DNA from: an uncultured Methanoregulaceae archaeon
GTDB lineage: Archaea > Halobacteriota > Methanomicrobia > Methanomicrobiales > Methanospirillaceae
Direction of reading: 5' to 3'
DNA: 64,000 nucleotides
Assembly (NCBI GenBank): GCA_963841015.1
Contig: CAWJAX010000003.1
Coordinates: 192,001 to 256,000, forward strand
Below, piece after piece: positions 1 to 64,000 of this stretch. The notes under the pieces were generated by a model. It saw only the letters and a list, made by a program, of their open reading frames with translations. It had not been told where the DNA came from and searched no databases. A program made the translations under genes and the position numbers. Position 1 is the first letter of the stretch; every line of letters begins with the position of its first letter.

Positions 1-1993
1 TCTCGCTAAAAGCCTTGGGGGTTCAGAATTATCACCCTTTGTTATGTTCACCGGTGATGCCCCCCCTGGCGATCGCACTGAAGACTGGAACCGTGCAACG
101 GTAATTCTGGCAACACCCCAGGTTGTAAAAAATGACCTTATTGCAGGACGCTACACGCTGAAAGATGTATCACTCCTTATTGTTGACGAATGCCACCGTG
201 CAGTAGGCAACTACGCTTACGTATTTCTCGCACAACGATACCTTGCTAATGCTGATAAACCACGTATTCTTGCGATGACTGCATCACCGGGAGGTATGCA
301 GGAAAAGGTGCAGGAGGTTTGTTCAAATCTGGGCATCTCCCAGATTGAGAACCGGACAGAACATGATCCCGATGTCCGCCCCTACGTATTCGAGCGGGAT
401 CTCGAATACATCAGTATCGATCTCCCCCCCGATCTCAAAGCTGCAATCGCGGTTATCAACGCACTTATCGAAGAGCGTCTGGCACTTCTCGCATCCCTTC
501 ACTTCACCGTGCCAAAACGCGAAAAACTCACCATGAAAGCGTTGAATGAGATCAATGCGCAAATCCAGCAGCGTATCGCAAACCGTGATCCTGTAGCATA
601 TTCAGCAGCTTCGGTGTATGCTGCTTGTATGAAACTCAGACATGCAATTACTCTTGCTGAGTCCCAGGGAAGCGAAGTGCTGAAAGGATATCTTGCAAAG
701 CTGGTCGCTGAAGGCACAGGTTCCGGCGGCAGCAAAGCAAGCCAGGGTCTGGTTAAAGACCAATCCTTCCGAGATCTTTTCGAGCGTTCGCTTACGTGGA
801 AACAGGAACTCCATCCAAAACCTGAGATAACCCTGCATCTGGTACGAGAACAGCTGGATGAACATCCGGATAGTCGGATCATTATTTTTGCTACCTATCG
901 GGATACCGTGCAACTCCTCGTGGAGTATCTCATGAAAAATAATATCCCCTGCGAACGGTTTGTGGGGCAGGCAACAAAAGACTCTGAAAAAGGGCTCTCA
1001 CAAAAAAAACAAATCGCAGCGCTCACCCGGTTCCGTGAAGGTGAGTTTAAGGTGTTGATCGCTACTTCTGTGGGAGAAGAGGGTCTTGATGTACCTTCCA
1101 CGGATATGGTTATTTTTTATGAAGCCGTGCCATCAGAAATCCGATCCATCCAGCGCAGGGGCAGAACAGGCAGGTCGCGAGCTGGCAGGGTGGTTGTTCT
1201 TGTAACTAAGGGGACGTCGGATGAAGTGTTCCGGCATGTCAGCCAGGCAAAAGAATCAACTATGCATAAGAGCATGAAAGTTATGGGTAGCAGGAACTTC
1301 CCCCTGCAAACGTCTGTTTTTGTAGAACAGGCAAGTATCGATGAGTTCACCGTTCAGGGACCAAGGATTAGCATTGACGACCGCGAGACCTCATCAAAAG
1401 TTGTTGAGATCCTCTCAGGACTTGGAGCCGCAATTCATCTAAAACGACTTCCCCATGGCGACTATGCTATTGGTGACCGCATTTTAATCGAGCGTAAAAC
1501 AGCCCGGGATTTTGTTGATACATTGATCAACCGGGATTTACTCGGCCAGATTAAAACCATGGCCGAGAGTGTCCCTCGCCCGGTCCTGATCATTGAAGGG
1601 GGAGATCTGTACAGCCAGCGTGATATCCATCCAAATGCCATCAAGGGAGTGCTGGCAGCCCTTGCCATCGACATGGGGGTTTCACTTTTATTTACCCGAG
1701 ATGAACAGGATACTGCACAAATGCTTTTTATCATCGCAAAACGCGAAGATAGTGAGCGTGGTGAGCGGAAGATCCACTCTCATAAATCACACCACTCAGT
1801 CCGTGAAAACCTGGAGCACATTATTTCTGCATTCCCTGAGATCGGAATGAAAAACGCACGCCTTCTTCTCTCTCACTTTGGATCAGTGCAGGCAATCGTT
1901 AATGCTGAATTCCGGGAATTAACTTCAATAAAAGGAATAGGGCAGAAGACTGCACAGAAGATCTATGATCTCTGCCGCCATCCCTATAACTGA
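1..1993 (+). CDS. hef: Hef helicase/nuclease (SF2 DEAH helicase + ERCC4/XPF nuclease + HhH), 5'-truncated by the window edge
   Basis: DECH, TAS, ATSVGEEGLD and QRRGRTGR helicase motifs; GDY...ERKT ERCC4 motif; C-terminal HhH; frame open from position 2. Confidence 0.95.
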   Translation, partial: LAKSLGGSELSPFVMFTGDAPPGDRTEDWNRATVILATPQVVKNDLIAGRYTLKDVSLLIVDECHRAVGNYAYVFLAQRYLANADKPRILAMTASPGGMQEKVQEVCSNLGISQIENRTEHDPDVRPYVFERDLEYISIDLPPDLKAAIAVINALIEERLALLASLHFTVPKREKLTMKALNEINAQIQQRIANRDPVAYSAASVYAACMKLRHAITLAESQGSEVLKGYLAKLVAEGTGSGGSKASQGLVKDQSFRDLFERSLTWKQELHPKPEITLHLVREQLDEHPDSRIIIFATYRDTVQLLVEYLMKNNIPCERFVGQATKDSEKGLSQKKQIAALTRFREGEFKVLIATSVGEEGLDVPSTDMVIFYEAVPSEIRSIQRRGRTGRSRAGRVVVLVTKGTSDEVFRHVSQAKESTMHKSMKVMGSRNFPLQTSVFVEQASIDEFTVQGPRISIDDRETSSKVVEILSGLGAAIHLKRLPHGDYAIGDRILIERKTARDFVDTLINRDLLGQIKTMAESVPRPVLIIEGGDLYSQRDIHPNAIKGVLAALAIDMGVSLLFTRDEQDTAQMLFIIAKREDSERGERKIHSHKSHHSVRENLEHIISAFPEIGMKNARLLLSHFGSVQAIVNAEFRELTSIKGIGQKTAQKIYDLCRHPYN

Positions 1994-2370
1994 CACAGTA
2001 TTTTGAGCGCTTCGGTTCCTGCCTTCACTGCGTTCATCAGGGCAAGCACATTATCCGGATCTTTTTCGTTTTGTATGCGCTCACAGAGCGAGACGATGGT
2101 CATTGCAAGTTCATCGGTAAGCAATCCACCTTCGCACGACTCTTCATGGTGTTCACCGCAGCTGCATTCGTTACTATGTTGTTGACGTTCCCGGGCAGCC
2201 GGTGCGGTGCCGGGTTTTTCCCCTTGGGCTTTTTCTGCACAGACCACACACAGTGTTTTGCCTTTCACTTCAAAGAGCGGGCATCCACAGGTTTTACAGG
2301 ACTTCTCGAGCATTTTCCCTCCTTTAAGGAGGTGCTCTGCCATGATTTCGTCTTCCTTACGTACCGGCAC
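1984..2370 (-). CDS. UPF0148/Sjogren autoantigen p27-like zinc-ribbon protein
   Basis: MAEHLLKGGKMLEKSCKTCGCPLF...CVVC signature. Confidence 0.85.
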   Translation of the reverse strand: MPVRKEDEIMAEHLLKGGKMLEKSCKTCGCPLFEVKGKTLCVVCAEKAQGEKPGTAPAARERQQHSNECSCGEHHEESCEGGLLTDELAMTIVSLCERIQNEKDPDNVLALMNAVKAGTEALKILCQL

Positions 2371-2450
2371 ACAATCACCGTCGACTCAATATTTAACCTA
2401 TATATGTCGGTTCTACGTATTAACTACAGGTACACTGGTTAGGAGATACC

Positions 2451-2714
2451 ATGCCCAACCCTGAAAAAACTCTGGAAAACTGTATACTGATGCTGCAGCG
2501 CATTCAGGAAGACAGCTCAATACCCCGAAATATCCGGCGTGTGGCTGATGAAACCCGGACGCTGCTTACAAATAATTCCAAGGCAATGGGACTGCGCGCT
2601 GCGGAAGCAATTTCAAAGATTGATGAAATTTCCAATGATCCCAACATGCCGATCCATGCCCGGACAAGGATCTGGGAGCTGGTGTCGCAACTGGAGACAA
2701 TCCCTCTTGACTGA
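2451..2714 (+). CDS. UPF0147 family protein
   Basis: [10 protein letters not shown] and [16 protein letters not shown] motifs; AGGAG RBS. Confidence 0.9.
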
Positions 2715-3682
2715 CACATTATTGTAAAAAAAATTGGGTTCATTATCAAAAAATTTACGAGCAGATACAAAAATCGAAAATTGGCTTTGTAGAATTCCTC
2801 AATGAGAATTAGGAATGACAAAGATGAAATCATTCTTGAAATGTTGTAGAGTATAACTTTCATTTTGATCTCCTTGATTTGGGATCTATATTTGCGAGCT
2901 TTGAGAGATTCACCGAACTTTCTTTTCATGACAGAGAATACCGTTTCGATCTTGTTTCTCTGATGATATTTTTGATTATCGAATAAGCGAGCGATCCGTT
3001 TTCGGTAATAACCGGAGATACGTTTCCGTTTTCGGTTTCTGACGGGAATGAGGGAGCATGAGTTGAGGGTATCTTGGATTAATTCATGGATCTCTTCTGA
3101 ATCGTATCCTTTATCCATGACATAGAGCTCAGACGGTCTGGTCCTGTGACATTGTTTGAGGAGTTTTTCAGCATGAGGAATATCATGGACGGGGTGTTGG
3201 GAGATCTTCAGACCGGTAATGATTTGTTGATCCGTGTCAACCGAGATCGAAGTTTTCAGGAATCGTTTTCTGGTTTTTCCGGTTCTCCAGGAATAATAAT
3301 GACTGGCGTACGAACTGGTGAATCCGGATGAGTCGATAGCGGTACAGGGTATCCTCTCTCCCCAGTCATAGAACATTTTCATGAGTCTGTTCAGTAACCG
3401 GGTAAATGTGGAGGACCGGATCCGTTGACAGAACTTGTGAATCGTCGTGAAATGCGGTACTTCATCGAGATGGATCTTTTCCCGAAGTGAGTCCATAATT
3501 TCAGTAAGTTCGACGGTGTCCCGGTAATCTTCAGACAGGTATTCTTTCAGGAGAGGGAGAATGAGCAACTGGTGCTGGGTATAGATCTTTTTGGAATATT
3601 TTGAAGAGTACAGTGGAATTCGGCAATCTCGGATCAAACCAGAAGATAATTCAACAAACCTGATATACCGGTTTGTCGACAT
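2504..3682 (-). CDS. IS5-family DDE transposase; no stop inside the element, so the ORF runs into flanking DNA
   Basis: PHFTT, AIDSSG (D), MDKGYDS (D), [12 protein letters not shown] (E) motifs; element-encoded part ends near ...EEFYKA at 2783. Confidence 0.9.
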
Positions 3683-3789
3683 TATCTTGCCTCCTTATGG
3701 TTACTGAACATAACAAGGTAAGGAGGCGCCGTACCTTAGCTTTTGTGGTCAGCTTTTTACTTCTGTGAACTTAGCATTTCTACAGAGCC
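2783..3789 (-). mobile_element. Complete ~1007-bp IS5-family (ISH1-like) insertion sequence
   Basis: Terminal inverted repeats GGCTTTGTAGAA (2783) and TTCTACAGAGCC (ends 3789), 11/12 match; direct repeat CGAAAATT at 2775-2782 and 3790-3797. Confidence 0.92.
3689..3727 (-). promoter_or_regulatory. Stem-loop covering the transposase Shine-Dalgarno
   Basis: GCCTCCTTA (3689-3697) and TAAGGAGGC (3719-3727) form a perfect 9-bp inverted repeat just upstream of the ATG at 3682. Confidence 0.65.
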
Positions 3790-3991
3790 CGAAAATTATC
3801 CGTTTTAATTCCGATTTCATATCTTACCGGCATGCCCGGAGTTTTTTCAGGTCTGGTTTCCTGAAGCTGTCAAAGGGATATGAAAAAAACCAACGGTATT
3901 TCACCCTCTTTTGTTGTATATGATACTGCAATCTGAGCGCTTCTTTTAAAAAAAACGGAACATCCAATCGGTTGATAATAAAACCATCACA

Positions 3992-5773
3992 TCATGGATG
4001 GTTGGCGGTTCTTGAAAACCGGTACACTCCTTTGGGTACATTCATTTCAAAGCGGGCACCATGCTGGAATTCCCCTGCTTCTTTAATAGAGATATTTGTT
4101 ATGGAAAGGATTTCCCGGGATAGAAATAATCCGAGCCCCGTATTCTTACCAAACCCTCGCTCGAAGATCATTTCCTTGTCATGTACCGGAATGCCAATGC
4201 CATCATCTTCAATACGGATCAAAAGGCCATCGGATAACTCCTCTGAAAACAGCCGGACTACAGACACCCGGTCACCATGCTCTACCGCATTCTCCACAAT
4301 GTTGTAAAATACTCGTTCGAGCAGGGGATCGGCAAATATCTCCAATCCATCAGCAGGAGCCTCAAACCGTATTTTTCTTATGTCAATGTGGATGCAGACC
4401 CTGTAGAACAAATCAGTCACATTCTGCCATTTGGGTTCTACGACCCCAAGATCCTGGTAGAGTTTGGTAAATTCTATGTTCTCCGTTATCATCTTTACTG
4501 CAGTTTTCAGCTTGGTAAGATACATGGAGTGTTGGGGTTCCGGGGGGTGATCCGTGAACAGTTCAAGGTATCCGCCAAGAACCGTCAGTTTATTCCGGAT
4601 ATCATGCCGGGTGATCTCAGCAAGGAGGTTGAGTTTTTTATTGGCGAGTTGAAGGGCATCATGTGCTTTTTTAATATCAGAAATATCATGGAATATCCCC
4701 ATCATGCACCTTCTTCCACCCAGGTTGAGTATTGCAGCGCTGACAATAACCGGGATAAGGTCCCCATTCTGGTCTACAACAACCTCCTCCTGCAATCCCA
4801 TCCCTTCCCGGGCATGTTTTTTGAAATATGCACGATATCTTTCCTCTTCCTCTTTTGGATGAAGCTGGCTTTCGTGCATGGTCTGGATTTCAGCAAGTGT
4901 CCTTCCAATCAGCGCCTGTGTTTTATTATTTGCATCGAGAAGCATGCCGGTTTCTGCGTCTGCAATAAAAATTGCATCATTTGCGTAATCCATGAGCCCC
5001 TTGTTCTTTTCATAGGCAGATTTCAGTTCGTCTTCCGCGTGTTTCCGGTCCGTGATATCCCGCACGAATGCAAAAACATATGCCTGAGGCCCAAATTCGA
5101 TATAATTGAGAAGAATTTCCACCGGGATAAGTGAGCCATCTTTTTTCCGGTGGGTGTCCTGAACAGTGAGATATTTCCGCTTGCTTATCCCGGGCCAGAG
5201 AGAACCTAAATGGTTGTCGATAAACCGTGGATTGATATCCTGTATGGTGAGCAGGGAAAATTCTTCCCGGGAATATCCAAGCATTGAACAAATTGTATCG
5301 TTAAAAAAAGTAATTCCCCCGTATTCATTGATCCAGAGAATTCCTTCAGCCGCATTACTGACGGTGGCCTTCATCATGCGAAGTTCCTCCTCGGCCTTTT
5401 TCCTCCTGAATGCCTGGCGTATCTTATGACTTAGTTCGCTGAACTGGGCCCGGGGATCCCCTCCTTTCTGGAGATAAAAGTCAGCACCGTTTTCGATTGC
5501 TTCAATAACGACTTCCTCACGTCCCTTCCCGGTAAAAAGGATGAACGGGATCTCTTTGAACTCCGTCCGCACCTGTTTGAGAAATTCTATTCCATCCATT
5601 CCCGGCATCTGATAATCAGAGACAATTGCATCAATCGTCCCTTTGTTAAGGATTTGTAACCCTTCCTTAGCGGAAGTGACGGTAGCAACTGAGAAATCCC
5701 CCTCCCTCTCTAAAAAAAGTTTGCAGAGGTCGAGCAGATCAGGCTCGTCATCTACGTAAAGGAGGGAAATCAT
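3992..5773 (-). CDS. Hybrid sensor kinase REC-PAS-PAS-HisKA-HATPase
   Basis: YVDDE, DYQMPGMDG, two PAS/PAC (RDITDRK), RHDIRNKL H-box, DDGIGI and GLGL boxes. Confidence 0.93.
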   Translation of the reverse strand: MISLLYVDDEPDLLDLCKLFLEREGDFSVATVTSAKEGLQILNKGTIDAIVSDYQMPGMDGIEFLKQVRTEFKEIPFILFTGKGREEVVIEAIENGADFYLQKGGDPRAQFSELSHKIRQAFRRKKAEEELRMMKATVSNAAEGILWINEYGGITFFNDTICSMLGYSREEFSLLTIQDINPRFIDNHLGSLWPGISKRKYLTVQDTHRKKDGSLIPVEILLNYIEFGPQAYVFAFVRDITDRKHAEDELKSAYEKNKGLMDYANDAIFIADAETGMLLDANNKTQALIGRTLAEIQTMHESQLHPKEEEERYRAYFKKHAREGMGLQEEVVVDQNGDLIPVIVSAAILNLGGRRCMMGIFHDISDIKKAHDALQLANKKLNLLAEITRHDIRNKLTVLGGYLELFTDHPPEPQHSMYLTKLKTAVKMITENIEFTKLYQDLGVVEPKWQNVTDLFYRVCIHIDIRKIRFEAPADGLEIFADPLLERVFYNIVENAVEHGDRVSVVRLFSEELSDGLLIRIEDDGIGIPVHDKEMIFERGFGKNTGLGLFLSREILSITNISIKEAGEFQHGARFEMNVPKGVYRFSRTANHP

Positions 5774-6196
5774 TGATTTTATTATTGTTCCGTCTAGGAT
5801 TTAGTTTTTTGTTCAGACAAGAATAGAAATCAGCGTATAAAACCCAAAACCAGAAAAAATCCCCTGATTTACCATTGTGTATTTGGATTCATGCAGTGCA
5901 TTGTAACGTTCACGGTAATTTCGTGTGATTGACATGAATATCTCATTAGTATGACAAAGCCAACAAAATCATGACGTGAAAGGTCGGAGCACAAGGATTC
6001 GGGAGGTAGTCTGTTTCCTGCTGATGAACTGCACTTATCCTTCATCAAAGATCAACACCGGGGTCGCTTATCAGTTATTCTTATCTGAATCTGGGGTTAC
6101 ATTCTTTTCATTTCAGGCACAGAGCGATCCCTTCAAAAAGGTGTTAAGGTTTTAAAAATGTCTTCATTTCTTTGGGGTTCAGCAGTGTTCGGTTTA

Positions 6197-8575
6197 TCAG
6201 CGTTGGAACCCGTCAGTCGGAACAATAATTTCAAACCGTGCACCCTTTTTATACTCCCCGCTCTCCCCGATCGTTATGCCAGTACTTTCAAGGATCTTCT
6301 GAGCCAGAAAGAGGCCGAGGGTTTTTCCATTCCCCGCCCTCCACTCAAAGAGGTGAACTTTGTTTTCCGGCGATATTCCAATTCCATTATCAGCGACCGT
6401 TATGATGAGGTCTGTTGTGGAGTAATGGAAAGATACATCGATACGGGTAACTTTCTCTCCATATTTATACGAATAATTAAAGAGATGGTAAAAAACCTTT
6501 TCAAAGAGCGGGTCAGCAAAAACAACAGGACTGTCCTGTTCTATGTTCAGGATAATTGATTCCGTCTCAACTTCGAGAAATGCCCTTCGTATTACTGCTG
6601 ATACATTTTGCCATGTGGGAGTATCGGTTCCAAGATTTTCATATTCTCGGGTGAAGATTATCTGACGTTGTATGGTTTTTGTTGCTGTCTGGGCACGAAC
6701 CAGATGTTTCAGCAGATCAGGTTCCTGGATACCATAGCTTGCAAGTTCAAGAGAGCCGCTGACAACCATCAGCTGATTCAGGATATCATGCCGTATCATA
6801 CTGGAGAACATGTCGAGATTTTTTCTTGCAAGAATCCGGGCACTTTCAGCCCGTTTCCTATCAGAGATGTCGTAAATCAGGCACTGGATAATCTGATGAT
6901 CATTGAGAGAACTGACCTTGCTGATTAATTCAACGTTAATTGTCTTACCGCCCCTGGTAACGAAGGGAATATCTTTGTACTGCATATATCCGGTTTTTTC
7001 CAGTTCTGTAAAGAATTGTTCAGCTGGTATTGCCTCTTTGGAAAATCCTATTTCACCGAGGTTTCTTCCAAGGAGATAATCCAGCGGATACCCTGTGAGC
7101 GTGACAATAAACGGATTTGCGTCGATAATCTTTTTGGTATCAGATTCAAGGATAATGATGCCATGATCTGTAGTATCAAACAAACGATGGAATTTTTCAT
7201 CCTTCTGGTGCAGTTCCCTGACATCATGCATCGATTGAATCGCACCGGAAAGCTGCCCGTTTTTATCAAATAACAGAGAAGCAGTCAGTTCAAAGGTGGT
7301 GGTTTTTCCTTTCAGACGGGGAACCTGTTTTTTTGCTCTGATGCAATTTTGGCTTCGCTGTATTGCCGAGTAGTGGTATGTCTGAAGTTCTGCGTCAGTA
7401 GCAAAAACCAGATCAAGAAGGCCTGGCATTCGTGTTCCGAATATGTGAAAAGAATATTCGTAATTACCCAGACCAAGTACCTTCTCGGCACTGATTTGGG
7501 TAAGTTTCTCCATTGCCTTGTTCCAGACAATGATGGTGCCTTGTGTATCTATGGCAAATGTTGCATCCGGAAGGAAATTGATTATCTCTAAAAGCCGGTG
7601 CTCCGATGTTTCCAGTTCTTCCCTTACCCGTCTTTGATTCTCCTCCTTTTCCATTGTTTTTAACACAAATGAAATATCTTCCGAAATTCCATTCAGTAAT
7701 CGGATCTCGGAATCGATAAAAAAGTTTTTCTCATACGAATAGAGAGTAATCGCCCCTCGTGTTGTTTTTCCCGTGCTTAACGGGAATGCTGCTGCAGATC
7801 GATATCCTTTCCTGAGGGCATCTTCTTCCCACATCTCCATTGTCGGGTAAGACTGGATATCATTGCATATGCTATACTTACCCTTTCTGATTGCAGTGAC
7901 GGTTGGACCCTGTCCATTGGTAATATCATCGGAAGATTCTCTGACTTTGACAAAAAAATTATCCACTATCCCACTTGCAGTGATACGATTAATTCTGTGG
8001 GTGTCAGGATCTTCAAACCCTGCCCAGGCCAAAACAAATCCCGCTTCTTTGACCATTATCTTGCACACTTCCTGCATCAGATGCATCTGGTCATGAATAT
8101 GCACTACTGACTCATTGATCCGCCGAAGTATCGCATCTACCCGGTTGAGACGTGCAATCTTCTGTTCGCTTTCCCGGAATTCGATAGCACGTTTTACCTT
8201 ATGGGACAACTCACCAAACTGGGATTTTGGATCTCTGCCTTTTTTTATATAATCTTCAGCACCATGGCCGAGGCCTTCAATGAAGATTTCTTCCCGGTCT
8301 TTCCCACTAAAAATAATTACGGGGAGTCTGGGGAAGTTTTCCCGGACAATTTTTTGAAGATGAATACTGTCAATGTCCGGCATCACATGATCAGATATGA
8401 TCGCATCAAATTGACTGCTCTTTAACCGTTCAAGGCCTTCGGCGGTAGTGTAGGCAATTTCTACCCGAATCGCCATCTCACGTTCAAAAAAACGCCTGCC
8501 CGAATCCAGAAGGACCGGGTCACTATCAATATACAGGACCGATATCACCGCAACCCACTTCAGCAGACTATCCAA
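6197..8575 (-). CDS. Hybrid sensor kinase REC-GAF-PAS-PAS-HisKA-HATPase
   Basis: Atypical REC (IDSD...DHVMP), GAF (GPT...GYRSAAAFPL), PAS domains, RHDILNQL, DNGIGI. Confidence 0.9.
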   Translation of the reverse strand: MDSLLKWVAVISVLYIDSDPVLLDSGRRFFEREMAIRVEIAYTTAEGLERLKSSQFDAIISDHVMPDIDSIHLQKIVRENFPRLPVIIFSGKDREEIFIEGLGHGAEDYIKKGRDPKSQFGELSHKVKRAIEFRESEQKIARLNRVDAILRRINESVVHIHDQMHLMQEVCKIMVKEAGFVLAWAGFEDPDTHRINRITASGIVDNFFVKVRESSDDITNGQGPTVTAIRKGKYSICNDIQSYPTMEMWEEDALRKGYRSAAAFPLSTGKTTRGAITLYSYEKNFFIDSEIRLLNGISEDISFVLKTMEKEENQRRVREELETSEHRLLEIINFLPDATFAIDTQGTIIVWNKAMEKLTQISAEKVLGLGNYEYSFHIFGTRMPGLLDLVFATDAELQTYHYSAIQRSQNCIRAKKQVPRLKGKTTTFELTASLLFDKNGQLSGAIQSMHDVRELHQKDEKFHRLFDTTDHGIIILESDTKKIIDANPFIVTLTGYPLDYLLGRNLGEIGFSKEAIPAEQFFTELEKTGYMQYKDIPFVTRGGKTINVELISKVSSLNDHQIIQCLIYDISDRKRAESARILARKNLDMFSSMIRHDILNQLMVVSGSLELASYGIQEPDLLKHLVRAQTATKTIQRQIIFTREYENLGTDTPTWQNVSAVIRRAFLEVETESIILNIEQDSPVVFADPLFEKVFYHLFNYSYKYGEKVTRIDVSFHYSTTDLIITVADNGIGISPENKVHLFEWRAGNGKTLGLFLAQKILESTGITIGESGEYKKGARFEIIVPTDGFQR

Positions 8576-8747
8576 TCCGCTCTATTTACATTCTGTAATA
8601 CAGTATTAAATATACCGGTCGTTCTTGTTCATAAACCGAATTATCACGGGTTTTTGTTTGTAAATCGCAGCATTTTCCCAATCTGACGCAATCCCCGGCT
8701 TCCGTATATTTTTATATAATCACAAAAACCTATATGTTCCTGAATTC

Positions 8748-9725
8748 ATGGAAATCCTTTCTATCTTCCTGATCATCGCGGGTCTCGTTTTGTTTGAGAC
8801 AATAACCAGCATTGATAATGCCATTATCAATGCCGAAGTGCTCTCGACCATGGGTCAAAGGGCAAGACGCTGGTTTTTAACCTGGGGATTGTTAATCGCT
8901 GTCTTTGCAATCCGGGGTTTGCTTCCCTGGCTGATCGTCTGGATGTCAACGACCTCTCTGGGACCTCTTGGGGCATTAACTGCAACATTCTCAAGTGATC
9001 CACTCGTACTGGCAGCTATAGAACAGTCAGCTCCCATCCTTCTGATGGGAGGGGGAACGTTCCTGCTCTTTCTTTTCCTGCACTGGCTGTTCCTTGAGAG
9101 TAAAAATTTCGGTCTGCGGGGGGAGCGCTATATCGCTTCAAAAGGAGTCTGGTTCTTTGCCATTGTCTCTCTCCTCCTTACCGGGCTTGTCTGGTTTGCA
9201 TTGGAAAAATCTCCCCTTGTCGCGTTTGGAGCCGTGGTTGGTTCAACGACATTTTTTATTGTCCATGGATTCCGGCAGAATGCTGAAGAAGCGGAGAAGA
9301 AGATGCTTCAGTCATCTGGTATGTCAGATGTTAGCAAAGTCTTTTATCTTGAGGTCATCGATGCAACGTTCTCCATCGATGGTGTCATTGGTGCATTCGC
9401 GTTTACCATGTCTGTACCCCTTATCCTCATCGGTAATGGTATCGGTGCGTTTGTCGTCCGGGAATTAACCATACGAAACGTTGACAATATCAAGAAATAC
9501 CGGTATCTGAAAAACGGGGCAATGTACTCCATCTGCTTCCTGGGAGTTATCATGATGATGGATAGTTTCGGGGTTCATATCCCCTTCTGGGTCTCACCTG
9601 TCATCACATTTGGAGTCGTCGGATTCTTCATGATTAAATCGATGCGGGAAATCCCCCCGGCTGTCCGAATAAAATCAGGAGCCTGGCAAAACCATTGTTT
9701 TTTGGATGTCGCCAGCATGACCTGA
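8748..9725 (+). CDS. DUF475/TerC-like integral membrane protein
   Basis: SIDNAIINA, FYLEVIDATFSIDGVIGAFA and YLKNGAMYSI motifs; many TM helices. Confidence 0.85.
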   Translation: MEILSIFLIIAGLVLFETITSIDNAIINAEVLSTMGQRARRWFLTWGLLIAVFAIRGLLPWLIVWMSTTSLGPLGALTATFSSDPLVLAAIEQSAPILLMGGGTFLLFLFLHWLFLESKNFGLRGERYIASKGVWFFAIVSLLLTGLVWFALEKSPLVAFGAVVGSTTFFIVHGFRQNAEEAEKKMLQSSGMSDVSKVFYLEVIDATFSIDGVIGAFAFTMSVPLILIGNGIGAFVVRELTIRNVDNIKKYRYLKNGAMYSICFLGVIMMMDSFGVHIPFWVSPVITFGVVGFFMIKSMREIPPAVRIKSGAWQNHCFLDVASMT

Positions 9726-10025
9726 ATCCTGGTTTTTTATAATGCTCCGGAAAATTTCCTGATTATGAAATGAAATATCGGTACAGGATAGTTTAAACGG
9801 GCGGACTGTGCCACTTTCCCGGAGGGCCCCTCCTGATATTCAGGTTAGGGGTATGTTACCCAATAGGGCATTATCCCTTTTTTTTGGGGAGCTGGAGCGC
9901 CAACGTGAAATACCGTAAGATTTGTGTTTTTTTTCAGTCTTACAAAAAATGAATGGACAGAATTCTGGCTGACGTCATGTATTCCCGTTTCTGCTGCACA
10001 TCTTCCATACCAACCTCAGAAAGCA

Positions 10026-11276
10026 TTACCGGGATTTTGTCGTCGGCGAAAACATTCGACCGATGTGTCTGATCTGGTTCATACACCACAGTCCACTTTT
10101 AAGCACCGGTACGATAAATCGCATCCTGCCATCCATCTCCTGCGACACTTCTCTGAGTCGGTCAGGGACAGGTATGTGCTGGGGACAGATTTTTTCACAC
10201 TTACCACATTGCCTGCACAATCCTGCGTAGGAGACATTTGAGAGTAGACCCCCGTGACGACTCATATAGTGGAATCTTGCACTCCCATCGTGAGGGAAAA
10301 AGCAGTGTGCGTTATAAAGAGAGAAACAGCCCGGGATATCAACACCCGCCGGGCAGGGCATACAGTATCCACATCCCGTACAGTTGACTTTCATCAGTCT
10401 CTGGTAGGTGTCGCGAACCCGGGCGACAATTTCCAGTTCCGGCAGGGAAAGTGAATTCGGGAGAGCTTCTCCGGCCACCCGCAGGTTCTCATCAATATGA
10501 AGCTCATCGTTCATTCCTGAAAGCACAACAGTTACTTCAGGATGATTCCATACCCAGCGGAGTGCCCACTCTGCAGGAGAGCGTTTGACCGGTGATTCGT
10601 CCCAGATTTTTTTTATCTCATCTGGTACATTCCCGGCAAGGTTGCCGCCACGGATAGGTTCCATTATCATAACAGCGATCTTTTTTCCGGCAGCATATTC
10701 AAGACCCCCGGTGCCAGCCTGATTGTGTTCATCGAGATAGTTGTACTGGATCTGGCAAAAATCCCAATCATAAGCATCGATGATCTCTTTGAATGTTGCA
10801 GGATCGCCGTGGAACGAGAAGCCGGCATTTTTTATTCTCCCGTCTTTTTTCTCGCTGTCGAGAAATCCCAGTACCCCGAGCTTCTTCATCTTCTCCCAGC
10901 TCGCTTTTGTGAGACTGTGAAGCAGATAGAAATCAATGTAATCAGTTTGAAGCGTGGAGAGTTGGGCAGAAAGAATATGGTTCATGTCATCAGGTGAATG
11001 GATTGACCAGGGCGGGAGTTTTGTTGCAATCCGCACTTTTTTCCGGTAGCCGTCTGCAAGTGCCCGGGCAAGAATTTTCTCGCTTTTGCCAAAATGATAT
11101 GCAGGAGCCGTATCGACGTAATTAACACCATTGTCGATAGCATACCGCAGCTGCCGGATCGCACGTTCTTCATCAATCCCGCCTCCGCTTTTTACCGGCA
11201 ATCGCATATATCCGAACCCGAGGATAGAAAGTTCGTCGCCGGTTTTAGGGACTTTACGGAAGAGCATAAGGGTCAC
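10026..11276 (-). CDS. Aldo/keto reductase with C-terminal 2x[4Fe-4S] domain
   Basis: LGFGYMRLP, DTAPAY, ATKLP, YLLH; CTGCGYCMPCP and CRQCGKCEKICP. Confidence 0.92.
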   Translation of the reverse strand: MTLMLFRKVPKTGDELSILGFGYMRLPVKSGGGIDEERAIRQLRYAIDNGVNYVDTAPAYHFGKSEKILARALADGYRKKVRIATKLPPWSIHSPDDMNHILSAQLSTLQTDYIDFYLLHSLTKASWEKMKKLGVLGFLDSEKKDGRIKNAGFSFHGDPATFKEIIDAYDWDFCQIQYNYLDEHNQAGTGGLEYAAGKKIAVMIMEPIRGGNLAGNVPDEIKKIWDESPVKRSPAEWALRWVWNHPEVTVVLSGMNDELHIDENLRVAGEALPNSLSLPELEIVARVRDTYQRLMKVNCTGCGYCMPCPAGVDIPGCFSLYNAHCFFPHDGSARFHYMSRHGGLLSNVSYAGLCRQCGKCEKICPQHIPVPDRLREVSQEMDGRMRFIVPVLKSGLWCMNQIRHIGRMFSPTTKSR

Positions 11277-11379
11277 ATTTCTCTTATTTGATCTGTGATC
11301 TCAATAGGAGGCAGGGATTTAAAATTTTTCTTGGTTTCAGGTTCGACCTGAAAAAAGCGGATCAACCTGACATGTTCGA

Positions 11380-12186
11380 TTATCTCCCGCCATAGGACCT
11401 GACATGCTTCCAGGCACGGTGATATTGATCGAATGTCTTATCCTCCTCATTGTATATCCCAGGATCTTCCCTCAGGTACAGCTTGCGGTCTTCACCGACA
11501 GGACAGACCTTGATACAGAGACCGCATGGGGAGATAGATCTTTTATACAGAGCTTCAGACCGGGTGGCACATGCTTTTTTGTCGGTGAGCCCTTCCGGGT
11601 ATTGCCTGCCATCCAGGGCTTTTACCGGACAGATATCCACACACTGCATGCATTCTGTACATAAAGATCTTTCGATAACCGGATCGGGAGGAATATCCGC
11701 TGCGGTAAAAATCGAGGCAAAGCGTATTCTCGGTCCGAATTTTTCGGTCAGCAGCATATTGTTTAACCCAAAATTTCCCAGACCTGCAAGAAAGGCGGCA
11801 TGACGATGAGAGAAAAAAGTAACGGGGTTTTCCTTTAAGATACTTATCGATCCATAACCGTCCCGCGGGATCCAAATCGAAGGGAAGCCTTCAGCATTCA
11901 GGTATAAAGCGATACGGTACCCGCTCGCGTCCAGCAGCATATTGACCGTCCGGTACAGTTCGTGGTAATAGATTGAGGGAGATGTATCCACAATCGGCAG
12001 GAGTACCGGAATACCGATCACAATAACAGTCCGGGTCTCGGGAAAAATTGACCGTGGCCGGAAGTCCTCAGGAATCCAGGGTTCGAATAAAGGTTTGTCC
12101 CATCTTTGGGCTGGGGCAAAACCAATGAGGGGAATGTCGAGATCCTTAAGTCTGGAGATGATTTTTTGTTTTAACGTGATGTTCAT
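11380..12186 (-). CDS. QueG/reductive dehalogenase-like cobalamin-Fe-S protein
   Basis: SHRHAAFLAGLGNFG, FGPRIRF, CTECMQCVDICP, CGLCIKVCP; start placed at MNITLK. Confidence 0.85.
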   Translation of the reverse strand: MNITLKQKIISRLKDLDIPLIGFAPAQRWDKPLFEPWIPEDFRPRSIFPETRTVIVIGIPVLLPIVDTSPSIYYHELYRTVNMLLDASGYRIALYLNAEGFPSIWIPRDGYGSISILKENPVTFFSHRHAAFLAGLGNFGLNNMLLTEKFGPRIRFASIFTAADIPPDPVIERSLCTECMQCVDICPVKALDGRQYPEGLTDKKACATRSEALYKRSISPCGLCIKVCPVGEDRKLYLREDPGIYNEEDKTFDQYHRAWKHVRSYGGR

Positions 12187-12336
12187 GATTCTACCATGGC
12201 ACGGGCAGCGATAAATGAATTTGGTGGCCTCTTCTGCTTTTGAAAAACATCTTTTTTGCACGAACCATTTCGAACAATGAGTTATGATATATTTATTAGA
12301 CCGGACACCAAGAAAAAAACGGGTGAGCAGATAACT

Positions 12337-12594
12337 ATGGCTTTTGTTCCTGATCCCGCAGTCCTGGTAAATCTCCTCCTGTGCTTAGTTATTCTTGTGT
12401 TGGGATACCTGGTATATCGGAAACGAAACAGTATCAGTGCATTGTTTATTGGTGTTGCTTTTGGCTTGTTCGGTTTATCACATATGAGCACACTGCTTGG
12501 ACAGACGTTGTTTCCCGAAGTTACCTTTATGCTGTTGAGGATTTGTGGATATTTGTTCGTTATTGCAGCCCTCTACCTGTCACTTACCGAATAA
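12337..12594 (+). CDS. Small 3-TM membrane protein
   Basis: Three hydrophobic helices; GGTGA RBS before ATG 12337. Confidence 0.7.
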   Translation: MAFVPDPAVLVNLLLCLVILVLGYLVYRKRNSISALFIGVAFGLFGLSHMSTLLGQTLFPEVTFMLLRICGYLFVIAALYLSLTE

Positions 12595-12643
12595 TCCGTT
12601 GGACTAAAACGATGAGGGATATGCAGGAAAGAAACAACAGGAG

Positions 12644-13063
12644 TCAGTTATTTCCCATAACCGTGCACACGATCGTCCGCTCGCGTCCAGCGTTCACATC
12701 ACATTCAAGCAGGACAATCTGCTGCCATGTCCCGCACATCAGGGTGCCTCCCTTCAGGGGTATGGTGAGTGAAGGGCCGACCAGAGCTGCTTTTACGTGT
12801 GAGCGGCCGTTTCCGTCACCCCAGCGGGCATTATGAGCATAATCTGCGCTATCCGGGGCGAGGACGGAGAGTGCTCGCCTGAGATCGGAAAGTACTCCTG
12901 GCTCGTATTCAATGGTCGTGAGTGCTGCTGTAGAATGTTGCACGAAAAGGTGGGCGACACCGTCCTTTATCCCGCTCTCCTGGATGGCGGTTCCGATTGC
13001 ATCCGTGATGTTGATGATATCCCCTTCACGGTGTGAGTTCACATGGATCTCTTTACGGTACAT
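12644..13063 (-). CDS. yjbQ: YjbQ/UPF0047 family protein
   Basis: HSTAAL, GNGRSHVKA, GTWQQI motifs. Confidence 0.9.
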   Translation of the reverse strand: MYRKEIHVNSHREGDIINITDAIGTAIQESGIKDGVAHLFVQHSTAALTTIEYEPGVLSDLRRALSVLAPDSADYAHNARWGDGNGRSHVKAALVGPSLTIPLKGGTLMCGTWQQIVLLECDVNAGRERTIVCTVMGNN

Positions 13064-13231
13064 GAATTATCCCGATCAGGGAGATTGGGGGCCGGACAGA
13101 TAAATGATATGGGAAGAACCTAAACGGCTGAAATAAGATCCCAGATACCTGATTTAAGTCCCTGGATAGAACCGGTGGAAACCTGCCCTGGTCCTCTAAA
13201 ACCTCTTCCAGAATGACTTTAAAAAAAATCT

Positions 13232-15728
13232 CTAAAAAAAATTACTCTTCCGGTTTTTCCGCTCCGGGATCACTGTCCCATTGTCCATGTCCACCGGGAG
13301 GATCGCCACACCAACAACCTTGTCCTTTTCATCAAGGCGCATGACGCGGACGCCCTTGGTACCGCGGCCGATAACACGGATCTCACTGACCGGGGTCCTG
13401 ATGACCACACCTGATGCAGTCATGGCGATAATCTCATCAGTGTCGGAGACTGCACGCGACTCGATGATCACAGCATCGCGCTCGAGAACCATGGTGCGGA
13501 CGCCCCTTGTTCCCCGGCCATGCCCACGGAAATCGTCAAATTCGGTCCGTTTTCCGAACCCGACATCGGATATGGTGAGGAGTGTGTGTTCACTATCTAC
13601 GAGTGTAATGGCGCAGACCGTATCCTCCTTGATGTGGAACCGCATGCCAATAACACCGGATGCATTCCGTCCCACGATCCTGACGGTCTCTTCGTGGAAT
13701 CGGAGGCCGTACCCGAACCGGGTCGAGAGGACGACTTCCCGGGTATTGTCTGTCGTGATGACGTCGACAAGCTGGTCTCCTTCCTTGAGCCGGATCGCGT
13801 TCGTTCCGGTCGACCGAGGGTTCGAGAACTCAGTCTCCGGGATCTTGATAACCTGCCCGAGTTTTGTCGCGAACATAAGGTACTTGTCAGGCCGGAACTC
13901 GCGGATGGGGATAACGGTCGTGATGACCTCATCTTTTAAGTTGAGGAGATTAATGATCGGCTTGCCCTTTGCAATCCTTGAGCTCTCGGGGATCTGGTAT
14001 ACCTTGAGCCAGTACACCCGGCCGGTGCTTGTGAAGCAGAGAAGGTAGTCCTTCATGCCGGCAGCGAAAACTGAGCTGACGACATCATCCTCCTTCGTAG
14101 TCATTCCCGTGACACCATGGCCTCCACGCCGCTGCTTCCTGTAGGTGTCGAGATCCATCCGCTTGATATAGTTCGTCTTCGTGATGGAGACGAGCACCGT
14201 CTTGTCCTCGATCAGATCCTCGGTCGAGAGATCGCTTGTGTCGAGGGCAATCTCCGTTCTGCGGGCGTCACCGAACTTCAGGGCGATCTCGGAGGTCTCG
14301 CGCCGGATCTCGTCCTTGATGTTTGCCTCGGACGAGAGGATCGTCTCGAGCCTGCGGATCTCTGTTTCGAGATCGTTCTTCTCATCGGTTATTTTCCGCT
14401 GCTCAAGCGCCGCGAGCCTGCGAAGCTGCATCTGCAGGATTGCATTAGCCTGGGGTTCATCGAGGCCGAAACCCGCAATGAGCGCGATCCGTGCGTTGTC
14501 GACCGTGTCGGATCCACGGATTGCCGCGATGATCTTATCGATATTCGCGAGAGCGGTGAGGAGGCCGTTTAAGATATGGACCCGCTCTTGGCACTTGTTG
14601 AGGTCGAACTCCGACCTGCGCCTGATCACCTCGATCCGGTGGTGGACGAAGTTCCCGAGGAGTGCCGGGAGATTGAGGATCTTCGGGGCCCCGTCCACGA
14701 TCGCGAGGTTGGAAGCCGAGAAACTGGACTCCAGCGCCGTGTATTTGTACAGGTTGTTGAGAATGACCGCAGAGATCATGCCCTTTTTCAGCTCGAAGAC
14801 GACCCGGATCCCGTCCTTGTCCGATTCATCGCGGATATCGCTGATGCCATCGAGCTTCTTGTCTTTGACCATCTCCGCGATAGCCGTAATCCACAGGGCT
14901 TTGTTGACCTGGTACGGGAGTTCGGTGACAATAATCCGGTCGCCCCGGTTACCGCCTTCGGACTCTTCTATCTCGGCAACCCCGCGGACCACGACCCGGC
15001 CCTGGCCGGTAGCATAGTAATTCCTGACACCTTCGACGCCCATCAGGATGCCGCCGGTCGGGAAGTCCGGGCCCTTCATGATCTGGAGGAGTTCCTCTAC
15101 AGTTACATTCGGTTCTTCGAGGAAGCGGTTGACAGCTGCACAGACCTCGCGGAGGTTGTGCGGCGGCATCTTGGTCGCCATCCCGACTGCGATACCGTCA
15201 GTCCCGTTGACGAGGAGGTTGGGGATCTTCGAGGGGAGGACGGTCGGTTCTTTCAGTGACTCATCGTAGTTGGGGACGAACGTTACCGTCTCCTTGTCGA
15301 GGTCCTGCAGGATTGCCTCGGCATACGGGAAGAGCCGGACTTCGGTGTACCTGCTTGCTGCCGCGGAATCGCCATCCACGGAACCGAAGTTGCCCTGCCC
15401 CTGCACCAGCATGTGGCGGTACGAGAAGGCCTGGGCCATCTTGACGATGGTGTCGTAGATGGAAGCATCGCCGTGCGGGTGATACTTACCCATCACGTCA
15501 CCAACCACCCTTGCGCTCTTCTTGGTGGGCTTGTCACTCGTGTTGCCCATGTCCCACATCGCATAGAGCGAGCGCCGGTGAACCGGCTTGAGACCATCGC
15601 GGACATCGGGGATGGCACGGCCGATGATGACCGACATCGCGTAATTGATGTACGAGGTCTTCATCTCCTGCTCGATGCTGATCGGCTCGGTCCTGTGAGT
15701 TACAACTGCTTCAGCAGGGACATTCTTC

Positions 15729-15739
<11 letters not shown>
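13232..15739 (-). CDS. gyrA: DNA gyrase subunit A
   Basis: RAIPDVRDGLKPVHRR, GKYHPHGD, RYTE catalytic Tyr, GyrA box QRRGGHG, beta-pinwheel repeats. Confidence 0.98.
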
Positions 15740-17838
<2,099 letters not shown>

Positions 17839-18109
17839 TTAAAAAAATACATAAAATTGCGCAGAATTTTCACATGTATTATTGGTGTCCGGATCATATA
17901 AGGGTACTCCTCTATTTTCAGACGTAAAAATAATAAAATTACTGCTTTGCAAAAACCACTATTTTCTGATGATTTTTTTAAAAATATATTTTGTCTTGGT
18001 TATGCAGGGAAACGTTGCCATCCAGAGGTAGAATCCCACAACTTTTTATAATATAGGTTTCTTCCTTCGCTGAATTTTCTGTTACCCCTGATCGAAAAAA
18101 GAGCCCGGG

Positions 18110-18418
18110 TCATTTGTACTCGCCGATTGATGCGTCAGCAATACCGAGTTCGCGGTCAATTGCGACTACCAGCCTGTTGAGGGTATTAACTACGTCTTTT
18201 GCTTCTTCCTTGTCCATAGTGCCCGGCTGGTGCCAGATTACTTTCTTTTTCAAAAGCGTGGTGATCTCTTCAACCTCAGTACCTTTGAACTTTTCCGGCA
18301 GCACCAGCCCCCCTACGTGATCCCCGGCCCCGAACCAGGCTTGATCCGGGGGCAGTGCAAAGTGCCGGACGATGAGCATGATGCTCGTGATAAATCCATG
18401 ACCAAACGGATGCTCCAT
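18110..18418 (-). CDS. Conserved hypothetical protein
   Basis: 102-aa ORF with globular composition directly downstream of cbiQ. Confidence 0.7.
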   Translation of the reverse strand: MEHPFGHGFITSIMLIVRHFALPPDQAWFGAGDHVGGLVLPEKFKGTEVEEITTLLKKKVIWHQPGTMDKEEAKDVVNTLNRLVVAIDRELGIADASIGEYK

Positions 18419-18456
18419 GATTACAAGATGGTGAAGGAGTTAAAAAAAGATACTGG

Positions 18457-19285
18457 TTAAAATAGACGGACTGCAGTCACCCAGATCATCACCGGAACGG
18501 TTACGATAAAGCTGAGGGAGAACGTAAGAAATACCCACTCGTATCTCCGAAGGGGTTTTTTTGTCACAAAGAGAAAACTTTCCCTGCCATATCCCCGACA
18601 GAGCATACTGGTGTATACCCTTTCCCCCTGCTCGTACGAACGGATAAACATGGTGCCGATGGTGTAGCCCAGTCTGATTGAGACGATAGCGGTAGGGAAG
18701 ATGGCGATCGAACGCATCGAAGCATTTGGTCTTTAATGTTTCGTTGATCTTGCGGTACATATACCCGAACACAAACAGGTAGCGGATCATCATGCCCAAT
18801 GCTAGTGCGAATTCTGCGGGCAGTCCCATTCGGGAAGCTCCCTCGAGGAGCTCAGGCATCTTTGTCGTTGATGAGAGGAGAATAATAAAAGAGACCGTGA
18901 CAATAAACTTAACCAGGAGAATAAAGGCAAACTCTATGGATTCAGCATAGATGTTTATTCCCCACGGAAGGCTCACGACCACCGTGTAATCGGTGTAGTA
19001 CTTGTTCTTTACAAAAATCTGGAAGAAGATGATTATTCCCCAGAGAGGAAGTATCGAGAGCAGACGTTTTGCATAGACCGCAAGGGGAAGTCGTGAGCAG
19101 CACCAGAGTATGAAAAAGAAAGCAAAGAAAATAGCTCCCACAGTATAGATCATCGTTGAGTAGGGCACGGCAACAAGGGCAATGATTGCGGCAAACGCAA
19201 TTACGATTTTAACCCTTGCGTCAAGACGATGGATCACACTGGTCTTATATGCATCCCGTTCTATCTCAAAGAGCTCTTCTATCAT
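18457..19285 (-). CDS. cbiQ: Ni/Co ECF transporter T component CbiQ/NikQ (frameshift near 18675)
   Basis: HRLDARVK, MMIRYLF; second frame gives GTMFIRSYEQGERVYTSMLCRGY. Confidence 0.88.
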
Positions 19286-20115
19286 GATCGTTTGCCAAAT
19301 GCTCGAAGCAGGGAGTTCTCTGCGTCCGCGTAGGTGTAGGCCATGGATACTTCTACGCCACTCTCTTTTAGCGTCTTTAAGAGTTTGGGAAGAACGGGTA
19401 CATCGAGTCGGACGGACTGAAGCATCTCCGGCTGCACAAAGATCTCGTCCACGGTTCCGCTCGCTACGATGCGTCCTTTGTCCATGACATAGATATAATC
19501 GGCTACCTCAGGAACGAGTGCCACATCATGAGTTGAGAAGATAACGGTCATCCCGTACTTTTCCGAAAGGGAGTTTATGAACCTGTTAAGGTCGGCAACG
19601 CCCCGGGGATCAAGACCGGCATTTGGTTCATCAAGCACGAGCACTTCCGGTTCCATCGCAATGACCCCGGCAATGGCAACCCGCTTCTTTTCACCCCCGC
19701 TCAGGTGATGGGGCACCCGGCTGGCAAGGTGCTCGATCCCTACCACCCGAAGAGCTTCGTGTACACGGTGGCGGATAGTTTCTGCATCGAGGCCGAGATT
19801 CGTGGGACCAAAAGCAACATCCTGCTCAACCGTTGGTGAGAAGATCTGGTCATCAGGATTCTGAAAAACGATGCCTACAAATTTCCTTATCTCCCGAAGG
19901 TTCTGCTTCGTGATGGGTTCGCCCCGGATAAGAACGGAACCGGAGGTAGGTTTGAAGATGCCATTGAAGTGCTTGAACAGCGTGCTTTTTCCTGCACCGT
20001 TCGATCCGATCACCGCGATGCGTGCTTTTCTCGGGGCGATAAAATTGATATGGTCCAGTGCGGTGACGTTACCGGGATAGACATAATTGAGCTCGCGGGT
20101 CTCGATCAGGTGCAT
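19282..20115 (-). CDS. cbiO: Ni/Co ECF transporter ATPase CbiO/NikO
   Basis: GSNGAGKST, VFQNPDDQ, LSGGEKKR, LDEP. Confidence 0.93.
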   Translation of the reverse strand: MHLIETRELNYVYPGNVTALDHINFIAPRKARIAVIGSNGAGKSTLFKHFNGIFKPTSGSVLIRGEPITKQNLREIRKFVGIVFQNPDDQIFSPTVEQDVAFGPTNLGLDAETIRHRVHEALRVVGIEHLASRVPHHLSGGEKKRVAIAGVIAMEPEVLVLDEPNAGLDPRGVADLNRFINSLSEKYGMTVIFSTHDVALVPEVADYIYVMDKGRIVASGTVDEIFVQPEMLQSVRLDVPVLPKLLKTLKESGVEVSMAYTYADAENSLLRAFGKRS

Positions 20116-20157
20116 GAGTATAGGGAATAGGTTGAAAAAATGTAAAGTTCTTTGGGT

Positions 20158-20505
20158 TTAGTTTACCGGTTTGTTAGCAGCCTTGATGGCATAGGCAAGA
20201 CCGATTGCAACAAGGAATGCAAGCAAGGTGCCGACAATTATTGCAATTAGCCCACCCATAGGCCCCATCTCCTCCCCAAGGGAGTAATCCGGGCATGAGT
20301 GATGTATAGGAAAACTTTCCCGTCATGTCTTCGTGAATCTCAGCAGTTCCGGTGGTGTTGCGCCGGTAAGTTCCTTCTGTCCCTGCACAACCAGCGCTGT
20401 GCTTTCCATACCATCCGGATCACCAGATGCCATGAATACGGCAGTAACCCCAATGAGCAGTGCGATAATAATACCTGCAATTATGAATGTTTTGTTGTCC
20501 ATCAT
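20158..20505 (-). CDS. PDGLE-domain NikN-like membrane protein (frameshifted)
   Basis: ASGDPDGMES motif; downstream frame gives MPDYSLGEE...IIVGTLLAFLVAIGLAYAIK. Confidence 0.75.
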
Positions 20506-20529
20506 GATGCTTATGCCCCCGATGGAGTC

Positions 20530-21156
20530 TTAACTCCGCGTATCCACCAGATCCGGGCGGACATTGGTGATAAGGTAAATGGCTGCTACGGTTACAAGTC
20601 CTTCGATCACACCGATGATTGCATGGTAGATTCCCATCGCAATCAAGCCTTCCACGAGCGGGAATGTGCCTGCAAGGAACATCTCAACTGACAGGCGAGA
20701 GCCGGTATCAGGCAAGCCAGCCATGCCGCAAAGAAGGCGGAGATTGGCATGCTCTTTGTCATTCCCATCAATCCCTTGAACGTGTAGAAGCCGACAAAGC
20801 CTCCGATTACACCCATATTGATAATGTTGGCGCCCATCACAACGATACCGCCATCACCAAATACGACGCCTGCACAATCAGGACCAGGGTGAGAATGAAA
20901 GACAGCCGCGAAGGGTGATCCGAGAAGGATGGCTGCTAAGTGCACCACCTACGAGGTGTCCGCTTGTCCCCATCGATACGGGGAGGTTGAAGGACTGGAG
21001 GGCAAAGATACCGGCTGCAAGAACCGCGACCAGCGGAAGTTTCTCTTCGTTCAGTTCGTTCTTTGCCCACTTGAGAGCAAGTGCTATAAACACAAGGGCA
21101 ATAATCCAGTAGATTGCGCCCTGCCAGATTGGTATGAATGCGTCAGGAATATGCAT
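20530..21156 (-). CDS. cbiM: Ni/Co ECF substrate component CbiM/NikM, split by several frameshifts
   Basis: N-terminal MHIPDAF metal-binding motif, GTSGHLVGG, FGDGG..GANIINMG and HAIIGVIEG, found in different frames. Confidence 0.85.
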
Positions 21157-21195
21157 GGATTCACCACAAAGTAATTATTACAATTATACAATATC

Positions 21196-21223
21196 GTAAC
21201 ACCTAGTAATTAAAAAGTATTGC
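21196..21223. promoter_or_regulatory. Putative NikR operator
   Basis: GTAACA-N16-TATTGC pseudo-palindrome over the AT-rich TATA region about 40-67 nt upstream of cbiM. Confidence 0.55.
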
Positions 21224-21641
21224 TATTTGATATTATATCAAAATTATTCTAAATTTCATCTGAACATTTAAATTAGTCTCACCCTGGGGCATACAATGTT
21301 GGAACAACATTTCAGAGGCGATAAAAAAAATTTAATTCCTTACATGAACCCTCTTTTGAGAAAGTACCACCATGACTCAATGGAGGGCTTTTAGTAATAA
21401 ATTTTTTTATTTTTGTATGATTTTTTAAATTAATATTAAAAAAAATAAAAATGTTATGTGAAATCGGCAATTCTCTCTCAATAACCATGGTTTTTCTTAT
21501 TAATTGATAACGGATTTTGATGAATCCATGGATGACTTGATAATTTCTCATGTCGGAAGTCTCATTCTTTCATACTTTCCCGAACATTTTTCAAAACCTT
21601 AAAAAACAATCCGCAATGATATAGACATCACTGAGGCTAGT

Positions 21642-22064
21642 ATGACCATGGACTCTGATCTCTCACGCATCGGAATATCGCTTCCCAGCAACCTGCTTGA
21701 CAAATTTGATGATATTATCAACCAGCGCGGGTACTCGTCGCGTTCAGAGGGGATCCGTGATGCGATCCGTACCTATATCACGTATTACAAATGGATGTCC
21801 GATGTCAAGGGTGAACGTGAAGGGGTCATTACCATGGTATATGATCATGATCAGAGAGGACTGCTGGTCACCCTCACCGATATTCAGCATGAATTTCATG
21901 CCATCATCAAGGCATCACTCCATTCGCACGTAACCCATGATCGCTGTCTGGAAGTGATTCTGGTTCATGGGGATGGTGCAGAGATCAAAACGTTTGCCGA
22001 GCGGCTCATGTCCCAGAAAGGTGTTGAGTCGGTGAAGCTTACGACTATCCACGTTGAAGAGTAA
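21642..22064 (+). CDS. nikR: Nickel-responsive regulator NikR
   Basis: RIGISLP...RSEGIRDAIR ribbon-helix-helix; HEF...HSHVTHDRCLE Ni site; divergent from cbiMNOQ. Confidence 0.95.
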   Translation: MTMDSDLSRIGISLPSNLLDKFDDIINQRGYSSRSEGIRDAIRTYITYYKWMSDVKGEREGVITMVYDHDQRGLLVTLTDIQHEFHAIIKASLHSHVTHDRCLEVILVHGDGAEIKTFAERLMSQKGVESVKLTTIHVEE

Positions 22065-22462
22065 GGGGCACAAAACCATTTTTTTTGGAATCTTTTTAAA
22101 ATAAAAAGGAAATGAGGTCATCTTTTTTCCCTGCTGCCGTAAAATCTCCAACAATAAAAAAAAAGATGCATTGCATCAATGCCTTGCCAGTCTTTATTAT
22201 TCTATCAGAACAGGATATAGATTGAGAAAGATCCGGACAGATATCACCCAGAACAAATCTTATACCGGGTCTTTCGGTTCCTTCAAATACTGCACATAAT
22301 CCAAAATATCTTCAAATAATGTTCTATATGTCGAAAAGTCCAATTAAAACAATGAAATTTTTTAAGGTAAATATAAATACATGTACGAAAAATTATTACC
22401 AACGGTAAACAGAGATTGTAAATTGACTATCTGTCAATATCGATGGATCTGCGGAGAATACT

Positions 22463-24712
22463 ATGTATAAAGTATTATATGTCGATGATGAACCGGTCCT
22501 CCTTGAAATCGTAAAAATTTTTCTGGAAAAAACAAAGGAGTTCACCATTGACGTAACTACTTCGGTAAACGAAGTAATTAAATCTGAAAAACTGAAAACA
22601 TACGATGCAATAATTTCTGATTATCAGATGCCGGGCATGGATGGTATATCCTTCCTCAAATACGTTCATACCGAACTTGGCGATATCCCTTTTATTATTT
22701 TCACCGGGAAGGGAAAAGAAGAGGTCGTCATTGCGGCACTCAACAACGGTGCTGATTTTTATATCACAAAAGGCAGCGATCCCCGATTCCAGTTTGATGA
22801 ACTTGCTAATAACATAAAAAAGGCGGTTAAAAAAAGGCGGATACAGGAAGAATATAAAAACTCTGCACAGCGGTTATCAGATCTTGTCAACTTCCTTCCT
22901 GATGCAACTTTTGCCATCGATCTTGATGGAAAAGTAATTGCCTGGAACAAAGCAATGGAAGAAATGACCGGGGTGAAAAATTCATCGATCATGGGTGAAG
23001 GAGATCATATCTATTCCCTGCCCTTTTATGGAAAAAAACAGGATTTACTTCTCGATCTTGTACTGCATGACAAAAAAGAGATCAGAGAGAAATACCCCTC
23101 CATCATTCACCAGGACAACAAGCTCATTGATGAGAAGGAGTTTCCGATTCTCCATAACGGAAAAGGAGCCTGCCTCTGGTTAATTGCATCCCCGCTCTAT
23201 GATGCAACCGGTACCATTACCGGTGCAATACAGGTTATCAGGGATGTCACGGAAAACAAGCGGGCGGAAAAGGCCTTAAAGGAAAGCGAAGAACAATACC
23301 GATCTCTGTTTGAATCTTCACAGGAGGCTCTCCTTCTTCTCGAAAATACCCGGTTTAAAAAATGTAACAGCAAAGCTGTGGCTCTGTTCGGATGCACAAA
23401 AATGAAAGAGATCGCAGGGCGATCGCTTATTGATTTTTCCCCGGTTGTGCAACCCGATCGGGCGGGTTCTGAGCAAAAATTTCAGGAGAAAATTTCAGAA
23501 GCCATTGAAGGCTCCACGCAGGTTTTCGACTGGGAATTTACCCGCCTGGATGGAAACCCCGTTCATTCTGAAGTCACACTTAACCGGGTAATAATCGGGG
23601 GAAAGACCCTCCTCCAGGCTATTGTACGGGATGTGAGCGAACGCAAAAGGGCGGAAGATGCACTGAAGAAGAGCGAACGAATCTACCGGACCGTTGTTGA
23701 GGATCAAAACGAATTGATTTCACGTTTCCGTCCCGACGGTACGCAATTGTTTGTCAACGAGGCATTCTGCCAGTATTTTAAAAAATCACGTGAGGAGCTG
23801 ATCGGAAAGAAATTTTTCCCCCGGATCCCGGCAGAAGATCATCGTCAGGTCAGGGAACATTTTGCATCCCTCAAAAAGGAGAATCCTTCTGCCATAGACA
23901 CCCACAGGGTAATAATGCCGGACGGTTCTCTCCGTTGGCAGCGGTGGTCTGACCGGGCAATTTTTGACAAGAGAGGCTCAATTGTCGAATACCAGTCCGT
24001 GGGACAGGATATTACCGAACAAAAGCGGGCGGAAGATGCACTTGCCCTTGCATGCCAGAAAATGAACCTTCTCTCAAGCATCACCCGGCATGATATCCTG
24101 AACCAGCTTACCGTTCTTTCCGGATATCTGGCGTTGTCCGAAGAATTTGCTTCTGATGAAAAACTTCTTGGTTTTATCAAAAAAGAAGCCACTGCAACAG
24201 AGCGGATTAACCAGCAGATTACGTTCACGAAACATTACCAGGACATCGGGGTCCAGGCGCCTCAATGGCAGAATGTGCATGATACAATTACTGCTGCTGC
24301 AACATTGCTTGACCTGAGTTCAGTTACTGTTCAGATACCCTCCTCCAATATCGAGATCTATGCAGATCCCCTTTTGGGTAAGGTTTTTTACAATCTCCTT
24401 GAAAATGCAGTCAGACATGGGCATGCTACCAGTGTTGTTCAGTTCTCTTTCCAGGAAACCGGGGATACGCTGATGATTGTGTGTGAGGATAATGGTGGCG
24501 GCATTGACAAGGAAACAAAGAAACATCTGTTTAAACGAGGGTATGGAAAAAACACTGGATTCGGCTTATTCCTTATACGGGAGATCCTGTCCATCACCGG
24601 AATAACCATTGATGAGAACGGAGAACACGGGAAAGGTGCACGCTTTGAGATCACGGTGCCGAATGGTACGTACCGGTTCAAAACGAATCAGGAAATCTCT
24701 GAAAAAAAATAA
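22463..24712 (+). CDS. Hybrid sensor kinase REC-PASx3-HisKA-HATPase
   Basis: YVDDE, DYQMPGMDG, three PAS/PAC, RHDILNQL, DNGGGI, GFGL. Confidence 0.93.
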   Translation: MYKVLYVDDEPVLLEIVKIFLEKTKEFTIDVTTSVNEVIKSEKLKTYDAIISDYQMPGMDGISFLKYVHTELGDIPFIIFTGKGKEEVVIAALNNGADFYITKGSDPRFQFDELANNIKKAVKKRRIQEEYKNSAQRLSDLVNFLPDATFAIDLDGKVIAWNKAMEEMTGVKNSSIMGEGDHIYSLPFYGKKQDLLLDLVLHDKKEIREKYPSIIHQDNKLIDEKEFPILHNGKGACLWLIASPLYDATGTITGAIQVIRDVTENKRAEKALKESEEQYRSLFESSQEALLLLENTRFKKCNSKAVALFGCTKMKEIAGRSLIDFSPVVQPDRAGSEQKFQEKISEAIEGSTQVFDWEFTRLDGNPVHSEVTLNRVIIGGKTLLQAIVRDVSERKRAEDALKKSERIYRTVVEDQNELISRFRPDGTQLFVNEAFCQYFKKSREELIGKKFFPRIPAEDHRQVREHFASLKKENPSAIDTHRVIMPDGSLRWQRWSDRAIFDKRGSIVEYQSVGQDITEQKRAEDALALACQKMNLLSSITRHDILNQLTVLSGYLALSEEFASDEKLLGFIKKEATATERINQQITFTKHYQDIGVQAPQWQNVHDTITAAATLLDLSSVTVQIPSSNIEIYADPLLGKVFYNLLENAVRHGHATSVVQFSFQETGDTLMIVCEDNGGGIDKETKKHLFKRGYGKNTGFGLFLIREILSITGITIDENGEHGKGARFEITVPNGTYRFKTNQEISEKK

Positions 24713-25727
24713 CTGACAGGTGTTAATGCAATTCATCCCCTGCCATTTCCTGAACAGTTTTTTCAACCTCTGCCTCTCTTTTTGTTCTGTCGAATTCCGC
24801 TTTATCGGATAATGATATAAAAATCTCAGGGGGCAATCACGGTTGAGACCTTGCCTGTCTCCAATGACCACGACTGAGTTTAAGGGATATTGATGCATGA
24901 CCTGCACAAGCGGGTATTGTATTTTCAGGAGAGACCGGAATGGCGGTTGAGAACCAGTTACAAACATTTCATTTTTTTTATCATTTCTCCATAGCAATCC
25001 GGGGTGTTTAATTTTTTTGGTATCAAGGCCATGGAACCACCAAAACTGCATTACGAAACACGCCATTTCCCCGGGTCTCTGCACGTTTTTTGGGTTTTTT
25101 TACTATTCATAAAAAATCAGATCTTCGGATATACCGAAAAATACGTTGAGGAGGAAACACTCTGTGCATTACCCGGATTCCCGTACCAGACAGTAACGCG
25201 GATACTCCATGGGTCTCAGGCATTTCAGGCCGGTAAATACCGGTTCCTTTATATCTCTCAAAGAGATTACTGAGTATGTCACCGAGACGTGCACAAAAGC
25301 CGGAGAAACCTGATACAACTCCTCGCCTCAAAGCCGGACCCAGCAAGAACAGGGAACGACATCTTGAAGATGCCCGACATCATCCTTCCGATCATCCCCT
25401 TCCCCACCCCCCGCATAAAACCATAAAAAAACCTGTTCTTTCTCCAAAGCATACACCCCACTCCCATCCTCATGGTGATGAATTACCCTCTCATACAAAT
25501 CCACCGGGACCCATTAAGCCGTCAAAAAAGATAACCAAATCCGGTTCCCGGAAATAATTTTTTCACAATAACTGTTCCGGCCCGTATAACTCCAGGACTA
25601 ATGGCAGGAGTATTTTCAGAATCGTTTTTCCGGGTCTTTCAAGACGAGAGCCGAATAAAATTGCAAATGCTGCAAGGGATTATGCAGTTTGTACACGAGG
25701 GTTTGAACCCTGCTTTTTGTTTTTTAG

Positions 25728-26876
25728 TTATCTGAACAATGACAGAAGTCCTGATCGGAAAAGTGGGGCTGCGCACCTGAGTATAGCAGGTTTGCGGAGA
25801 AGTTTCTTGACCAGAACACCGGGCCGGTCCATATCTCCATAGGCAACAATTGTTCGGAGGATCTCGGGATCCTTCAGTGCCCTGAGTAACGCATCCATTT
25901 CCTGGGCAGATATTGTCTGACGCATCTGAAAAATCCGGAACCCGAGATCCAGTTCCCGTCCCATATCTGCCTTCCATCGTTGTTCATATTCTGCAAGAGC
26001 CGAATCAGTAAATGTGTCAGTTTCACAACAGGCAGCCGCGATTGAGGCTGCGTGCCGGGCGGAACGTATGCCGGTGTATACTCCGCCTCCCGAAGTGGGT
26101 TTTGCAAACCCGGCAGCATCTCCAACAAACAGGGTGCGGGGACCATACGTTTTGGGCATAAGGCCCAGCGGAAGGGTTCCGGTCACATAATGTGTTGAGC
26201 TCTTGCCATATTTTTTTACGAACGCTGCGAATCGTTCCCGAACCTGCGACTGCCCGCAGAGTCCGATACGCACACGGTTCTTTCCTGTAGGGATCATCCA
26301 TCCAAAAAAGTCCGGTGATGCATCAGGATAAATTTCCACAAAGCGGGGATCGCATTCATGAGACAGATCCACCTGGACACCCGCAAGGTACGTCTTTGCA
26401 CGAGGCATGCTGTGGAAACGGGCAATCGTACTCCGGGGACCATCCGCAGCAATAAGGAGCCTGAACGGAATTTCTGCATGCCCGTTCACTCCCCGGGTAA
26501 GAAGTGTTGTTCCCCGAATACCACACGCCGCAGTTTTTAAAAGGAACTCTGCTCCCGAGTTTGCCGCATTCTCTGCCATCTCACGGTCAAGTGCCCCCCT
26601 GTCTGCAACAACAGCCTTGGGTATCTTTGCATCGATAAGGATCTCACTGCCCAGACCGGATACAACCCGTGCCCCAAAGACCCGGTTGAGTACCGGACGT
26701 TCTGATACCCTGCATTCTGCAAAGGCAGCATTCGACAGGAGTCCGGCACACTGAACCGGGTAACCGATTGTACCGTGCTCCTCGATGCAGAGTGTCGAAA
26801 GCCCGTGCCGTGCGCATTCGGATGCTGCTGCACAGCCTGCTGGACCGGCGCCGATCACAATAACATCGTACGACAT
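25728..26876 (-). CDS. Geranylgeranyl reductase family flavoprotein (DGGR-like)
   Basis: YDVIVIGAGPAG, PVQCAG, AADG, GWMIP, VGDAAG...SGGG; start placed at MSYDV. Confidence 0.9.
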   Translation of the reverse strand: MSYDVIVIGAGPAGCAAASECARHGLSTLCIEEHGTIGYPVQCAGLLSNAAFAECRVSERPVLNRVFGARVVSGLGSEILIDAKIPKAVVADRGALDREMAENAANSGAEFLLKTAACGIRGTTLLTRGVNGHAEIPFRLLIAADGPRSTIARFHSMPRAKTYLAGVQVDLSHECDPRFVEIYPDASPDFFGWMIPTGKNRVRIGLCGQSQVRERFAAFVKKYGKSSTHYVTGTLPLGLMPKTYGPRTLFVGDAAGFAKPTSGGGVYTGIRSARHAASIAAACCETDTFTDSALAEYEQRWKADMGRELDLGFRIFQMRQTISAQEMDALLRALKDPEILRTIVAYGDMDRPGVLVKKLLRKPAILRCAAPLFRSGLLSLFR

Positions 26877-26979
26877 GGAAACCGACACATTTTTTTTCTG
26901 TATGTTGTTTTTCGTATGTTGAACAGGGAGTTGTTTTTCTTTCCTGTTCATGATCCTATTGAGTAGTATTAACGGTCAT

Positions 26980-27510
26980 TCATGCTGCACCCTGGTATCG
27001 CTCTTCCTTCTGAAAATAACCCATCAGGATAGAGAACAGGCCAAACACAAAGGCGAAAGTGCCAATAATGATGATGATGAGATTTTTTGAATAATCAGGA
27101 AAATACCAGAGAAAAGCGGCAAGCAGGATAATAGCGGAAATGAACATACCCGGGATAAGGATATATTTGGTTTTTGGATGGGTGAGTGCAAGCGTGATAT
27201 CGGTGAACCCGTTATAACAGGCAATTCCCGCGATAATAAGCAGAAAAATGATCGCGAAGAATTGCTGCGCTAAAAATGAGAGAACTGCAAGAATGAGCAA
27301 TACTGCTGAAATACCAAACCAGAATAATGATTCATCGCTGTTTGAAGTGATGGCGAGGAAAAGAAAAACTGCGATAACCAGTCCGGTCAGGATAAGAAAT
27401 ATCACATAAAACGTTGCAAGCATCAATTCCAGATCGGGAAAAAGCAGAGCTAAAAGTCCAAAAATTACGCCGATAATGCCCCAGACAATGCATGATAAGC
27501 TTGTATTCAT
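26980..27510 (-). CDS. HdeD/DUF308-like 6-TM membrane protein
   Basis: WGIIGVIFGLLALLFP-type repeated helical hairpins. Confidence 0.7.
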   Translation of the reverse strand: MNTSLSCIVWGIIGVIFGLLALLFPDLELMLATFYVIFLILTGLVIAVFLFLAITSNSDESLFWFGISAVLLILAVLSFLAQQFFAIIFLLIIAGIACYNGFTDITLALTHPKTKYILIPGMFISAIILLAAFLWYFPDYSKNLIIIIIGTFAFVFGLFSILMGYFQKEERYQGAA

Positions 27511-27781
27511 GGTAGTATGACCGTAAAGGAATCGGTTTGCACGGGTTTCCTAATACCGTGTTAGTGCCACAACTACAAAATTTATCCTATTTTTCCGCCA
27601 CTCCATTACCACAAATATTCACCTGTTACCCTCAACCGGGTCATCGATTCTAAAAAAGACCGGAATCCCTTTTTGTGCTTTTTGCTGGTAGTTAACTAGT
27701 CTTTCTTACTACTATCTTGTACTATTTTCAATATATGACAAGTATACAAACATTTAATTATTATCGTGCAACTTTAGGAGT

Positions 27782-28213
27782 ATGGATAACTTAACCCTTA
27801 AAATCAAGAAGCGTGCATTTCCGAGCCACGGACGGGTGCGAATCCACGAGTCGAGACTTACGGATCTCCAGATTGTCAACGGCGATCACATTGATCTCAT
27901 CAATGAAACTGCGAAAAAAACAGTCACGGTCACTGTTATTTCTGACACCATGGTTGGAAAAGATGAAATCCGGGTCAGTGAAGAGGACCTGAAGTCTCTC
28001 GGACTCAAGGAAGGCGAAGAGGTATCGATTAAAAAATCCCTCGGGATCAAGGAAAAGGCATCCAAAGCTGCCGCTGATGTATCGGCCGGGGCCAAGAAAG
28101 CCGGAAGTGATGTAGCAACCGGAGCGAAGAAAGCCGGGGCTGCCGTGGGAAAAGCCGCTGGCAGTGCAGCTGACAGCGTGAAGAAAAAGGTGAAAGGAAA
28201 AGATGACCTTTAA
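27782..28213 (+). CDS. Stand-alone CDC48/VAT-N-like double-psi beta-barrel protein with Ala/Lys 11-mer repeat tail
   Basis: Two internal repeats GRVRI....L..L.I..GD.I and IRVS...LK.LGL..GEEV; TTTAATTA TATA at 27753 and AGGAG RBS. Confidence 0.7.
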   Translation: MDNLTLKIKKRAFPSHGRVRIHESRLTDLQIVNGDHIDLINETAKKTVTVTVISDTMVGKDEIRVSEEDLKSLGLKEGEEVSIKKSLGIKEKASKAAADVSAGAKKAGSDVATGAKKAGAAVGKAAGSAADSVKKKVKGKDDL

Positions 28214-28261
28214 CCTCCCGGGGAATCCCGGTAAGGTGGTTCAACGTACTAAATCGGAGAG

Positions 28262-28681
28262 GTGATTCATATTATTCCAACATCACAAACAACTACAATT
28301 GTTGCGACATCGCCGCCATTAATTAATGACACGTCGTTTCTGGTAATTCTTGCAATTTTTATCCTTATCTTTATCTGGCTCATTGTCCGTGAATTTCGCC
28401 TTAAGGATGCCGCGAAACATAGCACCCAGCTGGAACAGGACAAGCTTAAAATCATCCAGATGGATGCAGCAACCAAGGCTTATCCGTTTACCCGGCTATC
28501 GCCAGAACAGACAGCAGAGATCAGAAACGTGGAAGACGAGAATATAACTCTCGAGACAAATATTTTTGCCCGGGAAAAACTCGTCGAGAAGCGACTTGAC
28601 AGGCTCGAGAATTATGTCAAGGTCAGAAAACTGGACAATATGATAGGTAAGATTCAGACAGAAGAGAAGAAGGTGAAATAA
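28262..28681 (+). CDS. Single-TM coiled-coil protein
   Basis: FLVILAIFILIFIWLIV TM helix followed by heptad-rich C-terminus. Confidence 0.8.
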   Translation: MIHIIPTSQTTTIVATSPPLINDTSFLVILAIFILIFIWLIVREFRLKDAAKHSTQLEQDKLKIIQMDAATKAYPFTRLSPEQTAEIRNVEDENITLETNIFAREKLVEKRLDRLENYVKVRKLDNMIGKIQTEEKKVK

Positions 28682-28683
28682 GA

Positions 28684-28989
28684 ATGAATACGGTTGTTAA
28701 CCAGACCGAAACAGCCCCGGGATACTGGAGCAAGGTCTCCAATTTTTCTGCGTCAGTCGGGTCAAAAGTTCCCACGTTTGATAAATCCATGGATGCATAT
28801 TTCGACCAGAACTTTGCGTCCATTATTGAGGAATGGGATCTCTTAACCGATAGTGATCTCCACAAGCTCGAATACCGGCTTTCCGAGATAACCAATGAAA
28901 TCAGCACCCTTTTTGCAGAAAAAATGGTGATAGAAAAACGAGTCGGAAACCTGGACATTCTGGTTTCTTCCATGGAGGGGTCAAAATGA
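28684..28989 (+). CDS. Soluble coiled-coil protein, EEWDL-motif paralog 1
   Basis: DAYFDQNFASIIEEWDL; starts 2 nt after the previous stop. Confidence 0.8.
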   Translation: MNTVVNQTETAPGYWSKVSNFSASVGSKVPTFDKSMDAYFDQNFASIIEEWDLLTDSDLHKLEYRLSEITNEISTLFAEKMVIEKRVGNLDILVSSMEGSK

Positions 28990-29207
28990 GCGTCATGAAA
29001 AATTACATGAATGCCTATGTTGACCGGCGGATGAAATCTGTTGTTGAGGAATGGGACCTTTCCCGGAAGGATGATATTACAGATTTCACGGCACGGCTCG
29101 ATGCTATCGAACAGGAAATCCCGCGGCTGAAAGCGTCCAAAAAAGCGAGTGTGGAAAAACTGACAGAACTTGAAATCCGTGCACGAAAACTGAAGGAGAG
29201 GATCTGA
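28986..29207 (+). CDS. Soluble coiled-coil protein, EEWDL-motif paralog 2
   Basis: NAYVDRRMKSVVEEWDL; ATGA overlap, GGAGG RBS. Confidence 0.8.
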   Translation: MSVMKNYMNAYVDRRMKSVVEEWDLSRKDDITDFTARLDAIEQEIPRLKASKKASVEKLTELEIRARKLKERI

Positions 29208-29208
29208 T

Positions 29209-29565
29209 ATGGACTGGTTTGAATTCATTATTCTTGTCCTCTTCATAGCGGCCGCATTTTTCCTTATCTATTATTACTTCCGTGGGGCTAAAGGGAACCT
29301 TTCGGTGACTCGACCCGTAGAGAGCCGGGTGGACGAGTACCTTGACCGCAGGTTTGAAAGTCTGGTCGATGAATGGGAACTGGTAAACCAGCCAAAACTC
29401 CAGAGGTTCAAGGAACAGAAATCAAAAGAACTTGAACAGGATGAGGCCCGCATTAACGATTTAAAGAAATTCGAACTGGATCTGGAGAGTTCCCTGACAA
29501 ACCTGGAGACCCGGCTTGACACTATTGAAAAAGGACTGGCTCAAAAAGGAAGCGCCAAAAAATAA
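29209..29565 (+). CDS. Single-TM coiled-coil protein, EEWDL-motif paralog 3
   Basis: N-terminal TM, DEYLDRRFESLVDEWEL; 1-nt gap to previous gene. Confidence 0.8.
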   Translation: MDWFEFIILVLFIAAAFFLIYYYFRGAKGNLSVTRPVESRVDEYLDRRFESLVDEWELVNQPKLQRFKEQKSKELEQDEARINDLKKFELDLESSLTNLETRLDTIEKGLAQKGSAKK

Positions 29566-29614
29566 GACCGCCGGCAGTGATCTCTTCCTTGAATTAAAAG
29601 AAGAGATCACCGTA

Positions 29615-29836
29615 ATGCGGAAACAAGGTGAGCCACCGGTTAAAAATCCCCACAGTTTCGCACAATATATGTGTGATCTGTGTAACTCTCCCTTTACAAT
29701 TTCTGAGCTCCGGCAATGTGTCTTGTGTGGCCGATGGGCTTGTAATACCTGCTGGACTGACCAGTATTACACCTGCAAATCATGTACAGGAATTATTAAA
29801 ATCCATTCAATACGAAAAACTCCCTTTAGAGAGTAG
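29615..29836 (+). CDS. 8-Cys binuclear zinc-finger protein
   Basis: CDLC...CVLCGRWACNTC...CKSC; start placed at MRKQG. Confidence 0.75.
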   Translation: MRKQGEPPVKNPHSFAQYMCDLCNSPFTISELRQCVLCGRWACNTCWTDQYYTCKSCTGIIKIHSIRKTPFRE

Positions 29837-30110
29837 GGATGAGCAGATAATTAACAAGTCAGATAATCTGTTTTAATAAATTGCCGAAATCCCCTTTTTT
29901 CTCGTGAATTCCAGTATCAGCACGTACAGTAACCGGACAGGTATAATGAAAGGGGGACATGCCCTTCCTCCCTTTTCGGCCCTGAATAACGAGCACTGAT
30001 TTCAGGTTACCTTTTTTGGAGTTATCGTTTTTTTGGGGCGGGAGCCGAAGCTAAGGTGTAAAGACACGAGGGGTGCTCAGTTTTAAAAAATAGTCCAGTA
30101 TAGCCTTTTT

Positions 30111-30335
30111 TCATTCGCGCCAAAAACCAAAAAATTCTATATGGAATATTTTTTCCAGACCATAGAGAATTGCAAAGAAAAAGACCGCATACAGGACAAA
30201 ACTGACCAGGAACTTCATCCAGCCGGCCATCCCTGTCATCGATACTAACGCATTGGAGAGTGTATCTGCGATCACAATAGCACAGAGAATACCAATAAAA
30301 AAAACCGCCCATTTTTTAACGGGTGCAAAATCCAT
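30111..30335 (-). CDS. Small 2-TM membrane protein
   Basis: Two hydrophobic helices, 74 aa. Confidence 0.65.
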   Translation of the reverse strand: MDFAPVKKWAVFFIGILCAIVIADTLSNALVSMTGMAGWMKFLVSFVLYAVFFFAILYGLEKIFHIEFFGFWRE

Positions 30336-30531
30336 GAAATAACGTTCGTGTTCAGAGTATTAAAACTTCAATTCATCCTCAAAAAGAGAGATTCCATCTC
30401 TCGCATGCACAATACCGGGAACTTCTCCTGCCTGATTATGGTGACGGGTATCGCTTGTTTGATGACAACTCAAGTCAGGTTCTTTTAAGAAACGATTATT
30501 GCATCTCATAGCCGAATACAGGGTATGGCTG

Positions 30532-31053
30532 ATGATCCTGAGGGAGTCTCGTTTGGAACCAGAGGTCCCTGCCGAAGATAAAACTGCTGTCACTGAATCG
30601 CAGACAAGGGGTCCTGCATTCTACGGTGCGCTTGCGCTGGTCGGGGTTCTTGTTCTGTTGATCGTGTTTTTTAATGTATCAGGCACCCGGGCATCTTCAG
30701 GAATGCTCCTGACACAGAATACCTGGACGCTCCAGTCCTTTGTCGATTCAGGGGGTGTTCTTGTCCCGGCCATCCCCAAAACATCAGTAACTGCCAGATT
30801 CAAGACAGATGGCACGATGAGCGGATCTGGCGGGTGCAACAGGTACAATACATCCTATACAACAAAAGATTTGGCGATATCCATCTCCCAGCCGGATATG
30901 ACCGAAATCTATTGTGAAAATTCACGTGTCATGCAACAGGAGTCAGCGTACATCGATGACCTTTCAAAAGCAGAGGAGCTCCGGGTGAATGAATCAAACC
31001 TGAACCTGTACGATAAAACCGGAAAACCCGTGCTAATGTTTGTAGCGACGTGA
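30532..31053 (+). CDS. Membrane-anchored META (HslJ-like) domain protein
   Basis: WTL...F..DG.MSGSGGCNRY...MTEIYC...MQQESAY; true start may be ATG 30525 with a +1 error. Confidence 0.85.
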   Translation: MILRESRLEPEVPAEDKTAVTESQTRGPAFYGALALVGVLVLLIVFFNVSGTRASSGMLLTQNTWTLQSFVDSGGVLVPAIPKTSVTARFKTDGTMSGSGGCNRYNTSYTTKDLAISISQPDMTEIYCENSRVMQQESAYIDDLSKAEELRVNESNLNLYDKTGKPVLMFVAT

Positions 31054-31506
31054 AAATTTCATAGTTTAATGAATTCAGTTAAAACAATCCACGGAAAAAT
31101 CCCAAAAGATAATAAGTGAGTCTCAAAAAAAAGTTGATCTTAAAGAAACAGAAAAAAAATAATAATTTTATTTTTTGCGAAGATTTGAGAACGATAGGGT
31201 TTTCCTGTTTTTATGGATATGGGCTCACTTCCCGTCTCTCCACATGACACAGTCACCTTTGCAACAGAGTATGAGATTAAGATCCGATATTGTGCCATCA
31301 TTCAAACTGATATCTGAATTTTTTTTGACGACACCAGTACATTTCCATGAATCATAAAGCAGAGCTTACCGGCATCAATAGTATGCAGGTAAAGGGTGAA
31401 AGTGCAATCCTGGTCGGCAATCCTGTTGCAGTATTGCCAACATCAGATCGATCAGGTTCCAATTCATACCCAAGCAGCGTACTTCTGAAATTATGGAAGG
31501 AATAGG

Positions 31507-31698
31507 TTAGTTCTTATGTGTTCCTGCAATGAAAATGATTGCACTGATGATACCGATAAGGAATGCTATCAGGATGGCAACGGTCGGGAATTCCTGACTG
31601 AGGGGCACTTTCATATCTGCTATTGTTCCTGCTGACACTAATGTTATGTTTAAAAGAAACAGAACGATTATTATTCCGATTGTAAATAGTCGTTTCAT
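31507..31698 (-). CDS. Small secreted/membrane protein with PEF-like 'QEFPT' C-terminal anchor
   Basis: Signal-like N-terminus, then EFPTVAILIAFLIGII TM. Confidence 0.5.
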   Translation of the reverse strand: MKRLFTIGIIIVLFLLNITLVSAGTIADMKVPLSQEFPTVAILIAFLIGIISAIIFIAGTHKN

Positions 31699-32071
31699 AT
31701 CCTTATCTTTCCCGTGATTCTGATGTGAAATTGCGTTCGGAGAATCTTTGAACAATGGTATCACGATGATGGATGTCATCTTTCTGGTACTATGACGTCA
31801 ATTCATGTACCTATAAATTATGAGATCCGATTGTGTTTGTTCGTAGAACCGGAATGGACGTAAATTTAACTCTGGATTTAAATTATTGAAATTACCCGGC
31901 GGTCCCACGGTTTTACGATATACCTCAACTAACACTGCCATCATACCAACAACTAACAACCATGTTGATAGTCATGTTTTTGAAAAAGCAGGGTTCCATC
32001 ATGCCGGGCATCCCGCTAAGTGCCGACAGAACACGAATATGAGTGATAATCCTTTGATAATCTGTAAAAAA

Positions 32072-32524
32072 TTAGCGCTCAATCAGATGGATATGCTCAT
32101 CCGTCTTTTTTGCAAGCTCACTGCGACCCTGCAAACGGGCCACATCCGAAATGGCTTCGAGTACATGGACGGATTCTTCCAGAAATGAAAGAACATCGGC
32201 AGGAAACATTTCAATCCCGTACTCATCCAGCATGGACGCAGCTATCTGGCGGTGATCGAGACCATTTTCCCGGAGTTCGATTACTTTTTTTGCAAATTTT
32301 TTCTCGGGGCAACCGCATAACGGGGAGTCTTTGCAATCACAGCGGAGGAAGTCATTGAAAAAAGCGAGTATCTGTTCCCTCACGGCAAAATCGAGCGCAT
32401 CATAATCAAGGCGCGACGAGAGGGTTTCAAGCATGGTCCCGGAAAATGCCAGTTCGGGAAGACGAAAACCTGCAAGCCGTTCTAATTTTTTTGCATGACG
32501 AAATCGTGCCCGATCAGCGATCAA
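32072..32524 (-). CDS. DUF5814-like protein (resembles the C-terminal Zn domain of methanogen helicases)
   Basis: DFLRCDCKDSPLCGCPE...YGIEMFPADVLSFLE. Confidence 0.75.
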   Translation of the reverse strand: MIADRARFRHAKKLERLAGFRLPELAFSGTMLETLSSRLDYDALDFAVREQILAFFNDFLRCDCKDSPLCGCPEKKFAKKVIELRENGLDHRQIAASMLDEYGIEMFPADVLSFLEESVHVLEAISDVARLQGRSELAKKTDEHIHLIER

Positions 32525-33153
32525 TCCTCGTCTCCTACACCCTCATCAAAGTTTTTCAGTGAGGCCATCGCCTCCCCCATCCGCTCGCACTCGATAAGCC
32601 ACTCATCAAAAAGGGTTGTCTGTTCAATATCATCTTTCACGTATTTACCACAGCAGGATGCTCCGTCAATGACACTGGCGCCGATATTGGCAGCTGACTC
32701 GAGTGCCTGCTCCATATCCTTCTCAATATCATCCCTGCCCTTCTTGACAAGGGTTTTGATATCTTTGTTAAATCCACCGGCAAGGTACAATCTGCAGGAA
32801 GCAAAGAGCACAAGTTTGGGGAGCTGCAGGATCTCAACGATTTCTCCAAGATCTCCCTCGGGGGCAGCTGACATTACAATCATTTCAACCTGCGAGAGCT
32901 TGTCAACCGCTTCTTCAAAAGTATACCGTTTGTTCTGGTAAAGCTTGATGATCTTTAATACCGATATGGTGATATCAACTGAGAAACTGTCAAGAACCCG
33001 GAATCCTTCAGGCAGCTCCTCGCTTTTGGGATCAGCTTCGAAGCTCGATTCTTTGAGAGTTTTCAACCAGTTGTCCCAGCGTTCCTGATTGTAAAAAATA
33101 TAAAACAACTTGAGCGGTTCAGCTTCTGTTTTTTTACCTGCCTTTTTTGCCAT
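32521..33153 (-). CDS. DUF2150 family protein
   Basis: FYNQERWDNW N-terminal motif, GASVIDG. Confidence 0.75.
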   Translation of the reverse strand: MAKKAGKKTEAEPLKLFYIFYNQERWDNWLKTLKESSFEADPKSEELPEGFRVLDSFSVDITISVLKIIKLYQNKRYTFEEAVDKLSQVEMIVMSAAPEGDLGEIVEILQLPKLVLFASCRLYLAGGFNKDIKTLVKKGRDDIEKDMEQALESAANIGASVIDGASCCGKYVKDDIEQTTLFDEWLIECERMGEAMASLKNFDEGVGDED

Positions 33154-33314
33154 TTCAGTACACTATTCGTTTGTGAAATTAAAGGATTTCGTTGTCCATC
33201 CCTGTTGAGATCGTTTTTTTTGTAAATATCCTTTCATTATTGCCCTATTCACGCGGTTGATCTGATACCACGAATGGTTATCACCCCAGACCTTCTATAC
33301 TACTGAAAACAGGG

Positions 33315-34517
33315 GTGAGAAAAATGATTACCAGGGAAAAACTCGTGATGGTGCGATATGGGGAATTATTCTTAAAAAGCGAGGCGGTAAAGCGCCATTT
33401 TATCGGAATGCTGCTCCGGAATATTGGAAAAGCACTCTCTGCTTCCGATCTTACCTGTCACTACGAAACCCCCCGCGGGCGCATCCTCATCTACGGTGAT
33501 TACCCGGAAAAGATCGCTGAGGTGGTATCCCGGATTTTCGGTCTTGTTGATGTGAGCATCTGTACCCGTACAAGCACCCGGCTTGAAGACATATGCACAG
33601 AAGCGATCTCTCTTGCATCAGAAAATCTGCATGAGGGAATGAGTTTTGCGGTCAGGGCAAAACGGCAGCAGAAAACCGGCCCGAACAGCCAGGAACTTGG
33701 TACCCTTATCGGTTCTGCCATCTACGATCACATCCCGGGTCTGTGTGTCGATCTGGATAACCCGGAGTATGAAATCTTCGTCGAAATCCGGGACTTCGGG
33801 GGGCTTGTATACGATTCGAGGATATCAGCACCCGGGGGTTTGCCCTGGGGCACGCAGGGCAGGGTGCTTGCATTACTTTCATCCGGTATTGATTCACCGG
33901 TCGCTTCCTGGCTGATGATGAAACGCGGGTGCGAGATCACCCACCTGCACCTGGATACCGGCCGGTGGGCGGGAAAGGATGTCACCCTGGCAGCGATAGA
34001 GAATCATCGCAGGCTCTCGCGCTGGTGTTACGGAAATCCTCTTTCTCTGGTGATCGCAAACAGTGAAGTTCTTTATGATCGCATGGACCAGCTTCGCATC
34101 CCGCCGCGCTATCGCTGTGTGATCTGCAAGCGTTTTATGCAACGGGTGGCAGGCAATCTGATGGAAAAAGAAGGAGCGCTCGCTATCGTGACAGGCGAGA
34201 ATCTCGGACAGGTGGCTTCCCAGACGCTTGCCAACCTGACGGTCATTTCAGAAGCGGTTACAGTACCTGTCTTACGTCCACTCATAACCTACGACAAGGA
34301 AGAAACCATCACCCTTGCCCGCAGGATTGGAACCTTTGATGCTCATCCGGGAGATCTTGTGTGCCGGGCTGTGCCGAATATGCCGGCAACTGCTGCAGTG
34401 CTTGAGACGATAAAAGAGAACGAGCAGAAGATGGACATTGACGGGATTGTCAGAAAATCACTTTCTGACCTGCGGTTTGTAACTGCATTAAATTGCGAGA
34501 TCGTCACAGAAGCCTGA
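33315..34517 (+). CDS. thiI: tRNA 4-thiouridine synthase ThiI
   Basis: RYGELFLKS, THUMP, SSGIDSPVA PP-loop, methanogen-type CVIC motif, GENLGQVASQT. Confidence 0.95.
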   Translation: MRKMITREKLVMVRYGELFLKSEAVKRHFIGMLLRNIGKALSASDLTCHYETPRGRILIYGDYPEKIAEVVSRIFGLVDVSICTRTSTRLEDICTEAISLASENLHEGMSFAVRAKRQQKTGPNSQELGTLIGSAIYDHIPGLCVDLDNPEYEIFVEIRDFGGLVYDSRISAPGGLPWGTQGRVLALLSSGIDSPVASWLMMKRGCEITHLHLDTGRWAGKDVTLAAIENHRRLSRWCYGNPLSLVIANSEVLYDRMDQLRIPPRYRCVICKRFMQRVAGNLMEKEGALAIVTGENLGQVASQTLANLTVISEAVTVPVLRPLITYDKEETITLARRIGTFDAHPGDLVCRAVPNMPATAAVLETIKENEQKMDIDGIVRKSLSDLRFVTALNCEIVTEA

Positions 34518-34620
34518 AAAACAATTTTTTTCGCAAAGAAGAGTATCTTTTTCTCGTTATTTCCGGTTTCGGGAAATACCATCTCCGGATACAAAAAATA
34601 TTCCTCCGGGTACCCGTCCA

Positions 34621-36720
34621 TCATTCTTTTCGTTGAAGTGCGATTTCCCGATTTTCCCGCGCCTCGGTGAAATCCGGGTTGATATCCAGAGCCTTGTCAT
34701 ATGAAGCAATAGCATCAGAATACTCTCCCGTTTTGAACTGTCCGAATCCCCGGGCGTACCACGCGTTGGCATCATGGGGATTGAGAGAAATCGCCCGGTC
34801 AAACGAATCAATCCCTTCAATATACTGTCCCATCGAATAGAGCACGAATCCCCGGGCGTACCACGCTTTTGCATCATCCGGGTTGAGAGCAATTGCCTTA
34901 TCAAACGAGGCTATAGCTTCGGCATACCTGCCCAGGTTGCCTAATGCATATCCGAGGTTGTTCCACGCATCAGCACAATCCGGGCTGATAGCGATCGCTT
35001 TCTCATGAGCGGTAATTGCTTCTGAATACCAGCCAAGATGATGGAGGGAGACCCCGCGCTTATTCCATGCATCGGTGGAAACCGGGTTGACGGCAATCGC
35101 CTTATCGTACGAAGCAATTGCATCAAGGTACCTTCCGAGTTTATCCAGCGTGTTGCCGCGGTTAATCCACATACCTGCATTATTCGGGTTCAGGGTAATC
35201 GCCTTATAATACGAGGAAACGGCATCAGTATACCGGCCAAGTTTATCCAGGGCTGCTCCCCGGTTATTCCAGAAGTCGGCATCATCCGGATTAAGAGCAA
35301 TCGCTGCATCAAAAGAGTCAACAGCTTCTAAATACCGGCCGAGATTATCCAGTGCAATTCCACGGATGTTCCATGCCTTATCACCATCCGGATTGATGGC
35401 AATTGCCCTGTCGCAGGATTCAACAGCTTCTAAATACCGGCCGAGATTAACCAATGCATTTCCCCGGTTGTCCCATATTTCGTTGCTATCCGGCACAAGA
35501 ATGAGAGCATTATCATACGAGGAAACGGCTTCGGAATACCGGCCGAGTTTATGCAGTGTCATTCCCCGCTTATTCCACGCATCAGTGGAATCCGGGTCAA
35601 GGGCAAGCACTTTGTCGTATGAGTCGACTGCTTCAGAATACCGGCCGAGGGTATCCAGTGCGACTCCACGGTTGTTCCATGCATCTGCATAATCCGAATT
35701 GAAGGTAACTGCCTTGTCATACGAGAAAACAGCTTCAGAATACCGGCCAAGATTATCGAGTGCAACCCCACGGTTGTTCCATGCCTCAGCGTAATCCGGC
35801 TCGAGGGTAACTGCCTTGTCATACGAGGTAACAGCTTCAGAATACCGGCCAAGATTATCGAGTGCAACCCCACGGTTGTTCCATGCCTCAGCGTAATCCG
35901 GGTCGAGGAGAATTGCCTCCTGATACGAGCTGACAGCTTCAAAATACCGGCCAAGTTTATCCAGCGCAACACCGCGGTTATTCCATGCTGCGGTGTCATT
36001 GGGAGAAAGTTCAATAGCCTTATCAAAAGAGTCGACTGCTTCAGAATACCGGCCAACATTATCGAGCATGTTTCCAAGGTTAATCCACGCATTCGCGTCA
36101 TCAGGGTTACTGTCAACCCGTGTGTTACAGACTTCGACTTCATCGGAATATGTACCGGTTTGCCTGAGTGCGTTTCTGCGGTTGTTCCACGCGGTAGTGT
36201 AATCCGGGCTGATGTCCATTGCTTTGTCGTAAAAGCTTACAGCTTCTGTGTACAGGTCGAGATACTCCTGTGCAACGCCGCGGTTGTTCCATGCAACCGC
36301 GTTATTTGGATTAAGGATAGTCGCCCTTTCGTAAGAGGCTCCCGCTTCAGAATACCGGCCGAGATGAACGAGCGTGTTTCCATGGTTGATCCAGACCTCA
36401 TGATTTTTTGGGTTGAGGAGAATTGCCTTGTCATACGATACAACCGCTTCGGAATACCGGCCAAGAGTGTCCAGTGCAACCCCACGGTTGTTCCATGCCT
36501 CAGCGTAATCCGGATTGATCGAAATTGCCTGGTCATAGGAGGAGACTGCTTCGGAAGATCTCCCAAGATTATCCAGTACAACACCGCGATTGTTCCATGC
36601 CACCGCATTCGAGGGGTTTAGGGCAATTGCCTTGTCATACGATTCGACCGCTTCGGAATACTGATCGAGTCCGGCAAAATTATTGCCTTCATTGATAAAC
36701 TGACTAGCTCGATCCCGCAT
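34621..36720 (-). CDS. All-TPR protein (about 20 tandem 34-aa repeats)
   Basis: Repeated AWNNRGVALDxLGRYSEAVxSYDKAIxLNP. Confidence 0.95.
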   Translation of the reverse strand: MRDRASQFINEGNNFAGLDQYSEAVESYDKAIALNPSNAVAWNNRGVVLDNLGRSSEAVSSYDQAISINPDYAEAWNNRGVALDTLGRYSEAVVSYDKAILLNPKNHEVWINHGNTLVHLGRYSEAGASYERATILNPNNAVAWNNRGVAQEYLDLYTEAVSFYDKAMDISPDYTTAWNNRRNALRQTGTYSDEVEVCNTRVDSNPDDANAWINLGNMLDNVGRYSEAVDSFDKAIELSPNDTAAWNNRGVALDKLGRYFEAVSSYQEAILLDPDYAEAWNNRGVALDNLGRYSEAVTSYDKAVTLEPDYAEAWNNRGVALDNLGRYSEAVFSYDKAVTFNSDYADAWNNRGVALDTLGRYSEAVDSYDKVLALDPDSTDAWNKRGMTLHKLGRYSEAVSSYDNALILVPDSNEIWDNRGNALVNLGRYLEAVESCDRAIAINPDGDKAWNIRGIALDNLGRYLEAVDSFDAAIALNPDDADFWNNRGAALDKLGRYTDAVSSYYKAITLNPNNAGMWINRGNTLDKLGRYLDAIASYDKAIAVNPVSTDAWNKRGVSLHHLGWYSEAITAHEKAIAISPDCADAWNNLGYALGNLGRYAEAIASFDKAIALNPDDAKAWYARGFVLYSMGQYIEGIDSFDRAISLNPHDANAWYARGFGQFKTGEYSDAIASYDKALDINPDFTEARENREIALQRKE
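35704..35907. repeat. Two near-identical 102-bp tandem units inside the TPR gene
   Basis: Units starting 35704 and 35806 differ at about 3 positions. Confidence 0.85.
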
Positions 36721-36927
36721 GAAATAGAATATGTTATTCAGCTAATCACTGTTGCGATTCATTTCTGAACGATAGTATCCCAGTCATGATTATGTTGTGG
36801 ATTGGGAGACATTTTCTGGTACAATCCCTGTCAATCTCAATGACGGTCACACAATAGTGTAAATTGAATGCGAATCAGGATTAATCCGGAGCAGTAAGGA
36901 AAAAATTCACCATGTACAAATAAATGT

Positions 36928-38406
36928 TCAGAGGAGTTTCTCTGTATAGCGGATTACTTCTTTGAGTGCCTTGACCCGGGCATACCATTTATTGTCCGAC
37001 TCAATAACAATCCACGGGGCATAGGGAGTGTTGGTACGGGCCAGCATCTCATCAACCGCAACATCATAGAGATCCCATTTCTCCCGGTTTCTCCAGTCAT
37101 CTTCAGTTATTTTGTATTGCTTGAGGGGATCCTTCTCCCGCTGGCTGAACCGTTTGAGTTGTTCATCCTTATCTATCTCAAGCCAGAACTTGACCATTCC
37201 CCCGCCACTGCTCTCGACATAGTCCTGCTCCATTTCGTTTATTTCCTGGTACGCCCGTTCCCACTCGGTTTCCGAACAGAACCCTTCCACACGTTCAACC
37301 AGGACACGCCCGTACCAGCTCCGGTCATAGATTGCAAAATGCCCGGCTTTCGGGTAGTGACGGATAAACCTCCAGAGGTAGTGGTGTTCTTTCTCATAGT
37401 CATTTGGTGCTGCTACCGGTATAACATCATATCCCAGCGGGTTGATATAACGGGCAAGACGGGTGATATTCCCTCCTTTTCCGGCAGCATCCCAACCCTC
37501 ATAGACAATGATGAACGGAATTTTCCGTTTAAAGAGCAGGTAATTGATCTCAAGCATCTCGATCTGCAGGCCGTTGAGCATATTCTGACAGTCTTCTTTT
37601 GAATAAGATACACTGACAGAAGATTTTCTCGGGACAGGATTTTTCGGAGGCTTGGAAATACTTTTCTGCCGTGCCTTTTTTGCCCGCTCTTCTGTTTCAA
37701 AAGCAACTCTTTTTTCGAGCGTTTTTACTAATATTGAATATACCCTGAAAATGGTATACTTCCTGTCGGTGGATTCGATAACATGCCAGGGTGCATAATC
37801 GGTATCGGTCTTTTCAATGAATTCATCAATAATCGGAAGATAGGTATCATAACTGTGATGGAAATCCCAGATACTTGGTGTCACCAGCCAGGCAGTAAGC
37901 GGGTTCCTCTCACGCTCCAGTAACCTGAGTTTCTGTTCGTCTTTGCTGATATGTAAAAAGAATTTGACGATAATTGCACCGCTGTCACTCAGCTGGCGTT
38001 CAAAAACCGATATGGAATTAATCTCATCCTTGAGCGATTTTTTCCAGCCGATGCTGGATAGTTTTTCTGCAAGTGCCCTGCTGTACCAGCTGCGGGCAAA
38101 AAGGGCAATTCGCCCTTTTGAAGGAGTTTTTACCCAGAATCTCCACATGAAAGGGCGTGCCCGTTCTTCATCTGTGGCTTTATCGGTTGCATGAAGGGTA
38201 AACCCACGGGGATCTAGAGACTGGATAATCTCCCTGGTGGCCATGGTAATCCCGGCAGCATTCCAGCCTTCGATGACAATTATGGTGGGGATCTTCAGAT
38301 CGCGAAGTGTTCGCTGGAGGACGCTGAGGCGCTCTTTTAACGGGGGCAGGGATTCATCAAAAGTCTTATCATCAATAGTTTTTGTTAAATCATATTTTTC
38401 AAACAT
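36928..38406 (-). CDS. Two-domain polyphosphate kinase 2 (class II, polyP:AMP phosphotransferase)
   Basis: Degenerate N-domain EGWNAAG/ARSWY plus intact EGWDAAGKGG/DRSWYGRVLVERVEG. Confidence 0.92.
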   Translation of the reverse strand: MFEKYDLTKTIDDKTFDESLPPLKERLSVLQRTLRDLKIPTIIVIEGWNAAGITMATREIIQSLDPRGFTLHATDKATDEERARPFMWRFWVKTPSKGRIALFARSWYSRALAEKLSSIGWKKSLKDEINSISVFERQLSDSGAIIVKFFLHISKDEQKLRLLERERNPLTAWLVTPSIWDFHHSYDTYLPIIDEFIEKTDTDYAPWHVIESTDRKYTIFRVYSILVKTLEKRVAFETEERAKKARQKSISKPPKNPVPRKSSVSVSYSKEDCQNMLNGLQIEMLEINYLLFKRKIPFIIVYEGWDAAGKGGNITRLARYINPLGYDVIPVAAPNDYEKEHHYLWRFIRHYPKAGHFAIYDRSWYGRVLVERVEGFCSETEWERAYQEINEMEQDYVESSGGGMVKFWLEIDKDEQLKRFSQREKDPLKQYKITEDDWRNREKWDLYDVAVDEMLARTNTPYAPWIVIESDNKWYARVKALKEVIRYTEKLL

Positions 38407-38527
38407 CCGTCCCCCTCAGGCACTCACAAGAATCAGAATACCTTTGATTAACAAACGAATCGTAGGGCATGACAGGTATTAAACCCTACCTGAATAGTAT
38501 CAGGGGGGGAATTTTTACTTTGAAAAA

Positions 38528-39709
38528 TTATGTATTGAGAGAAAGACCATTCTCAGTCGCGATGGTGACAAAGGCATCGGCAAGGAACGCTGCCTGTTTT
38601 GTTGTTGCCCCGTACGTGTTGAATTTCCAGACTTTCGTTGCGCCGGGAATTACCCCGACAATGCCTTTTTCTTCGAGTGCACCTGAGAAATAAAATCCCC
38701 TCTTTTTGTGGGATTCTGCCACTTTATCAAAAGATGCAATAGTATCTACCCGTGTCAGGGTGTGTTTCCGTGGGTATTCCGAAAGGATCTTTGTACCTGT
38801 AACGGACAGAAGGGCTTCAAGAACAACGCGGTTGTTTTCCAGTTCACGGTCAAAGTGCTTCACCCGTTCCTTCACGTGCGGGAACGAGGCCATCATTCCG
38901 ACAAGTGTTGCGCCCATCAGCGTGCAGCCCATCATCTCCGGTTCCTTGATACCGAACTTCCGTTTTGTCACATCACCTTCAATTCCCGTAGTGCGAAAAA
39001 CTTCCGCAGCTCGTTCCTTTGTCGCGGCAAGGATACCGGACGGAGCCGGGGCTGCCATACTCTTGTGCCCGGAGCCGACAATGAAATCCACACCGAGATC
39101 TTTGCCATCGACCGGGAGGATCCCGACCGTGTATGCACCATTGTACAGGACAGGAATGTCGTATTGATGGGCCACTTTTGTGATCGCTTTTACCTCATGC
39201 ATGTTGCCATACTGGTAATCGATGTGGTCAATGAAGGCCAGAACAGGCGTCCTGCCTGACTCGCGTCGGACCTCTTCGATCTTTGTTGCTGTCGCATCAG
39301 CGGTAATCTTATGAGCGGTATCCTGGGGGATCTCACGAACGATACCCCCGGTTCCTTCGATGGCAAGGAATTCGGTATAGTGAGAAAGCGAAGTGAGAAG
39401 CACCGGATCTCCCTTCCTGACGTAGGTGTTAGCGACTGCCTGGAACCCGCGCCGGGCACCGGGTACTACACGGACTGCATCCATATTCAGCCATGCAGCA
39501 ACTTCCTGATGGAACCCGGCAATCGGAGGTTTGCTGATGTAATCGAGACGGTTGGGTTTGCGGCAGTTATCGCAGACAGAATAACCATCCCCATAAGCGA
39601 TGACAGCTTTCATTGCATCTGCAGTGAGCCTGCCCCCTGCCTGAATAGGATCAATATTTATGAAGAGTTCGTTGACCTGCCGCGCTTCTATTCCGGCTCC
39701 GCACCTCAT
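38528..39709 (-). CDS. pscS: Sep-tRNA:Cys-tRNA synthase
   Basis: PIQAGG, GDGYSVCDNC, GARRG, NGAY, GSGHKSMA PLP lysine, GCT. Confidence 0.95.
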   Translation of the reverse strand: MRCGAGIEARQVNELFINIDPIQAGGRLTADAMKAVIAYGDGYSVCDNCRKPNRLDYISKPPIAGFHQEVAAWLNMDAVRVVPGARRGFQAVANTYVRKGDPVLLTSLSHYTEFLAIEGTGGIVREIPQDTAHKITADATATKIEEVRRESGRTPVLAFIDHIDYQYGNMHEVKAITKVAHQYDIPVLYNGAYTVGILPVDGKDLGVDFIVGSGHKSMAAPAPSGILAATKERAAEVFRTTGIEGDVTKRKFGIKEPEMMGCTLMGATLVGMMASFPHVKERVKHFDRELENNRVVLEALLSVTGTKILSEYPRKHTLTRVDTIASFDKVAESHKKRGFYFSGALEEKGIVGVIPGATKVWKFNTYGATTKQAAFLADAFVTIATENGLSLNT

Positions 39710-39888
39710 TTCAGCATCTCCCGTTTCAAGGATGCAACCTGCCGTTCGAGATTTTCCAGCAGACGTTGTGCCTGGGTTCTCTGGGTTTCATCCATCGTGT
39801 GAGAGGGTGCGGTTTCTCGGAGGATTACCCGTAGGTCCGTAAGGGTATAGAGTGCCTGGAATGTCATGTCAACTGCCCTTTTTGACAA
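39706..39888 (-). CDS. Small helical protein coupled to pscS, probably SepCysE N-terminal-domain-like
   Basis: ATGA overlap with pscS; helix-loop-helix pattern; AGGTGA RBS. Confidence 0.6.
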   Translation of the reverse strand: MSKRAVDMTFQALYTLTDLRVILRETAPSHTMDETQRTQAQRLLENLERQVASLKREMLK

Positions 39889-40087
39889 CGAATCACCTTA
39901 CTAGTATTGGGAAGACGATGAAATAAGTAACCACTATTGTTCCTTTTTAATTACGGGAGTTCGTCTGCAGGTTAGTGCTTATCCCGTGACTGGGAGGTAT
40001 CGTACTCAGGGAACATGCCCTCAAGAGCTTATTGGGTAATCAGAACCCCGGACTCAGGAAAACAGGTAAAAAATTACGAGAGGGGGA

Positions 40088-40657
40088 TCAGACAACAACA
40101 AACTGTCCCTGCATTGACGGATGGAGATCGCAGCGGAAGTAATAGATTCCCGGTATCGAAGGCGCGGTAAAAATATAGGTGATCTTATCAGGACCGGTAA
40201 TAATTTTGCCCTTGTAAATGGTTGAGGTCAGAGACGGGGTTGTATAGAAAGCCACATTATGTGGGGCACTGTCTTCATTTTCGAACTCAACAGTGACCTG
40301 CTTACCGGCAGAAACCGTGATCCGTGAAACATCAAACGCAAAGTTCCTGGCTTTTATCCTGACTCGTTCACTTCTGTCATCGGTCGATGTTGCCGTGGGA
40401 GTTCCTGGAGTGTTCGTTGATATACTGGTCTTTGACATACTAATAGTTCCCGTTGTCGTTGTTGTATCGATAGTTCCGGTAGTCACGACAGTGCCGGAAG
40501 TCAGGGTGATTACGGGGATGGTAACCATGGTTGTGGGCTCAGTCGTGACCGTGCCGGAGGTCTGGCTGGTGCATCCGGTAATCAGTATGGCTGCACTGAC
40601 AAGGCAAAGCAGCAGGATTATTCTGTTTCGGATTTCCATGCATGAACCTGTCATCAC
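40088..40657 (-). CDS. Lipoprotein-like cupredoxin (type-1 copper) protein
   Basis: ITGC lipobox, Thr-rich linker, PHN...YFRCDLHPSM. Confidence 0.85.
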   Translation of the reverse strand: MMTGSCMEIRNRIILLLCLVSAAILITGCTSQTSGTVTTEPTTMVTIPVITLTSGTVVTTGTIDTTTTTGTISMSKTSISTNTPGTPTATSTDDRSERVRIKARNFAFDVSRITVSAGKQVTVEFENEDSAPHNVAFYTTPSLTSTIYKGKIITGPDKITYIFTAPSIPGIYYFRCDLHPSMQGQFVVV

Positions 40658-40824
40658 TTGATACCTGTGAATTTCTGTTGGTCACAATTCTCTCATTTTT
40701 GACCGGGTTTGAGCGAAGGAGAACAGAGATGGATGTTCAGTGTGATTACGCCAATATCAACTGCAAAAAACATGCTGCAGTACTTGAGAAAAATATATCC
40801 TTGTTTGAATTAAATGGGAGAAAC

Positions 40825-41157
40825 ATGGGAAAAAAAACAATAAAAGAGAAACCACCCTTAGAATTACAATTTGATCATGTCAAAGATAAAATTACCGGAT
40901 GGGAGAAATACAGGAATGCAGGCTCGCAAATCGGGCCCTGGATTATGCTTTTATCAGGAGCATTGATCGCAACGGTCGGGTTCTTCAGTGCTATCTTTGG
41001 TGGCAGAACCACGATTGGAATCAGTGTCGGAATCATTGGTATCCTGATAATTATTGCTGCATGGGTCTGGTCGCGGAAGCGTTCAAAGGGTCAGAGGGAT
41101 GTTGAAGAAAAAATCCTCACTATGAAGGGCGACCTTGCTCTTCTTGAGAAGGAATGA
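40825..41157 (+). CDS. Small 2-TM membrane protein
   Basis: Two TM helices; start placed at MGKKT. Confidence 0.6.
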   Translation: MGKKTIKEKPPLELQFDHVKDKITGWEKYRNAGSQIGPWIMLLSGALIATVGFFSAIFGGRTTIGISVGIIGILIIIAAWVWSRKRSKGQRDVEEKILTMKGDLALLEKE

Positions 41158-41233
41158 TGATAACCGGAAACTGATATCCCATTCGGTACCTGTAAGCGCA
41201 AAATACGCCCGGGAAGTTAAATAAATATTTTTT

Positions 41234-41698
41234 TTAGGTAATTATCCATGATGCTTCCTGATTTCCAAAACCGTAATAAAATGTTAGTTTTCCCTCATTT
41301 GTACTATCCTGATTTCCGTGAAGCTGATACAGGTTGGCCGATCCAGAACGCGATTCGCCAAAAGAGAGACCCTCTTCCGGGAGTTCTGGCAAATCATAGT
41401 GCACTCCATTCCCATCTACAACCCACATCCGGCTTATTGTGGCGATGGCTTTATCGCCAGTGTTTTTTGTTTCAAAAGACACGATTCGACTCGTTTCGTT
41501 AAAACCAGTCACGCGTACTGATTTTTTAAATCCTTTAAATTCAAAAATTGCGGTATCACCGATTTTCAGACCGGTACGGGATGGATCGGGTTGATGGGTC
41601 AATTGGATAGCTGATCCCTGAGAGGGAGTGGTAATGCACCCGGTAAAAAGAACCAGAACAATCAGGGAAAATCCTAAAACGAGAACCAGATATCGCAT
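41234..41698 (-). CDS. Hypothetical lipoprotein-like protein
   Basis: Signal peptide with FTGC. Confidence 0.65.
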   Translation of the reverse strand: MRYLVLVLGFSLIVLVLFTGCITTPSQGSAIQLTHQPDPSRTGLKIGDTAIFEFKGFKKSVRVTGFNETSRIVSFETKNTGDKAIATISRMWVVDGNGVHYDLPELPEEGLSFGESRSGSANLYQLHGNQDSTNEGKLTFYYGFGNQEASWIIT

Positions 41699-41989
41699 GG
41701 TTTATCAATATTCAACTCGGGCTATTTAAAATATTTTTTTAGGGAAATTGTTTCCTGAAAGGACCATGATTCAAAAAAAGATTACGAGGAGGGTAAGAAA
41801 TGGTTTCAACGCGGGAACGGTATCTATGGTTGTACAGAATCTCTTCTTTTTTATAGTCGGGAATATTAAAAAAATAGACAACGTATTTCCCGGCCTGCGA
41901 CAAATTTTTCTCCTGACGTTTTAATGTATTAGTAAATAAAACTACACCAGAATATTTTATAATTCAGTGTAGCAGTTTCGGAGGTCTGA

Positions 41990-43432
41990 GTGGAGTTTAA
42001 CAACAAGGTATTAATCATTGGATATGGTGCGGTAGCAAAATGTACACTACCAATACTGCTCCGGCATGTAACGATACCCCTTGAAAATATCACCATAATT
42101 GATTTTAAGGATAAAGCGCAGGATCTGAAAGCGTGGACATCCGGCGGGCTCCGGTTTTTCAAGAGAAAAGTCACACCGGATAACCTTGACCAGGTTTTGT
42201 CTGATTATCTTTCACCAGGAGGTCTCGTGATTGATCTTGCCTGGAATATCGACTGCTGTGAGCTGGTGCAGTGGTGCCATGATCATACTGTCCTGTACGT
42301 GAATACCTCCGTGGAAGCCTGGGATCCTGACGCGGATAAGTTTACCGCAAGCCCCTATGAAAAAACCCTGTATTACCGGCAGATGAGGCTTCATGAACTG
42401 ACAAAAGACTGGCATGATGGTGCCACTTCTGTCGTTGATCATGGTGCAAATCCCGGCCTTATCTCACACTTTGCCCGTCAGGGACTTGTTGATATCGCGC
42501 GCCAGATGATTGCCGATGACATCGCGCCGGAACCGGACCTCGTGGAAGATCATATCCGCAATAAGAATTTTGCTGCACTTGCCATGGAGACCGGTATAAA
42601 AGTTATTCACTGTTCAGAAAGGGACACCCAGATCTCCCGGTCACCTAAAAATGTCGATGAGTTTGTGGGAACCTGGTGTATTGAAGGGCTCAGGGAAGAA
42701 GGCACCGCTCCGGCGGAGATTGGGTGGGGGACGCATGAAAAAGAGCTTCCCGAACAGGCGTATGTACCTCCCGTTGGGCCAAAGAACGAGATTCTGCTCG
42801 CACGGATGGGTATCAATACCTGGGTCCGGTCCTGGCTTCCTCACCACGAAATCGTCGGCATGGTCATCCGTCACGGAGAGGCATTTGGCATATCAGACCG
42901 GTGGACGGTCTGGAAGGACGGAGTGGCAATCTACCGGCCGACTGTTCATTACGCATATTTACCCTGTGATGCGACCATTGCTTCACTCCATGAGCTGCGG
43001 GGAAGAAATTACGAACTGCAGCCAAAACTACGGATTCTGAACGACAGGGAGATTATTTCCGGATCAGATATACTGGGGGCCCTCCTAATGGGTCATCCCT
43101 ACAATTCCTGGTGGACCGGCAGTATCCTTTCTATTGAGGAAGCAAAGACCCTTGCCCCCGGCCAGAATGCAACCACGGTCCAGGTCGGGCTGGGAGTGGT
43201 CAGTGCTGTTATGTGGATGATACAAAACCCCAGGAAGGGTTTCTGCCTTCCTGACGATCTGCCCCATGAGTGCGTACTGGATATTGCAAAGCCATACCTG
43301 GGTGAATTCTATTCCGGTCCATCCGACTGGACCCCGTTGAAAAACAGGAAGGTTTACTTCAAGGAGAACGTGGAGAATCATTATGACTATGACGATGTCT
43401 GGCAATTCAAAAACTTCTTATTTGTGCGATGA
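41990..43432 (+). CDS. hss: Homospermidine synthase
   Basis: IIGYGAV, YVNTSVEAW, HGANPGLISHF, IHCSERDTQ, TWCIEG, WGTHE, HGEA, YRPTVHYAY, QNATTVQV. Confidence 0.9.
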   Translation: MEFNNKVLIIGYGAVAKCTLPILLRHVTIPLENITIIDFKDKAQDLKAWTSGGLRFFKRKVTPDNLDQVLSDYLSPGGLVIDLAWNIDCCELVQWCHDHTVLYVNTSVEAWDPDADKFTASPYEKTLYYRQMRLHELTKDWHDGATSVVDHGANPGLISHFARQGLVDIARQMIADDIAPEPDLVEDHIRNKNFAALAMETGIKVIHCSERDTQISRSPKNVDEFVGTWCIEGLREEGTAPAEIGWGTHEKELPEQAYVPPVGPKNEILLARMGINTWVRSWLPHHEIVGMVIRHGEAFGISDRWTVWKDGVAIYRPTVHYAYLPCDATIASLHELRGRNYELQPKLRILNDREIISGSDILGALLMGHPYNSWWTGSILSIEEAKTLAPGQNATTVQVGLGVVSAVMWMIQNPRKGFCLPDDLPHECVLDIAKPYLGEFYSGPSDWTPLKNRKVYFKENVENHYDYDDVWQFKNFLFVR

Positions 43433-43466
43433 ATCACTCTTGTACTGACAAAGGTGGGAAAGACTC

Positions 43467-44660
43467 ATGAAAAAGGAACCAAGCATAAAGGAACATGATG
43501 ACGGGGTCCCGCATATCGGGAAAGCGAGGAAGGAACTGCTGCAGAAACTGGCACGCCAGGAGGGCACCCCCATTTTTGTGATTGACCATGAGAAAATTCG
43601 CTCGAATTACCGGGAATTTAAAAAGGTCCTGCCAAAAATCCAGGTGTATTACGCGGTAAAGGCAAATTCAAACCCGGAGATCGTCAGGACGCTCTACGAG
43701 ATGGGATCCAGCTTTGATGTTGCATCCATGCCTGAATTCATGATTGTCTATGAAAATATCAAAAAAATGCCAAAAAAAGAGCGGCAGGCCTGGATTTGGG
43801 ATAAGATCATCTACGCAAATACCATCAAACCGATAGAAACCCTTGAAGCCCTCGATCAATACAACCCGCTTGTCACGTTCGATAACAGCGAAGAACTCAA
43901 AAAACTCAAACAGCATGCCCCCCATGCCGGCCTGGTCCTGCGGATACGGGTTCCCAATACCGGTTCCATGGTAGAACTCTCTTCAAAGTTCGGGGCTCAC
44001 CCAGGAGAAGCAGTTGATCTGATTTCCAAAGCTTTTGACATGGGCCTTGTCGTCGAAGGACTAAGCTTCCATGTAGGCAGCCAGTGCACCAATTTTGAGA
44101 ATTATGTGCAGGCTTTACAGTTGTCTGCAGATATTATCAAAGAGACAGAAACGAGGACCGGCCGGAAGATCAGGATTCTTGATATCGGGGGTGGTTTTCC
44201 TGTCAAGTATCACCCGGAAGTTAAATCCGTCCGGACGCTTGCCAAAAAACTGGATGCAGAAATCAAGCGCTTGTTCCCTCCCGATATGGAAATTCTCGCA
44301 GAACCGGGAAGGTTCCTGGTGGCAAATGCATGTATGCTGGTTGCCAAAGTGGTCGGGAAGGCGTTCCGTGACGGCAAGCCCTGCTATTATATCAATGACG
44401 GGGTCTATCACACCTATTCGGGCCAGGTTTTTGACCACGTTACCTACCCTGTCATGTCTTTTCAGGATGGTGAAACCCAGATCTCAGCCGTGTTCGGACC
44501 CACCTGCGATGCCTTTGATACAATTACCCTCTCTGCAGACCTGCCGGATCTTGAAATCGGAGATTTGGTCTATTCAGAAAATATCGGGGCCTATTCCCAT
44601 GCCTCATCCACCTACTTTAACGGGTTCCCCCCGGCAAAAGTGGTACATATTAACCGGTAA
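43467..44660 (+). CDS. Fold-III PLP ornithine (lysine) decarboxylase
   Basis: YAVKAN, FDVAS, SKFG, SFHVGSQ, DIGGGF, EPGR, GPTCD, GAY. Confidence 0.92.
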   Translation: MKKEPSIKEHDDGVPHIGKARKELLQKLARQEGTPIFVIDHEKIRSNYREFKKVLPKIQVYYAVKANSNPEIVRTLYEMGSSFDVASMPEFMIVYENIKKMPKKERQAWIWDKIIYANTIKPIETLEALDQYNPLVTFDNSEELKKLKQHAPHAGLVLRIRVPNTGSMVELSSKFGAHPGEAVDLISKAFDMGLVVEGLSFHVGSQCTNFENYVQALQLSADIIKETETRTGRKIRILDIGGGFPVKYHPEVKSVRTLAKKLDAEIKRLFPPDMEILAEPGRFLVANACMLVAKVVGKAFRDGKPCYYINDGVYHTYSGQVFDHVTYPVMSFQDGETQISAVFGPTCDAFDTITLSADLPDLEIGDLVYSENIGAYSHASSTYFNGFPPAKVVHINR

Positions 44661-44846
44661 TTTTTTTTTGAAACAGGCAATACCAGTGTAGTACTGCGTC
44701 AATCCAGTTGCAGCATATCGCCGGGACCGCTCTTGTCTATAAAAAAAAGGCCTTGGGAATCGGTGAGGTAGAAGGCAATATTTTGGGTTCCTCAAATTCT
44801 ATCGGGTCAGGACTTTATGCCAAAGTCCATTTCGCTATTCGCAAAT

Positions 44847-46619
44847 CTATTGATACAGACTTTTATGACGGGATTTCAGCTCGTCAACATCCATCTTGAT
44901 TACCTCGCGATCGTACGTCACCAGGCCATTGACCTCAGTCTCCACATCCGTTGTCTGTGTATAGACCGCAGCAGAAAGGCCCCGGGCAACCAGTGGACGA
45001 AGTCTGTTCAGTAACTCCCCATAGGCTGCTGTCAGCTCCTGGCTGTTTTTGCAGCTGCGATAGCCCCAGTTCTTTTTTTCCTGCCAGATATGCCCTGCAA
45101 CAGGAAGACCAAGGCCGCCAAATTCACCCAGCACCCCGGCACGTTTTTCTTCCATGTCCGGCATTTCCGGGCCGGGATACACATGAATATCCTTTACGCC
45201 ACCAACACCTTTGTCCGTCCACCCGCTCGCGTTATTGACTAAGCGGGTCGGATCCGCATCTTCGGTCATTTTGACGATACGAGCCGTATCAAACTGTCCC
45301 CAGCCTTCATTGAAGGGAATCCACATGACGATACTGGGGTGATTATAGAACGCACGGATAATACTCTTCCATTCCTTCTCAAACTGAGCGGCGGATTTTT
45401 GGGTTCGCCGCCTGAATACAGGGTTATTGTCGCCACCGGGCATATCCTGCCAGACAAGGATGCCGAGCATATCACACCAGTAATAAAGCCGTGCGGGTTC
45501 CACTTTACCATGCTTTCGCAGCATATTCATGCCAATATTTTTGAGCAGAACCACATCCGATTTCAGTGCCTCATCACCAGGTGCAGTATAAAGACCATCC
45601 GGCCACCATCCCTGGTCCAGCAGGCCGTACTGAAACAGGAACTGGTTATTGAGCATGATTCGCAGGATGCCCCGGTCATCTTTGGCAAGACTGATTTTCC
45701 GCATTCCAAAATAACTGCCAACTTCATCAATGACAGTGTCTCCTTTTTTGATCTGCACCTTCAGGTCATAGAGAAAGGGAGAATCCGGTGACCACAGTTG
45801 TTGATCGATGATATCCAAGACGAGCTTGTTATCAGTAGAAGCGGCCGAAGCAGAAAAGCCTGAAGCCCTGGCATCGGCATGATATGACAGGCTTTCAGTT
45901 ACGCCATTCACGTCTATAACGACCGTCACCTTCGCTGTATCCACATCCGGAATAAACCTTATGGTATCAATATACGTCCGGGGAACCGGTTCCAGCCAGA
46001 TTGTCTGCCAGATGCCGGTCACCGCGGTATACCATATCCCGTGGGGATTATAACATTGTTTGCCAACCGGTTGCTTTCCTTTGTTCGTTGGATCCCAGAC
46101 ACTGACTACCAGCTCCTGAGGACCTGTCGTTTTCAGCGCATCGGTAATAGCAAAACTGAAGGGATCATAACCCCCCTGGTGATTGCCCAGCAGCGTTCCG
46201 TTGACAAAGACATCGCAATCCCAGTCGACTGCCCCGCAATGCAGGAGAATGGTTTTGCCGTTCCACGACGCCGGGATGGTAAATGTTCTGCGGTACCACA
46301 GTTTATTCTTCTCACCGACTTTCTTACCGACTCCGGAAAGCGCCGATTCCACCGCAAATGGAACCAGGATTTTACCCTGAAATTGTCCCGGTATGGGCTG
46401 AGTTTTATCCACAATGGCATAATCCCACAAACCATTCAGATTACACCAGTCGCTCCGGACCATCTGGGGGCGGGGATATTCCGGCAGAACCTTTTTTGGA
46501 TTGATGTGCCCGGCCCAACGGGTCATAATTCTTCCTTCAACAGGCCTGTATTCAGGAGTTACCTCTGCTGATAAACCGCATGAAACAGAAAGCATCGAAG
46601 TTACTACCCTTCTTACCAT
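44847..46619 (-). CDS. Glycoside hydrolase family 2 (beta-glycosidase)
   Basis: EYPRPQ, LNGLW, VPFAVESALSG, GIWQTIWLE, LDQGWWPDGLYTAP, FNEGWG (acid/base), GEFGG (nucleophile). Confidence 0.92.
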   Translation of the reverse strand: MVRRVVTSMLSVSCGLSAEVTPEYRPVEGRIMTRWAGHINPKKVLPEYPRPQMVRSDWCNLNGLWDYAIVDKTQPIPGQFQGKILVPFAVESALSGVGKKVGEKNKLWYRRTFTIPASWNGKTILLHCGAVDWDCDVFVNGTLLGNHQGGYDPFSFAITDALKTTGPQELVVSVWDPTNKGKQPVGKQCYNPHGIWYTAVTGIWQTIWLEPVPRTYIDTIRFIPDVDTAKVTVVIDVNGVTESLSYHADARASGFSASAASTDNKLVLDIIDQQLWSPDSPFLYDLKVQIKKGDTVIDEVGSYFGMRKISLAKDDRGILRIMLNNQFLFQYGLLDQGWWPDGLYTAPGDEALKSDVVLLKNIGMNMLRKHGKVEPARLYYWCDMLGILVWQDMPGGDNNPVFRRRTQKSAAQFEKEWKSIIRAFYNHPSIVMWIPFNEGWGQFDTARIVKMTEDADPTRLVNNASGWTDKGVGGVKDIHVYPGPEMPDMEEKRAGVLGEFGGLGLPVAGHIWQEKKNWGYRSCKNSQELTAAYGELLNRLRPLVARGLSAAVYTQTTDVETEVNGLVTYDREVIKMDVDELKSRHKSLYQ

Positions 46620-46690
46620 ACTTATTCATGTCTTGTTACATGAGGCTAACTTCCAATGTGGCCTTTATCTCAAAAATCATCCACAGAAAA

Positions 46691-46835
46691 CCATGCCGCC
46701 CCTACGCTGAGCGATGATGACGTAGCACCTGTTCAGGAGTTATCGCATCGGGGGAGCCACAGCAGCGGGGGTGAAACGCCTTTGAGCGTTTAGCTTGAAA
46801 TTGAGCATTTCCCATGAAAATTGAACTATTCAGTT
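46691..46835 (+). repeat. Dispersed ~145-bp intergenic repeat, copy 1
   Basis: Matches the reverse complement of 62092-62236 (TGAGCGATGATGACG, TTATCGCATCGGGGGA.CCACAGC, GCTTG.AATT.AGCATTT). Confidence 0.8.
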
Positions 46836-47084
46836 ATAATACGAGATTTTTTTTCATACTGCTCCATGTACGATGATCGCCGCCGCCCCCGAAAGGTCGC
46901 CCCCGCGGCGGATCAGTAACGAACAATTCAAAAAAATCCTGCCTGCCGTGCCTCGAAGAGGCCCCGAGGCGGGTTTCCATCGCATATATTACGATTTTCA
47001 TGGTTCGGGAGTAAACTCCCGTTCATGTCTGTTTCTCCAGAGCAATTTTTTTTTATTTTTTCAGAACCCCCCCGATCATCTTTT

Positions 47085-47480
47085 TTACGGGGCTGTATTC
47101 CGGCAGGCCGGACAATTCAGTGCATAGTCACGAATGCCCTCGTTCCATGGTGTAAACCCGATACAGACTTTCGGTTTTGTATCATGAATTTTGCAATAGA
47201 CTTTCCCATCATCCGCCCTCAAAAAGAACGGGCAGTGAGTTAATGCTCTGCCATCTGGATCTACCCAGTAGTCAATACGGGTGATATCGGACAGATCCCG
47301 TTGGGAAATATCCCTTCCATTACACCGTTTTTTGCCGGTCAGCGTTAGGGAAACGTGCTGCAGGATATCCTGCCGGTTTGCCTGTATCCACGGAATGATA
47401 TCTTCAAGAACACCCTTCTGGCCCCATCCCCACTTCTCACAGCATCGGCCGCATTGAGTGCAGGACTGTTCTGAAGACAC
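47085..47480 (-). CDS. YkgJ/CxxCxxCC family cysteine-cluster protein
   Basis: CTQCGRCC...CPFF...CKIHDTKPKVC. Confidence 0.85.
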   Translation of the reverse strand: MSSEQSCTQCGRCCEKWGWGQKGVLEDIIPWIQANRQDILQHVSLTLTGKKRCNGRDISQRDLSDITRIDYWVDPDGRALTHCPFFLRADDGKVYCKIHDTKPKVCIGFTPWNEGIRDYALNCPACRNTAP

Positions 47481-47786
47481 GCGTATGCTCCGGTTCCTCT
47501 GTTGGATGTACTCCTAGTTAGTCATTATTTTTTTACTCTGACAATGAGATCATGCCAAGGTTAAAAAAAATTGTTGAATAAAAACCGTTTAACCAACCTT
47601 ACGCAGGACAAACTAACGGTGCTCTCTTTCGGATTCAATACCTCTGAAATCCCGGTTTTTTATTCCTGGTTCTTTCGTATGGGACCTCCACGGGCGAATG
47701 AGAGGAAAAACCTCAGGTGTGCTATACCTTATGTGCTTGAATGGTCATTTACTATAGAGATTTACGATACATTCATGAGGTACCCA

Positions 47787-49412
47787 ATGAATCACATCTA
47801 TCTTTTTGGCCACCGGCAGCCGGATACGGACAGCATTGCAAGTGTCATAGGGTACGCGGATTTTAAAAACCGTTCCGAACCGGGCAGGTACATTCCGGCC
47901 CGCTGTGGTGAACTGAATCCGGAATCCCGTTTCATGCTCGGACGGTTCAACCTTCCCGAACCAGTGCTGATATCTTCCGTAAAACCCAGGCTCTCGGACA
48001 TCAGCTATAAACCGGTCTTTTCACTTCCACAGGATGTCCCTGCCGTTGATGTGGCAACCCTGATGGTAAAAGAAGGGATCCGGAACGTTGTCATCACCGA
48101 TAGTGCAGGAAAACCGGTCGGGATGGTTGGAGAACATGCCCTTTCCGGCTCATATATCCAGAAGATTCATCTTGCCGAGCTTGCAGTAACCCCGCTACCG
48201 GTTGAATCTCTTGCCCGGATACTGAATGCAACCATTATCGTGTCCGGTCGGAAGGTTCTTGAAGGGCGTGTATATATCGCAATCGATGCTCTTCACGTCA
48301 CGCTGGGCAAGATGACCGCAAAAGACATCGCTGTTGTCGGTGATAACGAACCAGCCCAGCTCGCGCTCATCTCTGCGGGAATTGCCTGCCTGATTATTGC
48401 AAACGGTGCCCCGGTCGGGAAACGCGTTGCCACAGCTGCTGAAGAACGTGGGGTATGTGTCCTTTCTACTCCACTCGATGCCTTTGGGGTTGGCAGGATG
48501 ATCAACCTCTCCCTGCCAGCCCGGGAAGTGATGGAGATCAATGTTCCGGTTCTCACGTTTACCGATACGATCACCCACGCCCGGCAGGTTGTCTCTGCTT
48601 CAAAATTCCGTGCAGCATGTATTGTCGCTCCTGATGGGACACTTGCCGGAATCCTGACACGGACAACCCTGCTTGAAGATGTGCGGAGATCGGTGATTCT
48701 CCTTGACCACAACGAAGCTTCCCAGGCAGTTGATGGGATTGAAGAAGCTGATATTGTCGAGATTATCGACCATCACCGGCTTGGAGCAATAACCACGTTA
48801 AAACCGATACGGTTCTTCAATGACCCTGTCGGTGCGACATCGACCATCATAGCCATGAAATTCATGGAATCCGGACTGACACCCTCACGGGGGGTTGCAG
48901 GCGCACTCCTCTCAGGCATCCTGTCAGATACCCTTTCCCTGCGCATGTCGACCACGACGCACCATGATAGAAAAGCCGTGAACTACTTATCCCCGATTGC
49001 CGGTGAAAATCCAGACCAGTTGGGTACCGCTCTTCTCGAACAGGGAATGGATCTTTCAGGAACCCCGTTGAGTGTAATCCTCGCCCGTGACACCAAGGAC
49101 TATATACTTTCTGCAAAAAAAGTAGTGATTTCTCAGGTAATGGTACCTTCATTTTCCTGGAACCAGGAGCGGGAGGAAGCAGTCCGTGCAGAGCTTACAC
49201 ACATGAGAATAGCTTCGGGTTCAGATATGGTGCTGGTACTCTTTACCAGTGTACGGGAAAAGTCAAGTGATCTTCATGGCATAGCCGATCCTGATCTCAT
49301 CCGGGATATCTTCGGAGAAGACCTGCCGGTCAGGCTTGAGGGAGTCATGTCACGGAAATTAGATTTCCTTCCCTGGCTCGGGGCCCGGCTCAAGGGGAAT
49401 CCCCGTTCCTGA
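47787..49412 (+). CDS. ppaC: Family II Mn-dependent pyrophosphatase with CBS-DRTGG-CBS insert
   Basis: GHRQPDTDS, LLDHNE, IIDHH, GILSDT; CBS and DRTGG-like region; start placed at MNHIY. Confidence 0.9.
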   Translation: MNHIYLFGHRQPDTDSIASVIGYADFKNRSEPGRYIPARCGELNPESRFMLGRFNLPEPVLISSVKPRLSDISYKPVFSLPQDVPAVDVATLMVKEGIRNVVITDSAGKPVGMVGEHALSGSYIQKIHLAELAVTPLPVESLARILNATIIVSGRKVLEGRVYIAIDALHVTLGKMTAKDIAVVGDNEPAQLALISAGIACLIIANGAPVGKRVATAAEERGVCVLSTPLDAFGVGRMINLSLPAREVMEINVPVLTFTDTITHARQVVSASKFRAACIVAPDGTLAGILTRTTLLEDVRRSVILLDHNEASQAVDGIEEADIVEIIDHHRLGAITTLKPIRFFNDPVGATSTIIAMKFMESGLTPSRGVAGALLSGILSDTLSLRMSTTTHHDRKAVNYLSPIAGENPDQLGTALLEQGMDLSGTPLSVILARDTKDYILSAKKVVISQVMVPSFSWNQEREEAVRAELTHMRIASGSDMVLVLFTSVREKSSDLHGIADPDLIRDIFGEDLPVRLEGVMSRKLDFLPWLGARLKGNPRS

Positions 49413-49433
49413 AAGTGACAACCCGAAGTGTGA

Positions 49434-50396
49434 TCAGGTATTTCGGGTAATCGCGGTTACTATGTTGTCTGTCTTTCGCTGAATTCTCCTCAGGTAAGAC
49501 ATCAATCGGGATTTACGATGAAAAAACAGAATTGAAAACGGGTGAGCAATATCGCGTTTTTTTATGAAAACAGCCCAAATACCGTTGAAAAAAAAACAGG
49601 GGTGATGCCCTTTCCGGCGTTCAGCAAAGGATATCTCACTGCTTTTTTTCCTGCCTTGATCCTCCTCATGAGACTCCTCCAAAGTGCAATCCCCCTCCGG
49701 GATGACGTCAATACGGATGTCATCTTTTGAATCTGATGGTGTATCAGATGATGTATGCCTTTTTCCGGTAAATGCAAACCTGCCGGGGTTCGTCCTGGAT
49801 CCATCACGGGAAGGAGCAACACCCTGGTCCGTTCTCTCCATTTCCCCCTCCCTCCGTTCAGTAAATATCAGGAACTGCAGGAAGGCTTCCGGTTCACGGA
49901 AAACGGATGCATCGATACCTTCAAACACGAGAGTCCGGACCACCGTCCCGAACCACCCGTCTTTTCTAACCATAATAGCGTCATTGCCGCCTTCGAATAG
50001 ATAGACACGCTCAACCTCGCCATGACGCCCCCATGCAGTTTCCGCAACACCGTTACGCTCGAAGGTAAATATCTTACCAACAGCCCCGTATTGTCCACCC
50101 TCCCTGACTGCAATCTGCTCACCACCGTTCTCATACCTGAATGTGCGGGGAGACTGCCCAAACGAAAAGGTCTCTTCAAGCATTCCATAGTGATCGAAGA
50201 CGAACCTCCTGAGTATTTTTTCACGGTGGAGGGGATCGCGTTCCGTCATCATATCCGATGAAGGATCAAAGATATAGATCCTTTGGCGGTTTTTCCTGGT
50301 ATCCAGGACCTGTACACCCTCCCGTCCATACTGGTAGAACCGGGTAACAGGTCCCTGCCGTGTTCCCGCATGTTCAGTGATGACCGCATCTGCCAT
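49434..50396 (-). CDS. Hypothetical beta-hairpin repeat protein; 3' end uncertain
   Basis: About 7 repeats ending R-x-[FY]-x-[FY]-x(2-3)-G, then a low-complexity charged tail. Confidence 0.7.
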   Translation of the reverse strand: MADAVITEHAGTRQGPVTRFYQYGREGVQVLDTRKNRQRIYIFDPSSDMMTERDPLHREKILRRFVFDHYGMLEETFSFGQSPRTFRYENGGEQIAVREGGQYGAVGKIFTFERNGVAETAWGRHGEVERVYLFEGGNDAIMVRKDGWFGTVVRTLVFEGIDASVFREPEAFLQFLIFTERREGEMERTDQGVAPSRDGSRTNPGRFAFTGKRHTSSDTPSDSKDDIRIDVIPEGDCTLEESHEEDQGRKKSSEISFAERRKGHHPCFFFNGIWAVFIKKRDIAHPFSILFFHRKSRLMSYLRRIQRKTDNIVTAITRNT

Positions 50397-50876
50397 TCGA
50401 ACAAATCCCCAGAAATCTCCTGGTTTTTAACGATTTTTCCTGAATCAAGAAATACTTTCTTCTCCACAGGCATCCTGAACAGCCCGAAACCGACGCCGGT
50501 AGCGCCAGGTAGTCGGGTGTAAACCCCCCTGTTTCTGCGAATGAGTTTCCTCCTCTTCCGGTTATACCATCCTCCCCAGGGTAAAAAAAACAGTTTCAAC
50601 CAATTGAACAGGTACCATCAGATCGTGTCTTCTCGTTTTATCTTCGAATTCCGGAATTACTGCGATGCGGGCAGGGAGTTAAATCACGCCAGAGGGATAA
50701 GGATTTTGTCTCCTTTGACCAGAACAGGGTACTGTTTTAAGGATTTTGGGGGTTGACGCAATGGTGCTGAATCGAAAAGGGAATAATCCAGAGAACTAAA
50801 CGAAAAAAGTTTGGGATACTACCTCATGCACGGTGGAGCAGAGGCTAGTCGTAGTGCTTAATAACTACGCTATACT

Positions 50877-51542
50877 TCAGGTCTTCACAACCCTGATATT
50901 CACGTTATATGCAGTCTCGTTGCCGGTCACCGGCTCCCATGAACGCTTGTACACAGCAGAGAATTTCTGGTCTCCGAGATCCTTTGCGATGATGACCCAG
51001 GTGCGGGTCCCACCCACGCCAACCATGCCTGAGGGTGCGTCGTTCTGATGGTAATCAGATGACTGGAGTTCAAGACCCGGTGACAGTGTTGCATTCCACA
51101 TGAAACCGGTAGTGGGATTTTCTGCCAGCACTACAGCGAACCGGGTGTTCTGGGTAATGTTTTCGGTTTTTCCGTTATCTGCTTCGGTTAACGTGAACAT
51201 TTTCTTTCCTTCAGCTGCTGGTGTCACGGTCATCGCAGGTTTGCAGCCCTCATTGCGGAAGAGCGCCCACTCTTCACAGGAAGTCCCGTTCTTAAAAGTG
51301 CACATGCCGTACTCATTGCCGGATATATCTTTTTTAATCTCAAGAGTACCCCCGGACTGGCCACAGGACACAGATGCCGGATTCGGCATTCCTATGACAG
51401 TCTGTGTAGTGGTTGGAGATTGCGTGATAGGAGGGGTTACTGCCTGCTGCGTGCAGCCACACACCAGCATTACCAGTACCAGCGTGATTCCCAGTCCGAT
51501 AAGCCCTGATTTGAATGTTCCATGACTCCTTGATGATGTCAT
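50877..51542 (-). CDS. Lipoprotein with DUF333 and chagasin (I42 inhibitor) domains
   Basis: MPNPASVSC...GG...GMC...CEEW; LAENPTTGFMW, GVGG, YKRSWE. Confidence 0.9.
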   Translation of the reverse strand: MTSSRSHGTFKSGLIGLGITLVLVMLVCGCTQQAVTPPITQSPTTTQTVIGMPNPASVSCGQSGGTLEIKKDISGNEYGMCTFKNGTSCEEWALFRNEGCKPAMTVTPAAEGKKMFTLTEADNGKTENITQNTRFAVVLAENPTTGFMWNATLSPGLELQSSDYHQNDAPSGMVGVGGTRTWVIIAKDLGDQKFSAVYKRSWEPVTGNETAYNVNIRVVKT

Positions 51543-51789
51543 AGTTACCCATTATGCTTCCGAATTCTCATAAAAATATCCTTTATTTCGAAAATTATCG
51601 CAGTTATGGTTCCTGGCAGATACCAGTAGCCGATTGCAGAGGGGTGAGGAAATGCACACGGGACCCTGAAACAAAATATGGTCGTGGGGAGATTATCCTG
51701 ATTCGTGTCGCTCCACGCGTATTGGGCTTTTATTATCACGCGTTTGCCGGGAAAAGTATGTATGAAAAGAAGAATAAAAGAAAATTACC

Positions 51790-51969
51790 ATGACGGAAAA
51801 AATGAAATGTGAGTACTGTGAAAAGGACGCTATCGGATACCAGGCATTCGGGTGCTGTTTTGCCTATGTATGTCCGGACCATGCCGATAATTTCGTTCTT
51901 GCCCTTAAGCCCGGGGAAAAACAAAGCTCTGGTGAATGTTACTTTGAACGGTTTATCGTTCCTGAATGA
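51790..51969 (+). CDS. 59-aa Cys/His metal-binding microprotein absent from the ORF track
   Basis: MTEKMKCEYCEKDAIGYQAFGCCFAYVCPDHADNFVLALKPGEKQSSGECYFERFIVPE*. Confidence 0.7.
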   Translation: MTEKMKCEYCEKDAIGYQAFGCCFAYVCPDHADNFVLALKPGEKQSSGECYFERFIVPE

Positions 51970-52385
51970 GATAATCCACACCAGAGAAATTCTCGGGAAT
52001 ATCCAAAAAAAGAAAATGATTTTTTTTTAATAATTCACAACAGACTGTGTGTTTTTGCGCCCAACCAGGGAGTCCGATCCATGGAAGCCGCCCATGGGGT
52101 ATTTATATGTTTGGACGAGAACCCACGGATCTAGCTCCATAAAGCTTCGATGTGCCCGTTAGAGGCATTTTGGAATGAGGACGACTTCCCCTTTTCGCTC
52201 ACCATCCTCTAAGAGGGGAGGGAGCGAGGTATGATAGCCTCCCTTATGGAAGGACGGGCTCCAGACCGGAACCCACGAACATCGCCCGGGGGATCCACTT
52301 GTAGCGAAGCGTCACTCCTATCATTTTTGCGATTTTTCACAGAGGACTGCGTTTTTTTAAAAAAAAATTTCCGTTGATGAAACCT

Positions 52386-54774
52386 TCAAAGATTGTGCAC
52401 AGGTGCACAACGATTTCCTGCATAGGACATAACAGGACCGGGCAGATCAATGTCCAGTACCTCTTTTAAGACCTCTTCAATGGTCTCTACGGTTACAAAG
52501 GTAAGTTCATTCCTGACATCTTCGGGAACATCTTCCAGGTCTCTCTTATTCTCTTTTGGCAGTAGTACCTTTTTTATACCTGCCCGGTGTGCAGCAAGGA
52601 CTTTTTCCTTGATCCCCCCGACCGGCAGTACAGCACCGCTGAGGGTAATCTCGCCGGTCATGGCAGTTTTCGGATCGACTGTTTTACCGGTAATTAACGA
52701 GGTCAGGGCAGTGAAGAGTGTCACACCTGCTGACGGACCGTCCTTTGGCGTTGCACCGGAGGGCACATGGATATGAACATCGCTTGCAATAAAGTCAAAA
52801 CTATTGGCTGAGTGTGCAAGCCGTGATCTGATGAGACTCAGGGAAATCTTTGCCGATTCCTTCATCACATCACCGAGTTGGCCGGTCAGGGTAAGCTTTC
52901 CGGTTCCCGGCATAAATGTACATTCAATGAAGAGAATGTCACCTCCGACAGGTGTCCATGCAAGTCCGGTGACGACCCCGGGTACCTGTTCTTTCCTGAT
53001 TTCTTCCTGGCGGATCACCTCTTTTCCCAGAATCTCCCTGAGCATATCTGCCTTGACGATATATGGCAGGTCTCTGTTGCCTGACACTATCTTTTCGGAC
53101 ACGAACCGGGCAATACTGGCAAGCTGTTTTTTCAGCCACCTGACACCCGCTTCCCGGGTATATTTTTCAATGATCACCCTGAGGGCTTCATCTTCAATGA
53201 TGAGTTTGTCTGCATCAAGACCATGTTCTTCCAGCGTCTTTGGCAGGAGGTGGTCTTTTGCAATGGCAAACTTCTCATTTTTTGTGTAGCCTGAGATCTC
53301 GATATGCTCCATCCGGTCAAGAAGCGGGGCAGGGATTGTTGCAAGGGTATTGGCAGTTGCGATGAACAATACATCCGACAGGTCATAGGGGACTTCCAGA
53401 TAGTGATCCGAGAAGGTGTTGTTCTGCTCAGGATCGAGAACTTCAAGCAGGGCGCTTGCCGGATCCCCGGCATACGAGACTGCAAGCTTGTCGATTTCAT
53501 CGAGTATGAAAACGGGATTTTTCGTACCTGCCCGCTTTATGCCCTGGATAATTCTTCCGGGCAGAGCACCGACATAGGTCCTCCGGTGCCCCCGGATTTC
53601 TGCTTCATCCCGGACACCACCAAGGCTGATCCGCACATATTTCCGGTCGAGGGCATCAGCAATGCTCTTCCCGAGGCTTGTTTTACCGGTGCCTGGCGGA
53701 CCTGACAGGAGCAGGATCGAGCCCTGTTTTTCCTGTTTTAATTTCATGACCGCGAGGTGCTGGATGATCCGTTCCTTGACCTTTTCAAGCCCGTTATGAT
53801 TGTTCTCCAGTACACGGCGGGCTTCTGCAATATCGATACTCTTTTTCTCTTCTGTCACCCAGGGAAGGTCGAGCATAAGGTCAAGGTAATTTCTGATCAC
53901 CGAACTTTCATGATTCTGACTGCCTCCGGTTTCAAGTTTCTTGAGCTCAGAGAGTGCTTTTTTTCTTACCTCATCCGGCATCTTTGCTGCTTCAATTCTT
54001 TCCCGGTATCCGGCATCTCCGGAACCAGAACCATCACTTTCATGGAGTTCTTCCTGGATAACTTTGAGTTGTTCCCGCAGCATTGCCTCACGGTTGGACT
54101 TGCTTACCTTATCAGAAACTTTTCTTGCCATTTCAATCCTGAAAGTGATATTTTCTTTTGCCCGTATCAGGATCTCAAGGAAGGTAATATATCGCTGCCG
54201 TACCGAGACAATTTCAAGGAGTGCCTGCTTTTCGGCAAGACTGGATGGCAGGAAAGGCATGACGAATCCCATGATCTGGTCTACAGAGTCCATAAGGTCA
54301 ATTGGTTTGGTGAACTGCTCGGAGCCCTGGAAGCGGTTGCTGATTTCATGGATTGTGCTTTTTATATCCGCAATGATGCGGACCTGAAGATCTTCCTCGA
54401 GATCCTGCAGATCCGGGACTGGCTCGTACACTGCAGAGAACTGCCCGTCTTTTTCAGTGAGCGAGACTGCTTTCACCCTCTGCACAACCTGTGCACAGAT
54501 CAGGTACCCGTCATCTGCCGGCTGGTACATGTGAAATGCGGAACAGGTTCCCGGTTTTATAGAACGATTCGCAGGTCACCTCATTTGACCGCGTACCGCT
54601 TTTCACGGTCAGACCGACTGCATACGCAGATTCGGGATCCTCAATGCCTTCCAGCAGAAGATCTCCGATCGCCCGGTCAACCTGGAATTTTGTCCGGCTG
54701 TTCGGGTAGACGACAATCTCAAAGAGCGGTATGACAATTTTTTCCTGGTTATCATCAGTTTGTTCTGATTGCAT
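52386..54774 (-). CDS. lon: Bacterial-type LonA ATP-dependent protease (+1 frameshift near 54526)
   Basis: Lon-N domain, [32 protein letters not shown] Ser, GGIKEK Lys; removing one C joins HVQPADDG. Confidence 0.93.
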
Positions 54775-54789
54775 GATTTCCTCAATAAT

Positions 54790-54812
54790 TTAGTTCGAAT
54801 TTACCTAACTAA
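54790..54812. promoter_or_regulatory. Putative MarR operator upstream of lon
   Basis: TTAGTTCGAA-TTT-ACCTAACTAA. Confidence 0.65.
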
Positions 54813-54831
54813 AGTTCAGGATAAAAAAAAA

Positions 54832-55251
54832 TTACCTGACTTTCTGCAGGATCCCGATCAGGAGATCCATCTCGTATTCATCCAGCGAATTCAGCATCTG
54901 TTCAATCACCCTGTGCAGGGCATAACGATCGGCTTGTGCAATTTTCTTGCCTTTGTCAGTCAGGCGGATGTACACGATCCTGCCGTCGTCGGGACACTGT
55001 TCACGGTACACGCACTCCATCCGGACAAATTTGTTGATCATCTCGGTGATCGTCGGTTTTGAGTTCCTCGTGATCTCAGCTAATTGGCTAAAAGTGACTT
55101 CCCCTTGTTCATCGATGGTTTTCAGATAGGCGATCTGTCTGACCGTCATATCCGATAGCCCGCATTCGGAGAAGACGGAGCAGGAGCATTCGTTTTTGAC
55201 CCTGATCAGGTTTTCAAAGACTTCGCACAGGTGCTCCTCTCTGTCACTCAT
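54832..55251 (-). CDS. Cys-rich MarR-family regulator
   Basis: wHTH: FSQLAEITRNSKPTITEMI...DGRIVYIRLTDKG. Confidence 0.9.
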   Translation of the reverse strand: MSDREEHLCEVFENLIRVKNECSCSVFSECGLSDMTVRQIAYLKTIDEQGEVTFSQLAEITRNSKPTITEMINKFVRMECVYREQCPDDGRIVYIRLTDKGKKIAQADRYALHRVIEQMLNSLDEYEMDLLIGILQKVR

Positions 55252-55265
55252 ACTCCGATCTTTAG

Positions 55266-55288
55266 TTAGTTAGGTTTTACCTAATAAT
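55266..55288. promoter_or_regulatory. Putative MarR operator upstream of marR
   Basis: TTAGTTAGGT-TTT-ACCTAATAAT. Confidence 0.7.
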
Positions 55289-55404
55289 AAAGATGATGAT
55301 CAGGTACTCATTTCGCAGATATCCACAGTAGAGGAATGTTGCAAAAAATATTTTTCACCAAAAATTATATTTAATGGATTTTACTATTACTGGCGTGGTG
55401 AAGT

Positions 55405-55725
55405 ATGGATACGTTTGAAAAAACCATGGAAAGTGTTTCGAAAAAGACTCCAAAAGAACAGGCAGATCTTATTGCAGATTTCAAATCCAAATGCCCCTGC
55501 CCTACCTGTCCTACGTACAATAACTGTGCATCAAAAGCGGGAGAGAAACTCTTCTGTATTAACGGCAAGAGCTTTATGTGCATCAGTGATGACAAGGGTT
55601 GTTCCTGTCCCCAGTGCCCGATTGGAAAAGATGTGGGCCTGAAACACCAGAAGTTCTGCCTACGCGGTTCTGAGATGGCCCAGCGGTACGAAAGTACCCT
55701 CTGGGGGACATCGCTGAACAGGTAA
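55405..55725 (+). CDS. DUF2769-like Cys-rich protein
   Basis: CPCPTCPTY..C...LFC..GKS..C...CSCPQCP...FC..G. Confidence 0.8.
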   Translation: MDTFEKTMESVSKKTPKEQADLIADFKSKCPCPTCPTYNNCASKAGEKLFCINGKSFMCISDDKGCSCPQCPIGKDVGLKHQKFCLRGSEMAQRYESTLWGTSLNR

Positions 55726-56014
55726 ACTTCCCCTTTTTTGCTATTCATCGGATACCAGTACGTTTACGTGATGGGCCGGCTGCGCCGTGAACAAACCTCC
55801 TGTTCTTTTGCACCACAGAATCTTCGTGCTTTGAAGGGATTTTCACCTTCCACTCAACATTTGGACAGATCACCTGATGGACAAGGGATACCATGATCAC
55901 TTCTTCACGGTTGGCCATTTCAGTTAACGACCTGCAAGACTTTTACGTATAGTCCTTTTCGATCGGAGATTCTTTCCCCGCCAGGATACTTTAAACACCT
56001 GCCCTGCAAACTTT

Positions 56015-56590
56015 ATGTCGGAGAATATGATGGAAAAGATCACACTCGGCACGATGCCGTTCATGAGTGTTATGCCGACCCTGCTTGTCGGTGCAAACGT
56101 GAGGGGAAAACCTAACTATATGACTGCTGCGTGGGCCACGGTGGCCTGCATGGCGCCGCCAATGGTCTGCGTTGCGATCAACAGGATGCGGTACACAGCG
56201 AAAGGTATTGAAGAGAACAAGACCTTCAGCCTGAATGTCCCGTCCGTAAAACAGGTAGTCGAGACCGACCACTGCGGTCTTGTTTCCGGTGCGCATGAAG
56301 ACAAGTCAAAGGTCTTCCGGTCGTTTTACGGAAAACTCAAAACTGCTCCCCTTGCTGAGGAGTGCCCGATAAACATCGAGTGCAGACTCTTCAAATCGGT
56401 TGACTGCGGGAGCCACCTGCTGTATATTGGTGAGGTTGTGGAGATCCATGCCGAAAAAGCGTGTGTGACTGACGGGAAGCCGGATATCACGAAGATCAAC
56501 CCGATCATATATGCCCAGTCCGCTTACTTTGACGTAGGGAAACAAGTGGATTCGGCGTTTTTTGCCGGGAAGAAATATATGAAGAAATAA
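56015..56590 (+). CDS. Flavin reductase/flavoredoxin family protein
   Basis: NYMTAAW, FSLNVP, CGLVSG, APLAEECPINIEC, GSHLLYIGEV. Confidence 0.9.
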   Translation: MSENMMEKITLGTMPFMSVMPTLLVGANVRGKPNYMTAAWATVACMAPPMVCVAINRMRYTAKGIEENKTFSLNVPSVKQVVETDHCGLVSGAHEDKSKVFRSFYGKLKTAPLAEECPINIECRLFKSVDCGSHLLYIGEVVEIHAEKACVTDGKPDITKINPIIYAQSAYFDVGKQVDSAFFAGKKYMKK

Positions 56591-56660
56591 TAGCGTGACA
56601 TTTCCTTTAATTTTTTAATTATAAAACTACTAAAAAAAGTGTCGCGAGAAGGGGAACTCA

Positions 56661-57083
56661 ATGGATGACCTGACTACAGAAGAAGAGCCCTGTGAGCAGT
56701 GCGGACTCTGCTGCCGGATCTTCGGTCCCGGCATCACACCTACCATAGCGAATGTGTATGTCTGGATGGAACAGGAGCGGACTGATATCCTGCGCTGGTT
56801 TGTTGCGTTCATGGAAAACAGCACAGCGTTACAGTGTACCGATCTCAAACCTGAAGATCTCGGGAATATTGTGTCTGTTGAGATGCGCAATCCCGAAAAC
56901 GGGGAGTTTGTCACGGTCTGCCCGTTCCTGCGCCGTGTAGCAAAAGAGCGGTACCTCTGCGGTATCCACCAGGTAAAACCCGATATGTGCTGCACGTACC
57001 AGCCATGGATCTGGGGCGAGACGTACTTCAACCGGTGCAGAGCTTTGGGAAAAACGGACCGTAACCGCAGATGTCCGCTCTGA
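56661..57083 (+). CDS. YkgJ/CxxCxxCC family protein
   Basis: CEQCGLCC...CPFL...CGIHQVKPDMC. Confidence 0.85.
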   Translation: MDDLTTEEEPCEQCGLCCRIFGPGITPTIANVYVWMEQERTDILRWFVAFMENSTALQCTDLKPEDLGNIVSVEMRNPENGEFVTVCPFLRRVAKERYLCGIHQVKPDMCCTYQPWIWGETYFNRCRALGKTDRNRRCPL

Positions 57084-57215
57084 TCCGGAAGCATATTTTC
57101 AATGGGATTAGGTCGCCGGTCTGGATTGTCCCTGATGGTTCCCACTATCATAAAAAACGTTCCCGAAATACACCCCCCCTGCTTTTTCTCCCCTCAAATC
57201 CTAAAAAACCTGATA

Positions 57216-57450
57216 ATGCCCCGTATCGAATATCGGACAACAAATATCAGTGAAATTGACCTCATCCGCCCACTCTGGAGAAAGATCAATGATTATATGC
57301 CCGGTAAGGCAGGGACATTCCGTAGCCATTATGAGCAGATGACGTTTGAAGGAAGAAAAGTTTACTAGAACAAAGTCGAGGCAGCCGGTACCCTGCACCT
57401 TGACCTTGCCTTTAATCTCCGGGTCAGGGGAAAGTAGGTCGGATACCATG
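57216..57450 (+). pseudogene. Truncated GNAT-acetyltransferase-like remnant
   Basis: IDLIRPLW...FRSHYEQMTFEGRK N-terminus, in-frame TAG at about 57366, then loss of frame. Confidence 0.5.
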
Positions 57451-57458
57451 TGAGTGCA

Positions 57459-57851
57459 TCAGGGTGATCCCGTATTCTTCACTCTCGCTTCATTCTCTTC
57501 AATTCTCGCTTTGACAATTTTCTTTACCAGTGATGCAGGAAGTGGATTTTTTGCCGAAAAATGGATGGTTGTCCCGGAAGTGTCCCATGGCTTAAGCTCA
57601 CTGCTGAATCTGTCTATAACGGGTTTACTCACCCCAAAAAAACTGCAATGATTCCTGAATGCGGCAAAGTGGACCAGAGGTCCGTGATATTTGTACGTCG
57701 GAATCTGATAACTGATGACTTCTTCAGCTTGTGGCGCGGCGGACCGGATTGTCTTGCGGAGCTTTTCAAGTACTGACCGAACATCTTCGGGAGCCGCAGC
57801 AAGGTACTCATCAACGTTTTTTGCTGGTTTTTGCAGGTGATCTTTTTTCAT
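57459..57851 (-). CDS. DUF1801/YdhG-like protein
   Basis: VDEYL...LEKLRKTIRSAAPQAEEVISYQIPTY...TIHF...PLP. Confidence 0.88.
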   Translation of the reverse strand: MKKDHLQKPAKNVDEYLAAAPEDVRSVLEKLRKTIRSAAPQAEEVISYQIPTYKYHGPLVHFAAFRNHCSFFGVSKPVIDRFSSELKPWDTSGTTIHFSAKNPLPASLVKKIVKARIEENEARVKNTGSP

Positions 57852-58020
57852 ACTTCTTTCCTGATCCTTCTGACACTTCTTCCACATCCCGGGACCTGCA
57901 CACATGGCAGATGGTTGTCTTTCCTGTACTCTCGTAGACATGGCCACACTGATTGCACCGGTACTTGTACCAGACAAGTTCATCGATGGTAAAGTTTGAA
58001 CAACCGCAAATATAACACAT
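57811..58020 (-). CDS. Small zinc-ribbon protein
   Basis: CYIC, YRCNQCG, CHVCRS. Confidence 0.6.
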   Translation of the reverse strand: MCYICGCSNFTIDELVWYKYRCNQCGHVYESTGKTTICHVCRSRDVEEVSEGSGKKYEKRSPAKTSKKR

Positions 58021-58340
58021 ATCCCATCACCTCATCTATCACCATATGGCTCTGACCAGAAAAAAGTTCTCTTCATCAGCGCAACAACGATCGATAAAAT
58101 ACTATTACCATCTCGCCTTAATGATGGGGGAATGCCAATGACCGCCGCCTGTTCAGCAACAACCACAAAAGCCCTGTTAATTCCGCCTGTCTGGATAGGG
58201 ACATCCGTACTGGTTTCAGGTACTTGTAACTATAACCAGCATCTGTGGAATAGTGCTGGAAAAAACCTATTCCCGGGAGACAATTGCTCAATTCATGGTC
58301 AGGCAGGGATCAGTCAAAACCGCCTGTCCGTATTCTCCAC

Positions 58341-59378
58341 CTACTGTAAAAGTGGGCCCAGATTTCTTAAAGCATCAAGCATCGGGAGTCCGATTCCTGA
58401 TCGTCGGGCATTCCGGAAAAGTCTCCATCGATCCTGCAGCCTCGGCCCGTTTTTTCCTGCCGGCGAGAGGAAATAATCAAGCGTTTCCCGCTCTTTTTTC
58501 ATCCATGTAAACCGGGCCAGTACCGATTTGGTATAGCGGTTATAATCAGGAAAGGAATCTGCAAAAATCCTGGCACATTCAAGAGAATGGACGATACCTT
58601 CTCCCGTGAAAGGGGCTACTGTCCCGATTGATTCACCAATACCGACAATATCCTGCTGAGTCCCGTTTTTCCGCTTTTTCCCAAAATAAAACGGTGTTGA
58701 ATAGTAAGGGGAGGCTACCCGTACAAACCCCTGGCAGGTGCAGAGCCTGGTGAATGAAAAACTTCCCGACGAGTCCTGATAAAACCGGTCCAGAAAGCTG
58801 TCAAGCTGGTCACCACTAACCCCGCCGACACCAATATGGACCTGATTGTTCCCGAGAGGGAAAATCCACAGGTACCCAAGCCCGGGAATCCTGTTCCCAT
58901 AAACACCTGCCTCAAGGTGTTCATTGTCATGGGATTCCACAATAACCCGGTGCTGCAGGGTCGGCATTACCAGATCTGCCCTGCAGGGGGGCAGGAAAGC
59001 CCGGGTGATCCCTGTTGCATCTACAATGATGTCATAGTCGTCTGCTTCTTCCTGGCTGAGGTTCTGCCTTTTCAGTCTGGTGCCCCGGGTTAAATCTTTT
59101 ATAAGACGGGGTTTGTTGAGAGTGCAGAGAGGAGTCTGTGCTACCAGACCGTTGAAATTCATTGTTGACATTGGTTCGAGAAGGAAATTGTTAAAATCGA
59201 GGCCCACATCCGCGAGATAACGTTCAATGCTTCGTGGAGCACCCCACCCGCATGAGCGACATCCGCACCGGTTCCCATGATCCATACGGTCGTAGAGGTC
59301 TGGTGAGATTCCCCGCTGTTCGAGTAGCTTCGCAAGATATCCCCCGGCAATTCCGGCACCGGCAATCGCTACATCCAT
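58341..59378 (-). CDS. GGR-like FAD-dependent oxidoreductase
   Basis: IAGAGIAG, DATG, GYLWIFP, GESIG...FTGEGI. Confidence 0.85.
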   Translation of the reverse strand: MDVAIAGAGIAGGYLAKLLEQRGISPDLYDRMDHGNRCGCRSCGWGAPRSIERYLADVGLDFNNFLLEPMSTMNFNGLVAQTPLCTLNKPRLIKDLTRGTRLKRQNLSQEEADDYDIIVDATGITRAFLPPCRADLVMPTLQHRVIVESHDNEHLEAGVYGNRIPGLGYLWIFPLGNNQVHIGVGGVSGDQLDSFLDRFYQDSSGSFSFTRLCTCQGFVRVASPYYSTPFYFGKKRKNGTQQDIVGIGESIGTVAPFTGEGIVHSLECARIFADSFPDYNRYTKSVLARFTWMKKERETLDYFLSPAGKNGPRLQDRWRLFRNARRSGIGLPMLDALRNLGPLLQ

Positions 59379-59477
59379 ACAACCCCTCCTGACCTCAGTA
59401 CTTCTTCTCCAGGAAATTCAATGAAACAAATGTAAATCATCACCGAAATATTTAGGTGTACCGGATGAACTCTCATT

Positions 59478-60047
59478 ATGAAGAATCGCCTCCTCTCGAT
59501 TTTACTGCTCTTTGCCATCCTTATCTTCACCGCAGGTTGTATGGAACCGTTCGTTCAGGAACCACCTATCCAGGAACCATCCGTTTGGGTGAGTGATATT
59601 ACCGTGTCGGATATTTCCCTAGAGACAATACAGGTCAATACGACCATTATCATCTTCAATCCCAATCCTGTTGACGCAAAACTTACTACGGTGGCTCTGG
59701 ATCTTTATTACCTCGATGATGCCAAAAACTACCTCGGCCACGGGGAAGAATCCACTATTGACGTAATAAAAAATGGCAATACAACGGTAAACCTGCCCGT
59801 AACCATTGGAAATGTCAAGGCTCTCAAAGCACTGGGATCGCTGGTTCAGAAAGGATCCATCACGCTCTACGTAAACGGTTCAGCGGGTATGGATATTAAA
59901 GGAAAATCGTTTGAAAAGCCATTTGAACAGAGTAAAGAGTTCCGGGCACGTGATTTCGAATCCCTCCTTCCCATGACTACCATTCCCGGAACCTCTGTCA
60001 ACATAACGGAAAAGTTACAGCAACTCAGGGGATTAGTGGAATGGTGA
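59478..60047 (+). CDS. LEA_2/WHy-domain lipoprotein
   Basis: TAGC lipobox, FNPNP motif. Confidence 0.85.
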   Translation: MKNRLLSILLLFAILIFTAGCMEPFVQEPPIQEPSVWVSDITVSDISLETIQVNTTIIIFNPNPVDAKLTTVALDLYYLDDAKNYLGHGEESTIDVIKNGNTTVNLPVTIGNVKALKALGSLVQKGSITLYVNGSAGMDIKGKSFEKPFEQSKEFRARDFESLLPMTTIPGTSVNITEKLQQLRGLVEW

Positions 60048-60283
60048 GGGGATGACAATCACCACGGGAGGAAGTGTCCTGCATCTGTTGAGTCTGCTCT
60101 CATCACCACTGTTTCTCTGCCGGATTCTCATTAAAAACAGGTCCCTTTATGGTGACACCGATGAAGGGAATCATTCGCCACGGGGGCTAAGGTTCTCCCG
60201 TAGAAAATGTGGACAAGAGGGGGTTTCAGGTGACACATGAGATCAAATTGCCCCTCGGTTTGTTGTTTTCACCCGCTCTTCCC

Positions 60284-60469
60284 TCACTTCTTCTGCTGCA
60301 TCGATGCCACTTCGCCCTCAAGCGTTGTCTTCAGCTTGTCCACCGCTTCGTTGAGATCATTGGTCGTGGTGATGGTGAAGGAGTTATCACTCTTCTTGTC
60401 ATGGTAGTTGACCGTAAACTCGATCTGCCCGTCTTTTCCCTTCTTTGGCTCGATGATAAGCTGTGCCAT
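60284..60469 (-). CDS. Small hypothetical protein
   Basis: 61 aa, three strands plus helix pattern, strongly biased codon usage, GAGTGAG RBS. Confidence 0.65.
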   Translation of the reverse strand: MAQLIIEPKKGKDGQIEFTVNYHDKKSDNSFTITTTNDLNEAVDKLKTTLEGEVASMQQKK

Positions 60470-60981
60470 AGCTCACTCAGAATACCTCATATGTTATCGT
60501 TTTTCTTATCAGTTTTTTCCTGATTGCATCCTCACGGGTATCTCAGATACCCGGAGGCTTATCCAGGGTCAGGGAGAAGGAAAAACGAGTCCCGGAAAAT
60601 TCTTTTACGGTAAAACCGGCAGATCCGGCCAGACGGGTGACCGTGCTGCGTGTCTGGAAATGGGGATCCCTTATGGTTTCTTCTACAAGCAGGATATCTC
60701 CGGGCTTTAAGTGCTTCAAAGATCTTCCGTAATGCCGCTTCCCGGTCGGCGCACTTTGTCTTGACGTTCAAGGCGCTAACATTTATTTTTGGGAAATCAA
60801 AATATTTTAAAATATTACTATTTCCGTGTTATTACTGATTTTTAATCAGTCATTATGTGATTTAAAAAAAAACATAGTTGAACGAGAAAATCCCAGACGG
60901 CGTAAACATGTTCACTGTTTTGGCGGAATCAGTTGCCTTTTAATGATAAAAGGCGATTGATGAATTTGAGAAAGTACACCC

Positions 60982-61125
60982 ATGAACAAAATCCTGTTTA
61001 TTGTTGGGCTATGTATCGCATTGGTAGCTGCTGCACTCCTGTTTTTGAATATCATTGAATCCGGAGTCGCCGCGATGATTGGTATCCTGGGTATCGGGCT
61101 GATTGCTACCTCCGGTAGATTGTAA
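60982..61125 (+). CDS. 47-aa 2-TM microprotein absent from the ORF track
   Basis: MNKILFIVGLCIALVAAALLFLNIIESGVAAMIGILGIGLIATSGRL*. Confidence 0.6.
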   Translation: MNKILFIVGLCIALVAAALLFLNIIESGVAAMIGILGIGLIATSGRL

Positions 61126-61298
61126 ATCATTTCACCCTGCACGGTAATCATGACAGCACGGTCGAAGTGAATGCGCTTAAGTCGGCCTTCTCCAAGAACC
61201 GCCCGGAAAGGATTGAAAATGCAGAGTGGATATCAGTAAGCTTCGGAGTAAAGGTATTATTCTCTCTTCGCACTAGTACTTCTTGAGTGAAGAGTACC

Positions 61299-61547
61299 AT
61301 GAAAATACCGGAGACAACAAAAACCGTGGATGATACTCCTGAGAACCTGCAGATTTGCAAAAAGTACTGTGGTGCCTGTCCGACATGCAAAGGGAGCAGT
61401 CTTTCAAAGTCCCCACCGAATGCACTCTTCTGCGCACGGGGAAAATCATCAGTTTCTCCAAAAGTTAAAACGATCAAGTGCTTTTGTCCGGCATGTGAGG
61501 TATTCACGAAAAACAGGCTCATCATCGGTTACTTCTGCGCTAAGTGA
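61299..61547 (+). CDS. DUF2769-like Cys-rich protein
   Basis: DTPENLQIC..YCGACPT...LFCARGKS...CFCPAC.V...YFC. Confidence 0.8.
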   Translation: MKIPETTKTVDDTPENLQICKKYCGACPTCKGSSLSKSPPNALFCARGKSSVSPKVKTIKCFCPACEVFTKNRLIIGYFCAK

Positions 61548-61732
61548 TGAAGTTCAGCATTATTTTCTTCCGGTTACTGGTGCAGGGAATTTCAACCTGG
61601 CACGAGACGATAGATACTCTTTTTATAAAACCAATTCTCCTTTTAAGGATTCTCCTTTGCAAATGAAAAGTTAAAAAAAAAGTGTCTCATCATGATCCTG
61701 CGCAATCGCGCAGGAATGCCGGAGGCTGCGAT

Positions 61733-61957
61733 TTATGTGCTAACCTGTTTTGTCCGGAACTGTGTCCGGACTTTCTCGGAAAAGAATTTCCCAATCTCAC
61801 CGGAATGCATGAGATCAGCGTAGACTTTTGGAGGGACACCCGAATACTGGTAAACAAGTCCTGTATGAAATTCAATTTCAAGGATTTTTGTGCTGTCATC
61901 ATATCCCACTGAGCGCAGAATACGGGACTTGACAGGTTGTCTTTCCAGAAGTATCAC
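61733..61957 (-). CDS. KTSC domain protein
   Basis: RQPVKSRILRSVGYD...LEIEFHTG.VYQY.GVP. Confidence 0.88.
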   Translation of the reverse strand: MILLERQPVKSRILRSVGYDDSTKILEIEFHTGLVYQYSGVPPKVYADLMHSGEIGKFFSEKVRTQFRTKQVST

Positions 61958-62091
61958 TATTCTTTTACACGTGCGCTGAATGGTTAATGGTTTTTATAAA
62001 ATGAACCCAGGAGAACCGGGCATGAACAGTTCGGGTTTTCGCTCGAACCATAAAAATCGAATACCCTGTTTTTATTTTGATATGAAAGGGT

Positions 62092-62236
62092 AATTTCAAT
62101 TAGTTGTTTTTCATAAAAAATGCTGAATTACAAGCATTACCCTTAAGGGGGTTACACCCCCCGCTGTGGTTCCCCCGATGCGATAAACCCTGACAAAGGT
62201 GGTGCGTCATCATCGCTCACAGCAGGAGCGATATGG
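62092..62236 (-). repeat. Dispersed ~145-bp intergenic repeat, copy 2
   Basis: Inverted homolog of 46691-46835. Confidence 0.8.
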
Positions 62237-62401
62237 GGGGACAGGCACTGTCCTATCCTTCATCGTACCAGCATCTTTAATTTCATTTCAAGGGAAAAGG
62301 AATTCTCCGGAGCCATAAAATGTTTTTTTGGATTTTTTTTTGGGATTATTAATTGGTCGTGACTTTTCCTCAGGCACAGTGCATCGCTGGAACGTGCAGT
62401 T

Positions 62402-63002
62402 TCAGCGCTTCTCCAGGAGAGTACGTATACGTATCAGCTCACCGAGGATCTGCTGATCGACAGGACTGCCGTTCACTGGTGAGACGGTGCTGTTCCCGGT
62501 CCCGTCATCACGAGCGGGAGACTCGCGGACCATTGACCGTATAAGTTCCCGGAGTTCTTCAGCATGCTCGATAGCCTCAATCAGGATCTCCGGCATTGCC
62601 TGCCCGGAATAGCCTGCTGTCTGGATAGAAAGGTTTGAGATCCCGAGAAAGCGCATGAACGGTCCCTGCCGTACATCAAGATTCGTGATGCGGTTATAAG
62701 CAATGATCCCGGTTGTCCGGAACCAGACGCCCCGCTTCCAGTTGATCTCATCATCGCGAAGCTCGTACCACATGCTGTCGTAAAAGAGACCGACCCAGTA
62801 CCAGAGCAGGGCATACAGGAGGAGAGTCCCCACGGGGATAACGACCAAGAACGCTGCCGGCATTTCGGCAAACGGTACCTGCCGGTACATACGCGAAGAG
62901 CAGGATAAGACCGAGAATGAGCGCGATTCCGACCCGGTACCACGTCTTCATCGAAAACGAAGGCTTGAACAGGGTGTTGAGGGGATAATGCTGACTCTGC
63001 AT
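62402..63002 (-). CDS. Membrane protein with bacterial PH (YdbS-like) domain (+1 frameshift near 62880)
   Basis: YELRDDEINWKRGVWFR...YNRITNLDVRQGPFMRFLG...QTAG. Confidence 0.85.
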
Positions 63003-63087
63003 GGGTATCTTCCCGGAATTTTTGTGATGGGCACAGATAAGGTTGTGTGATCTCCAGCCAGTGAACGCAAATCAGAAATACCGAAAA

Positions 63088-63585
63088 ATGAAAGCATTCT
63101 TCATGAAAATCACCATACCTCTCACAGCGGTATTTGTTCTCATCATCTGTGTAGTATTTGCCGGTTGTACAAGCCCCACCGATGCAAAGATCAAACCCTT
63201 CGAAACAACCGCTCCGGCACCCAGTCCGACACCAACCTTTCACTCTACTTCAACAGTTATATCCACACCACAAGCCGTAGAAGCCCTCCCGTACGAGAGA
63301 AATGTTAACATCCAGGTCGATAAACAGCGTCCTGATGCCTCAATTCACCTGATTTTCATTGGTGGCCGGGGAGAGGATTATGTCCAGAATATCATGATGC
63401 GGGTTACCCGTTCAGATGGAACAGTTGAAGAAAAATATTTAAGTGACGGGATACGGAAGCCCCGCTCTTATGATGAGCTGGTGATGGACGGTACCCGGGG
63501 CACTGATCAGGTTGAAGTGTTCATCACCAGCCTGGGGACGACCTATAAGATATTTGATAAACCGCTTGCGTATCCGGACGTATAA
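63088..63585 (+). CDS. Hypothetical lipoprotein
   Basis: FAGC lipobox, Thr/Pro linker, FIGGRG...VTRSDG...GTDQVEV beta domain. Confidence 0.8.
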   Translation: MKAFFMKITIPLTAVFVLIICVVFAGCTSPTDAKIKPFETTAPAPSPTPTFHSTSTVISTPQAVEALPYERNVNIQVDKQRPDASIHLIFIGGRGEDYVQNIMMRVTRSDGTVEEKYLSDGIRKPRSYDELVMDGTRGTDQVEVFITSLGTTYKIFDKPLAYPDV

Positions 63586-63659
63586 ATATCTTTTTTCCTC
63601 ATGGGGCGTTGAAGATGAAGATCACTTTCAAGGAATCATTATCAGAGAGGGAGACCTTA

Positions 63660-64000
63660 TCACTTCCCCTCATTGCCTGAAAAATTCGGGCACTCCGTGA
63701 CACAGAGACTGCACCGGATCGTTGCCGTCCGTGCGATCCAGGGTGCGAGAGGGGCCATGCATTTCAATAAGAGCGTTTGTCCCAGCACCCACTTCGCAGC
63801 CGGGACCAGGATGGGGGGAACCCAGGCACTCACAGTTCGGCAACGGAACGCGTCGATACCTTCCGGCCTCAATGCTCCCTGCGGGCAAACCCTGATACAG
63901 TGTCCGCATCCTGAGCAGGCCAGGGTATCTTTTCCGACAGCATCACGGTCAGCTGGCTGGGATTCCTCTACTTGTCGTCCTGTTACAACCCCGCTCAGCA
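63660..64000 (-). CDS. C-terminus of a second QueG-like Fe-S protein, truncated by the window edge
   Basis: Frame open from the edge: LSGVVT...CSGCGHCIRVCP...C...CSLCVTECP. Confidence 0.75.
   Translation of the reverse strand, partial: LSGVVTGRQVEESQPADRDAVGKDTLACSGCGHCIRVCPQGALRPEGIDAFRCRTVSAWVPPILVPAAKWVLGQTLLLKCMAPLAPWIARTATIRCSLCVTECPNFSGNEGK

Follow-up and report, generated by a model that had tools for sequence, protein, structure and literature searches.

The window, by which we mean the whole 64,000-nucleotide stretch of DNA from a Methanoregula-type methanogen that was analysed, contains six co-oriented + strand open reading frames at positions 27782-29836, here called g1 to g6 (Table 1). 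The initial annotation had described six genes in one orientation with gaps of +2, -4 and +1 nt among the middle four and no enzyme motif in any product. The reading frames and the spacing of g2, g3, g4 and g5 were confirmed, with g1 separated from g2 by 48 nt, and a Pfam and NCBIfam search of the six proteins matched no enzyme family. If the TTG codon is the start of g6, this gene overlaps g5 by 50 nt; all 20 aligned orthologs conserve the N-terminus obtained from this start, and several of them have an ATG start.

Table 1. Positions of the six genes and of the putative transcription signals in the window.
Feature	Position	Strand	Product	Description
Promoter-like boxes	27726..27764	+		A/T-rich boxes upstream of g1: AATATATG at 27730-27737 and ATTTAATTATTAT at 27752-27764 (sequence reading)
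g1	27782-28213	+	143 aa	Predicted stand-alone Cdc48/p97-N-type double-psi beta barrel (residues 1-88) with Lys/Ala/Gly-rich tail
g2	28262-28681	+	139 aa	GTG start; predicted single-pass membrane protein, helix - PF.R.SPE loop - helix in the cytoplasm
g3	28684-28989	+	101 aa	Putative soluble paralog; Y-F-D...EEW-L motif followed by coiled coil
g4	28986-29207	+	73 aa	Putative minimal soluble paralog; motif and coiled coil only
g5	29209-29565	+	118 aa	Putative membrane-anchored paralog; N-terminal membrane helix, motif, coiled coil
g6	29516-29836	+	106 aa	Length from TTG (ATG at 29615); predicted Prok-RING_2 binuclear zinc finger with conserved N-terminal helix
Oligo-T tract	29895..29900	+		Likely archaeal transcription stop (sequence reading)

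The flanks of the cluster were compared with those of related loci. In 12 of 21 loci, the region 16-50 nt before the g1 start contains an 8-nt box that is A/T-only or TATA-like, as against 7.8% of random 35-nt windows, and the remaining loci showed near-TATA boxes by eye. A run of five or more T residues at most 60 nt from the g6 stop was found in 14 of the 21 loci compared with 10% of random windows, a count in which the tract of the window itself, beginning 59 nt past the stop, is entered as a miss. Contigs from RNA libraries (four runs in three studies) extend over 27.86-29.89 kb and span the junctions g1-g2, g2-g3-g4-g5 and g5-g6; such contigs may contain DNA and give no proof of a single transcript. 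One of them stops at 29893, and none lies on 27400-27767 or 29976-30067, which is a weak hint of the transcript ends. We take the six genes to form one operon, as part of an explanation, a non-enzymatic assembly, that we hold with moderate confidence as a whole.

All six genes were colinear in 20 of 20 fetched loci of relatives. These loci come from the same family (seven genera besides that of the window), from a second family (two genera) and from additional species of the window's own genus. Their order was likewise kept in each of the 68 named Methanoregulaceae-type contigs that reach 2300 nt or more upstream of the finger gene (the other 12 named contigs comprised 6 that were complete and 6 that were cut by a contig end), so that the synteny check put forward in the initial annotation came out in its favor. 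In a sample of 401 genomes of the phylum, the same 29 genomes had both a strong match to PF14445, the finger family of g6, and exactly three matches to the profile of the paralogs g3, g4 and g5; in the sampled genomes of the family, the six-gene block was present in 26 of 28. The genes flanking the cluster vary between loci, and the conserved block consists of the six genes alone. The sole recurrent family in the flanks (21 loci) was that of PAS histidine kinases, which are multi-copy and vary in position.

The three motif strings that had been quoted as shared by g3, g4 and g5 were found letter for letter, and the relationship extends well beyond them. Profile-profile comparison with hhalign gave 98.5% (E 3.7e-15) for g3-g4, 98.2% (E 3.6e-14) for g4-g5 and 97.7% (E 1.8e-12) for g3-g5, and the three proteins are evidently true paralogs, far beyond chance. 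The Kyte-Doolittle value of the best 19-mer, averaged over orthologs, was 2.9 for g5 (20 orthologs), 0.55 for g3 and -0.03 for g4. It was also 2.9 for g2 (19 orthologs), and g2 and g5 each have one strong N-terminal hydrophobic helix. Lys and Arg residues flanking the helix amounted to 0.0 on the N side versus 2.2 on the C side in g5 (20 orthologs) and to 0.16 versus 3.95 in g2 (19 orthologs), a charge pattern from which both membrane helices are predicted to be oriented N-out/C-in. This result agrees with the early reading that two of the four coiled-coil proteins carry a single N-terminal transmembrane helix; these are g2 and g5, and g3 and g4 have none.

When the g2 profile was aligned with those of the paralogs, the membrane helix alone aligned, and by this comparison g2 is no paralog of these three proteins. 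In Pfam and NCBIfam, g2 exceeded the cut-off of no family, its profile found nothing below E 0.1 among PDB sequences, and in the protein atlas it fell into unnamed archaeal clusters only. All 42 metagenome loci of at least 5 kb had a single g5-like gene with a g2-like gene immediately before it. This two-gene core, a simpler form of the cluster with one g5-like gene, occurs in Methanobacteriales-like metagenome contigs. For ten remote relatives of the paralogs, a look-up of their clusters yielded no names and short contigs only, and none of the ten matched a Pfam family above its cut-off.

The complex modelling that the initial annotation had suggested was carried out on the three paralogs, with g4 as the partner chain and custom alignments of 17-20 rows, and returned a heterotrimer. 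The ipSAE value was 0.76 in each of three runs, compared with 0.01, 0.00 and 0.17 for the controls; 58 of 80 solved complexes attain the mark for this score, as do 2 of 110 mismatched pairs. The tool was calibrated on pairs and is here applied to three chains. The score is the model's own confidence, and models of this type readily place coiled coils next to one another. At least 94% of the contacts were common to the runs, and the pLDDT of the partner was at least 85. The contact offsets were constant (g5 minus g4, 37-38; g3 minus g4, 27-28) and correspond to the homologous alignment of the chains, and the modelled bundle is therefore parallel and in register, with interfaces at residues 39-97 of g3 and 37-110 of g5. 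Thus, g3, g4 and g5 are predicted to form a parallel, in-register heterotrimer. Together with the N-out/C-in helices, this prediction fits the membrane-tethered hetero-oligomeric helical bundle that had been proposed at the outset. Against PDB sequences, the g4 profile gave generic coiled-coil matches, the best (E 7e-4) being a leucine-rich repeat protein from a flagellar map. Searches for defence systems with PADLOC (best E 0.0013) and for viral genes with PHROGs (best E 0.0024) likewise returned coiled-coil noise, and the viral contigs of IMG/VR contained 0 relatives of g5; neither a defence nor a viral link was found.

A likeness of the paralogs to BMFP/UbiK proteins and to phasins, seen by eye in the initial annotation, recurred as weak matches, but all of these fell below threshold. 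The Pfam Phasin profile (PF05597, cut-off 28.8) gave 16.1 bits (E 0.012) for g3, 15.6 bits (E 0.018) for g4 and E 0.013 for a remote relative, and the phasin profile TIGR01837 gave 14.8 bits against a cut-off of 94.7. The BMFP profile PF04380 reached 16.1 bits against 37.2 in one remote relative and found nothing at E ≤ 1 among the six proteins of the window. According to PMC9499169, BMFP proteins form homotrimers and UbiJ-UbiK2 a heterotrimer at the membrane, the latter linking the Ubi metabolon to the membrane. Like BMFP/UbiK (YqiC) and UbiJ-UbiK2, the paralogs are short proteins with C-terminal helices that would assemble at the membrane surface into a three-helix coiled coil, here as a model. 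In contrast to BMFP/UbiK, there are three distinct paralogs, one of them with what appears to be a true membrane helix, and the hosts are archaea; unlike UbiJ-UbiK2, the cluster shows no SCP2 partner. The archaeal hosts of the operon are not known to make ubiquinone.

The phasin matches also bear on the proposal that g3-g5 act as a PhaF/PhaI-like coat or scaffold of a storage inclusion made of PHA, lipid or polyphosphate. The matches of g3, g4 and one remote relative fall in the C-terminal, leucine-zipper part of the PF05597 profile, g1 carries an apolipoprotein-like 11-mer tail, and a PPK2 gene (ppk2, 36928-38406) lies 7.1 kb downstream of the cluster. However, the phasin scores are about half of the gathering score. 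The tail of PhaF is a Lys/Ala-rich repeat, and the system has a similar tail, but on the barrel protein g1. Two subunits are predicted integral membrane proteins, which argues for the cell membrane as their site rather than a granule. The search for a synthase covered the subunits of class III PHA synthase, which were unmatched in the 94%-complete genome (E subunit, PF09712; C subunit, TIGR01836), with weak controls of 0/14 and 1/14 positive genomes, respectively; the E-subunit search is weak because no control genome matched. Furthermore, in relatives neither ppk2 nor the other flanking genes stay beside the cluster, and the proximity of ppk2 is coincidental. The inclusion-body scaffold is thus unsupported, and we consider it highly improbable.

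The product of g1 matched Pfam CDC48_N (PF02359) with E 5.6e-7 and 30.1 bits, below the cut-off of 35.1, and was likewise below it in the search of its own genome. In the AF2 model, the pLDDT of 10-residue blocks was 83-92 for residues 1-80, 74 for residues 81-90 and less than 50 in the tail. Foldseek found 273 PDB matches at E ≤ 0.001, the best of which were N domains of p97/VCP/Cdc48 and designed double-psi barrels (top match E 1.5e-8; rmsd 1.2-1.6 Å over 82-90 columns), and the sequence shows the internal two-fold repeat of the barrel. On the basis of this model, the fold of g1 is that of a Cdc48/p97-N-type double-psi barrel, which bears out the CDC48/NSF-N-like barrel of the initial annotation. 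The barrel fold is shared with Cdc48, p97 and VAT, but g1 stands alone, without a second N subdomain or an AAA domain, and has an 11-mer repeat tail.

Past residue 88, g1 consists of low-complexity tail only. In 20 tails, the autocorrelation of hydrophobicity was +0.42 at lag 11 and +0.45 at lag 22, and the composition was 22% K, 18% A and 11% G. The C-terminus is D/E-L in 18 of 20 aligned orthologs and G-L in one more. The longer tail of one ortholog matched Apolipoprotein A1/A4/E with E 6.9e-7, below the cut-off. With its pLDDT of less than 50, the tail may therefore be simply disordered. Two g1 orthologs carry a TrkA_C domain as well.

Many of the 120 relatives of g1 listed are named formylmethanofuran dehydrogenase subunit D or anaerobic selenocysteine-containing dehydrogenase, which would make g1 an FwdD-like subunit of a molybdopterin enzyme and the cluster an accessory of formylmethanofuran dehydrogenase. 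In addition, Pfam Molydop_binding gave 27.8 bits for g1 against a cut-off of 26.8. This match covers a 28-residue stretch, residues 61-88 only, a barrel element that is common to both folds, and the dedicated FwdD profile (NCBIfam NF042908) scored 17 bits against a cut-off of 175. The cluster has no other fwd/fmd gene, and the best structural matches of g1 are the Cdc48/p97 N domains, leaving the FwdD assignment next to no probability. The names under which g1 relatives are publicly filed (FwdD, selenocysteine dehydrogenase, AbrB, FeoA) are misleading and are corrected by this finding.

The zinc finger claimed for g6 was established by a match to Pfam PF14445, Prok-RING_2 (E 6.2e-33; 113.2 bits, cut-off 22.4), that covers profile positions 1-55 of 56. 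Cysteines C53, C56, C68, C71, C76, C79, C87 and C90 were invariant in 20 of 20 aligned sequences, and g6 shares with Prok-RING_2 the conserved eight-cysteine set of a two-zinc treble-clef finger. For the AF2 model (pLDDT 81), Foldseek gave no match at E ≤ 0.001. The top three matches in VIA-align were FYVE domains, with Z scores of 6.0, 5.3 and 5.0 (a range that the tool's own note calls middling for Z 5-6), rmsd of 3.2, 1.9 and 2.9 Å and 64, 51 and 57 aligned residues; the FYVE domains of endofin, Hrs and EEA1 were among the best fold matches. With FYVE fingers (endofin, Hrs, EEA1, RUFY), g6 shares the C-x-x-C-G...C-x-x-C core and a C-terminal helix after the last Cys pair. FYVE fingers carry a basic, histidine-rich PI3P-binding motif, but this lipid-binding motif is not visible in the aligned g6, which scored 18.6 bits against the Pfam FYVE profile (PF01363), below the cut-off of 27.8. 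By family, g6 is thus Prok-RING_2, and its modelled fold is nearest to FYVE-type fingers and not to E3 RINGs. A single protein, of 195 aa, was found as a fused form of the finger, and fusions therefore offer no Rosetta-stone clue.

Prok-RING_2 was reportedly defined by Burroughs, Iyer and Aravind in Mol Biosyst in 2011. That paper was outside the scope of our full-text literature search, which found nothing on this operon; mentions of Prok-RING_2 or PF14445 in full text were confined to eukaryotic ubiquitin gene lists or a fish transcriptome, and Methanothermobacter locus tags had no mention in full text. The statement that no methanogen system of this layout has been described therefore stands for the operon in the literature searched, but not for the finger, which is already the Pfam family PF14445.

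Ufd1 carries a Cdc48-N-like domain and Npl4 carries a zinc finger. A combination of barrel and finger could accordingly serve as a quality-control or tagging adaptor that recognises membrane proteins when these are tagged or unfolded and delivers them to Cdc48/VAT and the proteasome, or the finger could act in an E3-like manner for an archaeal ubiquitin-like protein. The p97/Cdc48 N-domain fold of g1 is consistent with such a role, as are the filing of the g6 family by Pfam as a RING finger and the presence, elsewhere in the genome, of two long Cdc48_N-bearing open reading frames, presumably AAA ATPases. We consider this role rather unlikely, since no E1, E2, JAB peptidase, Ubl or AAA domain is found in the six proteins. 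The finger is here one of six conserved parts of an operon whose flanks differ between loci, its fold is nearest to FYVE-type fingers, and the need for three paralogous coiled coils would be left unexplained. Moreover, according to PMC4029887, the family-defining paper states that not all prokaryotic RING fingers serve ubiquitin-related functions.

The modelled three-helix bundle with its membrane anchors and the FYVE-like fold of g6 could also belong to a device for membrane tethering, fusion or sorting, namely a bundle of the SNARE/BMFP type or an adaptor resembling ESCRT-0/I that has a FYVE-like finger on a three-helix stalk. According to bioRxiv 10.1101/2024.02.06.579148, the ESCRT-I stalk consists of three long helices, and Vps27/Hrs combines a FYVE finger with coiled coils. 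On the other hand, both membrane helices of the cluster are N-terminal and face the same membrane, and the middling Z scores, the sub-threshold FYVE match and the missing PI3P motif of g6 speak against such a device. No match to Snf7/ESCRT-III (PF03357), MIT (PF04212) or PspA (PF04012) was found in the window's own genome at E ≤ 0.01, where 9 (PspA), 3 (MIT) and 1 (Snf7) of 14 controls were positive. Taken together, these results make a tethering or sorting device very unlikely.

Most likely, the operon builds a membrane-anchored three-helix stalk that carries a Cdc48-N-like barrel and a zinc finger. We regard it as reasonably probable, at about an even chance, that the six genes encode a non-enzymatic assembly that sits on the cytoplasmic side of the cell membrane as a scaffold or adaptor. 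The evidence comprises gene order, paralogy, folds, membrane helices, tail periodicity and co-occurrence, which were computed, and the heterotrimer, which was modelled. In such an assembly, g3, g4 and g5 would pair at homologous positions to give the parallel three-helix coiled coil, which the N-terminal membrane helix of g5 would anchor on the membrane. The g2 protein, presumably an old evolutionary partner of the g5-type subunit, would probably sit beside the stalk. The working ends would be g1 and g6, both docked on the stalk. The barrel of g1 would bind peptides, and its apolipoprotein/LEA-like 11-mer amphipathic tail could lie on a lipid surface; the FYVE/RING-type two-zinc finger of g6 would be a protein- or membrane-binding module. 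The assembly may thereby retain at the membrane either a client protein or the surface of the membrane itself, and it would work like the UbiJ-UbiK2 three-helix bundle, which links a soluble machine to the membrane. A scaffold or adaptor role is generic and names no client.

A bolder reading would be a membrane-anchored archaeal sorting or extraction adaptor, in which the heterotrimeric stalk presents the FYVE-like finger and the Cdc48-N/Ufd1-like barrel, and these two capture membrane or tagged proteins and deliver them to Cdc48/VAT-type unfoldases. We consider this reading unlikely. If it were true, the operon would be a prokaryotic counterpart of the ERAD or ESCRT-0/I adaptor layer, assembled from modules that serve these tasks in eukaryotes, and a two-gene ancestor would persist in Methanobacteriales.

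Methanoregulaceae are common hydrogen-using methanogens, and they keep the block almost without exception. Four of its six proteins, g2-g5, which make up two gene families, are in no curated family. If the proposed architecture is right, the operon represents an archaeal membrane-bound protein platform of a new kind, one that joins a Cdc48-N-type barrel to a FYVE/RING-type finger, modules of protein extraction and membrane sorting in eukaryotes. The two-gene form in Methanobacteriales-like genomes offers a route to tests of function in a genetically tractable methanogen. The six-gene block is contained in sediment RNA libraries, and the contig titles and run labels of the finds refer to wetland, sediment and freshwater samples.

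The six genes of the cluster encode a Cdc48-N-like barrel protein (g1), a coiled-coil protein (g2), three paralogs that share an EEWDL-type motif (g3, g4 and g5) and a zinc finger (g6). Their coordinates, listed in the table, are exactly those of the initial annotation, as are the gaps of +2, -4 and +1 nt at the g2/g3, g3/g4 and g4/g5 junctions, and the three motif strings quoted there were found letter for letter in g3, g4 and g5. The statement that none of the genes carries an enzyme motif also held, with Pfam and NCBIfam giving zero enzyme families for all six products. The spacing between g1 and g2 is 48 nt. With the TTG start, the first 50 nt of g6 are shared, in a different frame, with the end of g5. 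This overlap is probably real, because the g6 N-terminus encoded from the TTG codon, 'M.LWKK', is kept in 20/20 aligned orthologs, some of which start with ATG, and the alignments suggest that both frames are under selection. An antisense ORF crosses g2–g5, and similar antisense ORFs recur in relatives; it looks like a shadow frame of the coiled-coil genes rather than a gene.

Features of the cluster, of its surroundings in the window and of two relatives (L numbers are loci of relatives)
Feature	Position	Strand	Remarks
g1	27782-28213	+	ORF; barrel protein
g2	28262-28681	+	ORF
g3	28684-28989	+	ORF; paralog
g4	28986-29207	+	ORF; paralog
g5	29209-29565	+	ORF; paralog
g6	29516-29836	+	ORF from TTG start; zinc finger
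g5/g6 overlap	29516-29565	+	two frames
Antisense ORF	28623-29246	-	207 aa
DUF5814 and DUF2150	32072-33153	-	adjoining, overlap 4 nt; E 6.6e-52 and 4.8e-60
PPK2	36928-38406	-	491 aa, two PPK2 stretches, E 2.5e-135; predicted two-domain polyphosphate kinase 2
Window flanks			FAD oxidoreductase, DUF308 membrane protein, META-domain protein, DUF5814, DUF2150, ThiI, TPR protein, PAS kinase
TrkA_C-bearing g1 ortholog	L052:4834-5568		E 2.6e-9
TrkA_C-bearing g1 ortholog	L134:1843-2778		E 4e-12

Putative signals of transcription bracket the six genes in many loci. In 12 of 21 loci an A/T box lies 16-50 nt upstream of the start of g1, compared with 7.8% of random windows, and a tract of five or more T residues lies within 60 nt past the g6 stop in 14 of the 21, compared with 10% of random windows; the window's own T6, which begins at nt 59 past the stop, was scored as a miss. 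Metatranscriptome contigs from four libraries of three studies fall on 27.86-29.89 kb, and none was found on the 200-370 nt of added flanks. In the two listings of RNA-library contigs (X1 and X2), individual contigs bridge g1 and g2 (X1 record 1, X2 record 9), g2 through g5 (X2 record 10) and g5 and g6 (X1 records 6 and 7). This cover is no more than consistent with an expressed operon: the contigs are no proof of a single transcript, and such libraries can hold DNA.

The finger and the paralogs occur together. The genome of the window contains one match to the finger family, Pfam PF14445. Of 401 sampled genomes of the phylum, 29 match this family strongly (E 8.5e-25 or better), namely this genome, 26 of the 28 others of its family and two of the seven of a second family in the order; 18 more had weak matches only (E 5e-7 to 9e-4). 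Each of the 29 finger-bearing genomes has three adjacent matches to the profile of the paralogs, no more and no fewer; in the rest of the 401 the profile gave nothing except a coiled-coil match in one 1337-aa ORF. Two genomes of the family that are 99% complete have neither the finger nor the paralogs. Conservation of gene order, which the initial annotation had proposed to examine, is seen in both sets of loci. In 20 genomes from 10 genera, the 14 kb surrounding the finger carry all six genes colinearly in 20/20 (19 by tblastn; g2 of locus L051 was recovered by HMM at E 1.6e-45). A pattern scan for the finger that covered a single genome of each species yielded 139 relatives, and the best 80 of these are titled Methanoregula, Methanoregulaceae, Methanolinea and Methanomicrobiales, together with one Methanobacteriota and two Theionarchaea MAGs. 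Among these best 80 the order barrel, g2, three paralogs, finger is present in all 68 contigs with at least 2300 nt upstream, two of which have one gene broken into two ORFs; six of the remaining 12 are complete and six are cut by the contig end. The two MAG contigs titled Theionarchaea (L119 and L134) carry the finger at 52-56% identity, L134 with the whole cluster by eye, and represent either a second operon-bearing lineage or misbinned contigs.

The flanks, compared across the loci of relatives, showed no conserved neighbours. The DUF5814 and DUF2150 genes in the window likewise encode conserved archaeal proteins without a known function. The ppk2 gene, whose proximity had been linked to a possible polyphosphate body, is real but is not a conserved neighbour of the cluster in relatives. 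We regard scaffolding of an inclusion body, as suggested in the initial annotation, as very improbable: it would suit both the presence of ppk2 and the phasin matches of the coiled-coil proteins, but the latter are under threshold, ppk2 is unconserved next to the cluster, and a class III PHA synthase was not found in a search with weak controls.

The g1 product scores 30.1 bits against Pfam CDC48_N, just under the cut-off of 35.1. Its fold, predicted from a 20-row alignment, is a confident barrel over approximately residues 1-88 (pLDDT per 10-residue block, 83-92 for residues 1-80 and 74 for 81-90) followed by a low-confidence tail. The best Foldseek matches of the model in the PDB are p97/VCP/Cdc48 N domains and designed double-psi barrels, with E values from 1.5e-8 and rmsd 1.2-1.6 Å over 82-90 columns. 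Public pipelines name the relatives of g1 'formylmethanofuran dehydrogenase subunit D', 'anaerobic selenocysteine-containing dehydrogenase', 'AbrB/MazE antitoxin' or 'FeoA'. The first of these would make g1 a FwdD-like protein, which we reject since g1 reaches 17 bits compared with 175 in the NCBIfam FwdD model; judged by this score, all of these names are fold-level mislabels. The tail, rich in Lys (22%), Ala (18%) and Gly (11%) across 20 tails, has peaks of hydrophobic autocorrelation at lags 4, 7, 11, 15, 18 and 22 (0.42 at 11 and 0.45 at 22), which corresponds to the 11-residue pattern of amphipathic repeat helices such as those of apolipoproteins, LEA proteins and synuclein. A longer-tailed ortholog matches Apolipoprotein A1/A4/E at E 6.9e-7, under the cut-off. 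The tail ends in an acidic residue and Leu in 18/20, and one more ends in G-L. In two orthologs a TrkA_C domain (ligand-binding RCK_C) follows the repeat tail with scores above the cut-off, a hint that in some lineages the barrel protein may be under the control of a small ligand.

The g6 product is a clear member of Prok-RING_2 (113 bits) with eight invariant cysteines and a predicted fold of pLDDT 81. Foldseek gave zero matches to this model at E <= 0.001. In an all-against-all structural search the top three matches are FYVE domains, with Z values of 6.0, 5.3 and 5.0 that the tool's own note classes as middling (rmsd 3.2, 1.9 and 2.9 Å over 64, 51 and 57 residues), and the next ten are mostly FYVE-like Rab-effector fingers. 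These results bear on a possible quality-control or tagging adaptor, to which the g1 barrel and the name of the g6 family would be suited. However, the g6 fold is more FYVE-like than E3-like, and the conserved block contains no E1, E2, Ubl, JAB or AAA partner, so that such a role seems unlikely.

The g2 and g5 products each have a single strong N-terminal hydrophobic helix that is preceded by almost no Lys/Arg and followed by 2-4 such residues. By the positive-inside rule, both are predicted to be N-out/C-in membrane proteins, which would place their coiled coils in the cytoplasm. Profile-profile comparison identifies g3, g4 and g5 as paralogs (98.5, 98.2 and 97.7%) and g2 as not paralogous to them. 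For complex prediction, g5 (residues 33-118) and g3 (28-101) were combined with whole g4 as the partner, each with its own alignment. The score was 0.76 in 3/3 runs compared with 0.01, 0.00 and 0.17 for controls; 58 of 80 solved complexes attain the mark set for this score, as do 2 of 110 mismatched pairs, but the use of own alignments and three chains departs from that calibration, as the tool itself warns. At least 94% of contacts were common to the runs, and the pLDDT of the partner was at least 85. The lowest-error contacts have constant offsets (37-38 for g5 minus g4 and 27-28 for g3 minus g4), identical to those in the paralogs' homologous alignment, and the model is thus a three-helix coiled coil, parallel and in register, with the conserved Y-x-D...EW-L entry as part of it. 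The prediction supports, but does not demonstrate, binding among g3, g4 and g5, and the hetero-oligomeric helical bundle proposed initially is to this extent borne out by modelling. A three-helix stalk in ESCRT-I and a FYVE finger in Vps27/Hrs are described in bioRxiv 10.1101/2024.02.06.579148, and this likeness would suit a tether, a fusion device or an ESCRT-0/I-like device; the window's own genome, however, gave no Snf7, MIT or PspA match, and we consider such a device quite improbable.

Taken together, the absence of enzyme families, the two predicted N-out/C-in subunits, the modelled heterotrimer and the two binding modules point to a scaffold or adaptor located at the cytoplasmic side of the membrane. 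In this architecture, to which we give about an even chance with a generic role, g3, g4 and g5 would form the heterotrimer, g2 and g5 would sit in the membrane, and g1 and g6 would serve as small binding modules. Within this reading the odds are perhaps about equal between maintenance of the membrane surface, with the amphipathic tail on lipid, and recruitment of a specific protein client. The closest documented working analogue would be BMFP/UbiK, described in PMC9499169 as trimeric coiled coils with membrane-active N-termini; the same paper proposes UbiJ-UbiK2 as the point of contact between the membrane and a soluble metabolon.

The finger family is already catalogued in Pfam and is reportedly due to Burroughs, Iyer and Aravind in 2011. 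Neither Pfam nor NCBIfam has a model for g2 or for the g3-g5 family. Full-text searches found no literature on the operon, although the 2011 family paper may already describe the neighbourhood, and the family name and accession returned unrelated gene lists only. The operon fits none of the known systems.

Searched against 1.84 billion representative proteins, the paralog profile gave 383 matches at E <= 0.001 and 72 at E <= 1e-10, mostly of 70-120 aa; the long coiled-coil proteins among them were regarded as noise. At least three remote groups with the paralog motif were present among 25 weaker matches inspected. Ten remote relatives matched no Pfam family above the cut-off, and the recurring weak matches were to Phasin in one and BMFP in another. 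Two of these groups, with proteins from short metagenome contigs (P0077, P0084, P0086, P0088, P0091, P0107; and P0070, P0074, P0097, P0099, P0123), share a Y-x-D...E-(W/Y)-x-L motif, one being soluble and one having a membrane helix.

In another remote group the membrane helix closely resembles that of g5; from the 154 relatives that a metagenome scan with this group returned, 80 were retained. All 42 retained loci of at least 5 kb have a g2-like gene (E 1e-7 to 3e-18) immediately upstream of a single g5-like gene, and none of them yielded a barrel, a finger or a second paralog at E <= 1e-3. These loci suggest that the ancestral module was g2 with one membrane-anchored motif protein, and that in the Methanoregulaceae form the motif protein was triplicated and the barrel and finger were gained. 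By eye, a frhADGB-like block and an opposite-strand methionine aminopeptidase gene precede the pair in 27 of 32 loci of at least 7 kb, and dnaJ/dnaK/grpE follow it in some (L189-L252). The proximity of the F420-reducing hydrogenase operon is either functional or mere conserved gene order. FrhA from these contigs scores 661 bits against PDB 3zfs_A, presumably from Methanothermobacter, and 337 bits against the Methanothermococcus enzyme; the pair-bearing contigs therefore look like those of Methanobacteriales. On one of them Gly/Lys/Glu/Ser repeats separate the membrane helix of the g5-like protein from its motif, which indicates that a repeat segment is a recurring part of the system.
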